A stretch of DNA of 64,000 nt from an uncultured virus (IMG/VR IMGVR_UViG_3300025417_000001) (taxonomy: Duplodnaviria > Heunggongvirae > Uroviricota > Caudoviricetes): the IMG/VR virus record IMGVR_UViG_3300025417_000001, one strand, 5' to 3'. The position numbers and the translations under genes were made by a program. Positions 1-64,000 of this stretch are shown here, piece after piece (the first letter of the stretch is position 1; every line of letters begins with the position of its first letter). The notes under the pieces are model-generated. The model did no database searches. It had not been told where the DNA came from and was given only the letters and a program-made list of their open reading frames with translations.

Positions 1-120
1 TAGGGCAATAGCAATAAATTGTGGAATAAACTCAAAAGTTCCACCTTCTGTTTCTATTGGATAAGTTGTAGTTGCAGAGAGCAATCCAACAATCTCTGCT
101 AATAATTCCTCATGAGTCAT
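1..120 (-). CDS. hypothetical protein (partial, runs off left edge)
   Basis: ATG at 120 reads MTHEELLAEIVGLLS... open to the window edge; TACAGT -10 six nt upstream (leaderless). Confidence 0.6.
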   Translation of the reverse strand, partial: MTHEELLAEIVGLLSATTTYPIETEGGTFEFIPQFIAIAL

Positions 121-175
121 AACCGCACTGTAGCACAATTGGCTACTGCCTGGAAATATGGGGTATGATCCTCAT

Positions 176-697
176 ATGCTGGAAGTGACTCATGGAACCT
201 CAATTGCTGATTACAGTCGTTGTAAGAGGTCAAACCCAACCGCCTGCCCAGAATGCAAGAAAGCAGCTGCAGATTACATTAGAGCTCGTAGGGATGCTGA
301 TAGGGATAAAGACCGTCTACAGAGAAGACTTCAACGCCTTCGTAACCCAGAAAAGCGTAGAAAAGTAGAGAAGCGTTATAGGGATAAGTACCCTGAGAAG
401 CAACGTATGAAAGAACGTAGGAAACGTGCTCGTCAGAAGCACATCTTAACCGCGCCGTATACATACCGTGATGTCCTAGACCTATGGGGTACAGATTGCC
501 ACATCTGCAACCTCTCCATAGATATGCGAATAACCAGGAACTGTGGCGAAGAAGGCTGGGAAGAGGGCCTACACCTAGACCACGTAATACCCCTATCCAA
601 AAATGGCCCCGATATCATCAGCAATGTAAAACCCTCCCACGCAAAATGCAACCTCAGCAAGAGCGCTAGGCTACTGTCTGAACTAATATCCTCTTAA
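176..697 (+). CDS. HNH endonuclease
   Basis: CHIC...LHLDHVIPLSKNG...HAKCN motif; start placed at 176 because TATGAT (164-169) lies 6 nt upstream. Confidence 0.85.
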   Translation: MLEVTHGTSIADYSRCKRSNPTACPECKKAAADYIRARRDADRDKDRLQRRLQRLRNPEKRRKVEKRYRDKYPEKQRMKERRKRARQKHILTAPYTYRDVLDLWGTDCHICNLSIDMRITRNCGEEGWEEGLHLDHVIPLSKNGPDIISNVKPSHAKCNLSKSARLLSELISS

Positions 698-852
698 AAA
701 TATCAGCCTCACCCGCTTTTTGGGACACTGCCAAAAACCTAAAATTCATTACCTGGGAATATCATCTGGCGGGGGTCTTGGTGGGAGTGTGACTTAACTC
801 ACGGGGGGTCAAGCGTGAGGGCGATTATAACGAAAGTGTTATATAAATGTGC

Positions 853-881
853 TTGACCTATGTTCGGCGCGGTAATAGTGT
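853..881 (+). promoter_or_regulatory. sigma70/SigA-type early promoter
   Basis: TTGACC-17nt-TAGTGT upstream of RBS gaaaggg and ATG 928. Confidence 0.7.
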
Positions 882-927
882 TCTCTTAGTGGAAACACCA
901 CTGCACTACCCACGAAAGGGATAAAAA

Positions 928-1095
928 ATGAGCACCATAACCGCAGACCTATCGTATGCAGACCTTATCTGCATACAAAATCTATTACTAGCCTACTCAT
1001 TAACCGCGCACACTCAAGGTAACACCAGCGTATCTAAACTCGCTGGAGAACTAGCGTCTAAAGTAACCAATAAAATTATGACTATGGAGGCATAA
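928..1095 (+). CDS. small hypothetical protein (55 aa)
   Basis: Manually translated MSTITADLSYADL...; RBS present. Confidence 0.6.
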   Translation: MSTITADLSYADLICIQNLLLAYSLTAHTQGNTSVSKLAGELASKVTNKIMTMEA

Positions 1096-1098
1096 GGA

Positions 1099-1275
1099 AT
1101 GATCTTTTACAACGGCTTTAATCTATTAGTAGATGTAATCATCGCTGGTCTAGTCTTCTTCTTTACCCGCCGTTCATCTTGGCTGGAGGGATACCAAGCA
1201 GGGGAACAAGACGCACAGGAACACGCTGAGCGCGCTGGCGATTACTTCTATGACCAGGAAAAGGAGGGCTGGTAA
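1099..1275 (+). CDS. small membrane-anchored protein (58 aa)
   Basis: MIFYNGFNLLVDVIIAGLVFFFTRR hydrophobic N-terminus; RBS ggagg; stop overlaps next start. Confidence 0.6.
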   Translation: MIFYNGFNLLVDVIIAGLVFFFTRRSSWLEGYQAGEQDAQEHAERAGDYFYDQEKEGW

Positions 1276-1487
1276 TGTGGGAGCAATTAGAATTAAACTT
1301 TACCCCGACCAAGGAGGAACTAGAAAGTGAACTTACTAGAATTAACGACAACCAAGCCTACCTTGCAGACACTAGTATGGGATATAAAATACTTAACCGC
1401 GAGTGTGAACGGTGTAATACTCAAGCAGACACGGACAGTATCCCTCACTATCGGTGGGAGGACAGTAACCTTATCCGAGGACACTAA
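1275..1487 (+). CDS. hypothetical protein
   Basis: ORF track; RBS aaggagg; TAATG coupling. Confidence 0.6.
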   Translation: MWEQLELNFTPTKEELESELTRINDNQAYLADTSMGYKILNRECERCNTQADTDSIPHYRWEDSNLIRGH

Positions 1488-1511
1488 GGTTTCCTAGTGG
1501 GTAGGAAAACG

Positions 1512-1546
1512 ATAGCCCCTGCGCGACGGCAGGGGCTATTTTGTTT
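1512..1546 (+). terminator. intrinsic terminator
   Basis: atagcccctgc/gcaggggctat stem followed by T-rich tract. Confidence 0.8.
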
Positions 1547-1632
1547 GTGTTGGGCTATATATGGCAAAGGCGCGAAGCGGTCTTTGCAAAAATATGCCCT
1601 GCATATTTTTCATATATAGCCCAACACAAACA
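1542..1632. repeat. T-shaped palindromic element, copy A
   Basis: 22-bp inverted repeat TGTTTGTGTTGGGCTATATATG enclosing two abutting hairpins (1564-1587, 1588-1610). Confidence 0.9.
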
Positions 1633-1687
1633 TTTAGAAGCTCATGGCCGAACCTGGGAGTTTCCTGGGAATTGGACGAGAGTGAAA

Positions 1688-1743
1688 CGTTATCAAAACG
1701 TTATCTAATCCTAAGTAGAGATAGAGTGAGATAGGGCTATGCT
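1688..1743 (+). promoter_or_regulatory. tandem 11-bp GTTATC boxes plus -10 TATGCT
   Basis: CGTTATCAAAA-CGTTATCTAAT at 1688-1709; TATGCT at 1738-1743. Confidence 0.65.
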
Positions 1744-1788
1744 GGGCCCGTGGGAAACCATTCCCGCGCTTATATATGGAGGCAAAAA

Positions 1789-2730
1789 ATGAACACACGA
1801 ACACCTACATGGCACACGCTCGCTAAATCTATCGTGCGCCCACATGAAAAACTAACAACCGCGCAAATGCTAGACCGCGCACAACTAGCAGGCTGGAATG
1901 TCCGTAAGGAACCTATCCTTTATCCTGCTGGCGTTAAATCACTCTCTAAGGATTACTACGTGCTACGCGATACCCCTAACGGCGTGGAATCTCTTGCCGT
2001 AGTCGGTGAAAAATATCAACCATATCAAAATGAGGAAATGCTCGCTTTCGCGGATAATCTCCTAGATGGTGGCGCCGAATGGGAATCTGCTGGATTCTTC
2101 AAGCAAGGTAAGGTTATCTTTGGCGCGCTCACCATTGACCATGAATTTACTATCGCTGGCGCTGAGGATACGACTAAGACATATCTCCTAGTCTCATCAT
2201 CACATGATGGCTCTAGTTCAATCCGCGCATGCGTTACCCCTGTGCGCGTTATCTGCCAAAATACGCTAAGCCTAGCCTTTAAGCGCGCTAAGCAATCATG
2301 GAGCGTGCGTCATACCGCTGGAACCGCTGGGCGCATGGAGGAGGCTCGCCTTGCTCTTGAATTGACCCATGATTACATGGACGAATTCTCAACCATGGCG
2401 AATGAATTGTTTGAGCAAGAAATCACGAATCAAAAGTTTGACGAAATCTACAAGGCAATTTATCCAATGCCTGAGGATGATAAGAAGGCTAGCCTTACAC
2501 GCTGGAATCAAAACTTTGATTTAACCCGCGGTTTATATTTATCCTCCCCTACTAATGCCAATATCACAGGAACCAAATGGGGCGCGCTCAATGCACTAAC
2601 GGAGCGCATAGACTGGTATCGCGCAGGCGATAAGCCTATTACAGAGGGTCTTTCTGCCAGCGCAAGCGGGTTTGAAACCTCAGTTCAACAGGAAAAGGCA
2701 CGAATCCTAGAGGTTGTGCAAGCCCTCTAA
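1789..2730 (+). CDS. DUF932/DUF945 family phage/plasmid protein
   Basis: WH...GWNV, VVGEKYQPYQN, SSHDGSSS, TPVRVICQNTL, GTKWGALNALTE motifs; RBS ggagg before ATG 1789. Confidence 0.85.
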   Translation: MNTRTPTWHTLAKSIVRPHEKLTTAQMLDRAQLAGWNVRKEPILYPAGVKSLSKDYYVLRDTPNGVESLAVVGEKYQPYQNEEMLAFADNLLDGGAEWESAGFFKQGKVIFGALTIDHEFTIAGAEDTTKTYLLVSSSHDGSSSIRACVTPVRVICQNTLSLAFKRAKQSWSVRHTAGTAGRMEEARLALELTHDYMDEFSTMANELFEQEITNQKFDEIYKAIYPMPEDDKKASLTRWNQNFDLTRGLYLSSPTNANITGTKWGALNALTERIDWYRAGDKPITEGLSASASGFETSVQQEKARILEVVQAL

Positions 2731-2742
2731 CCTTATCCGCAA

Positions 2743-2776
2743 AAGGGCTCCAGCCGAAAGGCTGGGGCTCTTTTTG
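2743..2776 (+). terminator. intrinsic terminator
   Basis: gggctccagcc-gaaa-ggctggggctc followed by T tract. Confidence 0.8.
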
Positions 2777-2866
2777 TTTGTGTTGGGCAATAACGGCAGA
2801 ATGCAGCTTGCTGATTCTGCAAAAAAATACGCAGTATTTTTTTCGTTATTGCCCAACACAAACAAA
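2773..2866. repeat. T-shaped palindromic element, copy B
   Basis: 23-bp inverted repeat enclosing hairpins 2796-2820 and 2821-2843. Confidence 0.9.
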
Positions 2867-2867
2867 T

Positions 2868-2934
2868 TGTTATCAAATCGTTACCAAAGAAACGCGTGGA
2901 GAGTGTTGCGCTGAGAGAGCGATAGGTCTATCGT
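2868..2934 (+). promoter_or_regulatory. tandem GTTATC boxes plus promoter
   Basis: TGTTATCAAAT-CGTTACCAAAG; TTGCGC-17nt-TATCGT (2906-2934). Confidence 0.7.
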
Positions 2935-2976
2935 TCGGGGTATCGGGTAAGACCCCCCGATAGAGAAGGCAAAGAA

Positions 2977-3435
2977 ATGACCACAATTACATCCACTACC
3001 CGCGCACAATTCAAAGACGCAGTAGATAACTTTATCCCTGCCTATATTGCAGACGATAGTGCTATCGTTCCCCAACCAATTATCACCGCGCTTACACAAC
3101 ACACAGACCCTTCACCACGCGATTATCTTATGGGCGCGGTTAAGGATTACGATATTGTTGAATATATGAAAGCCATTCGTGCAATTTCAATGGCTCTACC
3201 TGCTGATAACCGCAAGTCGGCTACGATAATCCTATCCGCCCTCAATTACGAAATGGGCAACGATGACCTATCAAATGCCTTTCTAATATCCGTCTTGGCG
3301 GAGGATGGGGATTATTCACTCGCTAAGTTATTGAAGCGTGTCTATACCGCAGGTTGGCCAACAGAAATGTTCGCTCAAATGCGCGCAGAACTACACGATA
3401 AGGTCAATGCCGAAATGGATGACTCAGAACTCTGA
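2977..3435 (+). CDS. DUF4192-like protein
   Basis: RDYLMG and DYSLAKLL...AGWP pattern resembles the C-terminal part of actinobacterial DUF4192. Confidence 0.6.
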   Translation: MTTITSTTRAQFKDAVDNFIPAYIADDSAIVPQPIITALTQHTDPSPRDYLMGAVKDYDIVEYMKAIRAISMALPADNRKSATIILSALNYEMGNDDLSNAFLISVLAEDGDYSLAKLLKRVYTAGWPTEMFAQMRAELHDKVNAEMDDSEL

Positions 3436-3452
3436 CCCTAATCAGACACACG

Positions 3453-3485
3453 ATAGCCCTAGCGAAAGCTGGGGCTATTTTGTTT
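3453..3485 (+). terminator. intrinsic terminator
   Basis: atagccctagc-gaaa-gctggggctat followed by T tract. Confidence 0.8.
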
Positions 3486-3572
3486 GTGTCGGGCTACTAA
3501 CGGCAAATTACAGCTTGCTGAATTTGCAAAAAATAACGTAGTTATTTTTTCGCTAGTAGCCCGACACAAACA
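3481..3572. repeat. T-shaped palindromic element, copy C
   Basis: 22-bp inverted repeat (one mismatch) enclosing hairpins 3503-3527 and 3528-3550; compensatory T-A to C-G change relative to copies A and B. Confidence 0.9.
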
Positions 3573-3595
3573 TGGGCGCAGTCCCATGCGCGAAT

Positions 3596-3662
3596 CGTTA
3601 TCTAATTGTTATCAAATGTGCGGGGGTGAGAGTTGCGCGAGAGAGGGGAGGGAGAGTAAGTT
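3596..3662 (+). promoter_or_regulatory. tandem GTTATC boxes plus promoter
   Basis: CGTTATCTAAT-TGTTATCAAAT; TTGCGC-18nt-TAAGTT. Confidence 0.7.
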
Positions 3663-3705
3663 CTGAGATGTAGGGCAGACCACCTACACTAAAGGAGATA
3701 GACCA

Positions 3706-4185
3706 ATGACCTATACACAACCACCTCTATTTTATACTGAGGAGGAACACACAACCGCGCTTGAAACAATGAAACAAGACGCGGAATATCGTATCCAAGT
3801 AGCGCGAGATAGTATGAACGCTACCAACCAAGAATACACACTTACCGCGGTAAAAGAAATGGTTCAAGACTATACCCTTGACCGCGAAACAGGTATCGCT
3901 GTTTATAATCGTATCGCAGTTGCAAATGGCTGGGATGAAATCACTAACCTTACCCGCAAATGGACAGTAGAAGTTATCTACAACGGCACGACTATTGGCG
4001 AGTTCGCTGATGTTGAGGCTGATGACGAGGACCACGCTACCCAAGAAGTCGGCGAAAACCTAGAAATTGAAGCCACCCTAAATCTAACAGTTACCTACAA
4101 CAACGATAGCGTTAGTGGCGAAGCCTATATCAACGAGTGGGATATCGCTGATGAGTTCATCTTTAACGCGGTAGAACAGGAATAA
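3706..4185 (+). CDS. acidic hypothetical protein
   Basis: ORF track; RBS aaaggag. Confidence 0.75.
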   Translation: MTYTQPPLFYTEEEHTTALETMKQDAEYRIQVARDSMNATNQEYTLTAVKEMVQDYTLDRETGIAVYNRIAVANGWDEITNLTRKWTVEVIYNGTTIGEFADVEADDEDHATQEVGENLEIEATLNLTVTYNNDSVSGEAYINEWDIADEFIFNAVEQE

Positions 4186-4189
4186 CCTT

Positions 4190-4714
4190 ATGAACACAGA
4201 CGAACGCAAGTATCGCTTTACCGAAATCGCTACCACTATTGACCTCCTCCCCGAGGTCAATATGGAAGGCTCTGACCAACCCGACACCGAGGACTGGAGG
4301 CTTCCTAACGGCACGATAGGCTTATCCGACGGGAAACTATTCTCCGCGTTAATATGCCAAACACTTAAAGGCGAGCAGGATTATCGTTTTAAGATGGTTG
4401 CCACCCTTTCTAATACCGCGCTTAGCAGTATTAGGGAAAAGGACAATAGGGATGAAGCCCCAAGTGATGACGACCTTACCGCGCTATGCATAGCAATAAA
4501 TGTATTGTGGGCGGAAGGGGTTGCCAACGGATTATGCCAAATGCTAGGTATGATGAGTAGCATAGTTACCCGTTATGACCTAGATATGCCTGAGTTAGCC
4601 ACCGCTATCTTTAGACCACAAAGCGCGGTGGATAAGTATGACAAATTAGACCCAATAAGAATACTAGAGGGTAAAGGGTTTGAGGATGCCCTTGATATCC
4701 TCTCAAAGGATTAG
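4190..4714 (+). CDS. hypothetical protein
   Basis: ORF track; operonic. Confidence 0.7.
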   Translation: MNTDERKYRFTEIATTIDLLPEVNMEGSDQPDTEDWRLPNGTIGLSDGKLFSALICQTLKGEQDYRFKMVATLSNTALSSIREKDNRDEAPSDDDLTALCIAINVLWAEGVANGLCQMLGMMSSIVTRYDLDMPELATAIFRPQSAVDKYDKLDPIRILEGKGFEDALDILSKD

Positions 4715-4740
4715 TAACTAGGTCAGTTACTAATACACAT

Positions 4741-4824
4741 AGCAGGGGTGTTTTTGCCTCCTTTCTTAGTTCCCTGCTCGCATAACCCTAGTCATTGTGG
4801 AAGGCGACTAGGGTTATTGTGTTT
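4741..4824 (+). ncRNA. putative 3'-UTR small RNA: anti-SD hairpin plus terminator
   Basis: agcagggg/tccctgct stem with loop TGTTTTTGCCTCCTTTCTTAGT, then ataaccctagtc/gactagggttat terminator. Confidence 0.5.
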
Positions 4825-4835
4825 CACGTGAAACT
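4820..4835. promoter_or_regulatory. parS: parS-like site
   Basis: TGTTTCACGTGAAACT; 14-bp core GTTTCACGTGAAAC identical to the chromosomal parS consensus. Confidence 0.75.
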
Positions 4836-4843
4836 CGGCGGCA

Positions 4844-4952
4844 AATGTTTGTGTTGACCCACCCACCCACACCTAGGGATATCTCCCTTGAAACCCTATA
4901 AGCCTATTGGCTTATTTGGCTAATAGCAAAGCTATTAGCCAACACAAACATT
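4844..4952. repeat. variant copy D of the TGTTTGTGTTG inverted-repeat element
   Basis: AATGTTTGTGTTG (4844-4856) / CAACACAAACATT (4940-4952) enclosing hairpins 4898-4915 and 4916-4942. Confidence 0.75.
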
Positions 4953-5187
4953 CCACGCGCTCGGGCGTGTCTGAGAGTCTGCTGAGAGAGCGGTGAGTGA
5001 GAAAAATCACACCACCGCGCTATTGACTTCTGAGAGAGAGCATGCTAGGCGCATTGGGCTACTGCCAAATGTCGCTAAATCGCTATGTAGGCATAAGACC
5101 AGATATTTGGATAGGGCTATCGGGGTGTTATGTGATAAGAGAGGGCGCGGTTGCAGAGAGGCAGAGAGGCTGAAAGAGCCACTAATT

Positions 5188-5253
5188 CGTTATCAAATCG
5201 TTATCTAATATATGGCTTACTGAGTGGATTCTATTAGTAACTATCCCTATTGT
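5188..5253 (+). promoter_or_regulatory. tandem GTTATC boxes plus promoter
   Basis: CGTTATCAAAT-CGTTATCTAAT; TGGATT-17nt-TATTGT. Confidence 0.65.
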
Positions 5254-5319
5254 TCTCCTTAGGTGAAGCAGAGAGCCGAACCCATAACCGCGCTGAAAAC
5301 GCACAGAGAGGCAATATAC

Positions 5320-6741
5320 ATGAACCTAGCACTATTAGTAGAAAGTAAGGCAGGACTACTAGACGGACTACCTGCTACTGAGCAGACCCTTCTATTCTCC
5401 TATAATAATGAAATCCAAACCTATCACCGCACTTCTAACGGCAGTAAAGGTCGTGGGCAAGTATGGAATAAGGTTACCCAAGTTACTAGCACTAACCCTA
5501 TCTCCCACGAACCCGTAGCAGTAGTCCTTAATGACCGCGATCTACAAATGGTTGAACTAGGCTTAGTTACCAATATCGCAGTCAAGGCTCTATACGCTAA
5601 CGAAAGTGCAGACCCTATTACCGCGCCATTAACACACCAACAAGCAGTATTACTACTGAGCCAACGCCTAGAGGAAGGCGACCCAACCCTTGCCGATTAC
5701 ATTACAGACAGGCGTAGGAATAGCACCATTACTCCAACCAATACTCCAACCGCGACTAACACTATCGCCGAAGGTGTAATACAAAATATCGCAGAAACCC
5801 CAACCACCCCTAAAGTGGAAGTGGCTATGGAAGCCGATAAGGTTAATGAAAGGGTTAATGAAAGTGAATTGGCTTATATGAATATGATTAGCGTTCCCGA
5901 CCCTAAGTGGGCGAAGCAATATGTTAATCGTAAGTTTAACGGCAAGACTGAGTGGGAAATCTATGATGAAGCACTTAAAGACGGCGACAATATTTTAATT
6001 GAAGGTGGCGCAGGGTCGGGTAAGACTATCTCGGTTCAGTCCTACGCTTCGGCTAGGGGCATGCGTTACTTCAATGTATCTAACTCCAATGGAATTGACC
6101 CAAGCCAACTATTCGGTCGTTGGATACCAAAAGCAGACGGACAAGGTTATCGTTGGCAAGACGGCGCGGTAACCCTATTGGTTCGCTATGGTGGCGTGTT
6201 ACTACTCAATGAAGTTAATTTCCTTCCTGAGCGCGTATCAACAGTCCTATATTCTCTATTAGATTACCGCCGAGAAATCCAACTCCTAGAAAATGGTGGA
6301 GAAGTAATCAAGGCTCACCCTGACCTGCTCATTATCGCTGATATGAACGCAGGTTATCGTGGAACGCATGAACTATCGCAAGCATGGAACGACCGCTACA
6401 CAATTAAGTTAGAGTTTCTTTACGATAAGGCTATTGAACTTAAAGTGGTTGGTAATCGTGCGCTACTAAGCCTAGCCGATAAGTTACGCGACCAATACGA
6501 TAAAGAGGAACTCACCACCCCTATCTCAACTCGCTCACTCGTAGCCTTTACCAAGAACGCCAAGCGGTTCGGACTAGAGTTTGCAATTACTTCGTTCGTC
6601 AATGGCTTCAATAAAGAGGAACGCGGTGGGGTAAGACTAGCGTGTGAAACCTTCAAGGAAAATATCGCTGAGGAACTAGGCGTTAAGGTTATGCCTAACT
6701 TAGATACAGACCAATTCCGCGTGGAGAATATAAATGCCTAG
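5320..6741 (+). CDS. MoxR/CbbQ-type AAA+ ATPase
   Basis: Walker A GGAGSGKT, WQDG, Walker B LLLNE, MNAGYRGT; followed by VWA gene. Confidence 0.85.
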   Translation: MNLALLVESKAGLLDGLPATEQTLLFSYNNEIQTYHRTSNGSKGRGQVWNKVTQVTSTNPISHEPVAVVLNDRDLQMVELGLVTNIAVKALYANESADPITAPLTHQQAVLLLSQRLEEGDPTLADYITDRRRNSTITPTNTPTATNTIAEGVIQNIAETPTTPKVEVAMEADKVNERVNESELAYMNMISVPDPKWAKQYVNRKFNGKTEWEIYDEALKDGDNILIEGGAGSGKTISVQSYASARGMRYFNVSNSNGIDPSQLFGRWIPKADGQGYRWQDGAVTLLVRYGGVLLLNEVNFLPERVSTVLYSLLDYRREIQLLENGGEVIKAHPDLLIIADMNAGYRGTHELSQAWNDRYTIKLEFLYDKAIELKVVGNRALLSLADKLRDQYDKEELTTPISTRSLVAFTKNAKRFGLEFAITSFVNGFNKEERGGVRLACETFKENIAEELGVKVMPNLDTDQFRVENINA

Positions 6742-8623
6742 ACACTATTACAATGACGACTTATCTAGGTTGGAGAACTCCCGTAACTTCGGGTCTTACC
6801 TAGATGAGGAAACGCAGACATGGGTAGAGCGCGACCACTTAGGTCGCACTCGCTCACAAGTCTTAGCCGAATACCAAGAAAACTCTAATCGCCTAAATGC
6901 TATTAGCGGTGTCTATCAACGGGCGGATAGGATTATTACGGGTGATGATATTGAAGTCGCTATCGTCAATGACCCCGACATGGAAACCCAAGCCGAAAAT
7001 GACGGCAAGGTTATCAAGTTTAACGCTAACCTTATAGAGAACTTAGACGATAACACTATCCTATCTATGCATGGCTTGAACTACCATGAACTTGCACACC
7101 TACTCTATTCTCCAAGAGCAGGGTCAGACTTAGGTAAGTATTGCAAGGATAGAAAACTCGTTCGCGCGCTTCAACTACTAGAGGAAGGTCGCGTGGAAAC
7201 TTTAATCACTAACAAGTATCCCGTTACTAAACTATTCCTAGAAGCAAGCGCAACCGACTACCTATTAAAAGGCGACTCTAATGAGTGGGGAGAGCAATTC
7301 CCTACAATTACAGGGCGCACCTATCTACCGCTAGAACTACGGCAAATGGTTGCCGATAAGTTTATCGCCAAGTATGGATTAGAAGTAGCCAATGAAGTGC
7401 ATAGTATTATCCATGAGTATCGTAAGTTGGTATTCCCTACTGAGTTTGATAAGGCTAAGAAACTCCTAGAGCGCATGGCTAGTCTAGTTGGTTACGACAT
7501 AGAGGATAACAAGCAACCTAGTTGGGGCGGTCATGGTGAGGGTAAGCCTATCCTTACTAAGGGCAGGCCTGAGGGCGCGAAAGAACAAGCGCGACTACAA
7601 GATAAAGATAAGAATAATAACAATGGTAATGAGAACCTAGAAATCCCTGCACTTAGCGTTGGTGGCGTTGATAGCGTGTATAACGGAGAGGACAAGACCG
7701 CTACCGATAAAGATAAAGAAGTTGCAGAACAATTAAACAAGCGCATGGAACAAATCAAATCCAATGACTTCGTTAAGCGCGAAGTAACAGACACGCGTAA
7801 GGCTATCCTTAATAGTGATGAAATGCGTAGTGCTATGCGAGAAGCACAGTATTACGACCAAGCACCAAGCAGTAACTCAATAGCCTTAGCGCGTAGGTTC
7901 GGCACTCAACTAGAGCGTATCGTGCGCGACCAAGACCCTTTGTGGGATAGGCACTTACCTAGTGGCAAGTTAAATATCTCGCGCACCATGAACCCTGATA
8001 TTAACTCCATAGATAAAATGTTTGATGTTTGGAATATCGGAAACGATAAGACAGATATTGAAGCGGTAATCCTAGTGGATAACTCGTCATCTATGGGTGG
8101 AAGCATGAGAACAGTATCAGAGAACGCATGGATTATTAAGCGCGGTATTGAATACATACAAGGTAGCGTTACAGTCTATTCCTTCAACCATGAGAGCAAG
8201 TTACTTTACGATAAAGCAGATAAGGCTAAGGCTAACGCCTACCGATATATGCAAGCCAATGGTTCAACTAACCCTATCCGCGCACTAATTGAAGCAGAAC
8301 GATTACTGACTACAAGTAAGAAGTCGTTAAAACTAGCCTTCATAATTACTGACGGCGAGTGGGAAAGCGAGAACGAGTGCAACTCAATTATCAAGAGCCT
8401 TAACGATAAGGGTATCGTAACCTGCGTGGTCTATATCGGACACTACAAATATATACACGAACTCATTATGAGCAGTAAGCGCGGTGATGAGGAAGCAAGC
8501 AAGCGACTACTAGGTATCCACCATAAGGCTAAAATCTTTAAGGCGGTTGCCGAAACTAAGGACACACTCAACTTAGCGACCACGCTAGTCAAGGAACTAC
8601 TAACGCCTACAAGGAGAAAGTAA
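6734..8623 (+). CDS. VWA-domain protein with N-terminal HExxH metallopeptidase-like region (CobT-like)
   Basis: HELAH motif; MIDAS DNSSSM and ITDG. Confidence 0.85.
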   Translation: MPRHYYNDDLSRLENSRNFGSYLDEETQTWVERDHLGRTRSQVLAEYQENSNRLNAISGVYQRADRIITGDDIEVAIVNDPDMETQAENDGKVIKFNANLIENLDDNTILSMHGLNYHELAHLLYSPRAGSDLGKYCKDRKLVRALQLLEEGRVETLITNKYPVTKLFLEASATDYLLKGDSNEWGEQFPTITGRTYLPLELRQMVADKFIAKYGLEVANEVHSIIHEYRKLVFPTEFDKAKKLLERMASLVGYDIEDNKQPSWGGHGEGKPILTKGRPEGAKEQARLQDKDKNNNNGNENLEIPALSVGGVDSVYNGEDKTATDKDKEVAEQLNKRMEQIKSNDFVKREVTDTRKAILNSDEMRSAMREAQYYDQAPSSNSIALARRFGTQLERIVRDQDPLWDRHLPSGKLNISRTMNPDINSIDKMFDVWNIGNDKTDIEAVILVDNSSSMGGSMRTVSENAWIIKRGIEYIQGSVTVYSFNHESKLLYDKADKAKANAYRYMQANGSTNPIRALIEAERLLTTSKKSLKLAFIITDGEWESENECNSIIKSLNDKGIVTCVVYIGHYKYIHELIMSSKRGDEEASKRLLGIHHKAKIFKAVAETKDTLNLATTLVKELLTPTRRK

Positions 8624-8797
8624 ATGGGAAAGAAATACACTATGGAACAACGCTTATATTTAGGTATCTTGAAAGAGCGTGAGTATAAAAATAAATATAA
8701 ATTAGAGAATACAATACTAAAAGCGTTCATTATCAGTAAGGGTATTGACCCTGATGTCGTAATCAAAACCGCACCAAGAAAGGTAATCAAACCATGA
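8624..8797 (+). CDS. small hypothetical protein (57 aa)
   Basis: Manually translated MGKKYTMEQRLY...; RBS aaggag; ATGA overlap with next gene. Confidence 0.6.
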   Translation: MGKKYTMEQRLYLGILKEREYKNKYKLENTILKAFIISKGIDPDVVIKTAPRKVIKP

Positions 8798-9006
8798 ACA
8801 GAATAACTAAATGGCGCGTGAAGCGTAAGATTAACCGATTAAGTGCTGAACTAACTAAGATTACTAATGAGATATTAGAAGTTAAAGAGCGCACCAAAAT
8901 CGTATCCGCAACAAACAAAACGCTATCGTGGTCAGAATATATCGCGTTGCGTGATATGCACATGGATAGGGTTATCTCAGATATTTTACGAAAGGAAAGC
9001 AAATGA
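8794..9006 (+). CDS. hypothetical protein
   Basis: ORF track; RBS gaaagg. Confidence 0.65.
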   Translation: MNRITKWRVKRKINRLSAELTKITNEILEVKERTKIVSATNKTLSWSEYIALRDMHMDRVISDILRKESK

Positions 9007-9107
9007 TATTAGCACTAGCCTTCGGTAGCCTTATCGCAGTATCACTAATGCTAGTAATAACAGACGGCGCAGATAGACGAAATGAGTATCTCCATGACGG
9101 AAAGTAA
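9003..9107 (+). CDS. small hydrophobic protein (34 aa)
   Basis: MILALAFGSLIAVSLMLVI; RBS aaagga; ATGA overlap. Confidence 0.4.
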   Translation: MILALAFGSLIAVSLMLVITDGADRRNEYLHDGK

Positions 9108-9282
9108 GCCCGTAGAAAGCGTATCTCCCGTTGATTACGCCGAACTAACCAAACGCACACTAACAGAACTACAAGGACTACTAGAGCAAGATGTCTATGA
9201 AAGTGAATATGCGCTTAATCTTATTAAGACCGCTATTGACTATCTTTACTACTTAGAGGATAACAGAAGGGTAATACTATGA
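9082..9282 (+). CDS. hypothetical protein
   Basis: ORF track; start uncertain. Confidence 0.55.
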   Translation: MSISMTESKPVESVSPVDYAELTKRTLTELQGLLEQDVYESEYALNLIKTAIDYLYYLEDNRRVIL

Positions 9283-9500
9283 GCCAGCACCACTTTCTAA
9301 TTAAATACGATACCGAAACCCTAGAGTGGGAGTGGGATATAGAAACAGAGATGTCGGTGCTACCTGAGAGTGTCTATCTACCGCAAGAGGACTTATGGGT
9401 CAAACCTAATATCAACAAACGCGTGGAAACACTAGACAATGACCTATGCGAGAGAGTAAGTTACGGACTACACTACCTAAACGAGAGAAAGGCAAAATAA
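9279..9500 (+). CDS. hypothetical protein
   Basis: ORF track; ATGA overlap. Confidence 0.65.
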   Translation: MSQHHFLIKYDTETLEWEWDIETEMSVLPESVYLPQEDLWVKPNINKRVETLDNDLCERVSYGLHYLNERKAK

Positions 9501-9968
9501 ATGGGATTAGATATGTTTCTAAAGGCAGAGAAACACGCTTCGGGATACTCGTTCTCCCCTGAGCAAGATAAAGAAATCTATAACCGCGTAGTTGATAGCG
9601 TAGGTGCAAGACCTTTCGCAGATAGAAATACGCCTAGCGTAGATGTAACAGTAGCGGTCGGCTATTGGAGAAAGGCTAATGCTATCCATGGTTGGTTCGT
9701 GAAAGAGTGCCAAGACAATGTAGATGAGTGCCAGCAGACATGGATACCGAGAGATAAGTTACGAGAGTTAAAGGACTTATGCTTAGAAGTATTGGCAGAT
9801 AAGAGTAAAGCAGAGGAACTATTACCTACTACGCAAGGGTTCTTTTTTGGCAGTAATGATTATGATGAGAGTTACTTTCAAGACCTGAAGCAGACAGTAG
9901 AGATTACGAAGAAAGTGTTAGAAGAAATCCCTGAAGGTTGGGATATTTATTACCGCAGTAGTTGGTAA
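9501..9968 (+). CDS. conserved phage protein of unknown function (MGLDM...YWRKANAIH family)
   Basis: Recognisable MGLDMFL, YWRKANAIHGWF, GFFFG, YYRSSW motifs. Confidence 0.75.
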   Translation: MGLDMFLKAEKHASGYSFSPEQDKEIYNRVVDSVGARPFADRNTPSVDVTVAVGYWRKANAIHGWFVKECQDNVDECQQTWIPRDKLRELKDLCLEVLADKSKAEELLPTTQGFFFGSNDYDESYFQDLKQTVEITKKVLEEIPEGWDIYYRSSW

Positions 9969-9996
9969 TCAAATAGGAAATACAATTAAATAGAAT

Positions 9997-10123
9997 TAGA
10001 TAACCCTAGCGTGGTTGGTCAGACCTCAAAAACACTATCGTTGAAGCCCGTTATAGTTTAACTACTATACTTGCCTATACTGTCTGTTAGTAGCGTATCG
10101 CAGTATGCGCTAGGAGTTATCTA
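9997..10123 (+). ncRNA. putative structured RNA unit 1
   Basis: Closing helix tagataac-cctagcgtg-GTTG / CAGT-A-tgcgctagg-A-gttatcta. Confidence 0.55.
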
Positions 10124-10132
10124 GTAAAACAA

Positions 10133-10301
10133 TTAAATAGTGATTAGTTAATGAGTTGGACATAGGCAGACACCCCTTGAACAGTAGGCGTACCGCGTTG
10201 CAGTAAGGAAGGATTATTCCTAAATGCGGTCTAGTAGATAATCCCTTTTTAAGAAAGGACTAAATATGATTCTCAGTATCATTACGAGAATTACTATTTA
10301 A
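10133..10301 (+). ncRNA. putative structured RNA unit 2
   Basis: Closing helix ttaaatagtgatt...taatga-GTTG / CAGT-A-tcatta...aattactatttaa. Confidence 0.55.
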
Positions 10302-10308
10302 CAGATGT

Positions 10309-10408
10309 GGTAGCCTAGCCGAGTTGCGAGTAGATAACCTGCCGTATATACCCGTGGCACAGACGCTAACTTAGTTAGTGGTTGAAAGCAGTATCGGCTA
10401 GGATTACC
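10309..10408 (+). ncRNA. putative structured RNA unit 3
   Basis: Closing helix ggtag-cctagccga-GTTGC / GCAGT-A-tcggctagg-A-ttacc. Confidence 0.55.
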
Positions 10409-10433
10409 CAAACCTACAAAAGAAAGAAAGCAA

Positions 10434-10604
10434 ATGAAAACATATACGATAACCCTAGAAGTAGATGAACAATGGTTAGAAGCAATTAGAAATTTTACTA
10501 ATGATGTCTATGACGGCGAAGTGTGTAATTGGCTTAGCCTAGATGAAACTAGTAGAATAGTTAGGGTAGCAAGCGACGGCTCACTATTTTTAGGAGATGA
10601 TTAA
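10434..10604 (+). CDS. small hypothetical protein (56 aa)
   Basis: Manually translated MKTYTITLEVDEQWL... Confidence 0.55.
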   Translation: MKTYTITLEVDEQWLEAIRNFTNDVYDGEVCNWLSLDETSRIVRVASDGSLFLGDD

Positions 10605-10627
10605 CATGAACAGGAAAGGAACAAAAA

Positions 10628-10831
10628 ATGAGCATATCTAAATACTGCAAATTATGTGATATAACAGTAGGGGCGGATACAGAGGAAGCCCTTGAAACCG
10701 CATTACAGAACCATAAGGCTAGTTCAATGCACTCTAAAAACAAAGAGAGTAAAGAGAGCAAGAAGCAAGAGAGAGCGGAAAAAGAAAAAGAGAAACTTAT
10801 CCGCAAGTATTACCCTAATCTATTAGACTAA
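10628..10831 (+). CDS. small putative Zn-finger protein
   Basis: CKLC...H...H; RBS aaagga. Confidence 0.6.
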   Translation: MSISKYCKLCDITVGADTEEALETALQNHKASSMHSKNKESKESKKQERAEKEKEKLIRKYYPNLLD

Positions 10832-10856
10832 AACCAACACAAACAAAGGAAACAAT

Positions 10857-11147
10857 ATGGCTAAGAAAGTAGCACAAAACATAAAGGTAACCCTAGAAAA
10901 GAACACTCTCGTTGAAAAGGGTGGCGCGTGGTTACTAGAAGTTACGATTACGCAAGACGGGTTGGCTAACCCTACCTATGACGCAACAACCGCGTGGGCT
11001 AATGCTTCCGCAGCAAAGCGTTGGGTTAAGAAGGTCGTAGTTGAAAATACTCCACGCAAGAGCATTAAACTAATAGTAAGTAAGAGCGATTCTAATAATA
11101 AACCACTTGCCCTAGTTGGCGAGATGACCTACAAGGTAGATGCATGA
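10857..11147 (+). CDS. hypothetical protein
   Basis: ORF track; RBS aaagga. Confidence 0.7.
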   Translation: MAKKVAQNIKVTLEKNTLVEKGGAWLLEVTITQDGLANPTYDATTAWANASAAKRWVKKVVVENTPRKSIKLIVSKSDSNNKPLALVGEMTYKVDA

Positions 11148-11275
11148 TGGGTATTCCTGACTGGCATGTAACAGATGAACCACAATGGGAACATGAGAAC
11201 CCCGACTTCACGCCTTATGAAGATGATGAAGATGATGAAGAAGATGAAGAAGATGAAGAAGAGAGTGATGAGTAA
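11144..11275 (+). CDS. small acidic protein (43 aa)
   Basis: MMGIPDWHVTDEPQWEH...EDDEDDEEDEEDEEESDE; ATGA overlap. Confidence 0.55.
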   Translation: MMGIPDWHVTDEPQWEHENPDFTPYEDDEDDEEDEEDEEESDE

Positions 11276-11465
11276 GCAAGAGAGATTAAAAGAGAGAGAG
11301 AACACTAACTATCTAACTACAGATGAGTTCGTAGAGAGATATGCTGGTGCGTTAAGAGATTACTTGGGTAAGACTATTGGAAAAGAGAGTAATCACATAA
11401 CCGATCTATCTGCACATACTTGCGCTTTTTCAGAAGCGTTCTACAGCATTACTATTGGATTTTAA
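11268..11465 (+). CDS. hypothetical protein
   Basis: Start at MSKQERL; the M/K-rich extension in the ORF track is the acidic ORF read off-frame. Confidence 0.55.
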   Translation: MSKQERLKERENTNYLTTDEFVERYAGALRDYLGKTIGKESNHITDLSAHTCAFSEAFYSITIGF

Positions 11466-11577
11466 TGCGAGTAAAAGAGAGTTAAAGAGTTCTGCCTTTC
11501 TTCACTCTAAGAGCGGTCATGACTGATTTCTTATTATTCATGGGTAAGAGATTACGAGCCGTATCTGCTCTCTAATA

Positions 11578-11626
11578 CTAAAGAGCCCCCTAGCACTTCT
11601 ACTAGGGGGCTCTACTATTTATATTT
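11578..11626. terminator. terminator between convergent transcription blocks
   Basis: agagccccctag/ctagggggctct 12-bp stem. Confidence 0.8.
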
Positions 11627-11628
11627 GA

Positions 11629-13650
11629 TTATGGTTTTGGCACTTCGCAGAAGTCAGTTGAGCAATACTTTTCTCCGATAGCATCGGCGGCCATACCTGC
11701 ATAGACATCAGTAAAGTCAATAGGCAATAGTTTATATTTATATTCCTCGTATTGTTCTTTTGTTATTTGAGTATATGGCATTTGCGGGTAAGTCTCGTTC
11801 CCCATAGGTAAGAAGGAAACGGTTTTGAGTTGCCCGTCAAACATGTGTAGCACCGTGCCAACATCATTCTTTTCATTTGGTTGGAAAGAGACTGTCACGG
11901 AAACTGAGTTGTCTGACCAATGGCGTTGAGCCATGGCAGCAAGAGAAGTCTTTTCAAATATAGAAACATCTTTCTCCGAACGGAGAGCCATGGATTCTAT
12001 TGGGAAGAAGACCACCGAAGTCGTGTTAGGAGATTCGGAAGCTGGTTCTACTGTGTAACCTGATGCTTGGAAGAGAGGCAACATAGGGTCATCATTACCA
12101 AATCTAATAGCACGAAGGAAGAATTGACCACCTGGAGTCCAATGCACCCCTGGAGATTCACCTGCCAAGATAGAGACAGTTCCACTAGGCTTAACAGTTG
12201 TTGTCTTAATAGATTCGCGGATACCTAGCCACTCTGAGTAAGTCTTATCGTAAGAGATAATCTTTTCGTATCCCTTATCCATCCACTCCCGCAATGCTGG
12301 TAGTCCAACGCGGTCAGCAAAGTTCGCAATACCTGAGATAGAAGTTCCAATACGGCGGTTGCGTTGCATAATTGCATTTGTTTCTTCCCAATGTGTAGGA
12401 AGAAGAGTTACAGTCTTAGCGTAGAGATAAGCAAACTTAAGGGTGCGCTTGAAGTCTTCAAGAGAGTCGTGGCGATTCAAGTAAGTTTCTACCAAAGTAC
12501 AGCACTCGTAAGATTCAAGAGACTGCTCGGCGCAAGGGTTGTAGCCTTGTGCTCTCCAATCCTTGTTGTTAGGAGCGTCAATTAGACGACCATACTTACG
12601 GGTTACATCCATCCAAATAACTCCTGGCTCGCCGTTCAAAGCAATGCCGTCAATGATTCCTGAGAAGTCTGAGCCAACAGATACTTCAACAGAGTTGTTA
12701 GACATCCAAGCCCAACCTGGATTCTCTGGGTCATAAGAGTTACGCTCTGGATAGACAGAAGGATTCTTCAGATTTAAGAAGTCTTTGTCGTCTAGGCGAC
12801 CCATTAAAAGTTCAGCCGAGCGGCGAACATTGCCCGATACTACACAGACTCCTATTAGATTACCTATATCTGCTATGTCCTTACGGGTAAGTTTATCCCC
12901 CGCGCGGTTTTTAAATATAGATTCCGAAATATAGTTATGTAACTTGATTAGCGGTTCTGGTCCTGCGGCAGTTCCCCCAAAGGTTTTAATCGGAGCGCCT
13001 GATGGTCGGATTTGAGTGTAGTCAAATACAGGCTTCTTCGTATCTGGCTTAAGGTAGGCATTGATGAGGGCGGCAGTTGATTCAACCCATCCTTCTCTGG
13101 TGTCTGGGATTGCATAAGTGTCTCCTTCTTGAGGGTCATAGATAGTAAAGTCTTTATCCGCGCCTTTGTCGTCAAAGCCAACACCAACACCTAGCATTGA
13201 CGCTTCCATGAGGAAGGCAAAAGGCTTAGCAGGGTTAATCTTGGTCATTGATTCAGTAGAAACGAAAGAACAGTTTTGTAGGGCAGCAGAGTTGCGTTGT
13301 TCATTGACAAGCGGGGTGCCCATAACCCATAGTCCGCGCCCTGGCGGAGTCCATTTCAGATTAAACAAGCGGTCATAGGCTTCCTTAGCAGAGGCCTGAG
13401 CTTTGGAGTCGTTCCAAGGCAGACGACTAGACTTGCAATGGTCTTTTTGTAGCGAGTACATGCCGTTGATTACACGCTCGCATACCTCGGCCCAAGTCTC
13501 CTTAGTTCCATCTTCTTTCAAACGGGAGTATGTTCGTAGGAAGGTAATTTCTCCTACCGCGTTACCGCCTGCATCCATATAGCCCCAAGGTACTTTCTTC
13601 TCCTTGTAGCCTGATACGAAGTCATCCGCTAGACGAAACGACAATGCCAT
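11629..13650 (-). CDS. nrdJ: class II (B12-dependent) ribonucleoside-triphosphate reductase
   Basis: PPGRG, NPCAEQ, TTVKPSGT, C-terminal CSTDFC. Confidence 0.95.
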   Translation of the reverse strand: MALSFRLADDFVSGYKEKKVPWGYMDAGGNAVGEITFLRTYSRLKEDGTKETWAEVCERVINGMYSLQKDHCKSSRLPWNDSKAQASAKEAYDRLFNLKWTPPGRGLWVMGTPLVNEQRNSAALQNCSFVSTESMTKINPAKPFAFLMEASMLGVGVGFDDKGADKDFTIYDPQEGDTYAIPDTREGWVESTAALINAYLKPDTKKPVFDYTQIRPSGAPIKTFGGTAAGPEPLIKLHNYISESIFKNRAGDKLTRKDIADIGNLIGVCVVSGNVRRSAELLMGRLDDKDFLNLKNPSVYPERNSYDPENPGWAWMSNNSVEVSVGSDFSGIIDGIALNGEPGVIWMDVTRKYGRLIDAPNNKDWRAQGYNPCAEQSLESYECCTLVETYLNRHDSLEDFKRTLKFAYLYAKTVTLLPTHWEETNAIMQRNRRIGTSISGIANFADRVGLPALREWMDKGYEKIISYDKTYSEWLGIRESIKTTTVKPSGTVSILAGESPGVHWTPGGQFFLRAIRFGNDDPMLPLFQASGYTVEPASESPNTTSVVFFPIESMALRSEKDVSIFEKTSLAAMAQRHWSDNSVSVTVSFQPNEKNDVGTVLHMFDGQLKTVSFLPMGNETYPQMPYTQITKEQYEEYKYKLLPIDFTDVYAGMAADAIGEKYCSTDFCEVPKP

Positions 13651-13749
13651 ACTTACCCCGTTCTGTAGTTGAGTTACTTAGTTTATGATTCAAATTGCCT
13701 GAGTTCAGCGGGAAGGTAGTTCCCACCTTATGCTAGAGCCTCTTATATA

Positions 13750-15189
13750 TTAAGAGCCTTCGGTCAAATCCTTAATAATCTTGGTGGTTTGCACCTCATT
13801 TATCCCCTCATTAGGCAGTTCCTTTAGGACATTTGCCTTGTCTCCGAAGATAGAAGATAGCACACCTGCAGAGCCTTGTCGCTCCACGGTCATGCGAATA
13901 AACTCACGTGAGTCGTCCAGTTCTTTAGTGGTTTTAATCAACTTGAACAGTCGGTCAATCTCTTGGCTAAGGTTAGGATCAGAGTATCCACCACCCTGCA
14001 TTTCTTCAGCAAAACGCATAAAAGCGACTCTTTGACCCTGCATTTCTATTACAGAATTGATGAGCGCCTTGAGTTGATCTTTGGTTTTAATCTCAATAGG
14101 TAACTTAAAAGCACAGGTAGAAGCGGGCTTAAACGCAGGACAATTCGCAGCAACATAACAGGTATCACATACCCTTAGGCTAGTCGCTTGAGACTGCACA
14201 ACAGTAACATCTTTGATGGTTCCATCGTCTTCTACAACCGTGTCCATGTCGTATCCGAAGACGGGTAAGTTGCCCATTTCTTCAGGATTTCTTGGCTCAA
14301 TTTTCCGCACCTGAGGGGGTCTCTTATCAATATCAGAGGGGGTACTTTCCGCCAAAGGTTCTACATCCATATCACCGTTGTTAATATATAAGAAGTCGTC
14401 ATTCACGCCATTTAACCTCGCTTCGTATTGTTGATATGCCCATACTGCAAGGCGGCAAACTTCCTTTGGGTCATCTTCTAAAATCAAATCCGTATCCACT
14501 CCCGCGGCCTTATACACATTACGGTAGCGCGCACGGGCTTGGTCTTTCATCCTCTTGGGGTAGCGTACCAGTTTAGTGCCATCCCAAACGATAGTCTCGC
14601 CGTTCATCATAGGCGCTAACCACGACATAGTGCTTGTACTCTCAGCGGGAACTGAGCGTAGGTTGTCGGGTCTAGCAGAACCTAGGATATGAAACCTAGT
14701 GCCAGAGCGAGCTAGATTGCGAGCTACAGCTGAGAGCTGCGTCTCATCTTCTAATGCGTCTCCAGGCAAACCTATATCTAAATAGCGTTCGGCTAGGCTA
14801 TTTAAACCTTTAAATCCAGTCTTGGGTTTCCAGATAGGTAGGAACTTACCTGGTGGAACCTCGGCCCAACATGTCTTCCTCTGGTTCTCTACGAACTCTT
14901 GGTCATCTACATCTATCTCGCTGAAGGTTGTCAGGCGGCTCATATTCTCCGCAACAAACATCTCGTACATCTCGCTGAACTCGCCTAGGTCAAGGTCATG
15001 AATCTCTGGCAGCCCTGGATGCACATGAATCTGGAAGTGGTCATCAAAGTGGTTTTCTAATAGATAACCTTTTTTAGGCAACCCGCGGCGCAATAGGCGA
15101 TAGAAACTGAATCCCACATTTTGGGCCCCTGTAGTTTCTAATAAAGTACGGTTGCTTGGGACCTCTGCACCCAAAAAGATAATCTTCAT
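13750..15189 (-). CDS. TGT/DpdA-like protein with C-terminal Cys cluster
   Basis: FHILG...PAESTSTMSWL resembles the DpdA/TGT HxLG...SxDSSSW region; CDTC-x4-C-x8-C. Confidence 0.5.
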   Translation of the reverse strand: MKIIFLGAEVPSNRTLLETTGAQNVGFSFYRLLRRGLPKKGYLLENHFDDHFQIHVHPGLPEIHDLDLGEFSEMYEMFVAENMSRLTTFSEIDVDDQEFVENQRKTCWAEVPPGKFLPIWKPKTGFKGLNSLAERYLDIGLPGDALEDETQLSAVARNLARSGTRFHILGSARPDNLRSVPAESTSTMSWLAPMMNGETIVWDGTKLVRYPKRMKDQARARYRNVYKAAGVDTDLILEDDPKEVCRLAVWAYQQYEARLNGVNDDFLYINNGDMDVEPLAESTPSDIDKRPPQVRKIEPRNPEEMGNLPVFGYDMDTVVEDDGTIKDVTVVQSQATSLRVCDTCYVAANCPAFKPASTCAFKLPIEIKTKDQLKALINSVIEMQGQRVAFMRFAEEMQGGGYSDPNLSQEIDRLFKLIKTTKELDDSREFIRMTVERQGSAGVLSSIFGDKANVLKELPNEGINEVQTTKIIKDLTEGS

Positions 15190-15644
15190 TGAATCCGTGA
15201 ATCTTCTATGATGGCTTCTTGTTGGTAGGAAATCTCATCTGCTATCTGTTGCCACGGCTTAACACCCTGACGGCTATCTGGTCTGAACTTCTCTGTTATA
15301 TAAAGTGGATGTAAAAACATTAGGGTAGTGATACCTGCATTTAATAGTTTAGTTGCTAACTCTGGGTCTGCGGTTACAACCATATCAAGTTGCCATTGGC
15401 CGCGGCAATACTCTACCTGTCGCCATGATGGGTCTTCTGTTGCAGAAGGCAGGTTAGGGTCAATCAAATCATCTAATAAATTAATCTTGTTCTCGCGTAA
15501 CCAACGCTCATCTCTTGCTTTGTTGTTACATAGAATTAAAACGCGACCTTTTTCTTTCAAGGTGCGGTAAAGGGATATACCTTGTGGGATAGGTGCGTTC
15601 TGTTGGTTGCGCAATACACTATCAATAAACATTAAAGTTGCCAC
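15186..15644 (-). CDS. HAD-fold protein (degenerate)
   Basis: LMFIDSVL motif-I-like; VVTADP. Confidence 0.5.
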   Translation of the reverse strand: MATLMFIDSVLRNQQNAPIPQGISLYRTLKEKGRVLILCNNKARDERWLRENKINLLDDLIDPNLPSATEDPSWRQVEYCRGQWQLDMVVTADPELATKLLNAGITTLMFLHPLYITEKFRPDSRQGVKPWQQIADEISYQQEAIIEDSRIQ

Positions 15645-15671
15645 GATATTAATTCTCCAGATATCTAGTTG

Positions 15672-15758
15672 TTAAATAATACTTACTTCAGCCTCATCAA
15701 TTCCCGCTTCGGCATCATAGGAGTGTTCTACTCCGCATCTACCGCAATTCTTACACAT
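15672..15758 (-). CDS. small Cys-containing protein (28 aa)
   Basis: MCKNCGRCGVEHSYD... fills the gap between NTase and HAD genes. Confidence 0.4.
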   Translation of the reverse strand: MCKNCGRCGVEHSYDAEAGIDEAEVSII

Positions 15759-16689
15759 GTTTCTTGTTAATTAAGGCGCGTCTGATAAGTGTGCTAGCGT
15801 CTGGAAGTTCCATTCCATAAGTCTGTTCTTCAAATGACTTACGGCTCTTAGTAGAAATGTCTTTCAATTTCTTAAGGGCCTGAATAGTACCAGCTTGCTT
15901 ACCTGCTTGCCAACGGTAGTTAGCCACATCTTGGTAACCCATACCCGCTGAACTAAACGCATAACTGCGGCCTTTGTGAATCTGTTCAAATAGAGCAGCG
16001 CCTTGGTCTACCGCTAGTTTCAATGCGGCTTCTGCATTTCTCCGTGCGTTGTCTGTTGTAGATTGGCTAATCTTATTTAACGCATCTGAATAGCGCGCTA
16101 GAATCTCTGTGGTCATTGAGGTGTCTTTTGCTACCTGTTGTTCCCATGCGCGGTTACGAGGTGGGGCTTTGGTTTCTGGCTGTACTGTCCACTCGTCATT
16201 GGTTAATGAATACGCGGCGTATGGTTTAATTGAAAGTATGTCTGACTTAACATTTACATAGAAGGTCAGCTCGTAAACATCCATGAAGCTCTTGGTTAGC
16301 GGGTGCAAGTCGTTGCGAAAATCTTCATTAAACATATCTGCTATTTGTTTATCGCTGAGTGCTTTATATTCTGGATTAGATTGTCTAAACAATAGATAAT
16401 TAACGCCTATCAAGCAGTCTAAATCAGCTGGGGTTCTTGCAGCTGTCCACTGATATGAAACCGCTGAACCCGCGAACCATACATGGATGTAATTCTCTGG
16501 GCTGTAGTAGTGGGTGCGTAGGTGTTCTGTAAGGATGCGTAGAACTGATGAACGGACTGCTGGAATCAGCTTGCCGTTTCTAAATAGTCTTGGGTCTAAG
16601 CCCGCTCCTGGCGCGCTGAAGTATGATGTTTCTGAAGGCTCTACAGTTACAGGTGTTGCTTGTGCAACTAACGCTGAGCAGAAATCCAT
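15751..16689 (-). CDS. Pol-beta superfamily nucleotidyltransferase
   Basis: FAGS...DLD motif; leaderless TATACT-N6-ATG start. Confidence 0.75.
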   Translation of the reverse strand: MDFCSALVAQATPVTVEPSETSYFSAPGAGLDPRLFRNGKLIPAVRSSVLRILTEHLRTHYYSPENYIHVWFAGSAVSYQWTAARTPADLDCLIGVNYLLFRQSNPEYKALSDKQIADMFNEDFRNDLHPLTKSFMDVYELTFYVNVKSDILSIKPYAAYSLTNDEWTVQPETKAPPRNRAWEQQVAKDTSMTTEILARYSDALNKISQSTTDNARRNAEAALKLAVDQGAALFEQIHKGRSYAFSSAGMGYQDVANYRWQAGKQAGTIQALKKLKDISTKSRKSFEEQTYGMELPDASTLIRRALINKKHV

Positions 16690-16704
16690 GTGACTAGTAT
16701 ACGA

Positions 16705-16938
16705 CTAGTCTTCGTCTTCTTCTTCTTCTACCTCTTCAAGGTCAGGTACTAATTTGAACCATGATGGATGAGCGCCAGGTTCAGTAATTAATGTGATGCA
16801 AACATCTGAAGGGAATCCTGCTTTGCGCAATGCTTTATATAATTCGTGTAGTTGGATGGCATGAACTTCTAAAGGAGTCAAGTCCTCATCGCGAACTGTA
16901 ACAACCTTCTTAGAAGGTCTTTTACGGGAAGTTGCCAT
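16705..16938 (-). CDS. hypothetical protein, acidic tail
   Basis: ORF track; LHELYKALRKAGF. Confidence 0.7.
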   Translation of the reverse strand: MATSRKRPSKKVVTVRDEDLTPLEVHAIQLHELYKALRKAGFPSDVCITLITEPGAHPSWFKLVPDLEEVEEEEDED

Positions 16939-17010
16939 TTCTACCCCTTAGGTTTGTATTTACAGTATACCCCTGATTTACAGCCCTGGAAAGGGTCAAA
17001 TTAGTCAGGT

Positions 17011-17562
17011 TTAGTCGTACAGACCACGTTCTTTATAGGCTTTTTGCTGGTTATACATCTTGACAGGGCAGAAATCGCATAAAAACACTCTAATGTTAGC
17101 TTTGCCTAGACCCTCAGCTCTACGCTCTTGGTCGGTGCCTGCGTTTAATAGCTTTCTCTCAGCCTTGTAATCTGAACACTGACCCTTAGGTTGATTGTGA
17201 ATCTTCCAACAAGACATCGCATCCGCTGAGTATGTATCTTTAAGGTCATAGAATCCTGTACCAAATACATCTAGTCCAGAGGCCATATTTTTACCGCCAG
17301 TAAAGGTATCTTTAATCTGCGCGACAATAGACTCTTTAATCTTAGGTGTCATCCAATATACAAAGTTTATGTCGGTCAGCATGCCCATATGACCTTGGCG
17401 CTCGCAATCACCAATTGCTGGTGCGAGGAAAGGGTTATCGGTTTGGTCGTAGCGGCCTTCACCCAAATACTTACCTGATTTAACATAAGGAATCTCTTGA
17501 ATTGTCTTACATGTCTTACAGACAAGCAGAAGGATATATTCGTTTTCTAAAGTGTCAGCCAT
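17011..17562 (-). CDS. Cys-rich hypothetical protein
   Basis: CKTC and CDFC pairs; leaderless start. Confidence 0.75.
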   Translation of the reverse strand: MADTLENEYILLLVCKTCKTIQEIPYVKSGKYLGEGRYDQTDNPFLAPAIGDCERQGHMGMLTDINFVYWMTPKIKESIVAQIKDTFTGGKNMASGLDVFGTGFYDLKDTYSADAMSCWKIHNQPKGQCSDYKAERKLLNAGTDQERRAEGLGKANIRVFLCDFCPVKMYNQQKAYKERGLYD

Positions 17563-17584
17563 GGCGTAATACTAGCACATGGGT

Positions 17585-17866
17585 TTACTTCTTTTTGCTA
17601 GCCGCCTTTTTTGGGGCTGTTTTCTTAACGGTAGGCTTATCCGCATCTTTCTTTGCAGGCTCTGGGGCTGGCTTAAGCTTGCGTGGAGTTGTAATCTTTT
17701 TGGCTACTGCTCGGCGTGAGACATTCTCATCGTTATTTTTTGCAGGGGCACTCTTTTTGGTTGATGAGAAGTATCCGCCCTCATGGATTTTGAAATCACC
17801 AGACTTGATGTTGGCTACGTGCTCTGGGTTAGCCTTATCAAACTTGATTAGTTTAGGCTCGCTCAT
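17585..17866 (-). CDS. Lys/Ala-rich basic protein
   Basis: Histone-H1-like KKA/PKK C-terminus. Confidence 0.7.
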   Translation of the reverse strand: MSEPKLIKFDKANPEHVANIKSGDFKIHEGGYFSSTKKSAPAKNNDENVSRRAVAKKITTPRKLKPAPEPAKKDADKPTVKKTAPKKAASKKK

Positions 17867-18171
17867 TTTGATGTATCAATCTTGACTACATTACGGGCAG
17901 CAGGCTTGCTGGCTTCCCAATCCTTCATGCCTTGTTGGTTGTACTTGGCAATACTTCCAGATTTAAAACCTTGAGTTGCATCAGAACTTAACTTGTTAAA
18001 TGCTTCTTTGTTCATTCCACCTTTTACAAGGGTAACTCCAGAAGATATATCAGTTCTGTCAGGAGCAGTGTTTCCAGCCATTCTTACAATATCTGAAGGA
18101 ATTTCACGTGGACCGCGACCAAGGTCGTTTCCAACAAGGCTTCTAGGTACTGCTTCTTCTGATGGAATCAT
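17863..18171 (-). CDS. hypothetical protein
   Basis: Coupled ORF in operon. Confidence 0.7.
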   Translation of the reverse strand: MIPSEEAVPRSLVGNDLGRGPREIPSDIVRMAGNTAPDRTDISSGVTLVKGGMNKEAFNKLSSDATQGFKSGSIAKYNQQGMKDWEASKPAARNVVKIDTSK

Positions 18172-18440
18172 TTAGGCATCGTTTCTTTGTATAGTTTCTC
18201 ATCTAGCGCGTGGTCATCATAATCTGTATTAGATTCTGTTGTTGTCCACTTGCGATGGTACTTCTCAGGGGTTACATTAACGTGTGTCTCTGGAACGCGG
18301 CGTTGAAATTCTCCGCCCTTCCATAATCTATCTACACCTGCAGGGTCTGAGGCTGATGCGCGTCCAAGTGCGCCCATAATCTGTTGGTGTGAGCCTACAG
18401 AACGGCGTACATCTTTTGCGCGGTCAGGAACAGTAGACAT
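18168..18440 (-). CDS. hypothetical protein
   Basis: N-terminus PDRAKDVRRSVG shared with neighbour. Confidence 0.7.
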   Translation of the reverse strand: MSTVPDRAKDVRRSVGSHQQIMGALGRASASDPAGVDRLWKGGEFQRRVPETHVNVTPEKYHRKWTTTESNTDYDDHALDEKLYKETMPK

Positions 18441-18631
18441 TAGTTAAACTTCACACTCTTAGGCTTATCTTGAAAGCCTTTAACAATTTTATTAGATATA
18501 TGTTGACCAACGTCTTTTTTAGTAGAACCTGGTTCTACATCAAATTCGTAGTCTGAGTGTGTTCCTGTAACACTAACGTGTTGTGCAGGTCCTACAACTC
18601 TTTTAGGGTCGTGAGCACGGTCTTTAGCCAT
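18440..18631 (-). CDS. hypothetical protein
   Basis: N-terminus KDRAHDPKRVVG. Confidence 0.7.
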   Translation of the reverse strand: MAKDRAHDPKRVVGPAQHVSVTGTHSDYEFDVEPGSTKKDVGQHISNKIVKGFQDKPKSVKFN

Positions 18632-18840
18632 TAGTTACCTGCTGGGTTAACCTTGTTGGTTTCTTCTGAGTTGATGAAACCATAATTCATATATGGATGT
18701 AGTCCAGCGCGTTCTTGAACAACAACCTGGTCACCCATTCCTGGGGCTACAGTTGTGTTTGGACGGCGCTTACGGTACTTGCCATCTGTTGCACCCTCTG
18801 CGAGTGCCGCGTTCTCTGACATAGCTTTGCGAACGGTCAT
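18631..18840 (-). CDS. hypothetical protein
   Basis: Coupled ORF. Confidence 0.7.
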   Translation of the reverse strand: MTVRKAMSENAALAEGATDGKYRKRRPNTTVAPGMGDQVVVQERAGLHPYMNYGFINSEETNKVNPAGN

Positions 18841-19070
18841 GCCATTCGTCCTTTCACTAGTGAGTACTTCTTACGGCGTTGGCAAGAAGGACACAGGTCT
18901 TGATTCATCAATGATTGTACAGGTCCTATAGCCATACCACAGGCTTTGCAGGACTTGTCGCCGTTATACATGGTTCTAGCTAGTTGTTTTTGGGTTTCAA
19001 GGCTAACATCTTCCGCGCCAGCCATGCCCTCGCCAGTGCTATCGGTATATAAACCTGGGTCTCTACTCAT
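18837..19070 (-). CDS. small Zn-ribbon protein
   Basis: CKAC...CPSC. Confidence 0.7.
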   Translation of the reverse strand: MSRDPGLYTDSTGEGMAGAEDVSLETQKQLARTMYNGDKSCKACGMAIGPVQSLMNQDLCPSCQRRKKYSLVKGRMA

Positions 19071-19234
19071 CGTTTAGTTTCCCGTTCTTCTGGGGTTAGC
19101 AGACTAGTGTAGACAGGAGCATTTGGGCCATCACCTTTTTGGATTATTTCGTGAACTTTTCCAGTTTTTGGATTAACTGAATAATCCATAACATGCTCTC
19201 TGGCTTCATCAAAATCTTTGTTATTACGTGGCAT
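19067..19234 (-). CDS. small hypothetical protein (55 aa)
   Basis: Manually translated MPRNNKDFDEAREH...; overlaps both neighbours. Confidence 0.6.
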   Translation of the reverse strand: MPRNNKDFDEAREHVMDYSVNPKTGKVHEIIQKGDGPNAPVYTSLLTPEERETKR

Positions 19235-19605
19235 TAAATTGTGCCCCCTAACGAGTTAGTGCTAGATGATTCTTGTGTATTAGGTGTTTGACTGAAATCG
19301 GACTCAACACGTTGGGTAGTTGCTACTCGGCGTGGCAAATTGATTAGGTCTTCAATGCCTATTTCTGTATCAGTATACCCGAACCGCGCTGGAAATAACT
19401 GTATCTGTGGCAGTGGGGGACGAACATACTCTTGAATTTCCGCGCCTGACATATTCCATGCGGCTAGGGATTGGCTCATTAGACGTTCTTGATTAGATTG
19501 AAAAGGTCCTATGTATTCTTGTGGAGGCATCGCTGCCTCTGCTGGTGCTGTCCAAGGGCGGCGGTTGTACACGCCATCTGCAAACTTTCCTGCGCCTTCT
19601 GCCAT
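19234..19605 (-). CDS. hypothetical protein
   Basis: ORF track. Confidence 0.7.
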   Translation of the reverse strand: MAEGAGKFADGVYNRRPWTAPAEAAMPPQEYIGPFQSNQERLMSQSLAAWNMSGAEIQEYVRPPLPQIQLFPARFGYTDTEIGIEDLINLPRRVATTQRVESDFSQTPNTQESSSTNSLGGTI

Positions 19606-19606
19606 A

Positions 19607-20146
19607 TTACTTCCAAGCTGGACGCATACGAGCCATTTGGTCTACGCGCCTCTTGTCTAGGGATAGTGGTGCTTCACTACGCATATTAGCTTTGCCATCG
19701 TTAGGCAAGTGTGGTGCAGGTGCAGCCATTGCGTCTTCTACGTTGCGCTTGCTGCGATAAACATTGCCGTCTTTAACGGCTTTCATCTGACGGGCAATAC
19801 CACGCATTGGGTCTAGTCCTTCAGGATAATAATAATCTTGAACATCAATACGTTCCCCGCGGTGAACACCACGTTGATATGTGCGTTGTCCTACGCGAAC
19901 CTTTAACGCGTTTAGAACTGTATCTGATGTGCTTGAAGCTCTACCACGGTCATCGCGGCGTGTACGAATTGTTCCTAAATAACCGTCAGGATATTCTGCC
20001 TGTGGAGCACGACCAACACCAAGACGTAGGAAATCTAATTCACTACGAGCAACGGGAACACCACCACCGCCATAGACAGTGTTGGTTCCATACATACCAC
20101 CAGCGCCCAGGTTCTGGACGTTTTGATGTGGTGATGGGTTAGCCAT
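19607..20146 (-). CDS. hypothetical protein
   Basis: ORF track; leaderless TATCCT-N6-ATG. Confidence 0.75.
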   Translation of the reverse strand: MANPSPHQNVQNLGAGGMYGTNTVYGGGGVPVARSELDFLRLGVGRAPQAEYPDGYLGTIRTRRDDRGRASSTSDTVLNALKVRVGQRTYQRGVHRGERIDVQDYYYPEGLDPMRGIARQMKAVKDGNVYRSKRNVEDAMAAPAPHLPNDGKANMRSEAPLSLDKRRVDQMARMRPAWK

Positions 20147-20169
20147 ACTCCAAGGATACGCCTAATTAA

Positions 20170-21189
20170 TTATAGATTAGCGTTGAACTCTTGACCTTCA
20201 AAGAAAGCCCAGCCATCCATGATGTGAATAGGTTGCAAAGTAAAATGACCATCTTCGCGAATCCATCCAACCATGATGCCTTGTTGCCAATCTTCCCAAT
20301 GCTTTACAGGGCGACCGTTTTCGTTTAACCCTGAACCATATGAAGGGACAGCACCATCTACTCGGCATAGGCAACCAGGGCTGGCTGACACACTGCGGAT
20401 AGGGCCGTCTTGATCTGCAACAGTTTTGTACTGAACTTCTTGTCGGTGGGCATGGCCAAATACTGTTGAAATATGCGGGTTTTTATTAACGTATGAGCTG
20501 GCAGTTGAACCATTGCTGCGGACGGTTGTTCCATGTACCGCTTTTAGGTTCTTAGTTAACCAATACTCGCTCGCTGGATAGGCGCCTATGTAATCTACTT
20601 TAAGGTCATCTAGTCTGAGTAGGTAAGGTACCGACATCACAGGCCAGTCTAGTTCTGTTGCATTCGCGCGCTTAATACCTTTACTTGCCATGGCGTTCGC
20701 TACCACATAACGATTCATACGGCAGTCATGGTTACCTTCCAACAAAACAATTTTAGCATCGGGACACGTTGCTCTTTGTTTTGCAAGAAGGTTATGACCA
20801 TAGTTCAACGCTGGTTGAACAGTGTGGGCGAACATCTCTTCTTGAGCATACTTACCCATAGTAGGAAGGTCTAGGTAATCACCTAAATGAATAATCTCGT
20901 CAACGCCATACTTCTCTTGCATATAGGCAAGAATCTGAAAATGAACTTCTATTGCCGCTTCGTCGTGAAACGGATCAAGGGTTCCGTCTTCATACTTACG
21001 GTATCCAATTTGAGGATCAGGAACAAAAACAACTAACCGCATATTGCTCTTACCTACACGTTTGCTTGCGTCATAGGTTGCAGGGTTAATCACTGTCGGT
21101 TCTGCTGGTTGAATTGGTGGCCATGACCAGTCATTAACTTCTTCGGTGTTAATGGCTTTGTTTAGTACGTCTAATATGTCTAACGACAT
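20170..21189 (-). CDS. calcineurin-like metallophosphoesterase
   Basis: DPQ, GDYLD, GNHD, HG, GHAH motifs. Confidence 0.9.
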   Translation of the reverse strand: MSLDILDVLNKAINTEEVNDWSWPPIQPAEPTVINPATYDASKRVGKSNMRLVVFVPDPQIGYRKYEDGTLDPFHDEAAIEVHFQILAYMQEKYGVDEIIHLGDYLDLPTMGKYAQEEMFAHTVQPALNYGHNLLAKQRATCPDAKIVLLEGNHDCRMNRYVVANAMASKGIKRANATELDWPVMSVPYLLRLDDLKVDYIGAYPASEYWLTKNLKAVHGTTVRSNGSTASSYVNKNPHISTVFGHAHRQEVQYKTVADQDGPIRSVSASPGCLCRVDGAVPSYGSGLNENGRPVKHWEDWQQGIMVGWIREDGHFTLQPIHIMDGWAFFEGQEFNANL

Positions 21190-21431
21190 GTGCAGTAACC
21201 TCTCATATGTGAACGAAATGCTGTTAATTTAAAAGGAAGGTCTATCTCTTTACTAAGGTCTGTAAATAAATGTGCGTTCTTTACTTTGTTATTGTTTTCT
21301 TTAATTAATGCAAATGCTTTTTGCTCATCTTCGCTAAGGGTCTCAACCCATTGCGCTACTACGCATGTGGTGTTGTCTGTAGCTAAATGCTTGGCTAATA
21401 CTTCTAGCATGACTCTCCTCGTTTTCATCAC
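21180..21431 (-). CDS. hypothetical protein
   Basis: C...HMRGYCTC possible Zn site. Confidence 0.65.
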   Translation of the reverse strand: MMKTRRVMLEVLAKHLATDNTTCVVAQWVETLSEDEQKAFALIKENNNKVKNAHLFTDLSKEIDLPFKLTAFRSHMRGYCTCR

Positions 21432-21470
21432 GATACAACGAGGTTAGACTATCACATATAAAAGGTAAAT

Positions 21471-21504
21471 AAAAAAGAAAGCCCCCGCAGAGTATGCGGG
21501 GGCT
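21471..21504 (-). terminator. intrinsic terminator
   Basis: agcccccgca/tgcgggggct stem with T tract on - strand. Confidence 0.8.
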
Positions 21505-21520
21505 GCCAGCTTAACTGGGC

Positions 21521-21847
21521 TTAGTTGTGGTCAGACATTCCTGCGTTAAAGCTAGGAGCTTGGGCTTTCATAGCTGATGGAAGAATACGTCCATTGGCTT
21601 GAGTAGCACCAGCTTCTGGAGCTTCTGTCTTTTGGAACTTAACGCGAACACCATAACGAGCACCGCTTGTAGCAGTTGTGAACTTACGTGATGGCTTAGC
21701 CATCTTTGTTGGGTCACCTGCAGCTGTGTTCTTCTTCTTAACAAGTGTACCCTTTTCTACAGGAGCAACAGTATGCTTTGCAGCGTTGCCTGGAGCCGTA
21801 GAAGTAGGCGCGATTGGCGCTGGGTTCTTCTTTGAATCTGTCTTCAT
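21521..21847 (-). CDS. basic low-complexity protein
   Basis: ORF track; RBS aaagga. Confidence 0.7.
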   Translation of the reverse strand: MKTDSKKNPAPIAPTSTAPGNAAKHTVAPVEKGTLVKKKNTAAGDPTKMAKPSRKFTTATSGARYGVRVKFQKTEAPEAGATQANGRILPSAMKAQAPSFNAGMSDHN

Positions 21848-21907
21848 TTAGTTTCCTTTGCAAAGGGGTTTAAATAACTGTACGGTATTTATTATTTAAA
21901 TACAGTA

Positions 21908-22192
21908 TTAAATAGTTATAACAGTAAGAACCATAGCTGAGATGTCTCCATCGTGGCTCTTGATAGTGGTGAACCCAGGCACGTAGGCAATATCAATACC
22001 TCTAGGCGCGGTGTAACCACGCGCAATAGCTAATGCCTTTGTAGCTTGGTTAACTGCTCCAGCTCCTACAGCACGGACCTTACAGGTGCGTGTCTCGTAG
22101 ATTGCGTGAGCGATGGCAGATGCCACAGATTGGGGGTTGGAACCTGCGGAAACTCGCAGTACGTTTTCTTCTTCTTGAACTTGCTCGGTCAT
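21908..22192 (-). CDS. spoVS: SpoVS family (Alba-like) protein
   Basis: LRVSAGSNPQSVASAIA...AVGAGAVNQATKALAIARG signature. Confidence 0.9.
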   Translation of the reverse strand: MTEQVQEEENVLRVSAGSNPQSVASAIAHAIYETRTCKVRAVGAGAVNQATKALAIARGYTAPRGIDIAYVPGFTTIKSHDGDISAMVLTVITI

Positions 22193-22259
22193 TTTTGTCC
22201 CTTGGTTTACGAATTGTGGTACCCCGTGGGATAAATTATGAGGGTTTATCTAATAATAA

Positions 22260-22751
22260 TCAGGTTAAATACTTAATCATCTTCTTCAGTATAGTATGGC
22301 TATCCTCTACTAATCCTAAAACCATATTGCAACGCTGACACAGAAGTCCTCTGATGCACTTTCCGCAGGTTACTTGACCTGAGCAACAGTTGTGGTCATG
22401 GTCTACAGCAAATTGTTTCTTTGAATTCTTTTCTAAAACCCCACAAATATTGCATTTTCCATGCTGTTTTACTAAGAGTGTTGCATAATCTTCTAAGGTA
22501 AGACCTTTATTTTTTAAATTGCGTTTTCTGCTTTTTAATGGGCTGTTTATCTTATGCCAATGGCGCCTACAGGCTCCTGTAGGGCCTCCTAGGTCTGAGC
22601 ACCCTTCTACAATACAAGGCTTTCTTAAATCATTTACGCGCTGTGCAGGGCCTAAATCCCCTTTAGTTCTCAACCTCGTATAGTGCATTAAACAATAACC
22701 TGAGACTATACGCTTAGATGTACTTGTGCACCCTTTTACTTTACATGTCAT
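22260..22751 (-). CDS. endonuclease VII-family nuclease
   Basis: CNIC...AVDHDH...IRGLLCQRCN; start placed 7 nt after TATAAT. Confidence 0.85.
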   Translation of the reverse strand: MTCKVKGCTSTSKRIVSGYCLMHYTRLRTKGDLGPAQRVNDLRKPCIVEGCSDLGGPTGACRRHWHKINSPLKSRKRNLKNKGLTLEDYATLLVKQHGKCNICGVLEKNSKKQFAVDHDHNCCSGQVTCGKCIRGLLCQRCNMVLGLVEDSHTILKKMIKYLT

Positions 22752-22789
22752 AAATGCGATTATATCAAAACCCCGCACTTTGCGCATTA

Positions 22790-23035
22790 CTAAATAGGTT
22801 TATCCGATGGGGTTGGCGCGGTGGCATAAGTTCCGCAAGAAGCGCACTCCATATCTAAAAAGTAAGTGGTTAGTTGATAATCATCAAAACTAGCCTTTAT
22901 ATTCCATACAAATGACTCACATATAGGGCAAATATGATGGACCTCATCTGCGTGGTCCATGGTGCCTGTGTAATCAGGCTTCAGTTGACGGATAGGCTTC
23001 AAGACGAATCCTCTCCAGCGCAGCTTTCTGCTCAA
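22790..23035 (-). CDS. Zn-ribbon hypothetical protein
   Basis: CPIC...CASC. Confidence 0.65.
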   Translation of the reverse strand: MSRKLRWRGFVLKPIRQLKPDYTGTMDHADEVHHICPICESFVWNIKASFDDYQLTTYFLDMECASCGTYATAPTPSDKPI

Positions 23036-23228
23036 CCATCATGGCTTCAATCTGAGCTATTTCTTCTTCAGACATCTTATCTTTGTTGTTCTCGTAAACC
23101 TGAACACCAATCTTAAAGTTCTGTTCAAGCATGGCGTATTGAAGCTGGCGTCGCTCTTGGATAAATGCTTGTGCTTCTTCTTTACGTGCTTGTCGCTTGT
23201 CTTGTGTTTTACTCAACTTGCTCCCCAT
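22974..23228 (-). CDS. hypothetical protein
   Basis: ORF track, helical. Confidence 0.6.
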   Translation of the reverse strand: MGSKLSKTQDKRQARKEEAQAFIQERRQLQYAMLEQNFKIGVQVYENNKDKMSEEEIAQIEAMMVEQKAALERIRLEAYPSTEA

Positions 23229-23380
23229 CCTCCGCCTTTAAAATGTGCAGGTGTTGCACTGAATACTTTATTCATAAACTCTCCGCACTTTTCACAGATA
23301 GGTCTGTCGTTAGAATCAAATGACAAATAAACTTCTGTTGTAGTGTCACAGTTCATGCATACAAAATCATAGTTAGGCAC
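23213..23380 (-). CDS. FmdB-like zinc-ribbon protein
   Basis: GTG start; PNYDFVCMNC...CEKC...FKGGGW. Confidence 0.8.
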   Translation of the reverse strand: MPNYDFVCMNCDTTTEVYLSFDSNDRPICEKCGEFMNKVFSATPAHFKGGGWGAS

Positions 23381-23543
23381 TTACTAACCTCTTAGTAGCA
23401 CGAATAGCTAGCTTAGCTGGTGTGTAACCACCAACTGTGCGCCCTGTCTTCTTCTGTACCTTAGGGTTCTTCTTGAACGCCTTACCATTTGGACGATTGT
23501 CATTGCGACTTCCGCCGCCCTTACCGCCTCTACCTTTTGCCAT
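23373..23543 (-). CDS. small basic protein (56 aa)
   Basis: MAKGRGGKGGGSRNDNRPNGK...; coupled to RuvC-like stop. Confidence 0.6.
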   Translation of the reverse strand: MAKGRGGKGGGSRNDNRPNGKAFKKNPKVQKKTGRTVGGYTPAKLAIRATKRLVSA

Positions 23544-24082
23544 TATTTCTCCCTAAACTTTGGGTCCTGAAGCTTATCATAAATTTCTTTCTCATATGCA
23601 AGGGTGTGCGAAGCCGACACGAGGTGCGCTAATGCAAATGAATCTGCAGCGTTATCGTCGGTGAACTCTGCTCCCCACTTCTTATATACGTGAAGAAGCA
23701 TCTGGCTCTTAGATATACCTTGGCCTTTGCCTGTTACATACTTCTTTAAACTGGTTGGTGGGACTATCAATGGGTAGATGCCAAAGTCCAATAAGGTTAG
23801 CTTAACCATCCCGCCCAGTTCACCTAGCATGTTAGCCATCTGTGAACCAAAAGCATAGCCTTCCATAGCCACATCTGTTACGTTATCAAATTGGTGTAGC
23901 CAGTTCATAACGTGCGCTTGGATATCACGAAGTCTATCTATCCCGCGCTTGTCAGACTTATATACCTCTGTGTAGTAATTGCCATTCTGGTAAGCAGTTA
24001 TAGCAAACCCACTATAAGACTGGTCTATACCTAAATACACAGCGTTCTGAGGTATTACTAAACCGTCTTTAAATACTTTCAT
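23543..24082 (-). CDS. ruvC: RuvC-like Holliday junction resolvase
   Basis: LGIDQS, AMEGY, DDNAADS. Confidence 0.85.
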   Translation of the reverse strand: MKVFKDGLVIPQNAVYLGIDQSYSGFAITAYQNGNYYTEVYKSDKRGIDRLRDIQAHVMNWLHQFDNVTDVAMEGYAFGSQMANMLGELGGMVKLTLLDFGIYPLIVPPTSLKKYVTGKGQGISKSQMLLHVYKKWGAEFTDDNAADSFALAHLVSASHTLAYEKEIYDKLQDPKFREK

Positions 24083-24561
24083 TAATAACCGCGCGCCTTT
24101 AGAACAGATGTTCGTCTTGTTAACTCGCGGGAGGTCAATTGGTATGACCGTTCTAGGTTATCTAATGTTGTTTTCAAAAGCTTATGGTAAGCCTGAGCTT
24201 GCAATCTATTGCGAGATAGCTCCTGCATAACTGGGTCAGTCAAGACATGGGCACGGAGCATGATGGACTTCTCTGTGGTCTTGCCTGTGGTCTTACCCAG
24301 CATGGCTTGAGCTTCTGCCATGTCGTACTCGTTCTCTACCTCAAGAACAGCCAGTTCTGCTGCAGTAACTTGGGTAAGCATGAAGGAGTAGTACTGCATA
24401 TAGACGTTAGCCAATCGCATTAACTCTTGGTCATCAATAGCTGTGATGTCATCTGGTAGTGAAGGAAGGTCAATATCCAACTTACGTCGGATAGGAATAC
24501 CCTGTGCCTCTAAGGTCTGGATAACCTTCTCGCTAATACCGTTTGCTTCAATAGTAATCAT
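24082..24561 (-). CDS. helical hypothetical protein
   Basis: ORF track; SRELTRR terminus. Confidence 0.7.
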   Translation of the reverse strand: MITIEANGISEKVIQTLEAQGIPIRRKLDIDLPSLPDDITAIDDQELMRLANVYMQYYSFMLTQVTAAELAVLEVENEYDMAEAQAMLGKTTGKTTEKSIMLRAHVLTDPVMQELSRNRLQAQAYHKLLKTTLDNLERSYQLTSRELTRRTSVLKARGY

Positions 24562-25403
24562 CCTAACCCCTTACATTTAGCGCAACCATCTGTCTTGATA
24601 TTACAAGGTGGTGGCGTACCAGCATTAACAGAATCCACAATCATCTGCGCGGCCTCAAACAAATGTGTTATACCAAAGTCACTCTTACGGATAACAAACT
24701 CTTTATAATCTTGGTTAGGCTTTGCTTCATAGATGATTACTGCTTCTTGTGGGAAGTTTTCATACCCTAGCAGTTCAGCTAGCTTCATGTAAATCTGGAC
24801 TTGGGTAATGTGCTTCATGAATGGGGCGTTGATAGCCTTCCATGTCTTTTCAAAGTCGTAGTCATTCTCTGCCAACAGCTCAGGGCATTCATAACGTAAA
24901 GTTCCTACACCAACTGATTTAATCTCTAGCATCAGTGGTTCACCTAGGTTGACTAACCAACCATCTGCGTGACCTGAGATGCGTAATGGTTCATAGAACA
25001 GGGAAACTTCACGATACTCAAGTGGACCATCGTGACAATCAGAACCGCCCCAGAACATCTCTTCACACTCTAGGCAATACCACTTACCAAATAGAACGCC
25101 CATCTCCTGAAACCACTTCTGCCACTTAGCGTGGATAGAGTGGCCTTCTTCAAAGATAGACATTAACTTTAATCCCGCTTTGCGGGTTTCATTAGGAGTA
25201 GCACCTAGTAACTGAAAGTACGATGCACGGTAACACCAATCATTTCCCGCCATTTCAGACGGATGTAAAACATCTGTTCGTCTGCTTTTATCACGGGGTT
25301 TAGACAGGATATGTCTTTCTACGGAACCTATAACTCTTGTCTCTGCTTTAGCCACTTCAATAAACCTCTTTAATGTTCCGCTTGGTTTGTACTTTGCTGT
25401 CAT
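24558..25403 (-). CDS. Cas4-like PD-(D/E)XK exonuclease
   Basis: HPSE, GHADG, EIKS, QVQIYM, C-terminal Cys cluster. Confidence 0.8.
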   Translation of the reverse strand: MTAKYKPSGTLKRFIEVAKAETRVIGSVERHILSKPRDKSRRTDVLHPSEMAGNDWCYRASYFQLLGATPNETRKAGLKLMSIFEEGHSIHAKWQKWFQEMGVLFGKWYCLECEEMFWGGSDCHDGPLEYREVSLFYEPLRISGHADGWLVNLGEPLMLEIKSVGVGTLRYECPELLAENDYDFEKTWKAINAPFMKHITQVQIYMKLAELLGYENFPQEAVIIYEAKPNQDYKEFVIRKSDFGITHLFEAAQMIVDSVNAGTPPPCNIKTDGCAKCKGLG

Positions 25404-25415
25404 AGGGATAACCTA

Positions 25416-25733
25416 TCACGACTTCCTGGTATTTATCCATTCCTCTAAAGTCAATCCTGCTTTAGAAGCTTTGCGCTTTAATGCGTTGCGCTCACGGTGG
25501 CTCATGCCACCCCAGATACCGTGTGTATCGTCCATTGCATCTGCATAAAGTAAACACTCTTTACGCACAGGGCACTCTGGCAAACCATCTCTGCCATAAC
25601 ACACAGCTTTAGAAATCTCTGCTATTGCTTTATATTTTTCTTTATCTCGTGGAGGGAACCATAAATCTGTTTTCATTCCCTTGCACTTGGCTTTATATCG
25701 CCAAGGTTCTGGTCCGAGGTCTTCTTCGTACAA
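25416..25733 (-). CDS. whiB: WhiB family transcription factor
   Basis: Four Cys, CPVRKEC, GIWGG, ER. Confidence 0.92.
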   Translation of the reverse strand: MYEEDLGPEPWRYKAKCKGMKTDLWFPPRDKEKYKAIAEISKAVCYGRDGLPECPVRKECLLYADAMDDTHGIWGGMSHRERNALKRKASKAGLTLEEWINTRKS

Positions 25734-26050
25734 GTATGCTCCTGAAGAGTTTGGCGCAGTTCTAGAAAATCATCTTCAGTTAGCAATACATAGTTCTCGT
25801 TGTTAAGACTTATACCTAGCACAGGCATACGACTTTCAAGTATTGCTTCCTTGACAATCTTTTCCAGTACTGTCGCTTTGACGGTAAAGGAGGCTTTGCC
25901 TGTCCACTTATGCTCTATGAGCAAATCGTCTGACCTGACATCACCTTTACGACTCCAAAATGCACCGCTTCCAGCGTTACGCTTTCCATCAAATGCTTTT
26001 GCTAATCGTGCCTCGTGCTTCTGAGACTCTTTAAGACCCTTACTCTTCAT
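25673..26050 (-). CDS. PD-(D/E)XK resolvase-like protein
   Basis: HEARLA, GSGA, KGDV, IEHK. Confidence 0.75.
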   Translation of the reverse strand: MKSKGLKESQKHEARLAKAFDGKRNAGSGAFWSRKGDVRSDDLLIEHKWTGKASFTVKATVLEKIVKEAILESRMPVLGISLNNENYVLLTEDDFLELRQTLQEHTCTKKTSDQNLGDIKPSARE

Positions 26051-27092
26051 GCGCGAACTTAGACCCAGCTTTAATTGAATCTAGTACGTCCCGTTCAAGG
26101 GCCTCTTTCAAGTCTACTTCTTCCCGAATGGAGCTAAGCATAGCATCACTACCCTGCCATTGACGTTCGGCATACCGATAGTACGCACCAGCGCGGGTAA
26201 TAACTTTGTTCAAAATACCAATAGATAGAATCTCTTTAGCAAAGTCAAAGTCTCCTGCTGGCAACTCTCCGCCATTAGCAAAGTAGAAGTCAACTAGAGC
26301 CACCTGTGATGGTGGGGCAGACTTGTTCTTTAATACACGAACCTTAATGGTCTGACCTACACGACGCTTATCTTGACCTGTACCTGCTTCAATCCAATCA
26401 TCGCGCTTAATCTCAATGCGGGTGAAGAAGGCGTAATCCTTACCTAGACCACCTGGGGTAGTGCGTGGGTCTCCATACATAACGCCAATCTTTGACCGCC
26501 ACTGGTTAATCATGATGCCGATAAAAGGGCGCTCAGGGTCTACTAGAGACCGCTTAGATGCTTTGCCTACCTTGCGAAAAAACTTATTAGTTAGGAGTGC
26601 TGATCGTCCGACTGTTGACTCTTCCATTTCTTTATCATTCTCTGATGTAGGAACGAGGGCAGGAAGGCTATCAATAACAATGCAATCCACAGCCTTGCTT
26701 TCGGTAATTTGAATGACGGCTTCATAAGCTTCCTCCATGATGTTGGTTGATATTACGTATACTCTAGAAGAATCAACCCCGCACATATCAGCATAACCAG
26801 GAACCCATTGCTCTGCTGCTACCCATACTGTAGTGAACTCTGGGTCACGCTTTTGATTGGCTGCAATAGTCTTGAGGGCAAGTGCTGTTTTACCATTACT
26901 TGCTTCTCCAACGATTTCATGCCATTGATTAATAGGCCATCCACCACCAAGCGCAACATCAACCGCTACTGAACCAGTAGTAATGCGACCCATAACATCA
27001 TCTCTGATGTCTGAACCAAGCACGATTGTGTTATCGCCCATCTTCTTATTGATGGAACTAAATACTTTTGCTAACTCACCTGTTAATGCCAT
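26040..27092 (-). CDS. recA: RecA-like recombinase
   Basis: TTGS..D.ALGGG, GEASNGKT, VIDS, INQ, TTPGG. Confidence 0.93.
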   Translation of the reverse strand: MALTGELAKVFSSINKKMGDNTIVLGSDIRDDVMGRITTGSVAVDVALGGGWPINQWHEIVGEASNGKTALALKTIAANQKRDPEFTTVWVAAEQWVPGYADMCGVDSSRVYVISTNIMEEAYEAVIQITESKAVDCIVIDSLPALVPTSENDKEMEESTVGRSALLTNKFFRKVGKASKRSLVDPERPFIGIMINQWRSKIGVMYGDPRTTPGGLGKDYAFFTRIEIKRDDWIEAGTGQDKRRVGQTIKVRVLKNKSAPPSQVALVDFYFANGGELPAGDFDFAKEILSIGILNKVITRAGAYYRYAERQWQGSDAMLSSIREEVDLKEALERDVLDSIKAGSKFAHEE

Positions 27093-27093
27093 T

Positions 27094-27459
27094 TTAAATG
27101 TGTCCTATGATTGTTGTTGGATTCCATCCGCCTGTTTGGATTTGAACTGCTGGAGTTGCAGGCCCTGATGCTTGACCACCACTACCCACAATACCTTTAC
27201 CTACGCCGCTACCTGACTGTTGAATTGGATACCCACAGTCATAACAACGCTTACGTGATTCAGGGGTAGCACCACCATAATTACCACTACCGCACCCAGG
27301 ACAACGCTCTGGTTGTGGAGTCATCTGTTGACTTGGTGGGTATTGTGAATGTTGTGGTTGCGCATATGTAGCGGGTTGAGGTGCTGCATATGTAGGAGCT
27401 GGTGCCTGTTGTTGTGGTTGTTGCCCTAACTTCTTAGCAAACCAATCTGCATTACTCAT
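27094..27459 (-). CDS. Q/P-rich Zn-ribbon protein
   Basis: CPGC...CYDC. Confidence 0.7.
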   Translation of the reverse strand: MSNADWFAKKLGQQPQQQAPAPTYAAPQPATYAQPQHSQYPPSQQMTPQPERCPGCGSGNYGGATPESRKRCYDCGYPIQQSGSGVGKGIVGSGGQASGPATPAVQIQTGGWNPTTIIGHI

Positions 27460-27913
27460 CGTCTTCTCCTAAGTACATTGTTCTCATATTGATAGTGTCT
27501 TGTTCTACTAATCCTAAACTTAATGCAATTGAAAACGCGCCCATCAATGTAGATAAAGCAATTGCTTTATACACGGTGCCCATACTATCAAGATTTTCCA
27601 TAAGCTCTTCTACATCCCCGCCAGTCTCTTCCATTTCTTTAATATGGATATTAGTTAAGACTTGGGAACTTAACTCTGAAATAGAATCTAAGAAGGGAAA
27701 CAATGGCTCAACAGCATGCAAACGTTCATGGCTATCTTCTTTTTCTTTAGCTTCACCTTCTGGGCTAACTGGGGTTAAACCTAGGCGATCTGCAAGTTCA
27801 TTGACGTTCTCTGTTATAGCGGTGTCATATAAATACCAACGATAGATAGTGCTCATAGGCACTTCGTTAGTTACGATTTCATAATCGTCTTTCTTACGTT
27901 TAAACCAACTCAC
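27452..27913 (-). CDS. hypothetical protein
   Basis: ORF track. Confidence 0.7.
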   Translation of the reverse strand: MSWFKRKKDDYEIVTNEVPMSTIYRWYLYDTAITENVNELADRLGLTPVSPEGEAKEKEDSHERLHAVEPLFPFLDSISELSSQVLTNIHIKEMEETGGDVEELMENLDSMGTVYKAIALSTLMGAFSIALSLGLVEQDTINMRTMYLGEDDE

Positions 27914-29895
27914 TTAGCATCGCCCCATCTCTGTACAACTTTGATATCTGCAATCAGTGGAACATCTAGAAGATGTATATCTTCCATAGCCTCGCGGATT
28001 GCTTCTTGTGTTTTATCCACTAGTGAGTCTGGGGTCAGAGTAACTAATTCATCGTGAACCGTAAGAATTAACTTGGCTTCCTTAGGAATCATATCGTGGG
28101 CCCTAATCATAGCAAGTTTAATAATGTCTGCTGCAGACCCTTGGATACGCGTGTTGAACGCTTGACGCTCAGCACTAGCGCGGAACCCAGTCTGCTTAGA
28201 TGTGATATCAGGCAAGTAACGGCGACGCTTTAGGATAGTTGAGATATAACCCTTATTACGTGCCACTCCAATAACCTTAGAACGGTAATCATTAATAGAT
28301 GGAAACTTAGCCGCGAAATCATTAAGCAACTTCTTAGCCTCATCTACAGTACAACCAATCTGGCGCGAAATCTTATCTGGCCCAACGCCATAAGCAATAG
28401 CAAGAACCAAAGCCTTACCAGCTTTGCGGTCCACACCCATGGTGTTTCCTACAGTGGTATAGATATCCTCATCAGTTCTGTAGTTTTCTAACATGATTGG
28501 GTCTTTAGACATTGAAGCAATGATGCGTGGTTCAATCTGTGAGTAGTCAGCAACTACTAACTTATGGCCATCAGGAGCATAAAACATATTACGAATCAAT
28601 GTGCCATGGTCTTTCTCAGGTGGTAAGTTTTTATTAGGCGCTGGAATGTTTTGTAGATTTGGGTTACGGCTAGAGAACCGACCAGTCTCTGCGCCCCACT
28701 GTACAAAGTCCCCATAGACTCTGCCATTGATAAGCATTGACTCACGTTCTTCAACCTTAGACTTACCGTTGGTTGTCTTAATAACTTCTCCGCCAAGGTA
28801 AGGCACAACGTAAGTGCTTAGTAATTTATTTAAATCTGCATACTCTAAGATGGCTGCAGCCAATTCGTCTTTCTCTCGGAAAGCCTCTAATGCCTCGGCT
28901 GATACTGAATAATCTTTGTAAGTTAGTTGATCTTTGTTCTTCTTGCTACCCGCGCCAGTAAGTATGACTGGCTTAAGTCCACGGCAGCCTTCTTCCTTTG
29001 GACCATACAGTAGCCATTGCTTTTCGCTGTTAGAATTTAAATTAAACACCTGACCTGCAATGCGGTAGATATTAGACCTTACTGCCTCTATCTCTATCTC
29101 TAACTTGGCAGATAAATCCGTTAAGTGTTGTACATCCACAGGGGCGCCAGTAAGTTTCATATCACAGAGAACAGTGAGGACATCCATCTCTAACTTCATA
29201 ACTCGCTCTACTTCAGCGGCTTCAATCTTTGGTGCAAGGGTTTTCCAAAGTAAGAATGTATATTTAGAATCTAGGTATGAATACTTGGCTACCTCTTGAA
29301 ATGAATACTCTTCTACCTTGTGTCCTATGCCTTTTTGCATACTAAAGCCAAGCTCACGCTGTAGGCAATCATCAAGACCTAACTTGCCCTTGTTCTTGTT
29401 GTCATACAAGAAGGAAGCCATAAGAGTGTCAAAGTAAGGACCTACAGGAATACGTCCGCCGTAATACTTAGCAACAGAACTCAAGTCAAAGACTAGGTTG
29501 TGTCCAATTGTCAATATATCGCTATTAAACATCAATGGCTCTAGAGCCTTAAAAACTTCTGCTGGAAACAACTGCACTGGTGCAGGTCCAAATACTTTCT
29601 CTGCTTTCTTATCGTCACGTGAATAGTCAAGAGGGCGCGCTGGTAATCCTGCTGCAACTCTCTTCTCACCTTGTCCTGTAAGTGGACGAATTAACTCTAT
29701 AAAATCTCCATTAGGATGACCTAAAGGAATAACATCCCCGCGCCCGTGAGTGGCTAATGAAATCCAAAGCACCTCGTTAACCGCAGGTATGCCACGAAAA
29801 TCACCTACTGTTTCAACGTCAAAGGCAAACGCATCTTGTTTTAGATAGTACGCAACCATCTCTTTAAGTTGCTCTTTTGTTGTAATTATATTCAA
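27910..29895 (-). CDS. polA: family A DNA polymerase with 3'-5' exonuclease
   Basis: FDVET, TGRFSS.NPNLQN, DYSQIE, R...K.......YG, QGSAAD, VHDE. Confidence 0.95.
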   Translation of the reverse strand: MNIITTKEQLKEMVAYYLKQDAFAFDVETVGDFRGIPAVNEVLWISLATHGRGDVIPLGHPNGDFIELIRPLTGQGEKRVAAGLPARPLDYSRDDKKAEKVFGPAPVQLFPAEVFKALEPLMFNSDILTIGHNLVFDLSSVAKYYGGRIPVGPYFDTLMASFLYDNKNKGKLGLDDCLQRELGFSMQKGIGHKVEEYSFQEVAKYSYLDSKYTFLLWKTLAPKIEAAEVERVMKLEMDVLTVLCDMKLTGAPVDVQHLTDLSAKLEIEIEAVRSNIYRIAGQVFNLNSNSEKQWLLYGPKEEGCRGLKPVILTGAGSKKNKDQLTYKDYSVSAEALEAFREKDELAAAILEYADLNKLLSTYVVPYLGGEVIKTTNGKSKVEERESMLINGRVYGDFVQWGAETGRFSSRNPNLQNIPAPNKNLPPEKDHGTLIRNMFYAPDGHKLVVADYSQIEPRIIASMSKDPIMLENYRTDEDIYTTVGNTMGVDRKAGKALVLAIAYGVGPDKISRQIGCTVDEAKKLLNDFAAKFPSINDYRSKVIGVARNKGYISTILKRRRYLPDITSKQTGFRASAERQAFNTRIQGSAADIIKLAMIRAHDMIPKEAKLILTVHDELVTLTPDSLVDKTQEAIREAMEDIHLLDVPLIADIKVVQRWGDAK

Positions 29896-29963
29896 GTGTT
29901 ATCCCTTAAGGCTGAAGGGCCAGAACCAGGGGATATTGGCCTGACCCTTCAACGATCTAGTTG

Positions 29964-30620
29964 TTAGGAAAGTGAAGCAGCGACTGCTTCAAGCTCTTCC
30001 CATGTTGGTTCTTTGATATCTGCGCGCGTGTACGGCTTGAAAGAAGCAACAGCGGCTTCTGCAGTAGCTTCGTCAATGTTCCAGTCTTCCATCAAATCGC
30101 GAGACTTAACTGGATTGATGTGGTAAGCGGTTGTTTGCATCTTACCTGTACGACTTAGAGCCCAATAGTTCTTTGTTAGAGGACCTTGAGGTGAGAAGTG
30201 TGCTGCATGAAGTGACTTGAATAAACGTGGGCTGGCAATCAACATTTGACGTTGAGGTCCGCCTTCAGTGCTGAGGTTTACGATTGAGAATGCGCGCTTT
30301 TCTTCAGGCTTGCTTCCAAGCTTTACGCATAGTGGATCGTTTTGACCAAGCGAAATGTAAGAACGCTTGCCCTCAGTTTTTTGAGTAAGGAAGTGTTGGC
30401 GATAGACAGCAAATGGGCCATCTTCGTCTAGGAATTTAACTACTTGAAAACCTTCTTGAAATTTAAATTCTGAAGGGTAGTCTCCTGCTGGTGCAATTTC
30501 GGCTGCTGACCAACCTGATTGGATTGCGGTTGTTGCTTGTTGAGTTGGACGGGCTGCAATTGCATCCGTTGTGAACTCATCGTTTTCTGGCAGATATTCT
30601 TCTGTGCGGTTTACGCTCAT
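29964..30620 (-). CDS. putative ssDNA-binding protein
   Basis: VKFLD...YRQHF gp32-like pattern; adjacent to polA. Confidence 0.6.
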   Translation of the reverse strand: MSVNRTEEYLPENDEFTTDAIAARPTQQATTAIQSGWSAAEIAPAGDYPSEFKFQEGFQVVKFLDEDGPFAVYRQHFLTQKTEGKRSYISLGQNDPLCVKLGSKPEEKRAFSIVNLSTEGGPQRQMLIASPRLFKSLHAAHFSPQGPLTKNYWALSRTGKMQTTAYHINPVKSRDLMEDWNIDEATAEAAVASFKPYTRADIKEPTWEELEAVAASLS

Positions 30621-30644
30621 TTTTATTTTATCCTTTATGTTATT

Positions 30645-31118
30645 TTAGTTTGTTTTAGTTTCGGTTGCTCGGATTTGGCTCCAAGCCTCGGCAATCTCAT
30701 TACTGAGTTGTCGGTGTAAAGACCATTCTATACGCTTTACATGAAGAAGTCCAGCCGAGCTAAATAGCTCAACTAGTTTTTCTATCATTGCACGTGAGTA
30801 AAGCCTACGTCCTGGATGCTCTCCACCGTTTTTATTCTTAGTTGAGGGTAGCCTGTAGGGTGCGGCTGGGATGTGCCCTTCTTTTATCCATACACGTATA
30901 GATATAACAGGGCGACCCAATGCCGCCGCAAGTGCACCAATAGTAAACATTTCAAGGTCTCTGCCATTGGGTAACGTTTTCCTGTAGGGCTTTGAATCCC
31001 AGTTGGAATCAGGCTCTACTTCGGGCTTCTTAGCCACTACTGGTTTGCGCTTACGTTTGCTTCCTGGATAGAAGTTATCTAGGTCAGCAAAAGTTGAGTC
31101 TATGAAGTCATCTGTCAT
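30645..31118 (-). CDS. MerR-like HTH DNA-binding protein
   Basis: FTIGALAAALGRPVISIRVWIKEG...RRLY. Confidence 0.7.
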   Translation of the reverse strand: MTDDFIDSTFADLDNFYPGSKRKRKPVVAKKPEVEPDSNWDSKPYRKTLPNGRDLEMFTIGALAAALGRPVISIRVWIKEGHIPAAPYRLPSTKNKNGGEHPGRRLYSRAMIEKLVELFSSAGLLHVKRIEWSLHRQLSNEIAEAWSQIRATETKTN

Positions 31119-31573
31119 TTAACAATGATGCCCATCATATTTTTAGGAAAATCTGTGGCTGCGGTGAAGTGAACATTGAAATCCATTTCTCCTGTATCAG
31201 CGCGGGTAAGACTTAGTTGAGGTTCAATCATACGTAATCTCTTTGCTGGGATTAACAGTATCCCATCTGTGTATCTGATGCAAACTCGGTTATATGCCTC
31301 AGGGTTATCATACATAGGTTCTGTCATCCAAAGCTTCTGTAGCTTCTCTAGTGGAAATCGTACCTCTTCTGTAGAAGGTATACCCATCCACTTAATCTCT
31401 ATATCACCAATGTAATTCTCATAACCGCCCTTTGATGTTTGGTTAACGTGGTAGTCGCACCAGTGAAACCGTGGAGTCGTGTAGAACTTCCAACCTAACA
31501 ACTCTGCAAGTTTGTCTGCAACCTTGCGCTCATTGCTACTGTCGTTGGCGTTCTGCCAAATAGGAGTTGTCAT
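31115..31573 (-). CDS. PD-(D/E)XK-like protein
   Basis: E...CDY...DIEIK. Confidence 0.55.
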   Translation of the reverse strand: MTTPIWQNANDSSNERKVADKLAELLGWKFYTTPRFHWCDYHVNQTSKGGYENYIGDIEIKWMGIPSTEEVRFPLEKLQKLWMTEPMYDNPEAYNRVCIRYTDGILLIPAKRLRMIEPQLSLTRADTGEMDFNVHFTAATDFPKNMMGIIVK

Positions 31574-31974
31574 TTGTTATCTACTAAGAACGCAAAAGAT
31601 TCTTTTGCTGGGAACATTGAATCAATATCATCTTCTGTTAAATGCCCTTCATAGAACGCAGCCATGATTGCTGCTTCGTCTAATGTAGGAATCATCTTAA
31701 TGCACTGGTCGTAGATTTTCTTTTTCTTAAGAACGTTTTCAGCAATAGACATATCTAATGTTTTAGAAACACGGCGTTGCTTTGTAAGGCGCACATCGCC
31801 AATGGTTTCATCTTCTAAATCTAGAACTCGGTGACCTCTATCATCAGGCTCTACTTCGTCTAGAGAAGTTAATAAACGCTTCTTTAATTCAGTTTGGCGT
31901 GTAGTTAAAACGCCAATCTCATCCTTCAAACGGATGTACTGTCGGACGTTTTGCTTTATATCGTTTAGATTCAT
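31570..31974 (-). CDS. hypothetical protein
   Basis: ORF track; RBS gggag. Confidence 0.7.
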   Translation of the reverse strand: MNLNDIKQNVRQYIRLKDEIGVLTTRQTELKKRLLTSLDEVEPDDRGHRVLDLEDETIGDVRLTKQRRVSKTLDMSIAENVLKKKKIYDQCIKMIPTLDEAAIMAAFYEGHLTEDDIDSMFPAKESFAFLVDNK

Positions 31975-32000
31975 TTAATACTCCCCTGGTTAGGAGCACC

Positions 32001-32029
32001 AAATTAGTAGGCTAGAACCTACTTGTCAA
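32001..32029 (-). promoter_or_regulatory. sigma70-type promoter with palindromic spacer
   Basis: TTGACA-17nt-TAATTT; spacer gtagg...cctac. Confidence 0.7.
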
Positions 32030-32168
32030 CTTCTAAGTATTTCTCCAGCGCGTCTATAATTACGCTTGTAACTGTAACGCTTTCAGAGGCAGCTTTCTTC
32101 TGGACGGCCTTCCATAGGTCATCAGGGACGCGGATAGTCCTAGTCGGGGTCTTAGGTGCGTTAGGCAT
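32019..32168 (-). CDS. ribbon-helix-helix protein (49 aa)
   Basis: TPTRTIRVPDDLWKAVQKKA...VTSVIIDALEKYL; leaderless start. Confidence 0.8.
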   Translation of the reverse strand: MPNAPKTPTRTIRVPDDLWKAVQKKAASESVTVTSVIIDALEKYLEVDK

Positions 32169-32177
32169 TAGATAAGT

Positions 32178-33767
32178 TTAAACTATGGAGTTAGCCAAGA
32201 ACTGCCTCAAACTACCCACATTCATAGATATTCCGCCCTGTTCATTAATACCTTCACCATCAATCACCGCGCTTGCTAGGGCATTTTTTTGCTGTAGAGA
32301 TTCCCACTGCCGTTGCTCAATAGAGTTACCAATGATTATGTCTTGGATAACTATTGTTTTCCAAGTTGAAGACGCTCTCTTTATTCTTCCATTTCGCTGA
32401 GTGGCTGTTCCTGATGACCATGGTAAGTCATAGTTAACCAAAAGGTTAGCTGCTGGTAGGTCCACACCATAGCCCCCAGCGTCAGAGCTGATAAGAACCC
32501 TAACAGAAACATCAGTGTTGAATGCAATTTTATTCTCCTCTTTGGTCTTGGCGTCTATTCTCCCTGAGTACAAACGGCATTGCTCTGGTCCTAAGGCCTC
32601 AGCAATCATGTCTAGCATGTCTACATAGGTAGCGAATATAACTACCTTATTAGCCTCATCTTGCTCTAAGAAGTCCTTTACATACTGCACTAGATACTCA
32701 AACTTAGCCGCATGGTTGATATCTTCTAACAGACCCTCATCTACTAATCCCGCAGCATATGCAGAACCTTCACCATTCATCTGATGAAACTTAACCGCGC
32801 TTGTTTCTAATAGTGCATGGTGTGAGCAAAGCATTTTAAGCGCCCCAACCTTAGACATAATCTTTCCACGCATTTCATCCTCTGGTCCACCGCGAGAAGA
32901 CTCTATGCCGTAGTGAGCAAGTATGTTGAAGTTAGAGCCAAACAGGTCTTGAGCTTCTTCTAAGTCAGCTAACAGGTCGTTGACTATTCTTTGATAAAGC
33001 TTGGCACTCTTGCGGTCAAGGTAAATCTCAATAGGGTCTTTATGAATAGCATCAGGTAAGAAGGGTGCAACGTCATCATCTTTCTGCGCTTTACGCACAG
33101 ATGCTTCTTTCATCTTAGTGTGAAGTGTAGGCAAGTTGCGATAATGCTGTACGCCTCCCCAAGAGTTACGCACAATAAACGTAGAATCAAATATGTCAAA
33201 GCGCCCTAAGACAGTAGGGTCTACAAATTGCATAATGCTGTAAAGCTCTTCAGGCTTACCGTTTTCTATAGGAGTGCCTGTGAGTGCAAAACGAAATGGG
33301 GTATTAGATAACTTCTTTACATGCTTTGAGCGCTTAGACCTAAACGACTTAATAGCCGTAGCTTCGTCTAATACTACAAATCCTCTTGGAAGTTCTTTGA
33401 CCTTTTCCCAGTCGTTAACGACTTGTTCGTAATTGAGGATAACGTAATCCACGCCAGAATTTCGCCAATCGTAGGCTTGCTCGTACTGTTCAGCTCTTTT
33501 GGTTCGCGTTCCATCAATGACCAAAGCACGTGAAGTTCCATTGGTAAATTTCTCAATCTGATTAGCCCACTGATATTTAAGTGAGGATAAACAAATTATA
33601 ATCCCTGGCTCTCTAACTTTGTTCTCATCCATCAACCGCTCAATCGCAGCAATAGTGATAACAGTCTTACCTAGCCCTAAGTCGTAAGCCACCAGCATTT
33701 TGGTGCGCTCACACATACGGTCTACAGCCTCAGGTTGGTAAGGAAGTAAAGTTCCTTTGAAGGTCAC
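32178..33767 (-). CDS. SNF2-family helicase
   Basis: DLGLGKT, DEAT, LTGTP, QRNGRIKR. Confidence 0.9.
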   Translation of the reverse strand: MTFKGTLLPYQPEAVDRMCERTKMLVAYDLGLGKTVITIAAIERLMDENKVREPGIIICLSSLKYQWANQIEKFTNGTSRALVIDGTRTKRAEQYEQAYDWRNSGVDYVILNYEQVVNDWEKVKELPRGFVVLDEATAIKSFRSKRSKHVKKLSNTPFRFALTGTPIENGKPEELYSIMQFVDPTVLGRFDIFDSTFIVRNSWGGVQHYRNLPTLHTKMKEASVRKAQKDDDVAPFLPDAIHKDPIEIYLDRKSAKLYQRIVNDLLADLEEAQDLFGSNFNILAHYGIESSRGGPEDEMRGKIMSKVGALKMLCSHHALLETSAVKFHQMNGEGSAYAAGLVDEGLLEDINHAAKFEYLVQYVKDFLEQDEANKVVIFATYVDMLDMIAEALGPEQCRLYSGRIDAKTKEENKIAFNTDVSVRVLISSDAGGYGVDLPAANLLVNYDLPWSSGTATQRNGRIKRASSTWKTIVIQDIIIGNSIEQRQWESLQQKNALASAVIDGEGINEQGGISMNVGSLRQFLANSIV

Positions 33768-34303
33768 AGAAGTCCATTCATCCGCGTCTTAACTAAAGAT
33801 TCAAGGTCTTCTATTGTACCGTTGTTAACAAATATCTGATCTACCTTGTAATCGTCCATCTCTGACTCAGATATGTGGTCGTTTACAGCCTCAACACCTA
33901 AACGCTTTACACGCCATATCTGACCGCCAAAGTGAGTAACCATATTCGCTTCGTTAGTAAAACGCACATCTGTTACAACAATCTTTTCATTTTTTAGGGC
34001 TGGTGCTAAGGCTTGTTTAATCCAAAAATCATCACCAAATACTTTGCGCGCGCCCATACCTAACTTCTGTAACATCGCTCTAATCTCTGGGTTTGTTTTA
34101 GCTTTATCCCAACCAAAGCTATCAACCATAAGTTGAACATTACTATGCGTATCGTAGCCAAGAACTACTTTTGGAGCCATTTCGTATAGAAGTTCGCGAA
34201 TTTTATCCGCGAACGCTACACGTGTGTATCCGTAATTATCTACAAGAATTTTGGCTACAGTGTCTTTTCCACTTTGGGCGTAGCCCGTTAAACCAATAAT
34301 CAT
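33764..34303 (-). CDS. deoxynucleoside monophosphate kinase
   Basis: GYAQSGKDT, FAD, TDVRF.NE, HISE. Confidence 0.88.
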   Translation of the reverse strand: MIIGLTGYAQSGKDTVAKILVDNYGYTRVAFADKIRELLYEMAPKVVLGYDTHSNVQLMVDSFGWDKAKTNPEIRAMLQKLGMGARKVFGDDFWIKQALAPALKNEKIVVTDVRFTNEANMVTHFGGQIWRVKRLGVEAVNDHISESEMDDYKVDQIFVNNGTIEDLESLVKTRMNGLL

Positions 34304-35184
34304 GGTAGTTGCACGTACTTTCCTGACAACCATTCGTTAGATGCTGGCTTAGAAGTAGTTACCATAAAGTTGTACGTGTCTTGCCATGTGGCTTTGCGGT
34401 TTAATGACCACCAACCTGACATTGCTGCGGTTGCGTTAGACGAACCAACCATAAACTTAGTAGCCCCATTTGGTTGCGCAACATACCAACGAGCATTTAA
34501 ATAAAAACTTGTCTGTGGTGTTCCGTTGCTATAGCGAGCAATGTATGGCTTTGCTGTTGGGTCATATGCTTTACCAGTTGTGCCTGGATCAGGATTATCG
34601 GTAGCCCCGATTGAAACGACGTCTGATAAGCATGCAATTGAATCCATAGCGGTGCGGTTACTGTCATTTCCAGTAGCAGCAATAACTGCAACATTGTTTG
34701 CCTTTAGAGTGGCTACATCATCAGCAGTACCTGCTGGGACTTGGCACCCACTAAAGACTCTACCTTGTGAAATGTTAACAACTGTAATGTTGTACTTAAC
34801 ACGGTTTGCTACAACCCAATCAAGTGCAGACTTAACGGCATTATTTGAGTACAGGTATGGCGCCCCTGATGGCGTAACCCCAACAATACGAATTGGAATA
34901 AGTTTTGCAGAAGGATTTACCTTAGAAATAATAGATAACATCTCAGTACCGTGAGTGAGAGTTGCATTGGTAGATGGGGCTATGTTGGCTGCGCCAACGC
35001 CTTCCATCTGTGCTTTGTTGTTTGGACACATTGAGTATTCAAGAATACAAACTTCGGTGATGATGTTTGAAAATTGTGAAGTTACAACACCTGAATCAAT
35101 TACTGCAATAGCTTGTGGTTGATCTGCATGAGCAGGTGTAATAAACCCTGCAAGTAGTGTTACGACTAGTAGTGCTTTTTTCAT
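34300..35184 (-). CDS. secreted subtilisin-like (S8) peptidase
   Basis: Signal peptide; VIDSG, HGT, ATGN, GSSNA. Confidence 0.85.
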   Translation of the reverse strand: MKKALLVVTLLAGFITPAHADQPQAIAVIDSGVVTSQFSNIITEVCILEYSMCPNNKAQMEGVGAANIAPSTNATLTHGTEMLSIISKVNPSAKLIPIRIVGVTPSGAPYLYSNNAVKSALDWVVANRVKYNITVVNISQGRVFSGCQVPAGTADDVATLKANNVAVIAATGNDSNRTAMDSIACLSDVVSIGATDNPDPGTTGKAYDPTAKPYIARYSNGTPQTSFYLNARWYVAQPNGATKFMVGSSNATAAMSGWWSLNRKATWQDTYNFMVTTSKPASNEWLSGKYVQLP

Positions 35185-36104
35185 ATTGCTTTATCCCCTT
35201 TAACCATATGTTTAGCGGTTGTTATCCCAGACCTTACCTCATCTAGTGTCATAGCGCCAACATCTTTGACCTCTATCCCCGCATAATTGAAGAACCACGC
35301 TTCGGTGTTAAATTCTTCACACATATGCAATAGGGCTAGCGAAGATGCTCTTCCAGCGTCATCGTTATCCATGGCAAAGATAATCCTATCCGCGCCACGT
35401 ATCAAATTGAACTGTGCTTTGGAGACTGTTGCTCCATAAGTGGCTACGCCAGCAAACCCTAAGGAGACTAGCCTTACCACGTCTAACGGTGACTCAACTA
35501 CAACCAAGTCGCCTTGTGAGTATTGTGCGTATCCAAATAAAGTTTCGCTCTTCTTTATCCCCGCAGGTTTATTATTAAAGTAACGATGATCATAACCCTT
35601 TTCCTGCCAACCAATAAGCTTATTCGTTAGCGGGTCTCTGATTGGGATAATCCAATTCTTGTTGCGCTCATCCCATTTAAGTTCGTAGACCAAAGCCGAT
35701 GCGCGGCGAAGACCACGAGATAGCAAAGCCTCTGCAGGTGGTTCTGTAAAGGCGCTAAGCATTGATTCTGTTATATGAGTTGGCTCTTCAATTTTAGGTT
35801 GTTCTTCACGCGTTAGGCGTTGGAATCTAGAAACCAAACTATCAGTAGAACCTAGCCACTCTGTAGCCTTCTCATAATCAACACCAGTTACATATGCAAT
35901 TAGAGAATATAAACTCCCCTTCCAACCGCATGAGAAACAATTATGCGCGCCAGAATCAGCATTAATAAACCAAGAAGGGTTGCGGTCTTCTTTACCTGTG
36001 CGTTCTAAGTGAGCAGGGCAGTGAGCTTGAATCTCATAACCACGACTCCCAATTATCTCTATCCCAAGGCGGGTTAGAGTATCGGTCATCTCATCTACGG
36101 TCAT
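35181..36104 (-). CDS. dnaG: DNA primase (Zn finger + TOPRIM)
   Basis: CPAH...CFSC; VVES..D; DNDDAG. Confidence 0.9.
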   Translation of the reverse strand: MTVDEMTDTLTRLGIEIIGSRGYEIQAHCPAHLERTGKEDRNPSWFINADSGAHNCFSCGWKGSLYSLIAYVTGVDYEKATEWLGSTDSLVSRFQRLTREEQPKIEEPTHITESMLSAFTEPPAEALLSRGLRRASALVYELKWDERNKNWIIPIRDPLTNKLIGWQEKGYDHRYFNNKPAGIKKSETLFGYAQYSQGDLVVVESPLDVVRLVSLGFAGVATYGATVSKAQFNLIRGADRIIFAMDNDDAGRASSLALLHMCEEFNTEAWFFNYAGIEVKDVGAMTLDEVRSGITTAKHMVKGDKAI

Positions 36105-37336
36105 AGCGCTAAGTCGTCTTCATCCATTTCACGAAACGCGCCAGTGTTCCAATCCCATAGAAGTTGTGCCTCTGTAAGACCAGAGTTACGACTAGCGATA
36201 ACGCGAAGAGTACGAGTGTCATCTACGTTTTCATCTACGCGCTGTAGACCAAAGATAACGTCAGCGTCTTGGTGAAATGATGAAGAGTAACCAATAGAGT
36301 CTGCGGAAACATTGCCACCGCGCATTTTCCAAGTCAATGCCTGAGTTGAAATAACAATTGGCTTCTTCACCTTTTGTGCCAAACGCTTTAGAGAACGAGT
36401 GATATTAGTAATCGCTTGAGGAGTGTTGGACTCATTGGTCTGCTCATCAATCATCAGATAGGTACCGTCAATGAAAACAATATCTGGGTTCTTGCTTTGA
36501 ATCTTGCTGGCTACTGCGCTAACAGTCTGACCATTGGTGGAGTCTGAAAACCAAAACTTATCCCGCATCTGTGGAACATCCTCAGAAACTACTTTAATAA
36601 ATCTGCTTTCTTCCTCTGGCGTCAAACTACCTGTCATCAGGCGTTGATAAGAAATACGGGCGCGCATAGCGTAATAGCGGTTCTTCTGTTCAGTGTTACT
36701 CATTTCAAATGAAAGGAACATTGGAACTTTACCTGCAAGCTGAGCGTTAATAGCAATTTGTAAAGCCAGGGTTGATTTACCTGTCTTAGGAGGAGCAACA
36801 ATTACTACTAACTGCTCAGGTTGCAATCCTGAAGTTGATGCGTCAATCGTAGGAAAACCTGTAGCCAAACCAAGTAGCCCTGGATTTGCTTTACGAAACT
36901 CGTATTCTTCTTTAGCGGTTTTAGCGGCTTGGGTAATTTCTAAATCTGTAGACCGTGTTAAACCTTCTTCCTCAAGTTTAATAATCCCGCGCTCCATAGC
37001 AAGGAGTGCTCCCTCATGGTCTTGCTCTTTCTCAATAGAAGTAAGAGCGTTACCAATTGTGTGGATGATAGATAACTTACGGCGGTTCTCAACAAGGCGG
37101 TCTAAAAAGTAATCAATGCTGTCTGGGACCTCAAGCAGTTGATAAGTAGGAAAGTTATCAACAATTACATCAAGGCTTGGGGTTTCTTGATACTGGGTGT
37201 AGTGGCTGTGCATAAAACGAAATATTTTCTTATCGTTTGCATCAGAAAACCATTCTTCATTAACACCGCGCTCAAGAACAATGTTGACACTGCGCTCTTC
37301 AATAATCTTGCTAAGTAGCTTTGCTTCGTTGTTCAT
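36101..37336 (-). CDS. dnaB: DnaB-like replicative helicase
   Basis: APPKTGKS, SFEM, FIDG, QDAD. Confidence 0.92.
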   Translation of the reverse strand: MNNEAKLLSKIIEERSVNIVLERGVNEEWFSDANDKKIFRFMHSHYTQYQETPSLDVIVDNFPTYQLLEVPDSIDYFLDRLVENRRKLSIIHTIGNALTSIEKEQDHEGALLAMERGIIKLEEEGLTRSTDLEITQAAKTAKEEYEFRKANPGLLGLATGFPTIDASTSGLQPEQLVVIVAPPKTGKSTLALQIAINAQLAGKVPMFLSFEMSNTEQKNRYYAMRARISYQRLMTGSLTPEEESRFIKVVSEDVPQMRDKFWFSDSTNGQTVSAVASKIQSKNPDIVFIDGTYLMIDEQTNESNTPQAITNITRSLKRLAQKVKKPIVISTQALTWKMRGGNVSADSIGYSSSFHQDADVIFGLQRVDENVDDTRTLRVIASRNSGLTEAQLLWDWNTGAFREMDEDDLAL

Positions 37337-37740
37337 AAGCTATTGAAGTCCAATCCCCAGTGTCCGTATCTTAATATGTTACTTGGTGCATCTATTACGC
37401 CGATAACCTCTGGCCTGTATGGAAGCTCACTAACCAAATGGTTAATGGACTCGTAGCCTGAGTAGTATCTAAACGGATTAGTCCCTGTGTTATCAAGATA
37501 ATCCATCGTTTCAGAAAGTTGTTCGTCTGTCAATTCGTAAGAAACTAACTCCAACGTAACACCGCGGTTAGTTGTGTAAAGGTACAACGCGCTTAGTATG
37601 TCGCGTCTAACCTTCTTCTCTACTTGAACAAACGGAATTAACTTATATTTCTTTTTTACATTGAGCTCTACAGTCAAGAATATGTCTGCCACTACAAGTA
37701 TTCTTTTGGGGAGCTCGTTGCTGATATCCCCGTTACGCAT
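37333..37740 (-). CDS. hypothetical protein
   Basis: ORF track. Confidence 0.7.
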   Translation of the reverse strand: MRNGDISNELPKRILVVADIFLTVELNVKKKYKLIPFVQVEKKVRRDILSALYLYTTNRGVTLELVSYELTDEQLSETMDYLDNTGTNPFRYYSGYESINHLVSELPYRPEVIGVIDAPSNILRYGHWGLDFNSL

Positions 37741-38049
37741 TTAGAAAACCTCTATTTTCCCAAATTTAATCACGAACTCTCTGAAGTCTTCATCAGAAAG
37801 CTTAGCCTTAATCGTATCTTCGTTCGTTGCTCGTTTAGAAATTTCTAATGGATAGCTCCCATTGTTTTGATCTATACGGGCTTGAACAAACTTAGTGTGC
37901 TTGCAGGTACTTCTACCTTTGAATCCAGGACAAGTGCAGAATAAACGACCTAGTAAATCTGAGGTAACCTCATAGATACCTGGGCCAGGTGTGTGGGCTT
38001 GGCTTAAGAATACCTGTACCAACCTTGACGCCTGCACTTCGTTCCTCAC
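37741..38049 (-). CDS. SWIM zinc-finger protein
   Basis: CTCPGF...CKH. Confidence 0.75.
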   Translation of the reverse strand: MRNEVQASRLVQVFLSQAHTPGPGIYEVTSDLLGRLFCTCPGFKGRSTCKHTKFVQARIDQNNGSYPLEISKRATNEDTIKAKLSDEDFREFVIKFGKIEVF

Positions 38050-38735
38050 TTTCTTAAATCTTCCGTAGCAGCTATAGGTAAATAATAAAACGCTTCGTTA
38101 GCAAAACTTTCTGTAGCGTCACCATATTCGCTAGCCCAGTTCTCTAACTTAATGTTAGTGGTAACTATAGTAGGCAATCCGTGGTTAAAACGTGTGCGCA
38201 AGATGTGGTGAAGCATGCTGCTCTGCCAACCTGACAATGAGGTGTGTTCTTTGCCAAGGTCATCAATAATTAAAACTCTGATGTTATACGCATCATTCTT
38301 GCATTCTCCAAGCATGCCTTGAAACAAAGTCTCTTGGTCATCAGTAGCAACACCTTCAATAGTTAAACCTTTCAACGCTAAGATATCATTGAAGGTTGCA
38401 AAATAACATGGGCGGTTAAGAACTTTTCCGCTATCAACTTTAAAAGGTTCAATAGGAAACGTAGTCATAATTTCTTGTATTAAAGAAACTGAAAGAGTTG
38501 TCTTTCCGTGACCAGGCTCTCCCCAAAGAAGTAAACCTTTACCGCAACGTTTATTACCTGATGCGCGGATTACATCTCCAGATTTAACATAGTCAATCCA
38601 CTGACGAATGCGTTCCATCTTTTTTGGGTCAACTTCTGTGCAGTCATCTAAAGTCCAACCAAGTCTTGCTTCAGGAATGTTTGCAACGCGTACCCAAATC
38701 TTACGAACTGGTTTTAAGTCATTGACTTCAAACAT
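38046..38735 (-). CDS. DnaC/IstB-like ATPase (helicase loader)
   Basis: GEPGHGKT, IIDDLGKE, TIVTTN. Confidence 0.88.
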   Translation of the reverse strand: MFEVNDLKPVRKIWVRVANIPEARLGWTLDDCTEVDPKKMERIRQWIDYVKSGDVIRASGNKRCGKGLLLWGEPGHGKTTLSVSLIQEIMTTFPIEPFKVDSGKVLNRPCYFATFNDILALKGLTIEGVATDDQETLFQGMLGECKNDAYNIRVLIIDDLGKEHTSLSGWQSSMLHHILRTRFNHGLPTIVTTNIKLENWASEYGDATESFANEAFYYLPIAATEDLRK

Positions 38736-39559
38736 TAATACTTCTCCCACTGCTTGTCTGAAATATCTTCGGCTGCTGCGATATCTGCAGGTGTGACTGT
38801 ACTACGTTCTACATCCAACAACAGACTACCAAAGTCGCGGATAAACATTTTCCAAATTATCTCAGGGTCGTTGATGTGCTTATTGTGCTCTAGACCTGCA
38901 AAGAATCTATCCATCATCTTTAACTCTATATCACCTGTGGTGCCGTGAGTTTTGCGAGCCTGACCAAAAGCGCCACGAAACCTTGTCCGCGCAACTTTCC
39001 AAGGGGTCACGTGCCACATGCCTTCCATGCGGTTAGCAAATTCATTTACCGATTCGTCTGTAGTCCAGTCAATCGGCAACTTGCTCATCTTGGCTTCGCG
39101 CTTTCTGTTGTGCTCTTGCTCCTTGGCCAGAGCGTATTCGGCACTCTTGCGTTCGCGCTCCTTGCGAATCTTGGCTCTTAGCTCATCCTCTTCGCTCTCA
39201 TAGCTTAACGCTCTAAATTCGTTATCCATCATTCCCTCCTTGGGTTCCCCAAGTAATCTTTCTTGCTTTATATATGAATATGCATTTAAGTTTAAATAGC
39301 TATTCAGCTGTGTCTGCTGTATCAGATGACCAACTTCTGGTCGCCAGAGATTGGGCTCCACAAGGCGATTTACTGTCATAATTCTGTTGCCAATCCGCTC
39401 CTTCTTAGAAGAGATCATGTTGTAGTCCTTCAGCTCCTTAAGAGCCAACCTCATGGAATTTCTGCCTTCCCCAAATACCTTGGAAAGGCCCTCAGCGCTT
39501 ATGGAGGCTCCTGAGGCATAGAGATACAGGTAAACCCCTAGGGCGCGGGCTGTAATCAC
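38735..39559 (-). CDS. putative replication initiator (N-terminal wHTH)
   Basis: ARALGVYLYL...EGRNSMRLALKELKD; upstream of DnaC-like gene. Confidence 0.6.
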   Translation of the reverse strand: MITARALGVYLYLYASGASISAEGLSKVFGEGRNSMRLALKELKDYNMISSKKERIGNRIMTVNRLVEPNLWRPEVGHLIQQTQLNSYLNLNAYSYIKQERLLGEPKEGMMDNEFRALSYESEEDELRAKIRKERERKSAEYALAKEQEHNRKREAKMSKLPIDWTTDESVNEFANRMEGMWHVTPWKVARTRFRGAFGQARKTHGTTGDIELKMMDRFFAGLEHNKHINDPEIIWKMFIRDFGSLLLDVERSTVTPADIAAAEDISDKQWEKY

Positions 39560-40119
39560 GTCTTAGGCCCCTTAGAAGCCTTTTTAGAGGGTAGTAGTTG
39601 GGCTACCACAGCTTCGGTGACTCGCTTGATTATCTCTTCCATGTCTATATCAGGCTCTAAGGCAGGTTCAATTAATTCCTCCCCCTTTGTAACCACATGT
39701 TCTGGGGTGGGGGAAATTTTATTTAAACCCTCACTTAGGTCATAAGGGGTTATGTTGTGTTGGAGCATAGTGTCTAGCAGTTCGTTGTTAGGTTCGTCTT
39801 TGTTCCATAGTACAAACCCTGCGGTCTTAACCTTACCCGCGAACTTGCAAGCCTCTTCTAATGGATTATCTGTTTCAATCATGCTGGCTGAAGAGATGCC
39901 ATCATGCTTTGCACCCTCGTTGGAAAAGATAACAACATCTTTGCTTTTATCTTTTGCCCATTGACTAATAAACACTTGTCCAGGCGCGGGGGATGTTTCA
40001 TAAGGAAGCAAGAAAGTTACATCTTGTCCATTTGCATATACGTAGTCATCTATAAGGGCTTCTACGTTAGCCCGACTGGTGCTTCCTGCACCAGCTACCA
40101 TCACATAATATTTGTCCAT
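39556..40119 (-). CDS. hypothetical protein
   Basis: ORF track; RBS aggagg. Confidence 0.7.
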   Translation of the reverse strand: MDKYYVMVAGAGSTSRANVEALIDDYVYANGQDVTFLLPYETSPAPGQVFISQWAKDKSKDVVIFSNEGAKHDGISSASMIETDNPLEEACKFAGKVKTAGFVLWNKDEPNNELLDTMLQHNITPYDLSEGLNKISPTPEHVVTKGEELIEPALEPDIDMEEIIKRVTEAVVAQLLPSKKASKGPKT

Positions 40120-40158
40120 AGGACCTCCTGTTAGGGGAGGCCTACATTAGCACAAAGT

Positions 40159-40428
40159 TTACTTTTGTCTAATCACAGCGGGACGATAGGTGGAAAGTCG
40201 CTCTGCCCCAGTCAATAGAACCCTACTTAAGAAGGCGCAGGCTACTGCCCTGAGTATTAGTTCTTTAACAGGAAATCCGATAAGGGCATTACCACCAAAG
40301 GAAAGTCCTACCGCAAAAATGGCATTGACTGCCATAGCACTAGTAAAGATTTCAAGGACTTCCGCTATTGGTTGTAGAAGAGCAAGAAAAAACGCTACCG
40401 CCATTGATACAAGAAATAAGTTAAACAT
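40159..40428 (-). CDS. small membrane protein (possible holin)
   Basis: 2-3 hydrophobic segments, basic C-terminus. Confidence 0.55.
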   Translation of the reverse strand: MFNLFLVSMAVAFFLALLQPIAEVLEIFTSAMAVNAIFAVGLSFGGNALIGFPVKELILRAVACAFLSRVLLTGAERLSTYRPAVIRQK

Positions 40429-40440
40429 GGCGTAATAGTA

Positions 40441-42960
40441 CTACGTCTGTGGTTGTGCTATGTACACTGCCGTTGTAGAGCCCATAGGCAGTTCAGCGTT
40501 TAGTGTTGCTCCAAACAATCTTGTTTGAACTGAAAATCTATTTTTGTAATAGTGGCTACGAGCAGCGTTTGGTACGCCACCTTCCCAAAACAAGTCATAA
40601 ACAGTTCCGTTACCGTTAGAGCCATCAAAGTAATCTAAAACTTGTCCATTGTTTTCAAAGAGTGCTTCGTCTAAAACTAATATGTTTCCAGAAGTAGTTG
40701 CCCAATCAAGTTCTACGCTGGCATAAGCAGCTGTAGCTGGGGCTGTTCCAATCACGTAAGGGCGCGCCCAAGTTGTTGTAGAGACCGCGGTTGAGGTTCC
40801 TACTGAAGAACTAATCAATGAGTAGCTGGTGTCATACCAGTTGATCTTGGCTGTTACATGTTCAGCAGCAGTTCCTGCTTGAGCATAAACGCTAAATGTG
40901 TAAGAAGTATTTGGGTAATAGATTCCCATAAGCTCAGATGTAGTTGAGCCATCCCAAGAAGACACGGATACTGAAGAGCCAGTGGCAGTCAGCTTTAATG
41001 AGTTTCCTGTTCTGTACACAACACCCGAAGTAACAGTTGAATTGCTAGCCGTTACAGAATAGGTAAAGGTAGTTAGAGTTACAGCAGTGATGGTTCTTAC
41101 ACCATTGTAGTTTGAGGCTCCTGTGCCTGTGACCCCGCTGATAACAACGGTTTGTCCAATTTGGTAACTATGAGGATTAGTCAAAGTCACTGTTGCTACA
41201 TTGGTAGAGATACTGGCTGAGGCAATTGTAAATAAATCTACATTTGGTTCTTCATAAGTATTTATTACTGAGGTTGAAGCATTGGCTGCATTCCACGGAG
41301 TAATTGGGGATGCAAAGTGTGGGTTTAATAGTTCATTGATTCTATTAGCGCGCAGGATAAGGTGTAGTTGGCGAGCTTCATCAAAAGAGGTAGCAGAAGA
41401 CGCAACCTCAAATTGAGCCGCGTCAAAGTAATGGTGTTCATTGCTGGCAGAGCCGCCCACAGATGCTATAGAAATACCAGGGCAGGCATAGTAGGCACCA
41501 GTAGGAGCTGAAGCAGTTACTGATGGACGATAAGAGCTAGAGAAGGTAGCAGTGTTGTCAGAGACCTCAGTGCCAGAGGACGTAGATAGATAAACACCAA
41601 AACGGTTAAACCATTTAATCTTTGCAGTAACGGTACGAGCCGTGGCTCCTTTAGCCGCGTAGATGCTAAATGTGTATTGAGTTCCAGCGGTTACAGGGAT
41701 TCCCTTAGTAATAGGAGCGTCATCACCACAATAGGTGTTAACTGTTTGGGCGCTAGTAGATAAGTTATATACAGAAAACACTCCGCTAGCTTTATTAGGA
41801 AACAGTTCTGGTGCGGTTGGTTCTACCCATGGTGCTGGGTATGGGGTCACTAACCCATAGGCTCCTGTAGATACGTTATACCCAGATACTGAAGAAAAAT
41901 CAGCTGTAGTAATACTAAAACTAATAGATGTATTTTGATCAACCGCGGTTAAGGTAACAGGGGTAGCGCTATTAAACAAAGGCAAAGATAGTCCACTAAT
42001 TACTACCTTGTTGCTGACGTCATAGTTATGTGGACCAATAATTAAAGTAGCTACGTTAGAGGTAACTGACAAAGATTTTATATTAAATACTTTAAGGTGG
42101 TCTAAGTCAGCGGTGCCATCGGTAGATACCCAGTGCCCAATACCCTCTTCAAATGAAGAGTCGTTGTAATCAAGCATTATGTTATGGCCCACAGTAATTC
42201 CGTTAACGCTAGGGTTAGGGGTGCCACTAATAGGTACAGGTATACCCCAACCAGTAAAGTCTTTTATAAATCCAATAAGTCCGTCTTTAGAACCTTTTTC
42301 TTTAGTTAAAGTTATTGCATCTTTTAGTATGATTCTGTTTTGTTGTAAACCAATTGCTGGTTCATAGGTTTGGCCAAATTGGTTCATCATTGTCGGTACT
42401 AAAGAACCGCTTACTTTTTGAACATCATACTTATTAATCAAGTTTTCAATTAAACTTTGTTCGTAATCCAACTCAAAACCAAAGTTTCCTAAAAATGCAT
42501 ACAGGTCTGGGTTGTACCAGTCTGATGTAGCTGAATATGGTTGAGATATTTTGTAAATTTCTGGAAGATAGTTGTAGAGTTTGTCGGTATTGCCATGGTC
42601 TTTAACAGATAAAGCAAAAGCACTACCAGCATTAACCCAAGAATATTGAACAGTGCTGAATACAAATATAGAATAATAGTAGAAGTTACCTTGAGTTAGA
42701 CCATTCTCATCAATATAGATAACAGGATCGGCACCATTATACGCAGTTAAAATCCTTGTGCCATCCCACGCATCTATTGAAAATCCATAAGAATTTCTTA
42801 CAATAATTAACTCAGACCAATCACCAGTAGGATCAGCCCAATTTAAAAGTATTTTTCCTTGTTTGTATGGTTTTGCGGTAAAGGGTGCAGCATCATACTT
42901 AATAGGGTTATCACTACCGTAATAACCAACACCATAGTAATCAATACCGTAACGTGACAT
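40441..42960 (-). CDS. baseplate wedge/tail protein with CBM-like repeats
   Basis: LYNYLPEIY...KGS region typical of wedge proteins; follows baseplate J. Confidence 0.75.
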   Translation of the reverse strand: MSRYGIDYYGVGYYGSDNPIKYDAAPFTAKPYKQGKILLNWADPTGDWSELIIVRNSYGFSIDAWDGTRILTAYNGADPVIYIDENGLTQGNFYYYSIFVFSTVQYSWVNAGSAFALSVKDHGNTDKLYNYLPEIYKISQPYSATSDWYNPDLYAFLGNFGFELDYEQSLIENLINKYDVQKVSGSLVPTMMNQFGQTYEPAIGLQQNRIILKDAITLTKEKGSKDGLIGFIKDFTGWGIPVPISGTPNPSVNGITVGHNIMLDYNDSSFEEGIGHWVSTDGTADLDHLKVFNIKSLSVTSNVATLIIGPHNYDVSNKVVISGLSLPLFNSATPVTLTAVDQNTSISFSITTADFSSVSGYNVSTGAYGLVTPYPAPWVEPTAPELFPNKASGVFSVYNLSTSAQTVNTYCGDDAPITKGIPVTAGTQYTFSIYAAKGATARTVTAKIKWFNRFGVYLSTSSGTEVSDNTATFSSSYRPSVTASAPTGAYYACPGISIASVGGSASNEHHYFDAAQFEVASSATSFDEARQLHLILRANRINELLNPHFASPITPWNAANASTSVINTYEEPNVDLFTIASASISTNVATVTLTNPHSYQIGQTVVISGVTGTGASNYNGVRTITAVTLTTFTYSVTASNSTVTSGVVYRTGNSLKLTATGSSVSVSSWDGSTTSELMGIYYPNTSYTFSVYAQAGTAAEHVTAKINWYDTSYSLISSSVGTSTAVSTTTWARPYVIGTAPATAAYASVELDWATTSGNILVLDEALFENNGQVLDYFDGSNGNGTVYDLFWEGGVPNAARSHYYKNRFSVQTRLFGATLNAELPMGSTTAVYIAQPQT

Positions 42961-42961
42961 A

Positions 42962-44707
42962 TTAGCTTAGAATTCCGCCAGTAGGATTAACAGTCAAAGT
43001 TCCAATATTAGGGATTGAATACAATGTTGGAATTTCATTAGTAGTACAGACAATATCGTTTACTGTAAGGGCTGTAACAGAACCAGATGCAGATGTAGAG
43101 CTTACAGGGCTAGCTACTAGTGCGTATGAGAATGTGTTAGAGGTTACAGCTGTTACAACAAACGTTCCATTAAATGTAGCATCTACGTTGGTTACCGATA
43201 TTGTCTGACCTACTGTTAAATTATGATTTACAGATGTAGTCAAAGTTGCAGTGTTTGATGACAAAAGTTTATTATTAATAGTAAAAGTTTGATCTTTATC
43301 TGCTCTGACTAGCTTTTGAAGCTGTTGGTAGGCAACCCCATCAACGGATGACACTGTCGCATGCACATCAGAAATAGAGATTGTGTCATTAAAAACAACG
43401 TTATTTATATTAAATAGGTTATTTAACGCAGCAGTCACATTTGCTGTTACAGAAGATTGCTTATACTGCGTTCCAACTGTAATGCTAACTACTAAATTTA
43501 CTCCCACGTATGTAGGTGGTTGAAATGTAATAGTGGTGTTTGCTGGGGCTTTATCAATTAATGCTGCTAGTACTTTAGGCACAGTGTTATTAAAAACAGC
43601 GCTTGGGGTAACGTTATCTGATTGAACTCCTGGGTCACCAGAAGGAACAAAATACAAAGTTATTGATGTGTAGACGTCTGCTGAAGCAATAGCTTTAGAT
43701 ACCCCTGTAGTTTGGACGGCAAGGTAAGCATAGTCTGTCAGTGATACAGCTCTATTGATAGCTCTAATACTTAGTGGAGCATTAATTCTAATAGAATCTG
43801 TTGATTCCTCATCTGAACCCCCAGTTGCCGCGCCATCACCAGATACGCTAATGTCTTGGTTAGCTACTGTTAAGCCAGCAGGAATTGTTCCAGAAGGAAC
43901 GCTGATAATATATTTAATGGTATTGGAAGCAACGTTACCAATAGTGCCGCCACCTACACGGTATGTTGCATAAATTTGCACACCATTAGGAGGAATGCGG
44001 CCACTTACACCATCGCCAAAAACAACATAAGTGATACCTTCAGCATTTGTTACCACAGAAAATACTGGGTCATAGCTGTTGGCATCAATTAAATATTCAA
44101 TTTTTTGGTATTCAACACCGTTAATTGCAATTTGAACAGAATCGTTAATTACAGAAGTGTTGCTTAATTGAAAACTTTGATTTGCTGTTCCGTCTGAAGC
44201 GCCAAGGATTTCATCAGAAACAGTAGTTCCCTGAGTAGCAATGACAGTGGCTGAACCGTTTGTTGAACCAACTTTTGCTAGAACAGTGACATCGGTATTT
44301 GTTTCAAATATAATTTGAGCAGTTGCAGCATTGGCCACTAAAGAGGTAGCTACTTTTGTTAGCGCTGGCACTGTAATAGCGGATGAGGTTGAGTTTTGAA
44401 ATGTAAGAGTCACAGTTGAAGCAATGGTGTTGACTGGGGTATACCCAAGTAAATTAGCTAGTCTTAACACGTTCTGTCGTTGGGTAGCTGTGGTAATAAA
44501 TGATTCATTTGCCGCGCGGTCAATGTAGTAGTTGAGAAGATCGCCCATATAGGCAAAGAGCTCTAGCATGGTCATGCCAAAGTCGGCAGGGTCACGGTTG
44601 GTCCACGCAGGTGAAAAGGCGGGAATGAGGGTTGTCATATCCGATAGGATTGACGAGTAATCCCTAGAGGTGTAATCCACCGAAGGAACGTAATTATTGG
44701 TTGCCAT
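42962..44707 (-). CDS. baseplate J-like (gp6) protein
   Basis: DYTSRDY, FGDGVSGRIPP, RAVSLTDY. Confidence 0.9.
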   Translation of the reverse strand: MATNNYVPSVDYTSRDYSSILSDMTTLIPAFSPAWTNRDPADFGMTMLELFAYMGDLLNYYIDRAANESFITTATQRQNVLRLANLLGYTPVNTIASTVTLTFQNSTSSAITVPALTKVATSLVANAATAQIIFETNTDVTVLAKVGSTNGSATVIATQGTTVSDEILGASDGTANQSFQLSNTSVINDSVQIAINGVEYQKIEYLIDANSYDPVFSVVTNAEGITYVVFGDGVSGRIPPNGVQIYATYRVGGGTIGNVASNTIKYIISVPSGTIPAGLTVANQDISVSGDGAATGGSDEESTDSIRINAPLSIRAINRAVSLTDYAYLAVQTTGVSKAIASADVYTSITLYFVPSGDPGVQSDNVTPSAVFNNTVPKVLAALIDKAPANTTITFQPPTYVGVNLVVSITVGTQYKQSSVTANVTAALNNLFNINNVVFNDTISISDVHATVSSVDGVAYQQLQKLVRADKDQTFTINNKLLSSNTATLTTSVNHNLTVGQTISVTNVDATFNGTFVVTAVTSNTFSYALVASPVSSTSASGSVTALTVNDIVCTTNEIPTLYSIPNIGTLTVNPTGGILS

Positions 44708-45107
44708 ATGGTACCTCCGTTATTACATCACCAGATTGGCTAAGAATATCAGTTTTAATACTTATAGTCTCAGGGTTCGCAGAAGAACCGTACTTATAAT
44801 TGATTACCACATTTAAGTGACCATCTACAGGGTCTAGCGTTACATCTGTTCCCAATAAAGTCAGATAGGGGAACCAATTACTAAATCCCGCAGAAACCTC
44901 TTGTTGTATAGCTGAGCTGGCTGAGTTTATGTTTTCAAAAACACTGCCTTTTATATTGGTGCCATATCCTGGGCGCATTACTCGCTCACTGGTGTAGGTC
45001 ATAAGTGCAAGAACTATTCGGTCTTGTATTATCTTCTTTTGGTCTTGGGTGCTTGCCACAGACCCATTAACGTCAAAAGAAAACGGCAAAGAAATTGCTT
45101 TACTCAT
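44694..45107 (-). CDS. gp25-like baseplate protein
   Basis: ISLPF, ERVMRPGYGT. Confidence 0.88.
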   Translation of the reverse strand: MSKAISLPFSFDVNGSVASTQDQKKIIQDRIVLALMTYTSERVMRPGYGTNIKGSVFENINSASSAIQQEVSAGFSNWFPYLTLLGTDVTLDPVDGHLNVVINYKYGSSANPETISIKTDILSQSGDVITEVPYGNQ

Positions 45108-45456
45108 TCAGTCCTACTCCCATCCATACTGGAAAATTAGGGTCTCCAGCTATAAACATCACCCAAACTTTTTGTCCTACTTTTGGCACCTTTATATGGT
45201 CAGAGTGCGATGCATCTAATGTAACTGTGTGGGTATGGGCAGATAATCCTGACAAAGCGCTGCTACTAGTGATCACATCTGTATGCGCATCATGGGTTGA
45301 GTTGTCTGTAACAGGTAAGCATGCAGCCGACCAGTTAGTTTCATAATCTCCCAAAACCTGTGGTACTTTTAATTTAATCTTGTATAGATTGTCTGGGTCT
45401 TCGTTGTTAGTACAAAGACCTTCGTAGATGCCATAAAATCTTTTATCGTACGTCAT
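45100..45456 (-). CDS. gp5/VgrG OB-fold spike protein
   Basis: DPDNLYKIKLKVP; PKVGQKVWVMFIAGD..FPVWMG. Confidence 0.88.
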   Translation of the reverse strand: MTYDKRFYGIYEGLCTNNEDPDNLYKIKLKVPQVLGDYETNWSAACLPVTDNSTHDAHTDVITSSSALSGLSAHTHTVTLDASHSDHIKVPKVGQKVWVMFIAGDPNFPVWMGVGLNE

Positions 45457-46784
45457 AGGATACCTGGTGTCTTATTTAGTAATCTTTTTGTTTGAGAACT
45501 TGTACTTTTATTTGGTTGTTGTACAGGGTTAAGGGTAGCAGTTGCTGTTTTCCATACAGGACTGCTTAAATTACTTTTAGCTCTGTTTTTTACTTTTCCA
45601 AAAGAACCTTTATTTTGTGGACCAAGGTTTGGTGCCACTTTAACTATTCTGGTTTTAGGAACAATATTTGTTTGGCGAACCCCTGGGATTATGGTCCTTG
45701 ACCTTGTTGCGTTTGGAGTTTGTATAGCTTTACCATTGTTATAGGCAGTATTAGGTCCTAATGAATCTGAACCCAAATAAAGCATTGTTGTGTACTTATG
45801 ACTATTTCTTTTCTCTTCAACAACGACATGTTGAGTTCCAAGTATTGTCCAATACCCCGAATAAATAGAACCGACTCCTTCTAAATAAACTGGAAGGTCT
45901 GGGCGTAAAGAAGGGTCTCCAGCCACTTCAGCTACTGCCCTATAAGGGAACTGACTTCTATTCTCCGCAGCTTCAGACTCGTATTGAGCAATCAACGGAT
46001 TAGTGGCTACAACACTTGTATCGTATTTATCAAAAAACTCACGAGAATATTTTAATTTAGTATTTTTATTAGGTTTTTGAGAAGTAGAAGAAATGCTGCT
46101 ATTTGTTGTTGAATCAAAACCAGAAATAGCAATGGCTGCCTTACTATCCCCGTCATAGTCCAATGATTCACTTATAGTAGGAGAAAAAGAATAAATACTA
46201 GAACCGTTTGGATCATTAGCATCTCGCATTACAAACAAAGGAGCTTCACTTTTTTTATTTTCATACTCATAAAGAAGTGGTTGAAAGTAAATTTCAGTAT
46301 TTTCAGTGCGTAAGCTATAACCAGACTGTTTAGCTAGTCTTACCATTATTTCCCAATCAGTGTGCCCAGCTTGGGCTACTTGATCGTAGATACGTGGGTG
46401 AGGTATTGTAAATGCTACAAATCCATTAGCATTAGCTATGTTTTGGATTATTCCATCGGCTGAAAGATTAGTCCATACTTTTTGAGATTGATTTTTTAAC
46501 AGCATAGATGAACTTAAAACTACAACTTCAGTTAAAAATGAACCAGGTTCCCGATCTACATTGACATGGTGGACATACCCATAAAAGGTTCTAGCTTTTC
46601 CAGAATCATTTAAAGTAAATGTTACTGGAGAGCCTGTTTGAACAGCGTCGTATTCAACACCCCAATCTCTAAATTGAAGCACAGCAATTTCGTGCTCATA
46701 TCTAGTTTGATATAAATTTAAAGAATACACATAGGCTGGGGGCGTTGATGTGTTAGGAAAATCAGCTATTACGTAATTAAACAT
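45453..46784 (-). CDS. baseplate hub (gpD-like)
   Basis: QAGHTDWEIMVRLAK; GYWTI..TQH. Confidence 0.75.
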   Translation of the reverse strand: MFNYVIADFPNTSTPPAYVYSLNLYQTRYEHEIAVLQFRDWGVEYDAVQTGSPVTFTLNDSGKARTFYGYVHHVNVDREPGSFLTEVVVLSSSMLLKNQSQKVWTNLSADGIIQNIANANGFVAFTIPHPRIYDQVAQAGHTDWEIMVRLAKQSGYSLRTENTEIYFQPLLYEYENKKSEAPLFVMRDANDPNGSSIYSFSPTISESLDYDGDSKAAIAISGFDSTTNSSISSTSQKPNKNTKLKYSREFFDKYDTSVVATNPLIAQYESEAAENRSQFPYRAVAEVAGDPSLRPDLPVYLEGVGSIYSGYWTILGTQHVVVEEKRNSHKYTTMLYLGSDSLGPNTAYNNGKAIQTPNATRSRTIIPGVRQTNIVPKTRIVKVAPNLGPQNKGSFGKVKNRAKSNLSSPVWKTATATLNPVQQPNKSTSSQTKRLLNKTPGIL

Positions 46785-47058
46785 TTGGTATCTTTAATAT
46801 TGTTCCAGTAGGTATATTTGTAAAATCTGTTATTTGTGGATTGTATTCAGGAATTAACCACCAGGCCTGTGGATTTTTATAATATTTAGCCGCTATTTGT
46901 TCAAGACGTTCGCCTTGAATATAGGTGTGTTCGTAGTACGTAACTTTACCTATATCAGTAAATTCATAAAATACAATAGGATTTGCATCACCGTTTAATT
47001 TTGTAGAAACAAAATCAATTACAGAATATTCATACCTAGAACCTTTGTATATAGTCAT
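46777..47058 (-). CDS. LysM/tail X-like baseplate protein
   Basis: GERLEQIAAKYY...WW.I...NP...G.ILKIP. Confidence 0.8.
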   Translation of the reverse strand: MTIYKGSRYEYSVIDFVSTKLNGDANPIVFYEFTDIGKVTYYEHTYIQGERLEQIAAKYYKNPQAWWLIPEYNPQITDFTNIPTGTILKIPNV

Positions 47059-47060
47059 AA

Positions 47061-48284
47061 TTAGTTCTTACTCGTTAGGGCTACACGTGAGAAGCCGTTG
47101 AAGGTTACTGTTACTTCACTATGGATAGGGATCATATCTTCTGTAAACATGGTGTGGTTTACATTAAGGCTTTCAATCCAACCCACATAAGACAAGCTAT
47201 CTGGATTTGGTCCAAGTTTTAAAGCAATAGCTGTTGGGGATAAAAAGGCAAGGTCTGCAGTTTGTCGTCCTAAGCCATTTGTCCATACTTTTCCTTTTTG
47301 ACCAGAACCATTAATCATTTTATAAATATATTCAATATCCGCCATTGTTCCCATAGTCATCAAAGCATTAAGCTGATCAGCTGGGTCTTCTTTAGGATTA
47401 GGATTTGAAGGATATCCATTTGTATAGTATTGAGACGCGGCATCAGCTAAAACGTTTTTAGTAATATTTAAAGAACTTGCTGTTGTGGAGTAATATGCAA
47501 ATAAACCTCTTAAAAACGCAAAATCGTTTACTCTATCAATTGTTATAGTAAATTGAATTGATTCCATTGCAGTAAACAACCCGTTTAAAGGCGCATGTTT
47601 ATCTAAAAGACTTGGTACTACGTTTGAATTTCTGGTTAAAACAGTTTGAAATGTTTGAGGATTCCATAAAAATTGAAAACCCCAATAGTTATCTTGTGGG
47701 GTAGTCTTGTAAACATCAGTGGCCGTTGTTTGAGAGGCGGTTGATCCAGCAGTATTAGCTCCAAGTAGAATGCCAGCATCTGTTGTATCCGCTCCTCCGT
47801 AATACCACATAATAGCTCTGCGTTTACTGTGATCTACTGAATTACTATTTACATAGTTTGATGTATCTAAATTAGAAGGGTTTACAGGCAAACTCCATTG
47901 ATGTGGCGGTAAATTAAATTTCATTAAATTTGGGCTTACATATTGTACTGAAGTGTCTCCACTTGAACCAGAACCTTTACCTGATCCTTTTGAACTAGGT
48001 TTTACTTGTTTTTCACGTTCACGATACGCTATTACATATGCACCAGAACCATATGTAGGAATTGCATCTGCATGTACTTGTTGATACGATTTTCCTTTTT
48101 TAGCGGCATCAATATAGCCAGCCCACGCAGGGTTTACGTAATTTGTATCAGGTTTTAATGTTGGAAGCGTGGCTTTTTTATAGGTGTTTCCTTGCCCAGT
48201 TACACCAGCCCATGCAGGATTACTCCAACCCGTGCTAGTTCCAGCAGCGGCGCCTTTTCCTGATTTTAAAGGTTTTGATGTCAT
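47061..48284 (-). CDS. tube initiator / baseplate protein
   Basis: FQFLWNP motif; position after tape measure. Confidence 0.6.
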   Translation of the reverse strand: MTSKPLKSGKGAAAGTSTGWSNPAWAGVTGQGNTYKKATLPTLKPDTNYVNPAWAGYIDAAKKGKSYQQVHADAIPTYGSGAYVIAYREREKQVKPSSKGSGKGSGSSGDTSVQYVSPNLMKFNLPPHQWSLPVNPSNLDTSNYVNSNSVDHSKRRAIMWYYGGADTTDAGILLGANTAGSTASQTTATDVYKTTPQDNYWGFQFLWNPQTFQTVLTRNSNVVPSLLDKHAPLNGLFTAMESIQFTITIDRVNDFAFLRGLFAYYSTTASSLNITKNVLADAASQYYTNGYPSNPNPKEDPADQLNALMTMGTMADIEYIYKMINGSGQKGKVWTNGLGRQTADLAFLSPTAIALKLGPNPDSLSYVGWIESLNVNHTMFTEDMIPIHSEVTVTFNGFSRVALTSKN

Positions 48285-48285
48285 A

Positions 48286-50376
48286 TTAGCTCTTACCTAG
48301 ATTCTTAATTGCGGATGAAACAGCGGCACCAGTTTTGGTAGGGTCCTTGGCAGCTACTATCTGTATGGTAACTCCACCAAGATTATAGTTGTAGTTAGCA
48401 CCACTAAGGCCACCACCAACACCACCAGCAGCTACACCAAAAGCGGCAGCTTGTGCGGCTTGAAATCTAGCGGCTGCGGTAGCATCATTAATACTCATTG
48501 ACATAGCAGAACCACCACCAGCAGAGTAACCACCGCCAGCTATTCCAAGTTTTGCTGCTGTATTGGTCCAAGCATTACCCCACACAGTTCCACCATGAGA
48601 AATATCGTATGCAATTTTAGCGTTAATTTTTGGATCATAAAGGCTTTCAGGGCCTGTGTATCCAATAGATGCATAGTCTTTTAGATATTGTGCATTTCTT
48701 TGTCTTCCCAAATCACCAATCATGTTTATTTGGAAAAGACCTTGCGAATAATCACCAGTGGCAGAGTTTTGGTTTAATGCTTTAGGACGACCACCAGATT
48801 CCATACGAGAAACTTGAAATGCTGTGTCTAAGCTACTACCTTTAAATCCTGCTGCTTTAAGTACATTTTTTAATTGGTCATCTGATAATGCTGTTTTAGA
48901 ACCAGATGCTCCATAAGAAGAAACCCCACCGCCATCAGCTTTAAACATACTATTAGGTAGCACAGTTCCATCTGTTTTAGGAATAAACAGCTCTGGTCCT
49001 TTTTCACCAACAACATATGGCATTGACTTGTCAGCTGGTCCACCTTCAGCTAAAAATCCAGCAAGTAAAAATGGCAATATCTTTTCCACTATAGCTGGCA
49101 TTTCTTTACCAAAGATAGATGATGTTCCACCTTTAAGTAGGGAACTTAGTCCAAAACCGCCACCAAGTTTTAAAGCTGAGCCCATAGCTCCATTACCAAG
49201 CCCTGTTACTCCTGATAAGAACCCTTTACCACCACCTAGCACAGCTGTTAAATCACTCATAGCAGAGGCTAAGTTATTCATACCAGTGCCAATGTCAGCC
49301 GCTCCAGCGTAGCCACCAGCGGTAGTTGCGGCTGTGGAAACAAGAGTCCCAGTTGCAGCGGCATTTTGACTAGCAATGTTTCTAACGGTTGCTGATTGAA
49401 TTCCAGCCTTAACCATTTCAGAGGTTGTTATATTACCTAATGGCTTTCCACCAAAACTTGCTTTTGCAAGAAGTGCATCAGAAACCATTTTAATCATAAC
49501 TGGGTCTCCATTAAAGAGGCCGTTTAACATGTTATAAATACCGTAGCCAGGTTGCATAGAGTATTGAAGCGACTGCTTATCCATACCTTGGCCGTTGCTA
49601 TTGCGGCTAATAAAAGCCCAAATCTTGTCTACCATCTGCGGGAATGGAAGCATTGTTCCATCAGATTGACGGATGTTAATACCAATTGTGCGGGCAAGGT
49701 TAACGGTATTAGCAGAGTTCATAGTTCCACCAATGGCGGAAGTTGCTTCAGTAATACCTATACCTGGGGTTATTTGAGAAGCTGTAGCTGCTCCTTGCAT
49801 AACTTGATTGAGATTACCAACACCAGTAAGCCCTGTGCTCTGAGCCATAAGTAAAGCTCTGGTGGTATCCATATTATTTAAAGCAAAACCTTGCTTAGCA
49901 AGTTGCTTCTGCAGTGAATTTACTGCTGCTGGGTTTCCCCCACCTATTCCATAAAATGCGGCGCGTTGGGTTAAGAAATCTTGTTCAACCGCGGTTGGTA
50001 CGCTAGGCATAGCGTTGCTAGCAATTTTGGCAAGAGGTATGGCTGCAGACGCGTACATAGCAGACCTAGAACGACCATTGTCCGCAATTACGTTATCGTT
50101 GCCACCACCGCCACCTGCTCCTCCGCCACCAGTAGATGGTACGTCAGTGGCGCCTTGAGATATTTTTTGAGAAGCTTGAGAGCTTAGAGGTCGTCCGTTT
50201 CTATCAACTAGACCACCAAAGGCATTAGCGCTCCCGTTAAGGAGCGTTGCCATTTTTTGAATCTTTGGAAGTAAAGTATTTTCAATTACGTTGGCTAGGC
50301 CAAGTAAGTCGTTTTTAAGGTTGGTAACTGTACGAGACATGCCGCCTAGACTAAAGGCGGTTTTGATATCGTCCAT
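48286..50376 (-). CDS. tape measure protein with lytic transglycosylase-like domain
   Basis: Follows chaperone; VVGEKGPELF; ESGG...GLFQIN. Confidence 0.8.
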   Translation of the reverse strand: MDDIKTAFSLGGMSRTVTNLKNDLLGLANVIENTLLPKIQKMATLLNGSANAFGGLVDRNGRPLSSQASQKISQGATDVPSTGGGGAGGGGGNDNVIADNGRSRSAMYASAAIPLAKIASNAMPSVPTAVEQDFLTQRAAFYGIGGGNPAAVNSLQKQLAKQGFALNNMDTTRALLMAQSTGLTGVGNLNQVMQGAATASQITPGIGITEATSAIGGTMNSANTVNLARTIGINIRQSDGTMLPFPQMVDKIWAFISRNSNGQGMDKQSLQYSMQPGYGIYNMLNGLFNGDPVMIKMVSDALLAKASFGGKPLGNITTSEMVKAGIQSATVRNIASQNAAATGTLVSTAATTAGGYAGAADIGTGMNNLASAMSDLTAVLGGGKGFLSGVTGLGNGAMGSALKLGGGFGLSSLLKGGTSSIFGKEMPAIVEKILPFLLAGFLAEGGPADKSMPYVVGEKGPELFIPKTDGTVLPNSMFKADGGGVSSYGASGSKTALSDDQLKNVLKAAGFKGSSLDTAFQVSRMESGGRPKALNQNSATGDYSQGLFQINMIGDLGRQRNAQYLKDYASIGYTGPESLYDPKINAKIAYDISHGGTVWGNAWTNTAAKLGIAGGGYSAGGGSAMSMSINDATAAARFQAAQAAAFGVAAGGVGGGLSGANYNYNLGGVTIQIVAAKDPTKTGAAVSSAIKNLGKS

Positions 50377-50378
50377 TG

Positions 50379-50531
50379 TTACTTCCTACCTCTTCTACTT
50401 CGTTCTATCCAATTTAACCGTTCTCTAGCAGACATTGATTTAATGTCCGCTAAAGTCCATCCAGTAAAAGTCCTAGTTAGAATCTCGTACTGGTCAAGCA
50501 AGTTTTCATAATCTTTTTCGCTATACGCGAA
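50379..50531 (-). CDS. tail assembly chaperone C-terminal extension (frameshift product)
   Basis: +1 frame ORF overlapping chaperone end; WTLADIKSMSARERLNWI. Confidence 0.6.
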   Translation of the reverse strand, partial: FAYSEKDYENLLDQYEILTRTFTGWTLADIKSMSARERLNWIERSRRGRK

Positions 50532-51312
50532 ACAAATCAACAAGACTAAGTGGTAGAGCGATAAACTCACCACAAGCCTTGCAAGCCTTCTTCACCTCCC
50601 CAAGGCGTGGGCCTGGGTTACGTGAAATGATTTCTTCAACAATCTTTGAGCGGTCTTGCATTCCCAAAGAAAGAACAGTGCTTGCGCCCATTGATGGTTC
50701 ATCGTTTACAGCTAGTACACAACCTGCTAGAAGAATTGTGTTTAATTCTGCCGCGGTTTTATCAGCGTTCTCCAATAGTTTCTTTTGAGTAATACCTGTT
50801 GGAAGACCTACTGTGACATAGCCCTTCTTGGTCTTTACTCTCCATTCTCTATCAGAGATAGCATCATCTAGCTTCTTTACTGGTACATCATCTGTTAAAT
50901 CAATTGATACTTCTTGCTCTACCCCGCAGCTGCCGCATTGAGTCCCTAGTTCAATAGTTTCTCCAAAAGTAATCTTTCGGATGCCTACCAAAATAGCGTC
51001 ACGGTCACCAGATAGTAAGTTGTCAAGATCGGCTGAAGTAGCCTCTCTTGGTCCAATTTTTACCAAACCACGTTGTAGAAGAATGCTAAGAGCCTTACCT
51101 GTGGTTGATGCTTTAGCAATAGCTTCTTCATCAACACCGTTTAGTTCTCTTACCTCTACTGTAGTAACTAAAGCTCCGTTATCTACGAAGCCTCCTGGTA
51201 GTTGTACTTCAGGTCCTGAAGGAGCCTTGGTCGCTACGACCTGTGCAGGCTCCTCCATTGCCTTTTGTACATATTGATTTACTAGTTCTGCATCTGTAAT
51301 TGTTGTTGTCAC
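50521..51312 (-). CDS. tail assembly chaperone / gp26-like protein
   Basis: RELNGVDEE, DRDAIL, CxxC pairs; between tube and tape measure. Confidence 0.75.
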   Translation of the reverse strand: MTTTITDAELVNQYVQKAMEEPAQVVATKAPSGPEVQLPGGFVDNGALVTTVEVRELNGVDEEAIAKASTTGKALSILLQRGLVKIGPREATSADLDNLLSGDRDAILVGIRKITFGETIELGTQCGSCGVEQEVSIDLTDDVPVKKLDDAISDREWRVKTKKGYVTVGLPTGITQKKLLENADKTAAELNTILLAGCVLAVNDEPSMGASTVLSLGMQDRSKIVEEIISRNPGPRLGEVKKACKACGEFIALPLSLVDLFRV

Positions 51313-51337
51313 GTCTTGTTCTCCTATTAATTAGTTA

Positions 51338-52006
51338 TTAGTATAAGTTTTCGTTTGAAAGGTCGGTTGGTGTTCCATCCCCATTTACAAAGTAAGCAGA
51401 GATTCCTTCGTGAACTAGTTGCATTGTTTCAAATAGAAGTGCTCCATTTGTAGCATCTAGGTCAGTGTAGTTAAGAGAAGTAATCCAAGCGTTGTGAATT
51501 TTGAATTTCATCTTTGGAACATCTGCATTTGCATTTGTATTTGGGTGATCGTTAACGCTGATGACAATATCAACACGAAAGTTTCCACCAGAGAAACTTG
51601 GGGTCTTTGCTGCAAGAGCGTTATTTAGACCTGAACCTTGGGCTGCTGAGAAAAGGCCACGCATCCAAGCAAGAGCTTGGTCGTTTCCAAATAAAACTCC
51701 ACGGCTGAAAGTAACAGGTGTGAATGTTGTCATTCCTGGAATCTGGTGAACAGTGGTGTTGTAGCCACCTTCACGGTATTGAATGTTTTGAGTGTTAATG
51801 CTCAATCCACCAATGCTGCTGAAGCCGCCTACCCAACCAGTTGACTTACCTGCTGCTGGAGGTGTTACTGTGCCGTTAGCATCAGTAATACGACCATCAA
51901 ACACACTTCCTCCACCAGCTGCGGTAAAGGATGCGGTAAATCTAAACCCACGTAATGGGTCTGTTACCAGACTTGAGTTATATGTACTTAGGGTTGAACT
52001 TGCCAT
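51338..52006 (-). CDS. tail tube protein (T4 gp19-like)
   Basis: DPLRGFRF, YREGG, PG.T.F.PVTFSRG, L.HEG. Confidence 0.9.
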   Translation of the reverse strand: MASSTLSTYNSSLVTDPLRGFRFTASFTAAGGGSVFDGRITDANGTVTPPAAGKSTGWVGGFSSIGGLSINTQNIQYREGGYNTTVHQIPGMTTFTPVTFSRGVLFGNDQALAWMRGLFSAAQGSGLNNALAAKTPSFSGGNFRVDIVISVNDHPNTNANADVPKMKFKIHNAWITSLNYTDLDATNGALLFETMQLVHEGISAYFVNGDGTPTDLSNENLY

Positions 52007-52021
52007 TTTTACCTATCTCCT

Positions 52022-53527
52022 TTAAGCCACAGTGATGGTGGTTCCACCGCTGTATTGACCGATATTGATTACAACGAATTCAGCTGGACGTTGTAGAGCA
52101 ACACCAACTTGAATATTTACAATTCCATTATCAATAGCTGATTGTGGATTGTTTTCCGCATCAACCTTAACAAAGTAAGCCTGTGAAGGGTTACCACCTG
52201 TTAAGCCGCCTTGAGACCAAAATGATGTTAGGAATGCACTAACTGTTGCATTAATGCGTGACCATAGACGAGCATCGTTTGGCTCAAATACTGCGAATTG
52301 AGTTAAGTCCTTTAGAGACTTTTCCAAGTAGATTAGTGTACGACGAACTGGTACATAACGATCTACATAACCAGCTTTCAATGTACGAGCGCCCATAACA
52401 ACAATGCCTGAACCAGAGATATAACGAATTGCGTTAACTGGTGGGTTAGAGCTGTTTAGAGTATCAAGGTCTGAGTTTGTTAGTGGAGTTACTGAAACCG
52501 CACCAGCAAGACGAGCTTGAAGCCCAGCAGGAGCTTTGAATACTCCGCGTGAAGCGTCGGTAGCTGCATACAAACCTACAACAGCAGCGCCAGCTCCTAG
52601 AGTCTTAGTAGCGCCAGCAGGTGCTCCTACTCCAAGTGTTGGATCAGCAATTGTGATTTGTGGGTAATAAACAGCAGCTTCAGAGCTTGCTGTGTAGCTA
52701 GCAGCCAATGTTAGTTGGTTAGCAACTGTGTCATTAATACCATCAACCACAACAAAAACATCTCCGCGACCTGTTGCATATGAGATAGCAGCATTTACGG
52801 TTGTAGCGTCTGTGTATCCTGGGATGTTGAGAACCAAAGATTGTGCAATGGTGTCGTATAGAGGAAGTGCAGCTGTGATGGCTGTGCTATCAACTGTTGC
52901 TCCATCGGCACCTGTGCTTAGTGCTTGATTGGTAAGTGTTGATGGGTTCTTTGTAGAGCCCGTTGATGAAGAGGCTAGGTCTACTAGTGTGATGTAGTTA
53001 GAGTTGTTGTTTACAACTGAAAGCGCATAACGGCTGTCTGTTGAAACCATTGTAATGTCTGTCCATTGTTCAACAATGTTTGCTGAACTTGAACCACCTG
53101 AGTAAACAATTAGGTTAAAGTAACCTGTGGTTGTTGAGTTAGTAACGCTGATGTTTAGACCGTTACCCCATGTACCAACGTTAATGGCGCTAACCTTTAG
53201 CGTTGCTTGAGGAGAACCTGCGCGGTCATTTAAGCTGCGGGTAGCTGCGTTAGCTCCGCTTCCTGAAACACGGGTTACAAATGCTTGGCTTCCACCATTA
53301 GCAAAGAATAGGTAAACAGCTAGTGGAAGGTCATTTCCTGTGTTGGTGTTCCAAGAACCAAACTTTGAAACGTATTGGCTCCAAGAAGTAACTAGTGTTG
53401 GAACTTCTGGACCACGGTCGTTTGCTCCGATAAAAGCGGCGACAGTGTTTGATGAAGGACCAACTACTGGTGCGATAGGGTTTAGCGTTTCTTGAACGTA
53501 CACCCCTGGGCGTAGATATGCTGTCAT
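52022..53527 (-). CDS. tail sheath protein
   Basis: RPGVYVQE, GVFKAPA, YVPVRR, VFEPND, PAEFV. Confidence 0.95.
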   Translation of the reverse strand: MTAYLRPGVYVQETLNPIAPVVGPSSNTVAAFIGANDRGPEVPTLVTSWSQYVSKFGSWNTNTGNDLPLAVYLFFANGGSQAFVTRVSGSGANAATRSLNDRAGSPQATLKVSAINVGTWGNGLNISVTNSTTTGYFNLIVYSGGSSSANIVEQWTDITMVSTDSRYALSVVNNNSNYITLVDLASSSTGSTKNPSTLTNQALSTGADGATVDSTAITAALPLYDTIAQSLVLNIPGYTDATTVNAAISYATGRGDVFVVVDGINDTVANQLTLAASYTASSEAAVYYPQITIADPTLGVGAPAGATKTLGAGAAVVGLYAATDASRGVFKAPAGLQARLAGAVSVTPLTNSDLDTLNSSNPPVNAIRYISGSGIVVMGARTLKAGYVDRYVPVRRTLIYLEKSLKDLTQFAVFEPNDARLWSRINATVSAFLTSFWSQGGLTGGNPSQAYFVKVDAENNPQSAIDNGIVNIQVGVALQRPAEFVVINIGQYSGGTTITVA

Positions 53528-53565
53528 TTAATTGACTCCTTATATTTATACATAGTTTACGTTTA

Positions 53566-54192
53566 TTAGATCGGTATGTAGCCAGACGGGATATACGATG
53601 TAGTAGTGTTGATATGCACTTGCTCAACTAGCTTGGTAGCGGCTGCTGCCTGTTCAGGCGTCATTTCGCTAAGCACTCTAACTGATAGTACATTTCTTAA
53701 AAGACGACGGTTTCCAGTTTCACTGTCTACCGCATCTCTTTTTACAAAACCATCAAGAAACATGCTACGGCTACTTGTCTCAGTGCCCAGTTGATTAGGC
53801 ACTAATAGGTAACCGTATTTTGATGGAAATTTATTCATTAGTTGAAACATGATTGCGCGGTCATGTCGTGGGTGGCGGGAATAGGAAGTTATTTGATACA
53901 CAAGGTCATAGGCAACTGGGGTGATGTAGGTATAAGCTTGACCTGAAACAGGTGCAATAGTTCCGCGGTAATCTGAGTCTGTGTAATACCCATAGTTCTG
54001 ACGGTCGTTGCCAGGAACAATGTCAATTAAATCAATTGTTATAAATGGGAAGTCTTGGGTACGGATTTCAACATCAGGGTAACCAAACCACACTTTTACA
54101 ACGCGGTCTTGGTTCTTATCATCTTGAACAGTAACGCCTTGGGTGTGAGTCTTAAGGGCTAGGTCCTCAGCAACGATAAATGGATTCCCCAT
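53566..54192 (-). CDS. tail terminator/completion-like protein
   Basis: Position upstream of sheath; FPFITI, YQIT. Confidence 0.6.
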   Translation of the reverse strand: MGNPFIVAEDLALKTHTQGVTVQDDKNQDRVVKVWFGYPDVEIRTQDFPFITIDLIDIVPGNDRQNYGYYTDSDYRGTIAPVSGQAYTYITPVAYDLVYQITSYSRHPRHDRAIMFQLMNKFPSKYGYLLVPNQLGTETSSRSMFLDGFVKRDAVDSETGNRRLLRNVLSVRVLSEMTPEQAAAATKLVEQVHINTTTSYIPSGYIPI

Positions 54193-54530
54193 TAGATTAC
54201 CCCCATTTCTAATAGCATGCTTGGAAGTATCTTTTGTTCTAGGACTAATCCTATCATTCCAGGCGCGCGGAGAAGAAAGGGACGAATAGCAGCATTAGGC
54301 AAGCCATTAATGTCGCCATACTCTAGGTCTTCTATATCTTCTTTAACATCATCTGGATAGTCAACAAGAAGGTTGTAATCATTATCAAAAGTAACGCTCA
54401 TCTTCTGAACAAGGTGAGCAGGCCAACCTGAGTTATAGGCGGTCATACGAAGGTACTCAGTCAAAGGAACAATAAGTTCCTTAATAGACTTTTCAGTTAG
54501 AGATTCTAGGTTATCGTTTTTTAGTAGCAC
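54192..54530 (-). CDS. hypothetical (neck/tail completion?) protein
   Basis: LEYG...AIRPF. Confidence 0.55.
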   Translation of the reverse strand: MLLKNDNLESLTEKSIKELIVPLTEYLRMTAYNSGWPAHLVQKMSVTFDNDYNLLVDYPDDVKEDIEDLEYGDINGLPNAAIRPFLLRAPGMIGLVLEQKILPSMLLEMGVI

Positions 54531-54660
54531 TTCTAATAACCTCTGACGCTACATAAGCCGCTCCCAGCGATTTCAAGATGCTTTTATCCGATTCAGGAAT
54601 GTTCTGAACAATAGCTTTGGCGAACTCAATATCTGAGGGCCTATCTATTCTTTCCGCCAT
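54511..54660 (-). CDS. small hypothetical protein (49 aa)
   Basis: MAERIDRPSDIEFAK...; RBS aggag. Confidence 0.6.
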   Translation of the reverse strand: MAERIDRPSDIEFAKAIVQNIPESDKSILKSLGAAYVASEVIRSATKKR

Positions 54661-54740
54661 GGATAATCTCCTAGGGAGTAGCAATGTAAAACGCAGGGGT
54701 TGTGCTTAGTTTCCCGCATGGAAACTAATATAAGGATAAA

Positions 54741-54766
54741 GCAAAAAGCCCCACAGAGTGGGGCTT
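54741..54766 (-). terminator. intrinsic terminator
   Basis: aagccccac/gtggggctt stem with T tract. Confidence 0.8.
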
Positions 54767-54780
54767 AATGTTTAAGTCTT

Positions 54781-54987
54781 TTACTTCTTTTTGATCCGCT
54801 TTGCTAATGCTTTATCCATCTTGGCATCCGCCTTAGCTGATGGCTTTTTCTTATCCATCTTCTTATCAGCCTTTTCAAAAGCTGCCTTTTGCTTTGGAGT
54901 CATACCCTTCATCACTTTGGCATCTTGCTTCTTATCGGCCTTCATTGACATAGGTCCTTTTTTACCGCATCCGCAGGTTGCACACAT
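54781..54987 (-). CDS. small Lys-rich protein with MCATCGC N-terminus
   Basis: ORF track. Confidence 0.7.
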   Translation of the reverse strand: MCATCGCGKKGPMSMKADKKQDAKVMKGMTPKQKAAFEKADKKMDKKKPSAKADAKMDKALAKRIKKK

Positions 54988-54989
54988 AG

Positions 54990-55130
54990 TTACATCCCCT
55001 TCTTACGGTTCATTGACATCTTCTTGCCTTTAGCTCCCTTAAGAGCTTTGAAATCAGCGCCTGTAATCTTGTTAGTAGGTGCTGCAGCGCCTGCAATTTT
55101 CTTTTGCTTTGGTGATAGTTCTTTAGCCAT
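54990..55130 (-). CDS. small basic protein (46 aa)
   Basis: MAKELSPKQKKIA...KITGADFKALK. Confidence 0.65.
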   Translation of the reverse strand: MAKELSPKQKKIAGAAAPTNKITGADFKALKGAKGKKMSMNRKKGM

Positions 55131-55234
55131 TACTTAGTCTTCTTTGCACGAGCAGCTTTGCAAGTTGCACAAGTGCACTTACAGCCCTTTGCTGGCTTTC
55201 CTGGCTTGCATCCGCATCCACATTTAGCGCACAT
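55130..55234 (-). CDS. metallothionein-like Cys/Lys-rich peptide (34 aa)
   Basis: MCAKCGCGCKPGKPAKGCKCTCATCKAARAKKTK; RBS aaggag; TAATG coupling on both sides. Confidence 0.65.
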   Translation of the reverse strand: MCAKCGCGCKPGKPAKGCKCTCATCKAARAKKTK

Positions 55235-55494
55235 TATTCGTTATCTCCTTCTGAATCGTCTTCGTCATCTTCATCTTCATCATCTTCGTCAGAATCGTCA
55301 TCTTCTGAGTCGTCCTCATCTGAGTCCTCATCTGAGTCATCATTTGAGTCGTCTTCTGAGTCGTCTGCATCTGCTGTTGCATCTGCTACAGGAGCATCAG
55401 TTGCTGTTGCATCTGCTGTTGCATCTGCTGTTGCATCTGCTGTTGCATCTGCTACAGGAGCATCAGTTGCTGGGGTTGTTGTATCATCTGTCAT
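55234..55494 (-). CDS. very acidic low-complexity protein with TADA repeats
   Basis: 12-bp ACAGCAGATGCA tandem repeats, D/E/S tail; RBS aagga. Confidence 0.7.
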   Translation of the reverse strand: MTDDTTTPATDAPVADATADATADATADATATDAPVADATADADDSEDDSNDDSDEDSDEDDSEDDDSDEDDEDEDDEDDSEGDNE

Positions 55495-55529
55495 TTTATT
55501 TCCTTACCTAGGTTGACTTAAAGGATATC

Positions 55530-55691
55530 TTATTTCTTACCCTTTTGTGCCATCTTTTCCATCTTCTTAACGCCGTACTTTTTGATGCCAGCGGCTGCGG
55601 CTACAGCAGCAGGGTTCTTAGCACCAGACTTTTTAGCTTCAGCTTCAATCTTCTTAAAGCGAGAACCACTACCTAGTTTTGCTTTTGCCAT
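55530..55691 (-). CDS. small basic protein (53 aa)
   Basis: MAKAKLGSGSRFKK...IKKYGVKKM. Confidence 0.65.
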   Translation of the reverse strand: MAKAKLGSGSRFKKIEAEAKKSGAKNPAAVAAAAGIKKYGVKKMEKMAQKGKK

Positions 55692-55812
55692 TTTTCTTTC
55701 CTACTTTCTTTGGGAGCTTCTTACCCTTAGGAGTTTCCTCCTGCCATTGCTTTGCCATCTCTGGATGAGTAGCATACATCCAACCCTTTTGCGCTTGCGA
55801 TTTAAAAGGCAT
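55669..55812 (-). CDS. small basic protein (47 aa)
   Basis: MPFKSQAQKGWMYATHPEMAKQW; RBS aggag. Confidence 0.65.
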   Translation of the reverse strand: MPFKSQAQKGWMYATHPEMAKQWQEETPKGKKLPKKVGKKNGKSKTR

Positions 55813-55820
55813 ATTTACTC

Positions 55821-56930
55821 CTAAGTTTTAATAATGTAGTTGACTACTTGATAAGGTTGAATGTTATTGTGGGCAGCGCCTCCACCAGTAGATTCCACAG
55901 AACTGCTGTAATACGCAGTAGTTCCTGAACGGTCTGTTCCAAAAAACATTGTGTTTGATGATGCGGAAAATCCACCAATGGTCGTTGCTTCTGCAGCACT
56001 GTTAGTTCTTATCCTGTGAGTGTGAGAAGGCATTTCACCAGAGGATAAGGTGTGAGTCTCTTCGCCACCAGTGCCGCCAAGAGTAGAAAAAGTTCCTGAG
56101 TTCTTTCCTACTGGAATACGTCCACGCATATCTGGCAAGTTAAAAGTAGTTGAATTGTCCCCCGCGCCGTATGCAGTGCCAATAGCAGAATATAGGCCTG
56201 AATAGGTAGTTCTAGAAACGGCGCTTCCATCGCAGAGTAACCAACCTGAAGGTGCCGATGAACCAGCATAGGCCATAAGTGCTCCGCTAGGAGAATCTAT
56301 TGGTCCTTGTACACCTTGAACGCCTTGTGTTCCCTGTGTACCTTGAGTGCCTGTGGCTCCTTGTAAACCTTGTACACCTTGAGCGCCAGCGGTTCCTTGA
56401 TTACCAGTAAATCCTGTAGAACCTGTTGTTCCCTGCGCTCCTTGTGCGCCAGATTGACCTGTGTAACCTTGAACACCTGTAGCTCCTTGGGAACCAGTAG
56501 CTCCTTGCGTACCTTGCGCACCTGTTGTACCTTGTGCACCATTTAAACCATTTGCACCTTGTGTACCAATTGCACCTTGTGTACCAGTTGCGCCAGACGT
56601 CCCTTGAGTTCCTTGTGCGCCAGTGTTACCTATAGTTCCTTGCGCGCCTTGAGTTCCCGTAGAGCCTTGAACGCCCTGAACACCTTGACTGCCTGTTGTT
56701 CCTTGAAAACCTACATTGCCCTGAACACCAGTGCTACCTTGTAGACCTTGAGTTCCTTGAAGGCCTGTAGAGCCTTGTAAGCCCTGTGTACCTTGAATAC
56801 CTCGTCCTTGTACACCTTGCGCGCCTTGAGCGCCCTGAGAGCCTGTAGCGCCCTGTGCACCGTCATTTCCTGCGGGACCTGGAGAACCTTGTGGTCCTAC
56901 AGTCGCCCCTGTATAGAGGATATGTGCCAT
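55821..56930 (-). CDS. collagen-like protein with phage tail-collar domain
   Basis: Long G-X-Y (mostly GxQ) run, then APSGWLLCDG...FNLPD.RGR...NYIIK. Confidence 0.9.
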   Translation of the reverse strand: MAHILYTGATVGPQGSPGPAGNDGAQGATGSQGAQGAQGVQGRGIQGTQGLQGSTGLQGTQGLQGSTGVQGNVGFQGTTGSQGVQGVQGSTGTQGAQGTIGNTGAQGTQGTSGATGTQGAIGTQGANGLNGAQGTTGAQGTQGATGSQGATGVQGYTGQSGAQGAQGTTGSTGFTGNQGTAGAQGVQGLQGATGTQGTQGTQGVQGVQGPIDSPSGALMAYAGSSAPSGWLLCDGSAVSRTTYSGLYSAIGTAYGAGDNSTTFNLPDMRGRIPVGKNSGTFSTLGGTGGEETHTLSSGEMPSHTHRIRTNSAAEATTIGGFSASSNTMFFGTDRSGTTAYYSSSVESTGGGAAHNNIQPYQVVNYIIKT

Positions 56931-57217
56931 TATCTAGTTACTCTTAAAACCGCGACGTAACCAGTAGATGCATGTGAAAGAGCGTAGACCTCATCGTATG
57001 GTGGTAGGTCATCAATAGTAAGAGTTCCACCAGCGGAGATAGCGCAACCATAAGATGTACTTGTTACTCCTGTTGCTCCCACATACACAGCGTCAGTGCC
57101 TAGGTTTTGAATTTGCAGTGTGCAGTTGGTCTTAGGTCCCAATGCCGCCCATGAGTCAGGGGTTACCTTTGTTGGTGTTGTATCATTAATTGAAATGCGC
57201 GCATGTGAAAGTGACAT
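56930..57217 (-). CDS. small putative virion protein
   Basis: IQNLG...VYVG beta-rich pattern. Confidence 0.65.
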   Translation of the reverse strand: MSLSHARISINDTTPTKVTPDSWAALGPKTNCTLQIQNLGTDAVYVGATGVTSTSYGCAISAGGTLTIDDLPPYDEVYALSHASTGYVAVLRVTR

Positions 57218-57219
57218 TC

Positions 57220-57849
57220 TTAGTTGCTCCCTGGGTCTCCGCCATCAATGGAATTTAATATAAATGGTGATGGTGTTAGCGCAGGATAAGCTGGTGGTTG
57301 AGCTGGATAATAAGTAGGAGGTTCACCATCTGCGTATGCTAAGAACTGCGGATCGTTTACAAGTTCTTCAGGCATTACCTGTGTACAGTCTAGAGCTAGA
57401 AGAGTAAATCCTTCAGCGACAACACCCTTTTGTTGTGCTTGGTAAGGGCGCCATACTTCACCCTTCCATACAATTCTATGACGACCAGTATCATCTGGGC
57501 TATTCATAATACCAGGAACTAGTCGTTCCATATCAGTTGCGTTAACTGTTAGGTGCAAGAAGTCAGCGTTGTAGAAACCTTGTTGGCTAGTCTTTGCTTG
57601 GCCTTGTGTAATAACGGCGCGGACAATAGGAACTAGATAAGGTCCAGTCCAATGCTTACCGCCAGTAAATGTAGGAAGAGAATCACCTACATCGTAAATA
57701 GGATCAACCGCGGTTGTAATAGAGTCAAAGAGCCACCACTCAGCCAAAGTTCCAACAGGATTACGTAAATCCATGGTTATAGCGTTGGCGATAGCTTGAG
57801 TCTCAAAGTCAGTGGAGAAACGTCCACCAGGGCTACAGGCGCGGGTCAT
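57220..57849 (-). CDS. putative head-closure/neck protein
   Basis: DPIYD, RIVWKGEVW; start placed at 57849. Confidence 0.55.
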   Translation of the reverse strand: MTRACSPGGRFSTDFETQAIANAITMDLRNPVGTLAEWWLFDSITTAVDPIYDVGDSLPTFTGGKHWTGPYLVPIVRAVITQGQAKTSQQGFYNADFLHLTVNATDMERLVPGIMNSPDDTGRHRIVWKGEVWRPYQAQQKGVVAEGFTLLALDCTQVMPEELVNDPQFLAYADGEPPTYYPAQPPAYPALTPSPFILNSIDGGDPGSN

Positions 57850-57892
57850 GTTTATATTCTCCCGCATAGGGAAAGAAAATAAAGGGCAAAAA

Positions 57893-58582
57893 TTAAGGGT
57901 TGCTATTCCACCACATGTTGTAATACCTAGCATCAAGATTAAAGCGCTTCATATGTTGCGCTATGGCGCCAGTGTGGGCATAGACAGGTATGCCAGCGGC
58001 TTTAAGTTTGCGGAAGAAGACCACATCCTCGCTGACGTACTTGTTGTTAAGACCCTCTTGTTCAGCAAACATAGATTGCTCTGGGTACTTTTCGCGGAGA
58101 ATAGGGATGATTGATTTATGCATAAGAACTAAACCCATTCCCGCGCAGTCAATTTTAATCAATTCATTGTTAGGCAACGGGTGGATGTGCTCAATAGTAA
58201 ACTCATCAACATCATTAAATATCTGTGCCATTGGCGCGGAGAGTTCTCCTTCAGGCGCCTTTGAAATAAAGTAAATACCAGAGACAACTGGACAAATAAC
58301 TTTGTTCTTGGCTTCCCATAGCTTTTGTAAAATATCTAGGGTAAGAACTACATCACTATCTACCCAAAGTAACCAATCGGTTTTTAAATCATCAGCCCAG
58401 CCATCAAACAAAGCTTGGCGTTGTCTACCAATTTGATTACCAGCGCACCTACCGAAGTTGGTTATATTGATACCCATTTTCTGCGCATCTGAGATTGTGT
58501 AAACAAGACCTTGGGTGAACTTGCCATCCACCATACCGCCATCGCACCAACCGATAGTTAATGTATCTTTGCTTGATGCCAT
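57893..58582 (-). CDS. GT-A (family 2-like) glycosyltransferase
   Basis: WVDSD DxD motif, GMGLVL, SEDVVF. Confidence 0.8.
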   Translation of the reverse strand: MASSKDTLTIGWCDGGMVDGKFTQGLVYTISDAQKMGINITNFGRCAGNQIGRQRQALFDGWADDLKTDWLLWVDSDVVLTLDILQKLWEAKNKVICPVVSGIYFISKAPEGELSAPMAQIFNDVDEFTIEHIHPLPNNELIKIDCAGMGLVLMHKSIIPILREKYPEQSMFAEQEGLNNKYVSEDVVFFRKLKAAGIPVYAHTGAIAQHMKRFNLDARYYNMWWNSNP

Positions 58583-59364
58583 TACTTGTATTCCTTTGGT
58601 TGACGATATTGTGCTTTGTATGAATCAAAGAAACGAGTACGAAGTTTTTTAGTTACATTGTTCTGCTCTATTAAGTCTTTTTGATCACCAATAGACATCT
58701 CCCATGACTCACGCTTGAATGGGATTACTTGTGCCATCGGAGTGCCAGCAGGAATCAGACCTTCAAACTCCCAGTTATTTAACACAAATGGGAAGTTAAC
58801 TGGTGCTGTGTAAGTGTCAGTGTCTACGATGCCAGGAAGAATTGTGAACGGCGATTCTCTGTGCATTGGTTGTAAAAATAAAACTGAGTAACCTGGCTCT
58901 GTCTTAATTGACCAAGGATTAATCCATTTAGGATATGAGCCCTCATGACCATTACGCCCTGGAAGAGTTGGTGCCTGTTCTACTGGGTGAAATTGAATTG
59001 GACCATATGAAGGCCATTCATAAAATGGTTGAGTTGGTCTTAACTTCTTTCTTTTAATCTGAGCGGCGGTTAAAAGTTTAGTCTCACCTGTTTTCTCGTA
59101 ATGTTCTTTATCGCCGTAATCAATCTTTTTTTGAGATACGTAGACATCAGCATTTGTATAAAGGATATAACCACCAGTAATGGCGTCAAATACTGGCATG
59201 CATCGTTTTATAGTTCCTGTTGTGTTCCCATCACCTGAAGGTTTCTTATCGCCCCCGATATAGGATTCCATGTTCTTATACCAGTCGGGTACAGATGAAG
59301 TAGCGGGTTTAGGAGCAAACTCTTCTGGAACTCCCATTGTGTCTGTAAAGATTATTTGTGCCAA
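58582..59364 (-). CDS. conserved phage protein (DUF6065/dUTPase-like beta fold)
   Basis: PDWYK, TIKRCMP..D...GY, PGIVDTD, GTPMAQVIPFKR. Confidence 0.6.
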   Translation of the reverse strand: MAQIIFTDTMGVPEEFAPKPATSSVPDWYKNMESYIGGDKKPSGDGNTTGTIKRCMPVFDAITGGYILYTNADVYVSQKKIDYGDKEHYEKTGETKLLTAAQIKRKKLRPTQPFYEWPSYGPIQFHPVEQAPTLPGRNGHEGSYPKWINPWSIKTEPGYSVLFLQPMHRESPFTILPGIVDTDTYTAPVNFPFVLNNWEFEGLIPAGTPMAQVIPFKRESWEMSIGDQKDLIEQNNVTKKLRTRFFDSYKAQYRQPKEYK

Positions 59365-59396
59365 TTTATGCTCCGATTATTTAAGCGGTTATAGGG

Positions 59397-59738
59397 TTAC
59401 TCTACCACTTTCCAAGATGTGGTTGGTTCATCCCAGTAATAATCTTTGCCATCTGTAGGCATATCTACTGGTGCTTTCCAATGAGAACCGTCTTGAATCC
59501 ATGATGGGAATGGTTTAGGAGCAACAAAAATATCTTTTACAGAGTCATAAGTGTCATTAATTTGAGCATACTTGCCACGAATACGATGGTTGTAAGATGT
59601 ACGAATGCATTTTTGGTTACGAATAGAACCGTAATACGCTTCCCAATCAGAGATGCCGTCTACAACTTCATTCTCGTTACGACCAGTAATAACTTCGGTA
59701 ACGGTATTGTCTTTATCTAAGAATGCATAATGTGCCAT
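59397..59738 (-). CDS. small fibre-associated protein (MAHYA family)
   Basis: Paralog of 61180-61512; follows Gly-rich gene. Confidence 0.7.
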   Translation of the reverse strand: MAHYAFLDKDNTVTEVITGRNENEVVDGISDWEAYYGSIRNQKCIRTSYNHRIRGKYAQINDTYDSVKDIFVAPKPFPSWIQDGSHWKAPVDMPTDGKDYYWDEPTTSWKVVE

Positions 59739-61183
59739 TAGAAAGTCACCGTATCTGTTCCTGCTGTAAATTTAGTAATTTTATATCCGCCAGAAGTTGT
59801 AGTTGAAGCAGTTAATCCAGCACCTATTGTAGGGCTGTAAGAACTTGGATACTTAATAACAACAACACCAGAACCTCCAGAGCCACCTGTGGTTGGAGAA
59901 CCTCCTGCGCCACCACCACCACCTGTGTTGGTTGCACCACTTGCTCCAGCACCACCAGAGGCACCACCCCCACCACCGCCACCGCCACCACCATTGCTAG
60001 ATGCATAACGACCACCACCACCACCTGCATAATCTACTGCAGAGCCAGTAATAGAATTTGTTACGCAAGAACCGCCACCACCACCGCTGTTACTTGTTGT
60101 TCCACTGCTACCACCATTTACGCCAGAACCACCAGCGCCACCGCCACCACCGCCAGTTACACTGTTGTTACCACCAGCGGCGTAACTTAATCCGCCATTA
60201 TAACCTTGACCTGATGCTCCTGAACCACCACCACCATTGTATCCATAACCAGAACCAGAACCACCACCACCTGAACCACCAGCACCACCAGGATTAGCAG
60301 CGGGTCCGTAACCGCAACTGTTAGCGCCATTACCGCCTGCTGTAGATGTTATGGTTGAAAAAATACTGTTACTTCCACCACCACCAACAGTAACCGTGTA
60401 AGCAGTTCCAGGTGATAAGGTCAATGCTGATTCAGCAGAAGCGCCACCGCCAGTAGGTGCAACGCTAGAACGAAGACCACCTGCTCCACCGCCACCACCG
60501 CCAGAACCGCCTCCAGCACCACCGCTACCTCCTGAGCCTCCACCAGCGACAACTAAGAAGTCAGCGCTAAATGTAAATGATGAAGTAACAGAGTTAGAAG
60601 CAGAGGATGCTGAAGAAGTACCATTTGCATTAGTTGCGGTTACTGTATAGGTATAAGAACCAGCAACAGTTTCGTTAACTGTGATTGGGCTTGAAGAACC
60701 AGTTCCAGTTCTACCTGAAGAAGATGTAACTGTGTAGCCAGTGATTGCTGATCCACCAGAAGCGCCAGGTGTAAATGTAACGGATACAACACCAGCGGTT
60801 CCACCAGAAGCTGTGCCAATAGTGGGTGCTTGTGGCACTGTTGTTGCTGTTACAGATGCGCTAGATGTAGAAGCTGAGCTTGTGCCAGTAGCGTTAGTTG
60901 CGGTAGCAGAAAAAGTATAAGTTGTTGCACTCTGTAAACCAGTAACTGTTACTGGTGATGTTGTACCAGTCGCGGTAAAAGAACCAGGTGTACTAGTAAC
61001 TGTATAAGATGTTGGAGTACCACCAGTAGCTGCTTTAGTAAATGAAACTGTAGCCGCACCATTGTTATATGCGCGGGAAGTTCCTACGTTAGATGCGGTT
61101 GGGGTATTAGGGGTATCTGGAACATCGCTAATGGCAACAAGAATGCCATCTACGTTTTCTTCAGTACTGTGGCGAATGCTCAC
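59738..61183 (-). CDS. Fn3 + glycine-rich fibre-like protein
   Basis: Two Fn3-like repeats then VVAGGGSGG...GGSGVVVIKY. Confidence 0.75.
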   Translation of the reverse strand: MSIRHSTEENVDGILVAISDVPDTPNTPTASNVGTSRAYNNGAATVSFTKAATGGTPTSYTVTSTPGSFTATGTTSPVTVTGLQSATTYTFSATATNATGTSSASTSSASVTATTVPQAPTIGTASGGTAGVVSVTFTPGASGGSAITGYTVTSSSGRTGTGSSSPITVNETVAGSYTYTVTATNANGTSSASSASNSVTSSFTFSADFLVVAGGGSGGSGGAGGGSGGGGGGAGGLRSSVAPTGGGASAESALTLSPGTAYTVTVGGGGSNSIFSTITSTAGGNGANSCGYGPAANPGGAGGSGGGGSGSGYGYNGGGGSGASGQGYNGGLSYAAGGNNSVTGGGGGGAGGSGVNGGSSGTTSNSGGGGGSCVTNSITGSAVDYAGGGGGRYASSNGGGGGGGGGGASGGAGASGATNTGGGGGAGGSPTTGGSGGSGVVVIKYPSSYSPTIGAGLTASTTTSGGYKITKFTAGTDTVTF

Positions 61184-61512
61184 TTAACTTCCTCCCACGC
61201 TGTGGTAGTTTCATTCCAAACATATTGCTTACCGTCAGTTGGGTAATCTACAGGTGCTTTCCAATGAGAACCTTCTTGAATCCAAGATGGGAATGGTTGA
61301 GGGGCAACAAAAATATCTTTAACAGGATCATAAGTGTCATTTAATCCAGCATACTTACCACGAATCTTTGCGTTGTAACTTGTCTTAATCCAAGTACCAC
61401 CAAGATTTTCAATTAGCCAAGAGTAGCCTTCGTCACCTGCTGGGTCATTATTATCTCCAACAGTTACACGTAAGACTTTATTGTCTTTATCAAGTTCTGC
61501 CCAATGCGCCAT
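61180..61512 (-). CDS. small fibre-associated protein (MAHWA family)
   Basis: Start MAHWAE coupled to upstream stop; paralog of 59397-59738. Confidence 0.7.
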   Translation of the reverse strand: MAHWAELDKDNKVLRVTVGDNNDPAGDEGYSWLIENLGGTWIKTSYNAKIRGKYAGLNDTYDPVKDIFVAPQPFPSWIQEGSHWKAPVDYPTDGKQYVWNETTTAWEEVK

Positions 61513-62978
61513 TATGCAGTCCTTTGCCAAGTTCCATTACCAGTAAATGTGTGGTAAGTGTACCCACCAGAAGTTGTTACCGTTCCACCAGTTGCTGTTA
61601 TTGAACCAGTTGTGTAACGAACAATAACTAGTCCTGAACCGCCACCGCCCCCAGTGCCTCCAGTACTACCAGAATAGTTTTGTCCTCCACCGCCACCACC
61701 ACCTCCAGTGTTTACTGTTCCTGCAGTGCCGCCACCACCGTTAGAGTCACCACCTGCACCACCTCCGCCAGAACCACCTGTGCCACCTGTTATGTAACTA
61801 CTTCCGTATGCTCCAGCACCACCACCACCAGCATAGTAGCCACTTGCACCAGTTGACGTCGCTGTTGCCCATGAAGAATAGGTATTTAATCCTGCTCCGC
61901 CCTTACCCACGGTTGTTCCATTTGTATTATAAATACCTGCTTGACCAGCGCCTCCGCCACCACCAGTACCTGGGTGTGCTCCTGCGTTGTAGCCTTCACC
62001 GCCATCGTTTCCTTGTCCAACAGTTCCTGAACCATGACTAAATAAACCACCACCACCAGAACCGCCAGATGCTGGAGCAGGCGTACTTCCATAACCTCCA
62101 GCGGACCCTCCTCCAACTGCAGCAGTTAAAGCACCAAAGGTACTATTGTTACCGCTTGTTCCACCATAATTATCACTTGAAGGTGTTTGTGGGTAACCTT
62201 TTCCGCCGTTACCTCCACCACCTACTACTACGTTATAACTTCCTAAAGTTAAAGGCTGCGATAGCAACGGAAGTAATCCACCTGCACCGCCACCGCCACC
62301 ATTATTTCCAGCGCCACCGCCACCGCCAGCAATTAACAAAACATCCACTAGGGCTGGGCTTGGGGTTACTGAAGAGCTTGCATTAGAGTACGCAGAAGTT
62401 CCGTTTGCATTAACGGCTGCAATAGTAAAAGTATAAGACGTTCCTGTTGCAAATGTTCCTGTAACAGTGAGTGGGCTAGATGTTCCAGATGTAGAAAGAG
62501 AGATAGAAGGTGTGGAACTTACTGTGTAAGAAGTTATAGAAGAGCCACCTGTAGCACCAGCAGTAAATGCAAGACTGACTGTTGATGTGTTAGTTACAGT
62601 TGCGGTTGGGGTTCCTGGAACATCAGGGGCTGATGTGGCAGTAATGCTATTACTAGAAGAAGATGCCGCACCTGCGCCTGAAGAGTTTGTTGCTTGGGCG
62701 GTAAAAGTATATGCAGTACCAGATTGAAGACCAGTAACAGTAACAGGAGATGTACCAGTACCAGTAAAACCGCCAGGTGAAGATGTGACTGTATAACCAG
62801 TTACAGGGCCGCCAGTTGCAGCGTTCCCAGTGATAGTTACAGTAGCCGCACCATTGTTATAGGCACTACCTGTTCCTATGTTAGTTGCGGTACCAATAGT
62901 TGGAGCATCAGGTAAATCAAAGATAACTCTTGAAGGGTCGCTAATGCTGGCACCACGGAGGTACTTATAGTTAGCCAT
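61512..62978 (-). CDS. Fn3 + glycine-rich fibre-like protein
   Basis: Paralog of 59738-61183; GGSGLVIVRY...YTYHTF. Confidence 0.75.
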   Translation of the reverse strand: MANYKYLRGASISDPSRVIFDLPDAPTIGTATNIGTGSAYNNGAATVTITGNAATGGPVTGYTVTSSPGGFTGTGTSPVTVTGLQSGTAYTFTAQATNSSGAGAASSSSNSITATSAPDVPGTPTATVTNTSTVSLAFTAGATGGSSITSYTVSSTPSISLSTSGTSSPLTVTGTFATGTSYTFTIAAVNANGTSAYSNASSSVTPSPALVDVLLIAGGGGGAGNNGGGGGAGGLLPLLSQPLTLGSYNVVVGGGGNGGKGYPQTPSSDNYGGTSGNNSTFGALTAAVGGGSAGGYGSTPAPASGGSGGGGLFSHGSGTVGQGNDGGEGYNAGAHPGTGGGGGAGQAGIYNTNGTTVGKGGAGLNTYSSWATATSTGASGYYAGGGGAGAYGSSYITGGTGGSGGGGAGGDSNGGGGTAGTVNTGGGGGGGGQNYSGSTGGTGGGGGSGLVIVRYTTGSITATGGTVTTSGGYTYHTFTGNGTWQRTA

Positions 62979-63001
62979 TAGTTTCCTTTCTTAGTATCAG
63001 G

Positions 63002-63178
63002 TTATTCGGTTGGTGTTGGGTCAATAAACTTGGTGCCGTCGTATCCCCAACCAATTAATGCGTCACCTGCTGCAATCTCTACAACAGTTTGAATTTCTGT
63101 AAGAGGTACATCAGAAGATGCTTCAGCAAGAACTATATTGATAACTTTTGAATTTTCAATAATTGCAAAGTCAGCCAT
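63002..63178 (-). CDS. small fibre-associated protein (58 aa)
   Basis: MADFAIIENSKVINIV...IGWGYDGTKF; RBS aaggag. Confidence 0.65.
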   Translation of the reverse strand: MADFAIIENSKVINIVLAEASSDVPLTEIQTVVEIAAGDALIGWGYDGTKFIDPTPTE

Positions 63179-63189
63179 TTAATATCTCC

Positions 63190-63999
63190 TTAGTAGTACA
63201 GGTAAACAATTCCATTACCGCCGTTACCTCCCTTGCCTGGAGAACCACCAGAAGTGCTACCACTTCCTCCTCCGCCACCGCCACCAGCGCCGCCATTGCC
63301 TCCATTACCGCCTTGGTTTGAGTTAGCGTAACTACCTGTTCCTCCATTGCCTGCATAACCTGCGCCACCGCCACCGCCAGGAGAGCCGTAAGAGCCGTTG
63401 CTTCCAGAAGAATTACCTCCAGTGTAAAGTCTAGAGTTTCCTCCTGCTCCCGCTGGATTATTGCCAGCAGGACCGTTGTTTGCTCCCGTTCCGCCTCCAC
63501 CACCTCCAGTTAATCCAGAACCTCCATTAGAACCACTAGAGCCAGAACCAGCAGCCCAAAAACCGCCGTCTCCACCGCCTCCAGCACCTTCAACTGCCAT
63601 GGCTTGTCCAGCAGCAGCACGTTGCATTCCGCCATTATTTGCGGTTGAAGAACCGTGTCCACCAATTGGGTACCCACCTGCACCACCACAACCAGTTCCC
63701 GTAGCATTAGAACCAGCATTCCAAACACTGTTACCGCCCAGACCACCGTTTGCACTAATATTTCCGTAAGAAGATGCGCCTCCAGAACCTCCTGTATTGG
63801 CGTTAGTTCCATACGGAGCGTTATTACCTGTTCCTCCAGAACCAATAGTTACTACAGATGTAGCAGCAGTAAATCCCCAAGCAACACCGCCACCTCCACC
63901 TCCACCAGCGCCAGAGCCACCGCCATTATTACCAGCAGCACCTCCACCTCCACCACCAACGACAATAGCAAATACAGTGTTAACGTTTGCAGGGATTGA
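63190..63999 (-). CDS. glycine-rich fibre-like protein (partial, starts beyond right edge)
   Basis: Frame open to the edge (SIPANVNTVFAIVVGGGGGG...), ends GGNGIVYLYY. Confidence 0.75.
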   Translation of the reverse strand, partial: SIPANVNTVFAIVVGGGGGGAAGNNGGGSGAGGGGGGGVAWGFTAATSVVTIGSGGTGNNAPYGTNANTGGSGGASSYGNISANGGLGGNSVWNAGSNATGTGCGGAGGYPIGGHGSSTANNGGMQRAAAGQAMAVEGAGGGGDGGFWAAGSGSSGSNGGSGLTGGGGGGTGANNGPAGNNPAGAGGNSRLYTGGNSSGSNGSYGSPGGGGGAGYAGNGGTGSYANSNQGGNGGNGGAGGGGGGGSGSTSGGSPGKGGNGGNGIVYLYY

Positions 64000-64000
64000 A

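Follow-up and report, generated by a model that had tools for sequence, protein, structure and literature searches.

A conserved family of modular RNA structures with a shared handle in a freshwater myovirus and its close relatives

An intergenic gap in the genome of an uncultured freshwater myovirus contains three tandem units. They belong to a family of modular phage RNA structures that is real, conserved and uncatalogued, and whose members share a well-defined handle. The units fold as RNA from the + strand, and the handle in their closing helices covaries among related phages. Their number varies at a single genomic site, and a conserved box precedes the first unit. We tentatively interpret the units as modular small RNAs that are cut from an operon transcript and recognized through the handle by an RNase or another protein.

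Genomic setting and layout of the array

The sequence analyzed is a stretch of 64,000 nucleotides (IMG/VR record IMGVR_UViG_3300025417_000001), referred to below as the window. The sequencing runs containing it are freshwater or aquatic metagenomes, with no RNA run listed among them, and the phage encodes T4-type sheath, tube and baseplate proteins. Other genes specify a family A DNA polymerase, a DnaB-like helicase, a primase, RecA, a class II ribonucleotide reductase (RNR), a DpdA-like transglycosylase, a CobS-like AAA protein and a CobT/vWA-like protein. Genes are on the + strand to the left of approximately 11.6 kb and on the - strand in the remainder of the window, and a bidirectional terminator is present at 11582-11613. 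The array is located among small + strand ORFs, between a gene of 155 aa and an ORF of 56 aa. A 67-aa ORF with a CxxC...HxxxxxH motif is present at 10628-10831. This gap, which the first-pass annotation of the sequence had put at about 460 nt, measures 465 nt; it is the largest true intergenic (non-coding) gap in the window and, as that annotation stated, is devoid of annotated genes, with no + strand ORF of at least 30 aa. The features of the locus are as follows.

9501..9968, + strand: upstream gene, 155 aa; phrog_7971 (PHROG match 1.1e-13), a family with no assigned function
9982..9993, + strand: box 1, ACAATTAAATAG, 3 nt 5' of the unit 1 helix; candidate promoter or processing signal
9997..10123, + strand: unit 1; MFE structure with a 21-pair closing helix (9997-10017 with 10101-10104, 10106-10114 and 10116-10123); 92 and 102 bits with covariance models R1 and R2
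10129..10140, + strand: box 2, ACAATTAAATAG, identical to box 1; overlaps unit 2
10133..10301, + strand: unit 2; inverted repeat and pair table; 70.6 bits with R2, of which it is a training member; missed by R1
10309..10408, + strand: unit 3; MFE structure with an 18-pair closing helix (10309-10326 with 10389-10392, 10394-10402 and 10404-10408)
10434..10604, + strand: downstream ORF, 56 aa; starts 25 nt past unit 3

The units are 100-169 nt long, and in each a terminal helix closes the structure. Their coordinates, the positions of GTTG, CAGT and the bulged A, and interior lengths of 83, 115 and 62 nt had been proposed in the first-pass annotation and were all confirmed in the sequence. In unit 1, the handle is formed by GTTG at 10014 and CAGT at 10101 (10014-10017 with 10101-10104), and the helix consists of 8 + 6 + 3 + 4 pairs with a bulged A at 10105 and at 10115; the 83-nt interior (10018-10100) includes a hairpin at 10053-10068. 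Unit 3 has the same two bulges (10393 and 10403) in a helix of 5 + 6 + 3 + 4 pairs, with GTTG at 10323 and CAGT at 10389, and its 62-nt interior includes a hairpin at 10365-10379 (GCUAAC/GUUAGU). The segment CCTAGC/GCTAGG with the second bulged A is indeed common to units 1 and 3, as had been claimed. What unit 2 has in common with the other two is limited to the 4 + 6 innermost pairs and a single bulged A. Its handle pairs GTTG at 10155 with CAGT at 10274 (10155-10158 with 10274-10277) beside a bulged A at 10278, and the adjoining helix (10149-10154 with 10279-10284; TAATGA/TCATTA) ends in an internal loop. Beyond this loop, 10140-10145 pair with 10290-10295, the outer extension joining 10133-10145 to 10289-10301; the interior is 115 nt.

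The closing motif is enriched well above its chance level. A scan of the 64 kb for GTTG and CAGTA placed 30-220 nt apart with all six flanking pairs (6/6) gave five matches on the + strand, three of them inside the array gap, and none on the - strand; 200 block shuffles gave a mean of 0.28 and a maximum of 3 per 64 kb for both strands together. Plain folding energy is modest (z -2.78 on the + strand and -2.90 on the - strand, with 1/100 shuffles as good in each case) and alone does not discriminate between the strands.

The first-pass annotation noted that one sequence precedes both unit 1 and unit 2. This sequence, ACAATTAAATAG, is found at 9982 and 10129 and at no other position in the window, even when one mismatch is allowed. 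Nine bases of box 2, including 10133-10140, double as part of the outermost pairing in unit 2. In three related phages described below (L119, L138, L193), the first unit is preceded at a distance of 1-8 nt by a related box, (A)ACTAAATA(G/A), and a box 5' of the first unit, in the form (A)CTAAATAG or ATTAAATAG, is kept in 4/4 unit-carrying phages. The T4 late promoter is TATAAATA, and the TAAATA core of the box is similar to it. Since no other gene in the window, structural genes included, is preceded by the box, a general late-promoter reading was dropped.

Relatives and copy number

A search of IMG/VR with the RNR of the window returned 80 loci with 76-91% identity, of which four (L115, L119, L138, L193) have the 155-aa gene within reach. 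RNR identity to the window phage is 89% for L138 and 81% for L119. In L138, the stop codon of the gene is followed by ACTAAATAA and by one unit, which has a 15-bp helix, a bulged A and GUUG/CAGU. L119 has AACTAAATAG after the stop codon and then two units, with AUUG/CAGU as the handle of the first and AUAG/CUGU as that of the second. L193 has the same box and then a 147-nt unit closed by a perfect 12-bp terminal helix, without a GUUG/CAGU-type handle. L115 has no unit; where the array would be, it has a small zinc-ribbon-like ORF. All three units are present in two metagenome contigs of approximately 93% identity; one of these relatives has 168 extra letters directly 3' of unit 3, possibly a fourth unit. 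These two further close variants are known from their listed differences only.

The copy number at this one site is 0 in L115, 1 in L138, 2 in L119 and 3 in the window phage. The proposal in the first-pass annotation that the units behave as cassettes is thus borne out: they are exchangeable, with 0, 1, 2 or 3 per genome at a single position. In every unit-carrying phage, the first unit is located directly 3' of the stop codon of the 155-aa gene. The gene on the other side varies among the carriers.

Association with the 9501-9968 gene, which the annotation had also raised, holds within this small clade and not beyond it, given that 80 other phages with the gene have no such RNA. In those phages, the next ORF follows almost immediately, with a gap of more than 100 nt in only 3 of the 78 loci with a callable next ORF, and models R1 and R2 detected no new members in 0.39 Mb around these 80 further homologues. 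One locus, L257, has a tRNA gene directly after its homologue of the 155-aa gene. The protein itself has no Pfam match. Its AlphaFold model (pLDDT 83) has no Foldseek fold match in the PDB at E <= 0.001, and comparison with PDB sequences gave nothing better than E 0.25.

Covariation, strand and the handle

Pairing was assessed in six handle-bearing units, namely units 1-3, the L138 unit (L138_1) and the two L119 units (L119_A, L119_B), aligned with their arms in register; L138_1 and L119_A are orthologues of unit 1. The pair table combines 4 handle pairs with 9 adjoining pairs, making 13 pairs across six units and 78 cells. Sixty cells are Watson-Crick, 15 are G-U, none is A-C and three are unpaired, the last all falling in the internal loop of unit 2. 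Overall pairing is 96.2%, no measure was equalled in any of 500 shuffles, and controls with slid partners pair at 32-47%. The first-pass annotation had named a handle helix without covariation in relatives as evidence against its proposal; the reverse was found, with 9 of the 13 pairs changed on both sides. The count of 15 G-U cells against 0 A-C cells indicates that the + strand is under selection as RNA, in agreement with the + strand structure that had been claimed.

The consensus of the handle is 5'-NUNG/CNGN-3', and its 3' strand carries one bulged A, which all six units possess. Two of the four pairs are invariant, namely pair 2 (U-G) and pair 4 (G-C). Pair 1 occurs as G-U in four units and as A-U in the other two; at pair 3, five units have U-A and L119_B has the flipped form, A-U. 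The GUUG/CAGU-A handle described in the first-pass annotation is therefore conserved as a covarying element with three fixed parts. Two neighboring positions are also largely constant: an unpaired G follows the 5' strand of the handle in 5/6 units, the exception in unit 3 being changed to G in the 93% relatives (10327 C>G), and a G immediately precedes the 3' strand in 5/6 units.

When provided with unit 1, L138_1 and L119_A, RNAalifold predicted the closing helix unaided, with 9/15 pairs compensatory. The covariance model R1, which was built from four units with unit 3 excluded, recovered the left-out unit 3 with 15 bits and E 0.005 in 3.2 kb, with filters off. In the two 93% contigs, 36 differences are listed in the array (25 substitutions, 11 indels), beyond which these relatives have 71 substitutions and 1 indel; all 36 are in interiors or loops, and 0 are at paired helix positions, where approximately 10 would be expected (110/412 nt paired). 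Among the differences listed, this invariance of the helices is suggestive. The changes 10057 T>C and 10064 A>G compensate for each other within the central hairpin of unit 1, and the 1-2 nt indels argue against coding.

Some caution is warranted in reading these values. Part of the pairing is due to ascertainment, since the units were recognized via their stems and the scan that yielded L138 demanded six pairs. In addition, the covariation rests on few independent events because the family is tiny, with six handle-bearing units in three genomes.

The same data bear on the possibility that the repeats act as DNA, through a hairpin or cruciform used in replication initiation, packaging or site-specific recombination, for example in an attC-like manner. 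Long imperfect inverted repeats with extrahelical bases do resemble recombination sites or single-strand initiation sites, and there are TAGATAAC-like words in three direct copies and one inverted copy. However, the asymmetry between G-U and A-C cells indicates RNA, the TAGATAA word of unit 2 is altered in the 93% relatives (10231, 10232, 10235, 10236), and no integrase or replication initiator is adjacent; the integrase family is absent among the 62 window ORFs scanned with Pfam. The layout also differs from that of attC sites, in which an outer RYYYAAC at the 5' end pairs with a core GTTRRRY at the 3' end, whereas here GTTG is on the inner 5' side and is paired with CAGT rather than CAAC. 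A role at DNA level is extremely improbable on these grounds.

The units might also be selfish or neutral palindromic insertions (MITE-, REP- or ERIC-like) in a permissive hot spot, serving no function for the phage. Presence, absence and copy number vary at a single site, with a 168-letter insertion in one relative, and the unit ends look like terminal inverted repeats. AAACTAAA is found on both sides of the L193 unit, as a partial copy of the box, in a manner resembling a target duplication. REP/BIME, ERIC and Correia elements are transcribed intergenic palindromic repeats that are multi-copy and dispersed through genomes. The window units are similar to these in being imperfect palindromes of roughly 100-170 nt within operons, G-U rich as RNA and variable in presence between strains, but they are single-copy and all at one locus. 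No unit was found repeated elsewhere by R1 and R2 in the window and 1.03 Mb of related loci, nor by R1 in 50 IMG/VR records searched in full. Within a single genome the units are distinct sequences, not copies, with a mean column identity of 58% in a gapped three-way alignment, and no transposase or HUH family is present among the 62 ORFs scanned with Pfam. Moreover, all 15 non-Watson-Crick pairs being G-U on one strand (15/15), together with the compensatory changes, indicates selection on a folded RNA rather than recent transposition. We consider insertion without function to be quite improbable.

Interiors of the units

The interiors change quickly. Orthologous interiors are poorly conserved and fast evolving, although orthologous units have GGUCAG and GCAGUA beside the handle and a central hairpin in common; in the orthologues of unit 1, UUGGUCAG comes right after the helix and GCAGUA right before it. 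The earlier description of the interiors as otherwise unrelated does not hold in full. A CUAAC/GUUAG hairpin is common to unit 3, L119_A and L119_B, and the hairpin of unit 1 occupies the corresponding region. The pentamers CAGAC, TTGAA and AGTAG are present in all three window interiors, as the first-pass annotation reported, but when the related units are added only AGTAG is enriched. It has 8 occurrences (AGUAG in the RNA) against 1.08 expected and is present in 6/7 units. CAGAC has 5 occurrences against 1.07 expected in 7 units, which is not significant after correction for 1024 pentamers, and TTGAA is outside the 15 most enriched pentamers. A CAGAC/GUCUG helix in the interior of unit 1 was considered and rejected, with 10023 A>T uncompensated in run X12 and the partner segment rewritten in X10.

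Roles of the interiors as anti-defence decoys or guides had been suggested in the first-pass annotation. Complementarity between the array and the phage mRNAs of the window, comprising three 12-mers and one 13-mer where shuffles gave a mean of 1.9, does not exceed chance and lends these roles no support; an anti-defence or guide role is speculation.

Breadth of the family

Searches across phage, metagenome and prokaryote collections indicate that the family is very narrow. The array and the surrounding 10 kb had no blastn or megablast match among 50,697 phage records (INPHARED). A protein-based locus search gave one weak match for the 155-aa protein and none for the CobT-like protein. In 1.03 Mb of RNR-linked loci, R1 and R2 detected their training sequences only, and R1 found nothing real in the 50 of 80 related IMG/VR records that were searched whole. 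An R1 match in G018 (16.7 bits) was rejected, being antisense inside an ORF and poorly paired.

Pattern scans gave a similar picture. A scan of IMG/VR with GCAGTATNNGCTAGGA returned 108 stretches, and the upstream partner motif was present in 0/109 loci. A two-arm scan of IMG/VR gave four matches; the three examined (L110, L111, L113) are all in coding-looking sequence. A stricter two-arm pattern gave a single match in JGI metagenomes, L114, which was attributed to chance because a 3-bp segment is non-complementary. The combination of box, TTGGTCAG and GCAGTA was found at 85 IMG/VR loci, of which only the L119 and L138 contigs are real; another, L331, pairs at 8/10 and was judged to be chance. 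The gene end followed by the box was found at 94 IMG/VR loci, with the 155-aa gene only in the L119, L138 and L193 contigs. Box-plus-stem scans returned mainly coding false positives, L116 among those checked, and relaxed motif scans amounted to noise, with 30 matches against 14-26 in shuffles and 56 against 29-43. A bacterial scan covering one genome per prokaryote species gave four matches; R2 with filters off detected nothing, and one of them, L460, is coding.

The family is also absent from Rfam, which agrees with its description as a candidate undescribed system in the first-pass annotation. Rfam 15 gave no match across the whole window at gathering thresholds. At E <= 10, the region 9900-10500 gave only two weak matches, both on the - strand and below threshold: RAGATH-35 (17.5 bits against 38.9) and SNORD108 (14.6 against 46). 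Literature searches on phage Y RNA/Rsr/YrlA, phage structured RNAs and anti-defence non-coding RNA yielded no account of the element. The family may overlap with the catalogue of PMC10690425, which comprises 10,006 candidate RNAs.

Comparison with known RNAs

According to PMC4201824, Y RNAs are 80-130 nt long and have a long end-to-end stem with a protein site and a large internal loop; several paralogues are encoded per genome, and the class is known in phages. The same source (section 6) gives the Ro60-binding motifs as GGUCCGA in metazoa and GNCGAAN0-1G in bacteria. The window units, at 100-169 nt, are comparable to Y RNAs and YrlA in their terminal stem of paired ends, large variable interior and side-by-side paralogues. 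They might accordingly be Y-RNA-like partners of a Ro60/Rsr ring protein, or tRNA mimics directed against tRNA-targeting host defences. GGUCAGA, the nearest approach to the metazoan motif, is restricted to unit 1 and L119_A; the corresponding sequence of L138_1 is GGUCAGU, and units 2, 3 and L119_B differ. The tRNA gene directly after the homologous 155-aa gene in L257 could be taken as a further hint. Against this reading, GGUCCGA, GNCGAAN0-1G and tRNA-like arms (T-arm, D-arm) are absent from the window units, the hairpin loops of which are 3-6 nt rather than 7. Rfam returned no Y_RNA, YrlA or tRNA match even at E <= 10, ARAGORN found 0 tRNA or tmRNA genes in the 64 kb, and no TROVE (Ro60) domain was detected among the 62 window ORFs scanned with Pfam. 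A Y-RNA-like or tRNA-mimic identity is very unlikely.

The stable RNA species 1 and 2 of T4 (rnaC and rnaD; NC_000866) are the closest phage precedent. These neighboring RNAs of 139 and 119 nt are surrounded by accessory genes, and the two ends of rnaC are base-paired. In contrast to the window units, rnaC has a tRNA-type T arm (GGGUUCGAAUCCC) and a location in a tRNA cluster, and neither RNA has the NUNG/CNGN-A handle or matches R1 with filters off.

To our knowledge, the function of these two T4 RNAs is still unknown. A ToxI-like type III antitoxin or CRISPR array was rejected, as the units are not mutual copies and the locus has no array of short near-identical tandem repeats. Likewise, no retron reverse transcriptase domain was found among the 62 ORFs scanned in the window.

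Excised small RNAs or cis-acting stem-loops

The explanation that we favor, while holding it tentatively, is that the modules are cut from an operon transcript as small RNAs. Transcription, excision, stability, a protein partner and action in trans are here inferred. The units would be read from the + strand within an operon of small early-type genes, and the modules would be excised from the polycistronic transcript at the AU-rich boxes between them. We propose that the long terminal helix would then shield the ends of each module, allowing it to accumulate as a discrete small RNA of approximately 100-170 nt. An RNase or RNA-binding protein would recognize the handle, and the variable part would be the interior, which changes quickly. 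Modules may be gained and lost as cassettes at the single site after the 155-aa gene. Several observations count against this explanation: the array has no sigma-70-like promoter or intrinsic terminator, the box is not repeated before other genes of the window, the folding z-score is modest and equal for both strands, the family is tiny, and poorly conserved orthologous interiors fit badly with a sequence-specific cargo acting in trans.

The main rival is a purely cis-acting role, in which RNase III-type or exonuclease-blocking stem-loops set the stability or translation of the flanking messages and no RNA acts in trans. RNase III sites in T7 early mRNA and REP/BIME elements are suitable comparisons, as are the RNase III processing stems flanking 16S and 23S rRNA; in rRNA operons, a stem formed by two flanks frees the RNA between them. 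The window helices resemble such stems in their length of roughly two turns, in having bulges or internal loops and in being placed between cistrons of one transcript. With 16-23 bp across the family (21 in unit 1, 18 in unit 3, 16 in both L119_A and L119_B, 19 or 23 in L138_1), they may fall in the size class of RNase III substrates, for which the criterion is a helix of approximately 20 bp or more; the helix of unit 2 is interrupted by its internal loop. A cis role also agrees with the co-directional position within an operon, where no sigma-70-like promoter or intrinsic terminator was detected within the array, and with the rapid change of the interiors. In 4/4 unit-carrying phages, a spacer of 23-36 nt separates the end of the last unit from the next start codon, an arrangement that fits a cis role equally well.

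Other features are harder to reconcile with action in cis. A single hairpin would suffice for this purpose, yet there are up to three different tandem units with large structured interiors, 62-115 nt in the window, which also distinguishes them from RNase III stems. The U-G pair, bulged A, flanking G, GGUCAG, GCAGUA and box are conserved beyond the needs of a stability hairpin, and we know of no report of a handle with U-G and a bulged A as an RNase III determinant. Since the downstream gene is not conserved among carriers, there is no fixed target to be regulated. Furthermore, the close relative L115 has the same gene order with zero elements. A purely cis-acting role is, on this evidence, rather unlikely.

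A more elaborate variant of the excised-RNA explanation would be a dedicated RNP cassette system, in which a phage or host protein reads the handle and the swapped interiors act as decoys, sponges or guides in phage-host conflict. Such a system would be a phage counterpart of the paralogue sets of Y RNAs or vault RNAs, with modules swapped at one hot spot. We regard it as distinctly unlikely.

Significance

Structured RNAs encoded by phages are numerous and nearly all lack a known function. This family is rare, and its interest lies mainly in the handle as a sharp experimental entry point. The compact, sequence-specific combination of U-G, G-C and bulged A offers a clean mutational test and a bait for a partner protein or RNase, and the presence, absence and copy number of the units vary naturally among near-identical phages. 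If the handle is a mere stability element, the array is an ordinary case. The modular layout suggests a scaffold-plus-cargo design, and if the handle is a processing or loading signal, the array would represent a new way for a phage to combine several unrelated small RNAs within a single operon.

Structured and handle-like sites elsewhere in the window

Three further sites in the window are structured or resemble the handle, the GUUG/CAGU pairs with a bulged A that form the innermost part of each unit's closing helix:
4715-4992, + strand: second strongly structured intergenic region by folding energy, upstream of a CobS-like gene
19319-19375, + strand: fourth instance of GTTG...CAGTA flanked by six pairs (TGGGTA/TACCCG), antisense to ORF 19234-19605
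54685-54780, - strand: two very stable hairpins in a short intergenic region (folding z -5.5)

The + strand of 4715-4992 folds at -95.9 kcal/mol (z -4.6). It contains a 15-bp hairpin with ATAACCCTAG, a word also present in unit 1's 5' arm, and a 13-bp long-range helix (TGTTTGTGTTG / CAACACAAACA) that encloses further hairpins. The GUUG/CAGU-A handle is absent from this region, and R1, the covariance model of the units built without unit 3, gave no match there at E <= 0.3 when run over the whole window with filters off. The site at 19319-19375 is also found in L134; because it lies within a coding region, the encoded protein is the probable cause of its conservation. At 54685-54780, the first hairpin resembles a terminator, with a GC stem and then a T run.

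Surroundings of the RNA units

Handle-like words also occur next to and within the units. The final codons of the 155-aa gene directly upstream (window 9955-9965) read GCAGTAGTTGG, in which the 3' strand of the handle directly abuts its 5' strand, and GTTGCAGTA is found within unit 2 as well (window 10198-10206). In the relatives L138, L119, and L193, conservation is limited to AGTTGGTAA, which encodes Ser-Trp-stop. These words may be a coincidence or a trace of the origin of the units.

The vicinity of the units varies among close relatives. The relative from metagenome run X12 carries 168 additional letters directly 3' of unit 3 (window 10409-10414), which may be a fourth unit. In the relative from run X10, 180 different letters stand in place of 240 nt (window 10604-10845), including a small ORF:
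10628-10831, + strand: 67-aa Lys/Glu-rich ORF with CxxC...HxxxxxH

Against Pfam this ORF gave only sub-threshold hints, zf-C2H2_jaz at E 0.25 and zf-met at E 0.43, both for dsRNA-binding zinc fingers of the C2H2 type. In L115 and L138, small CxxC proteins are likewise encoded after the 155-aa gene or after the units. The 67-aa product is a candidate partner protein of the RNA units, a lead rather than a finding.

In other phages, the site after the 155-aa gene holds different RNA features:
L193:11111-11269, - strand: box and a different 147-nt unit
L257:2980-3040: TATAAT-type promoter, then a tRNA gene, after the 155-aa gene homologue

The L193 unit is preceded by the same conserved upstream box, AACTAAATAG, and closed by a perfect 12-bp terminal helix, and AAACTAAA is repeated immediately 3' of it; the handle is absent from its 147 nt. 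Judging from the tRNA gene in L257, RNA genes appear to settle at the position 3' of the 155-aa gene.
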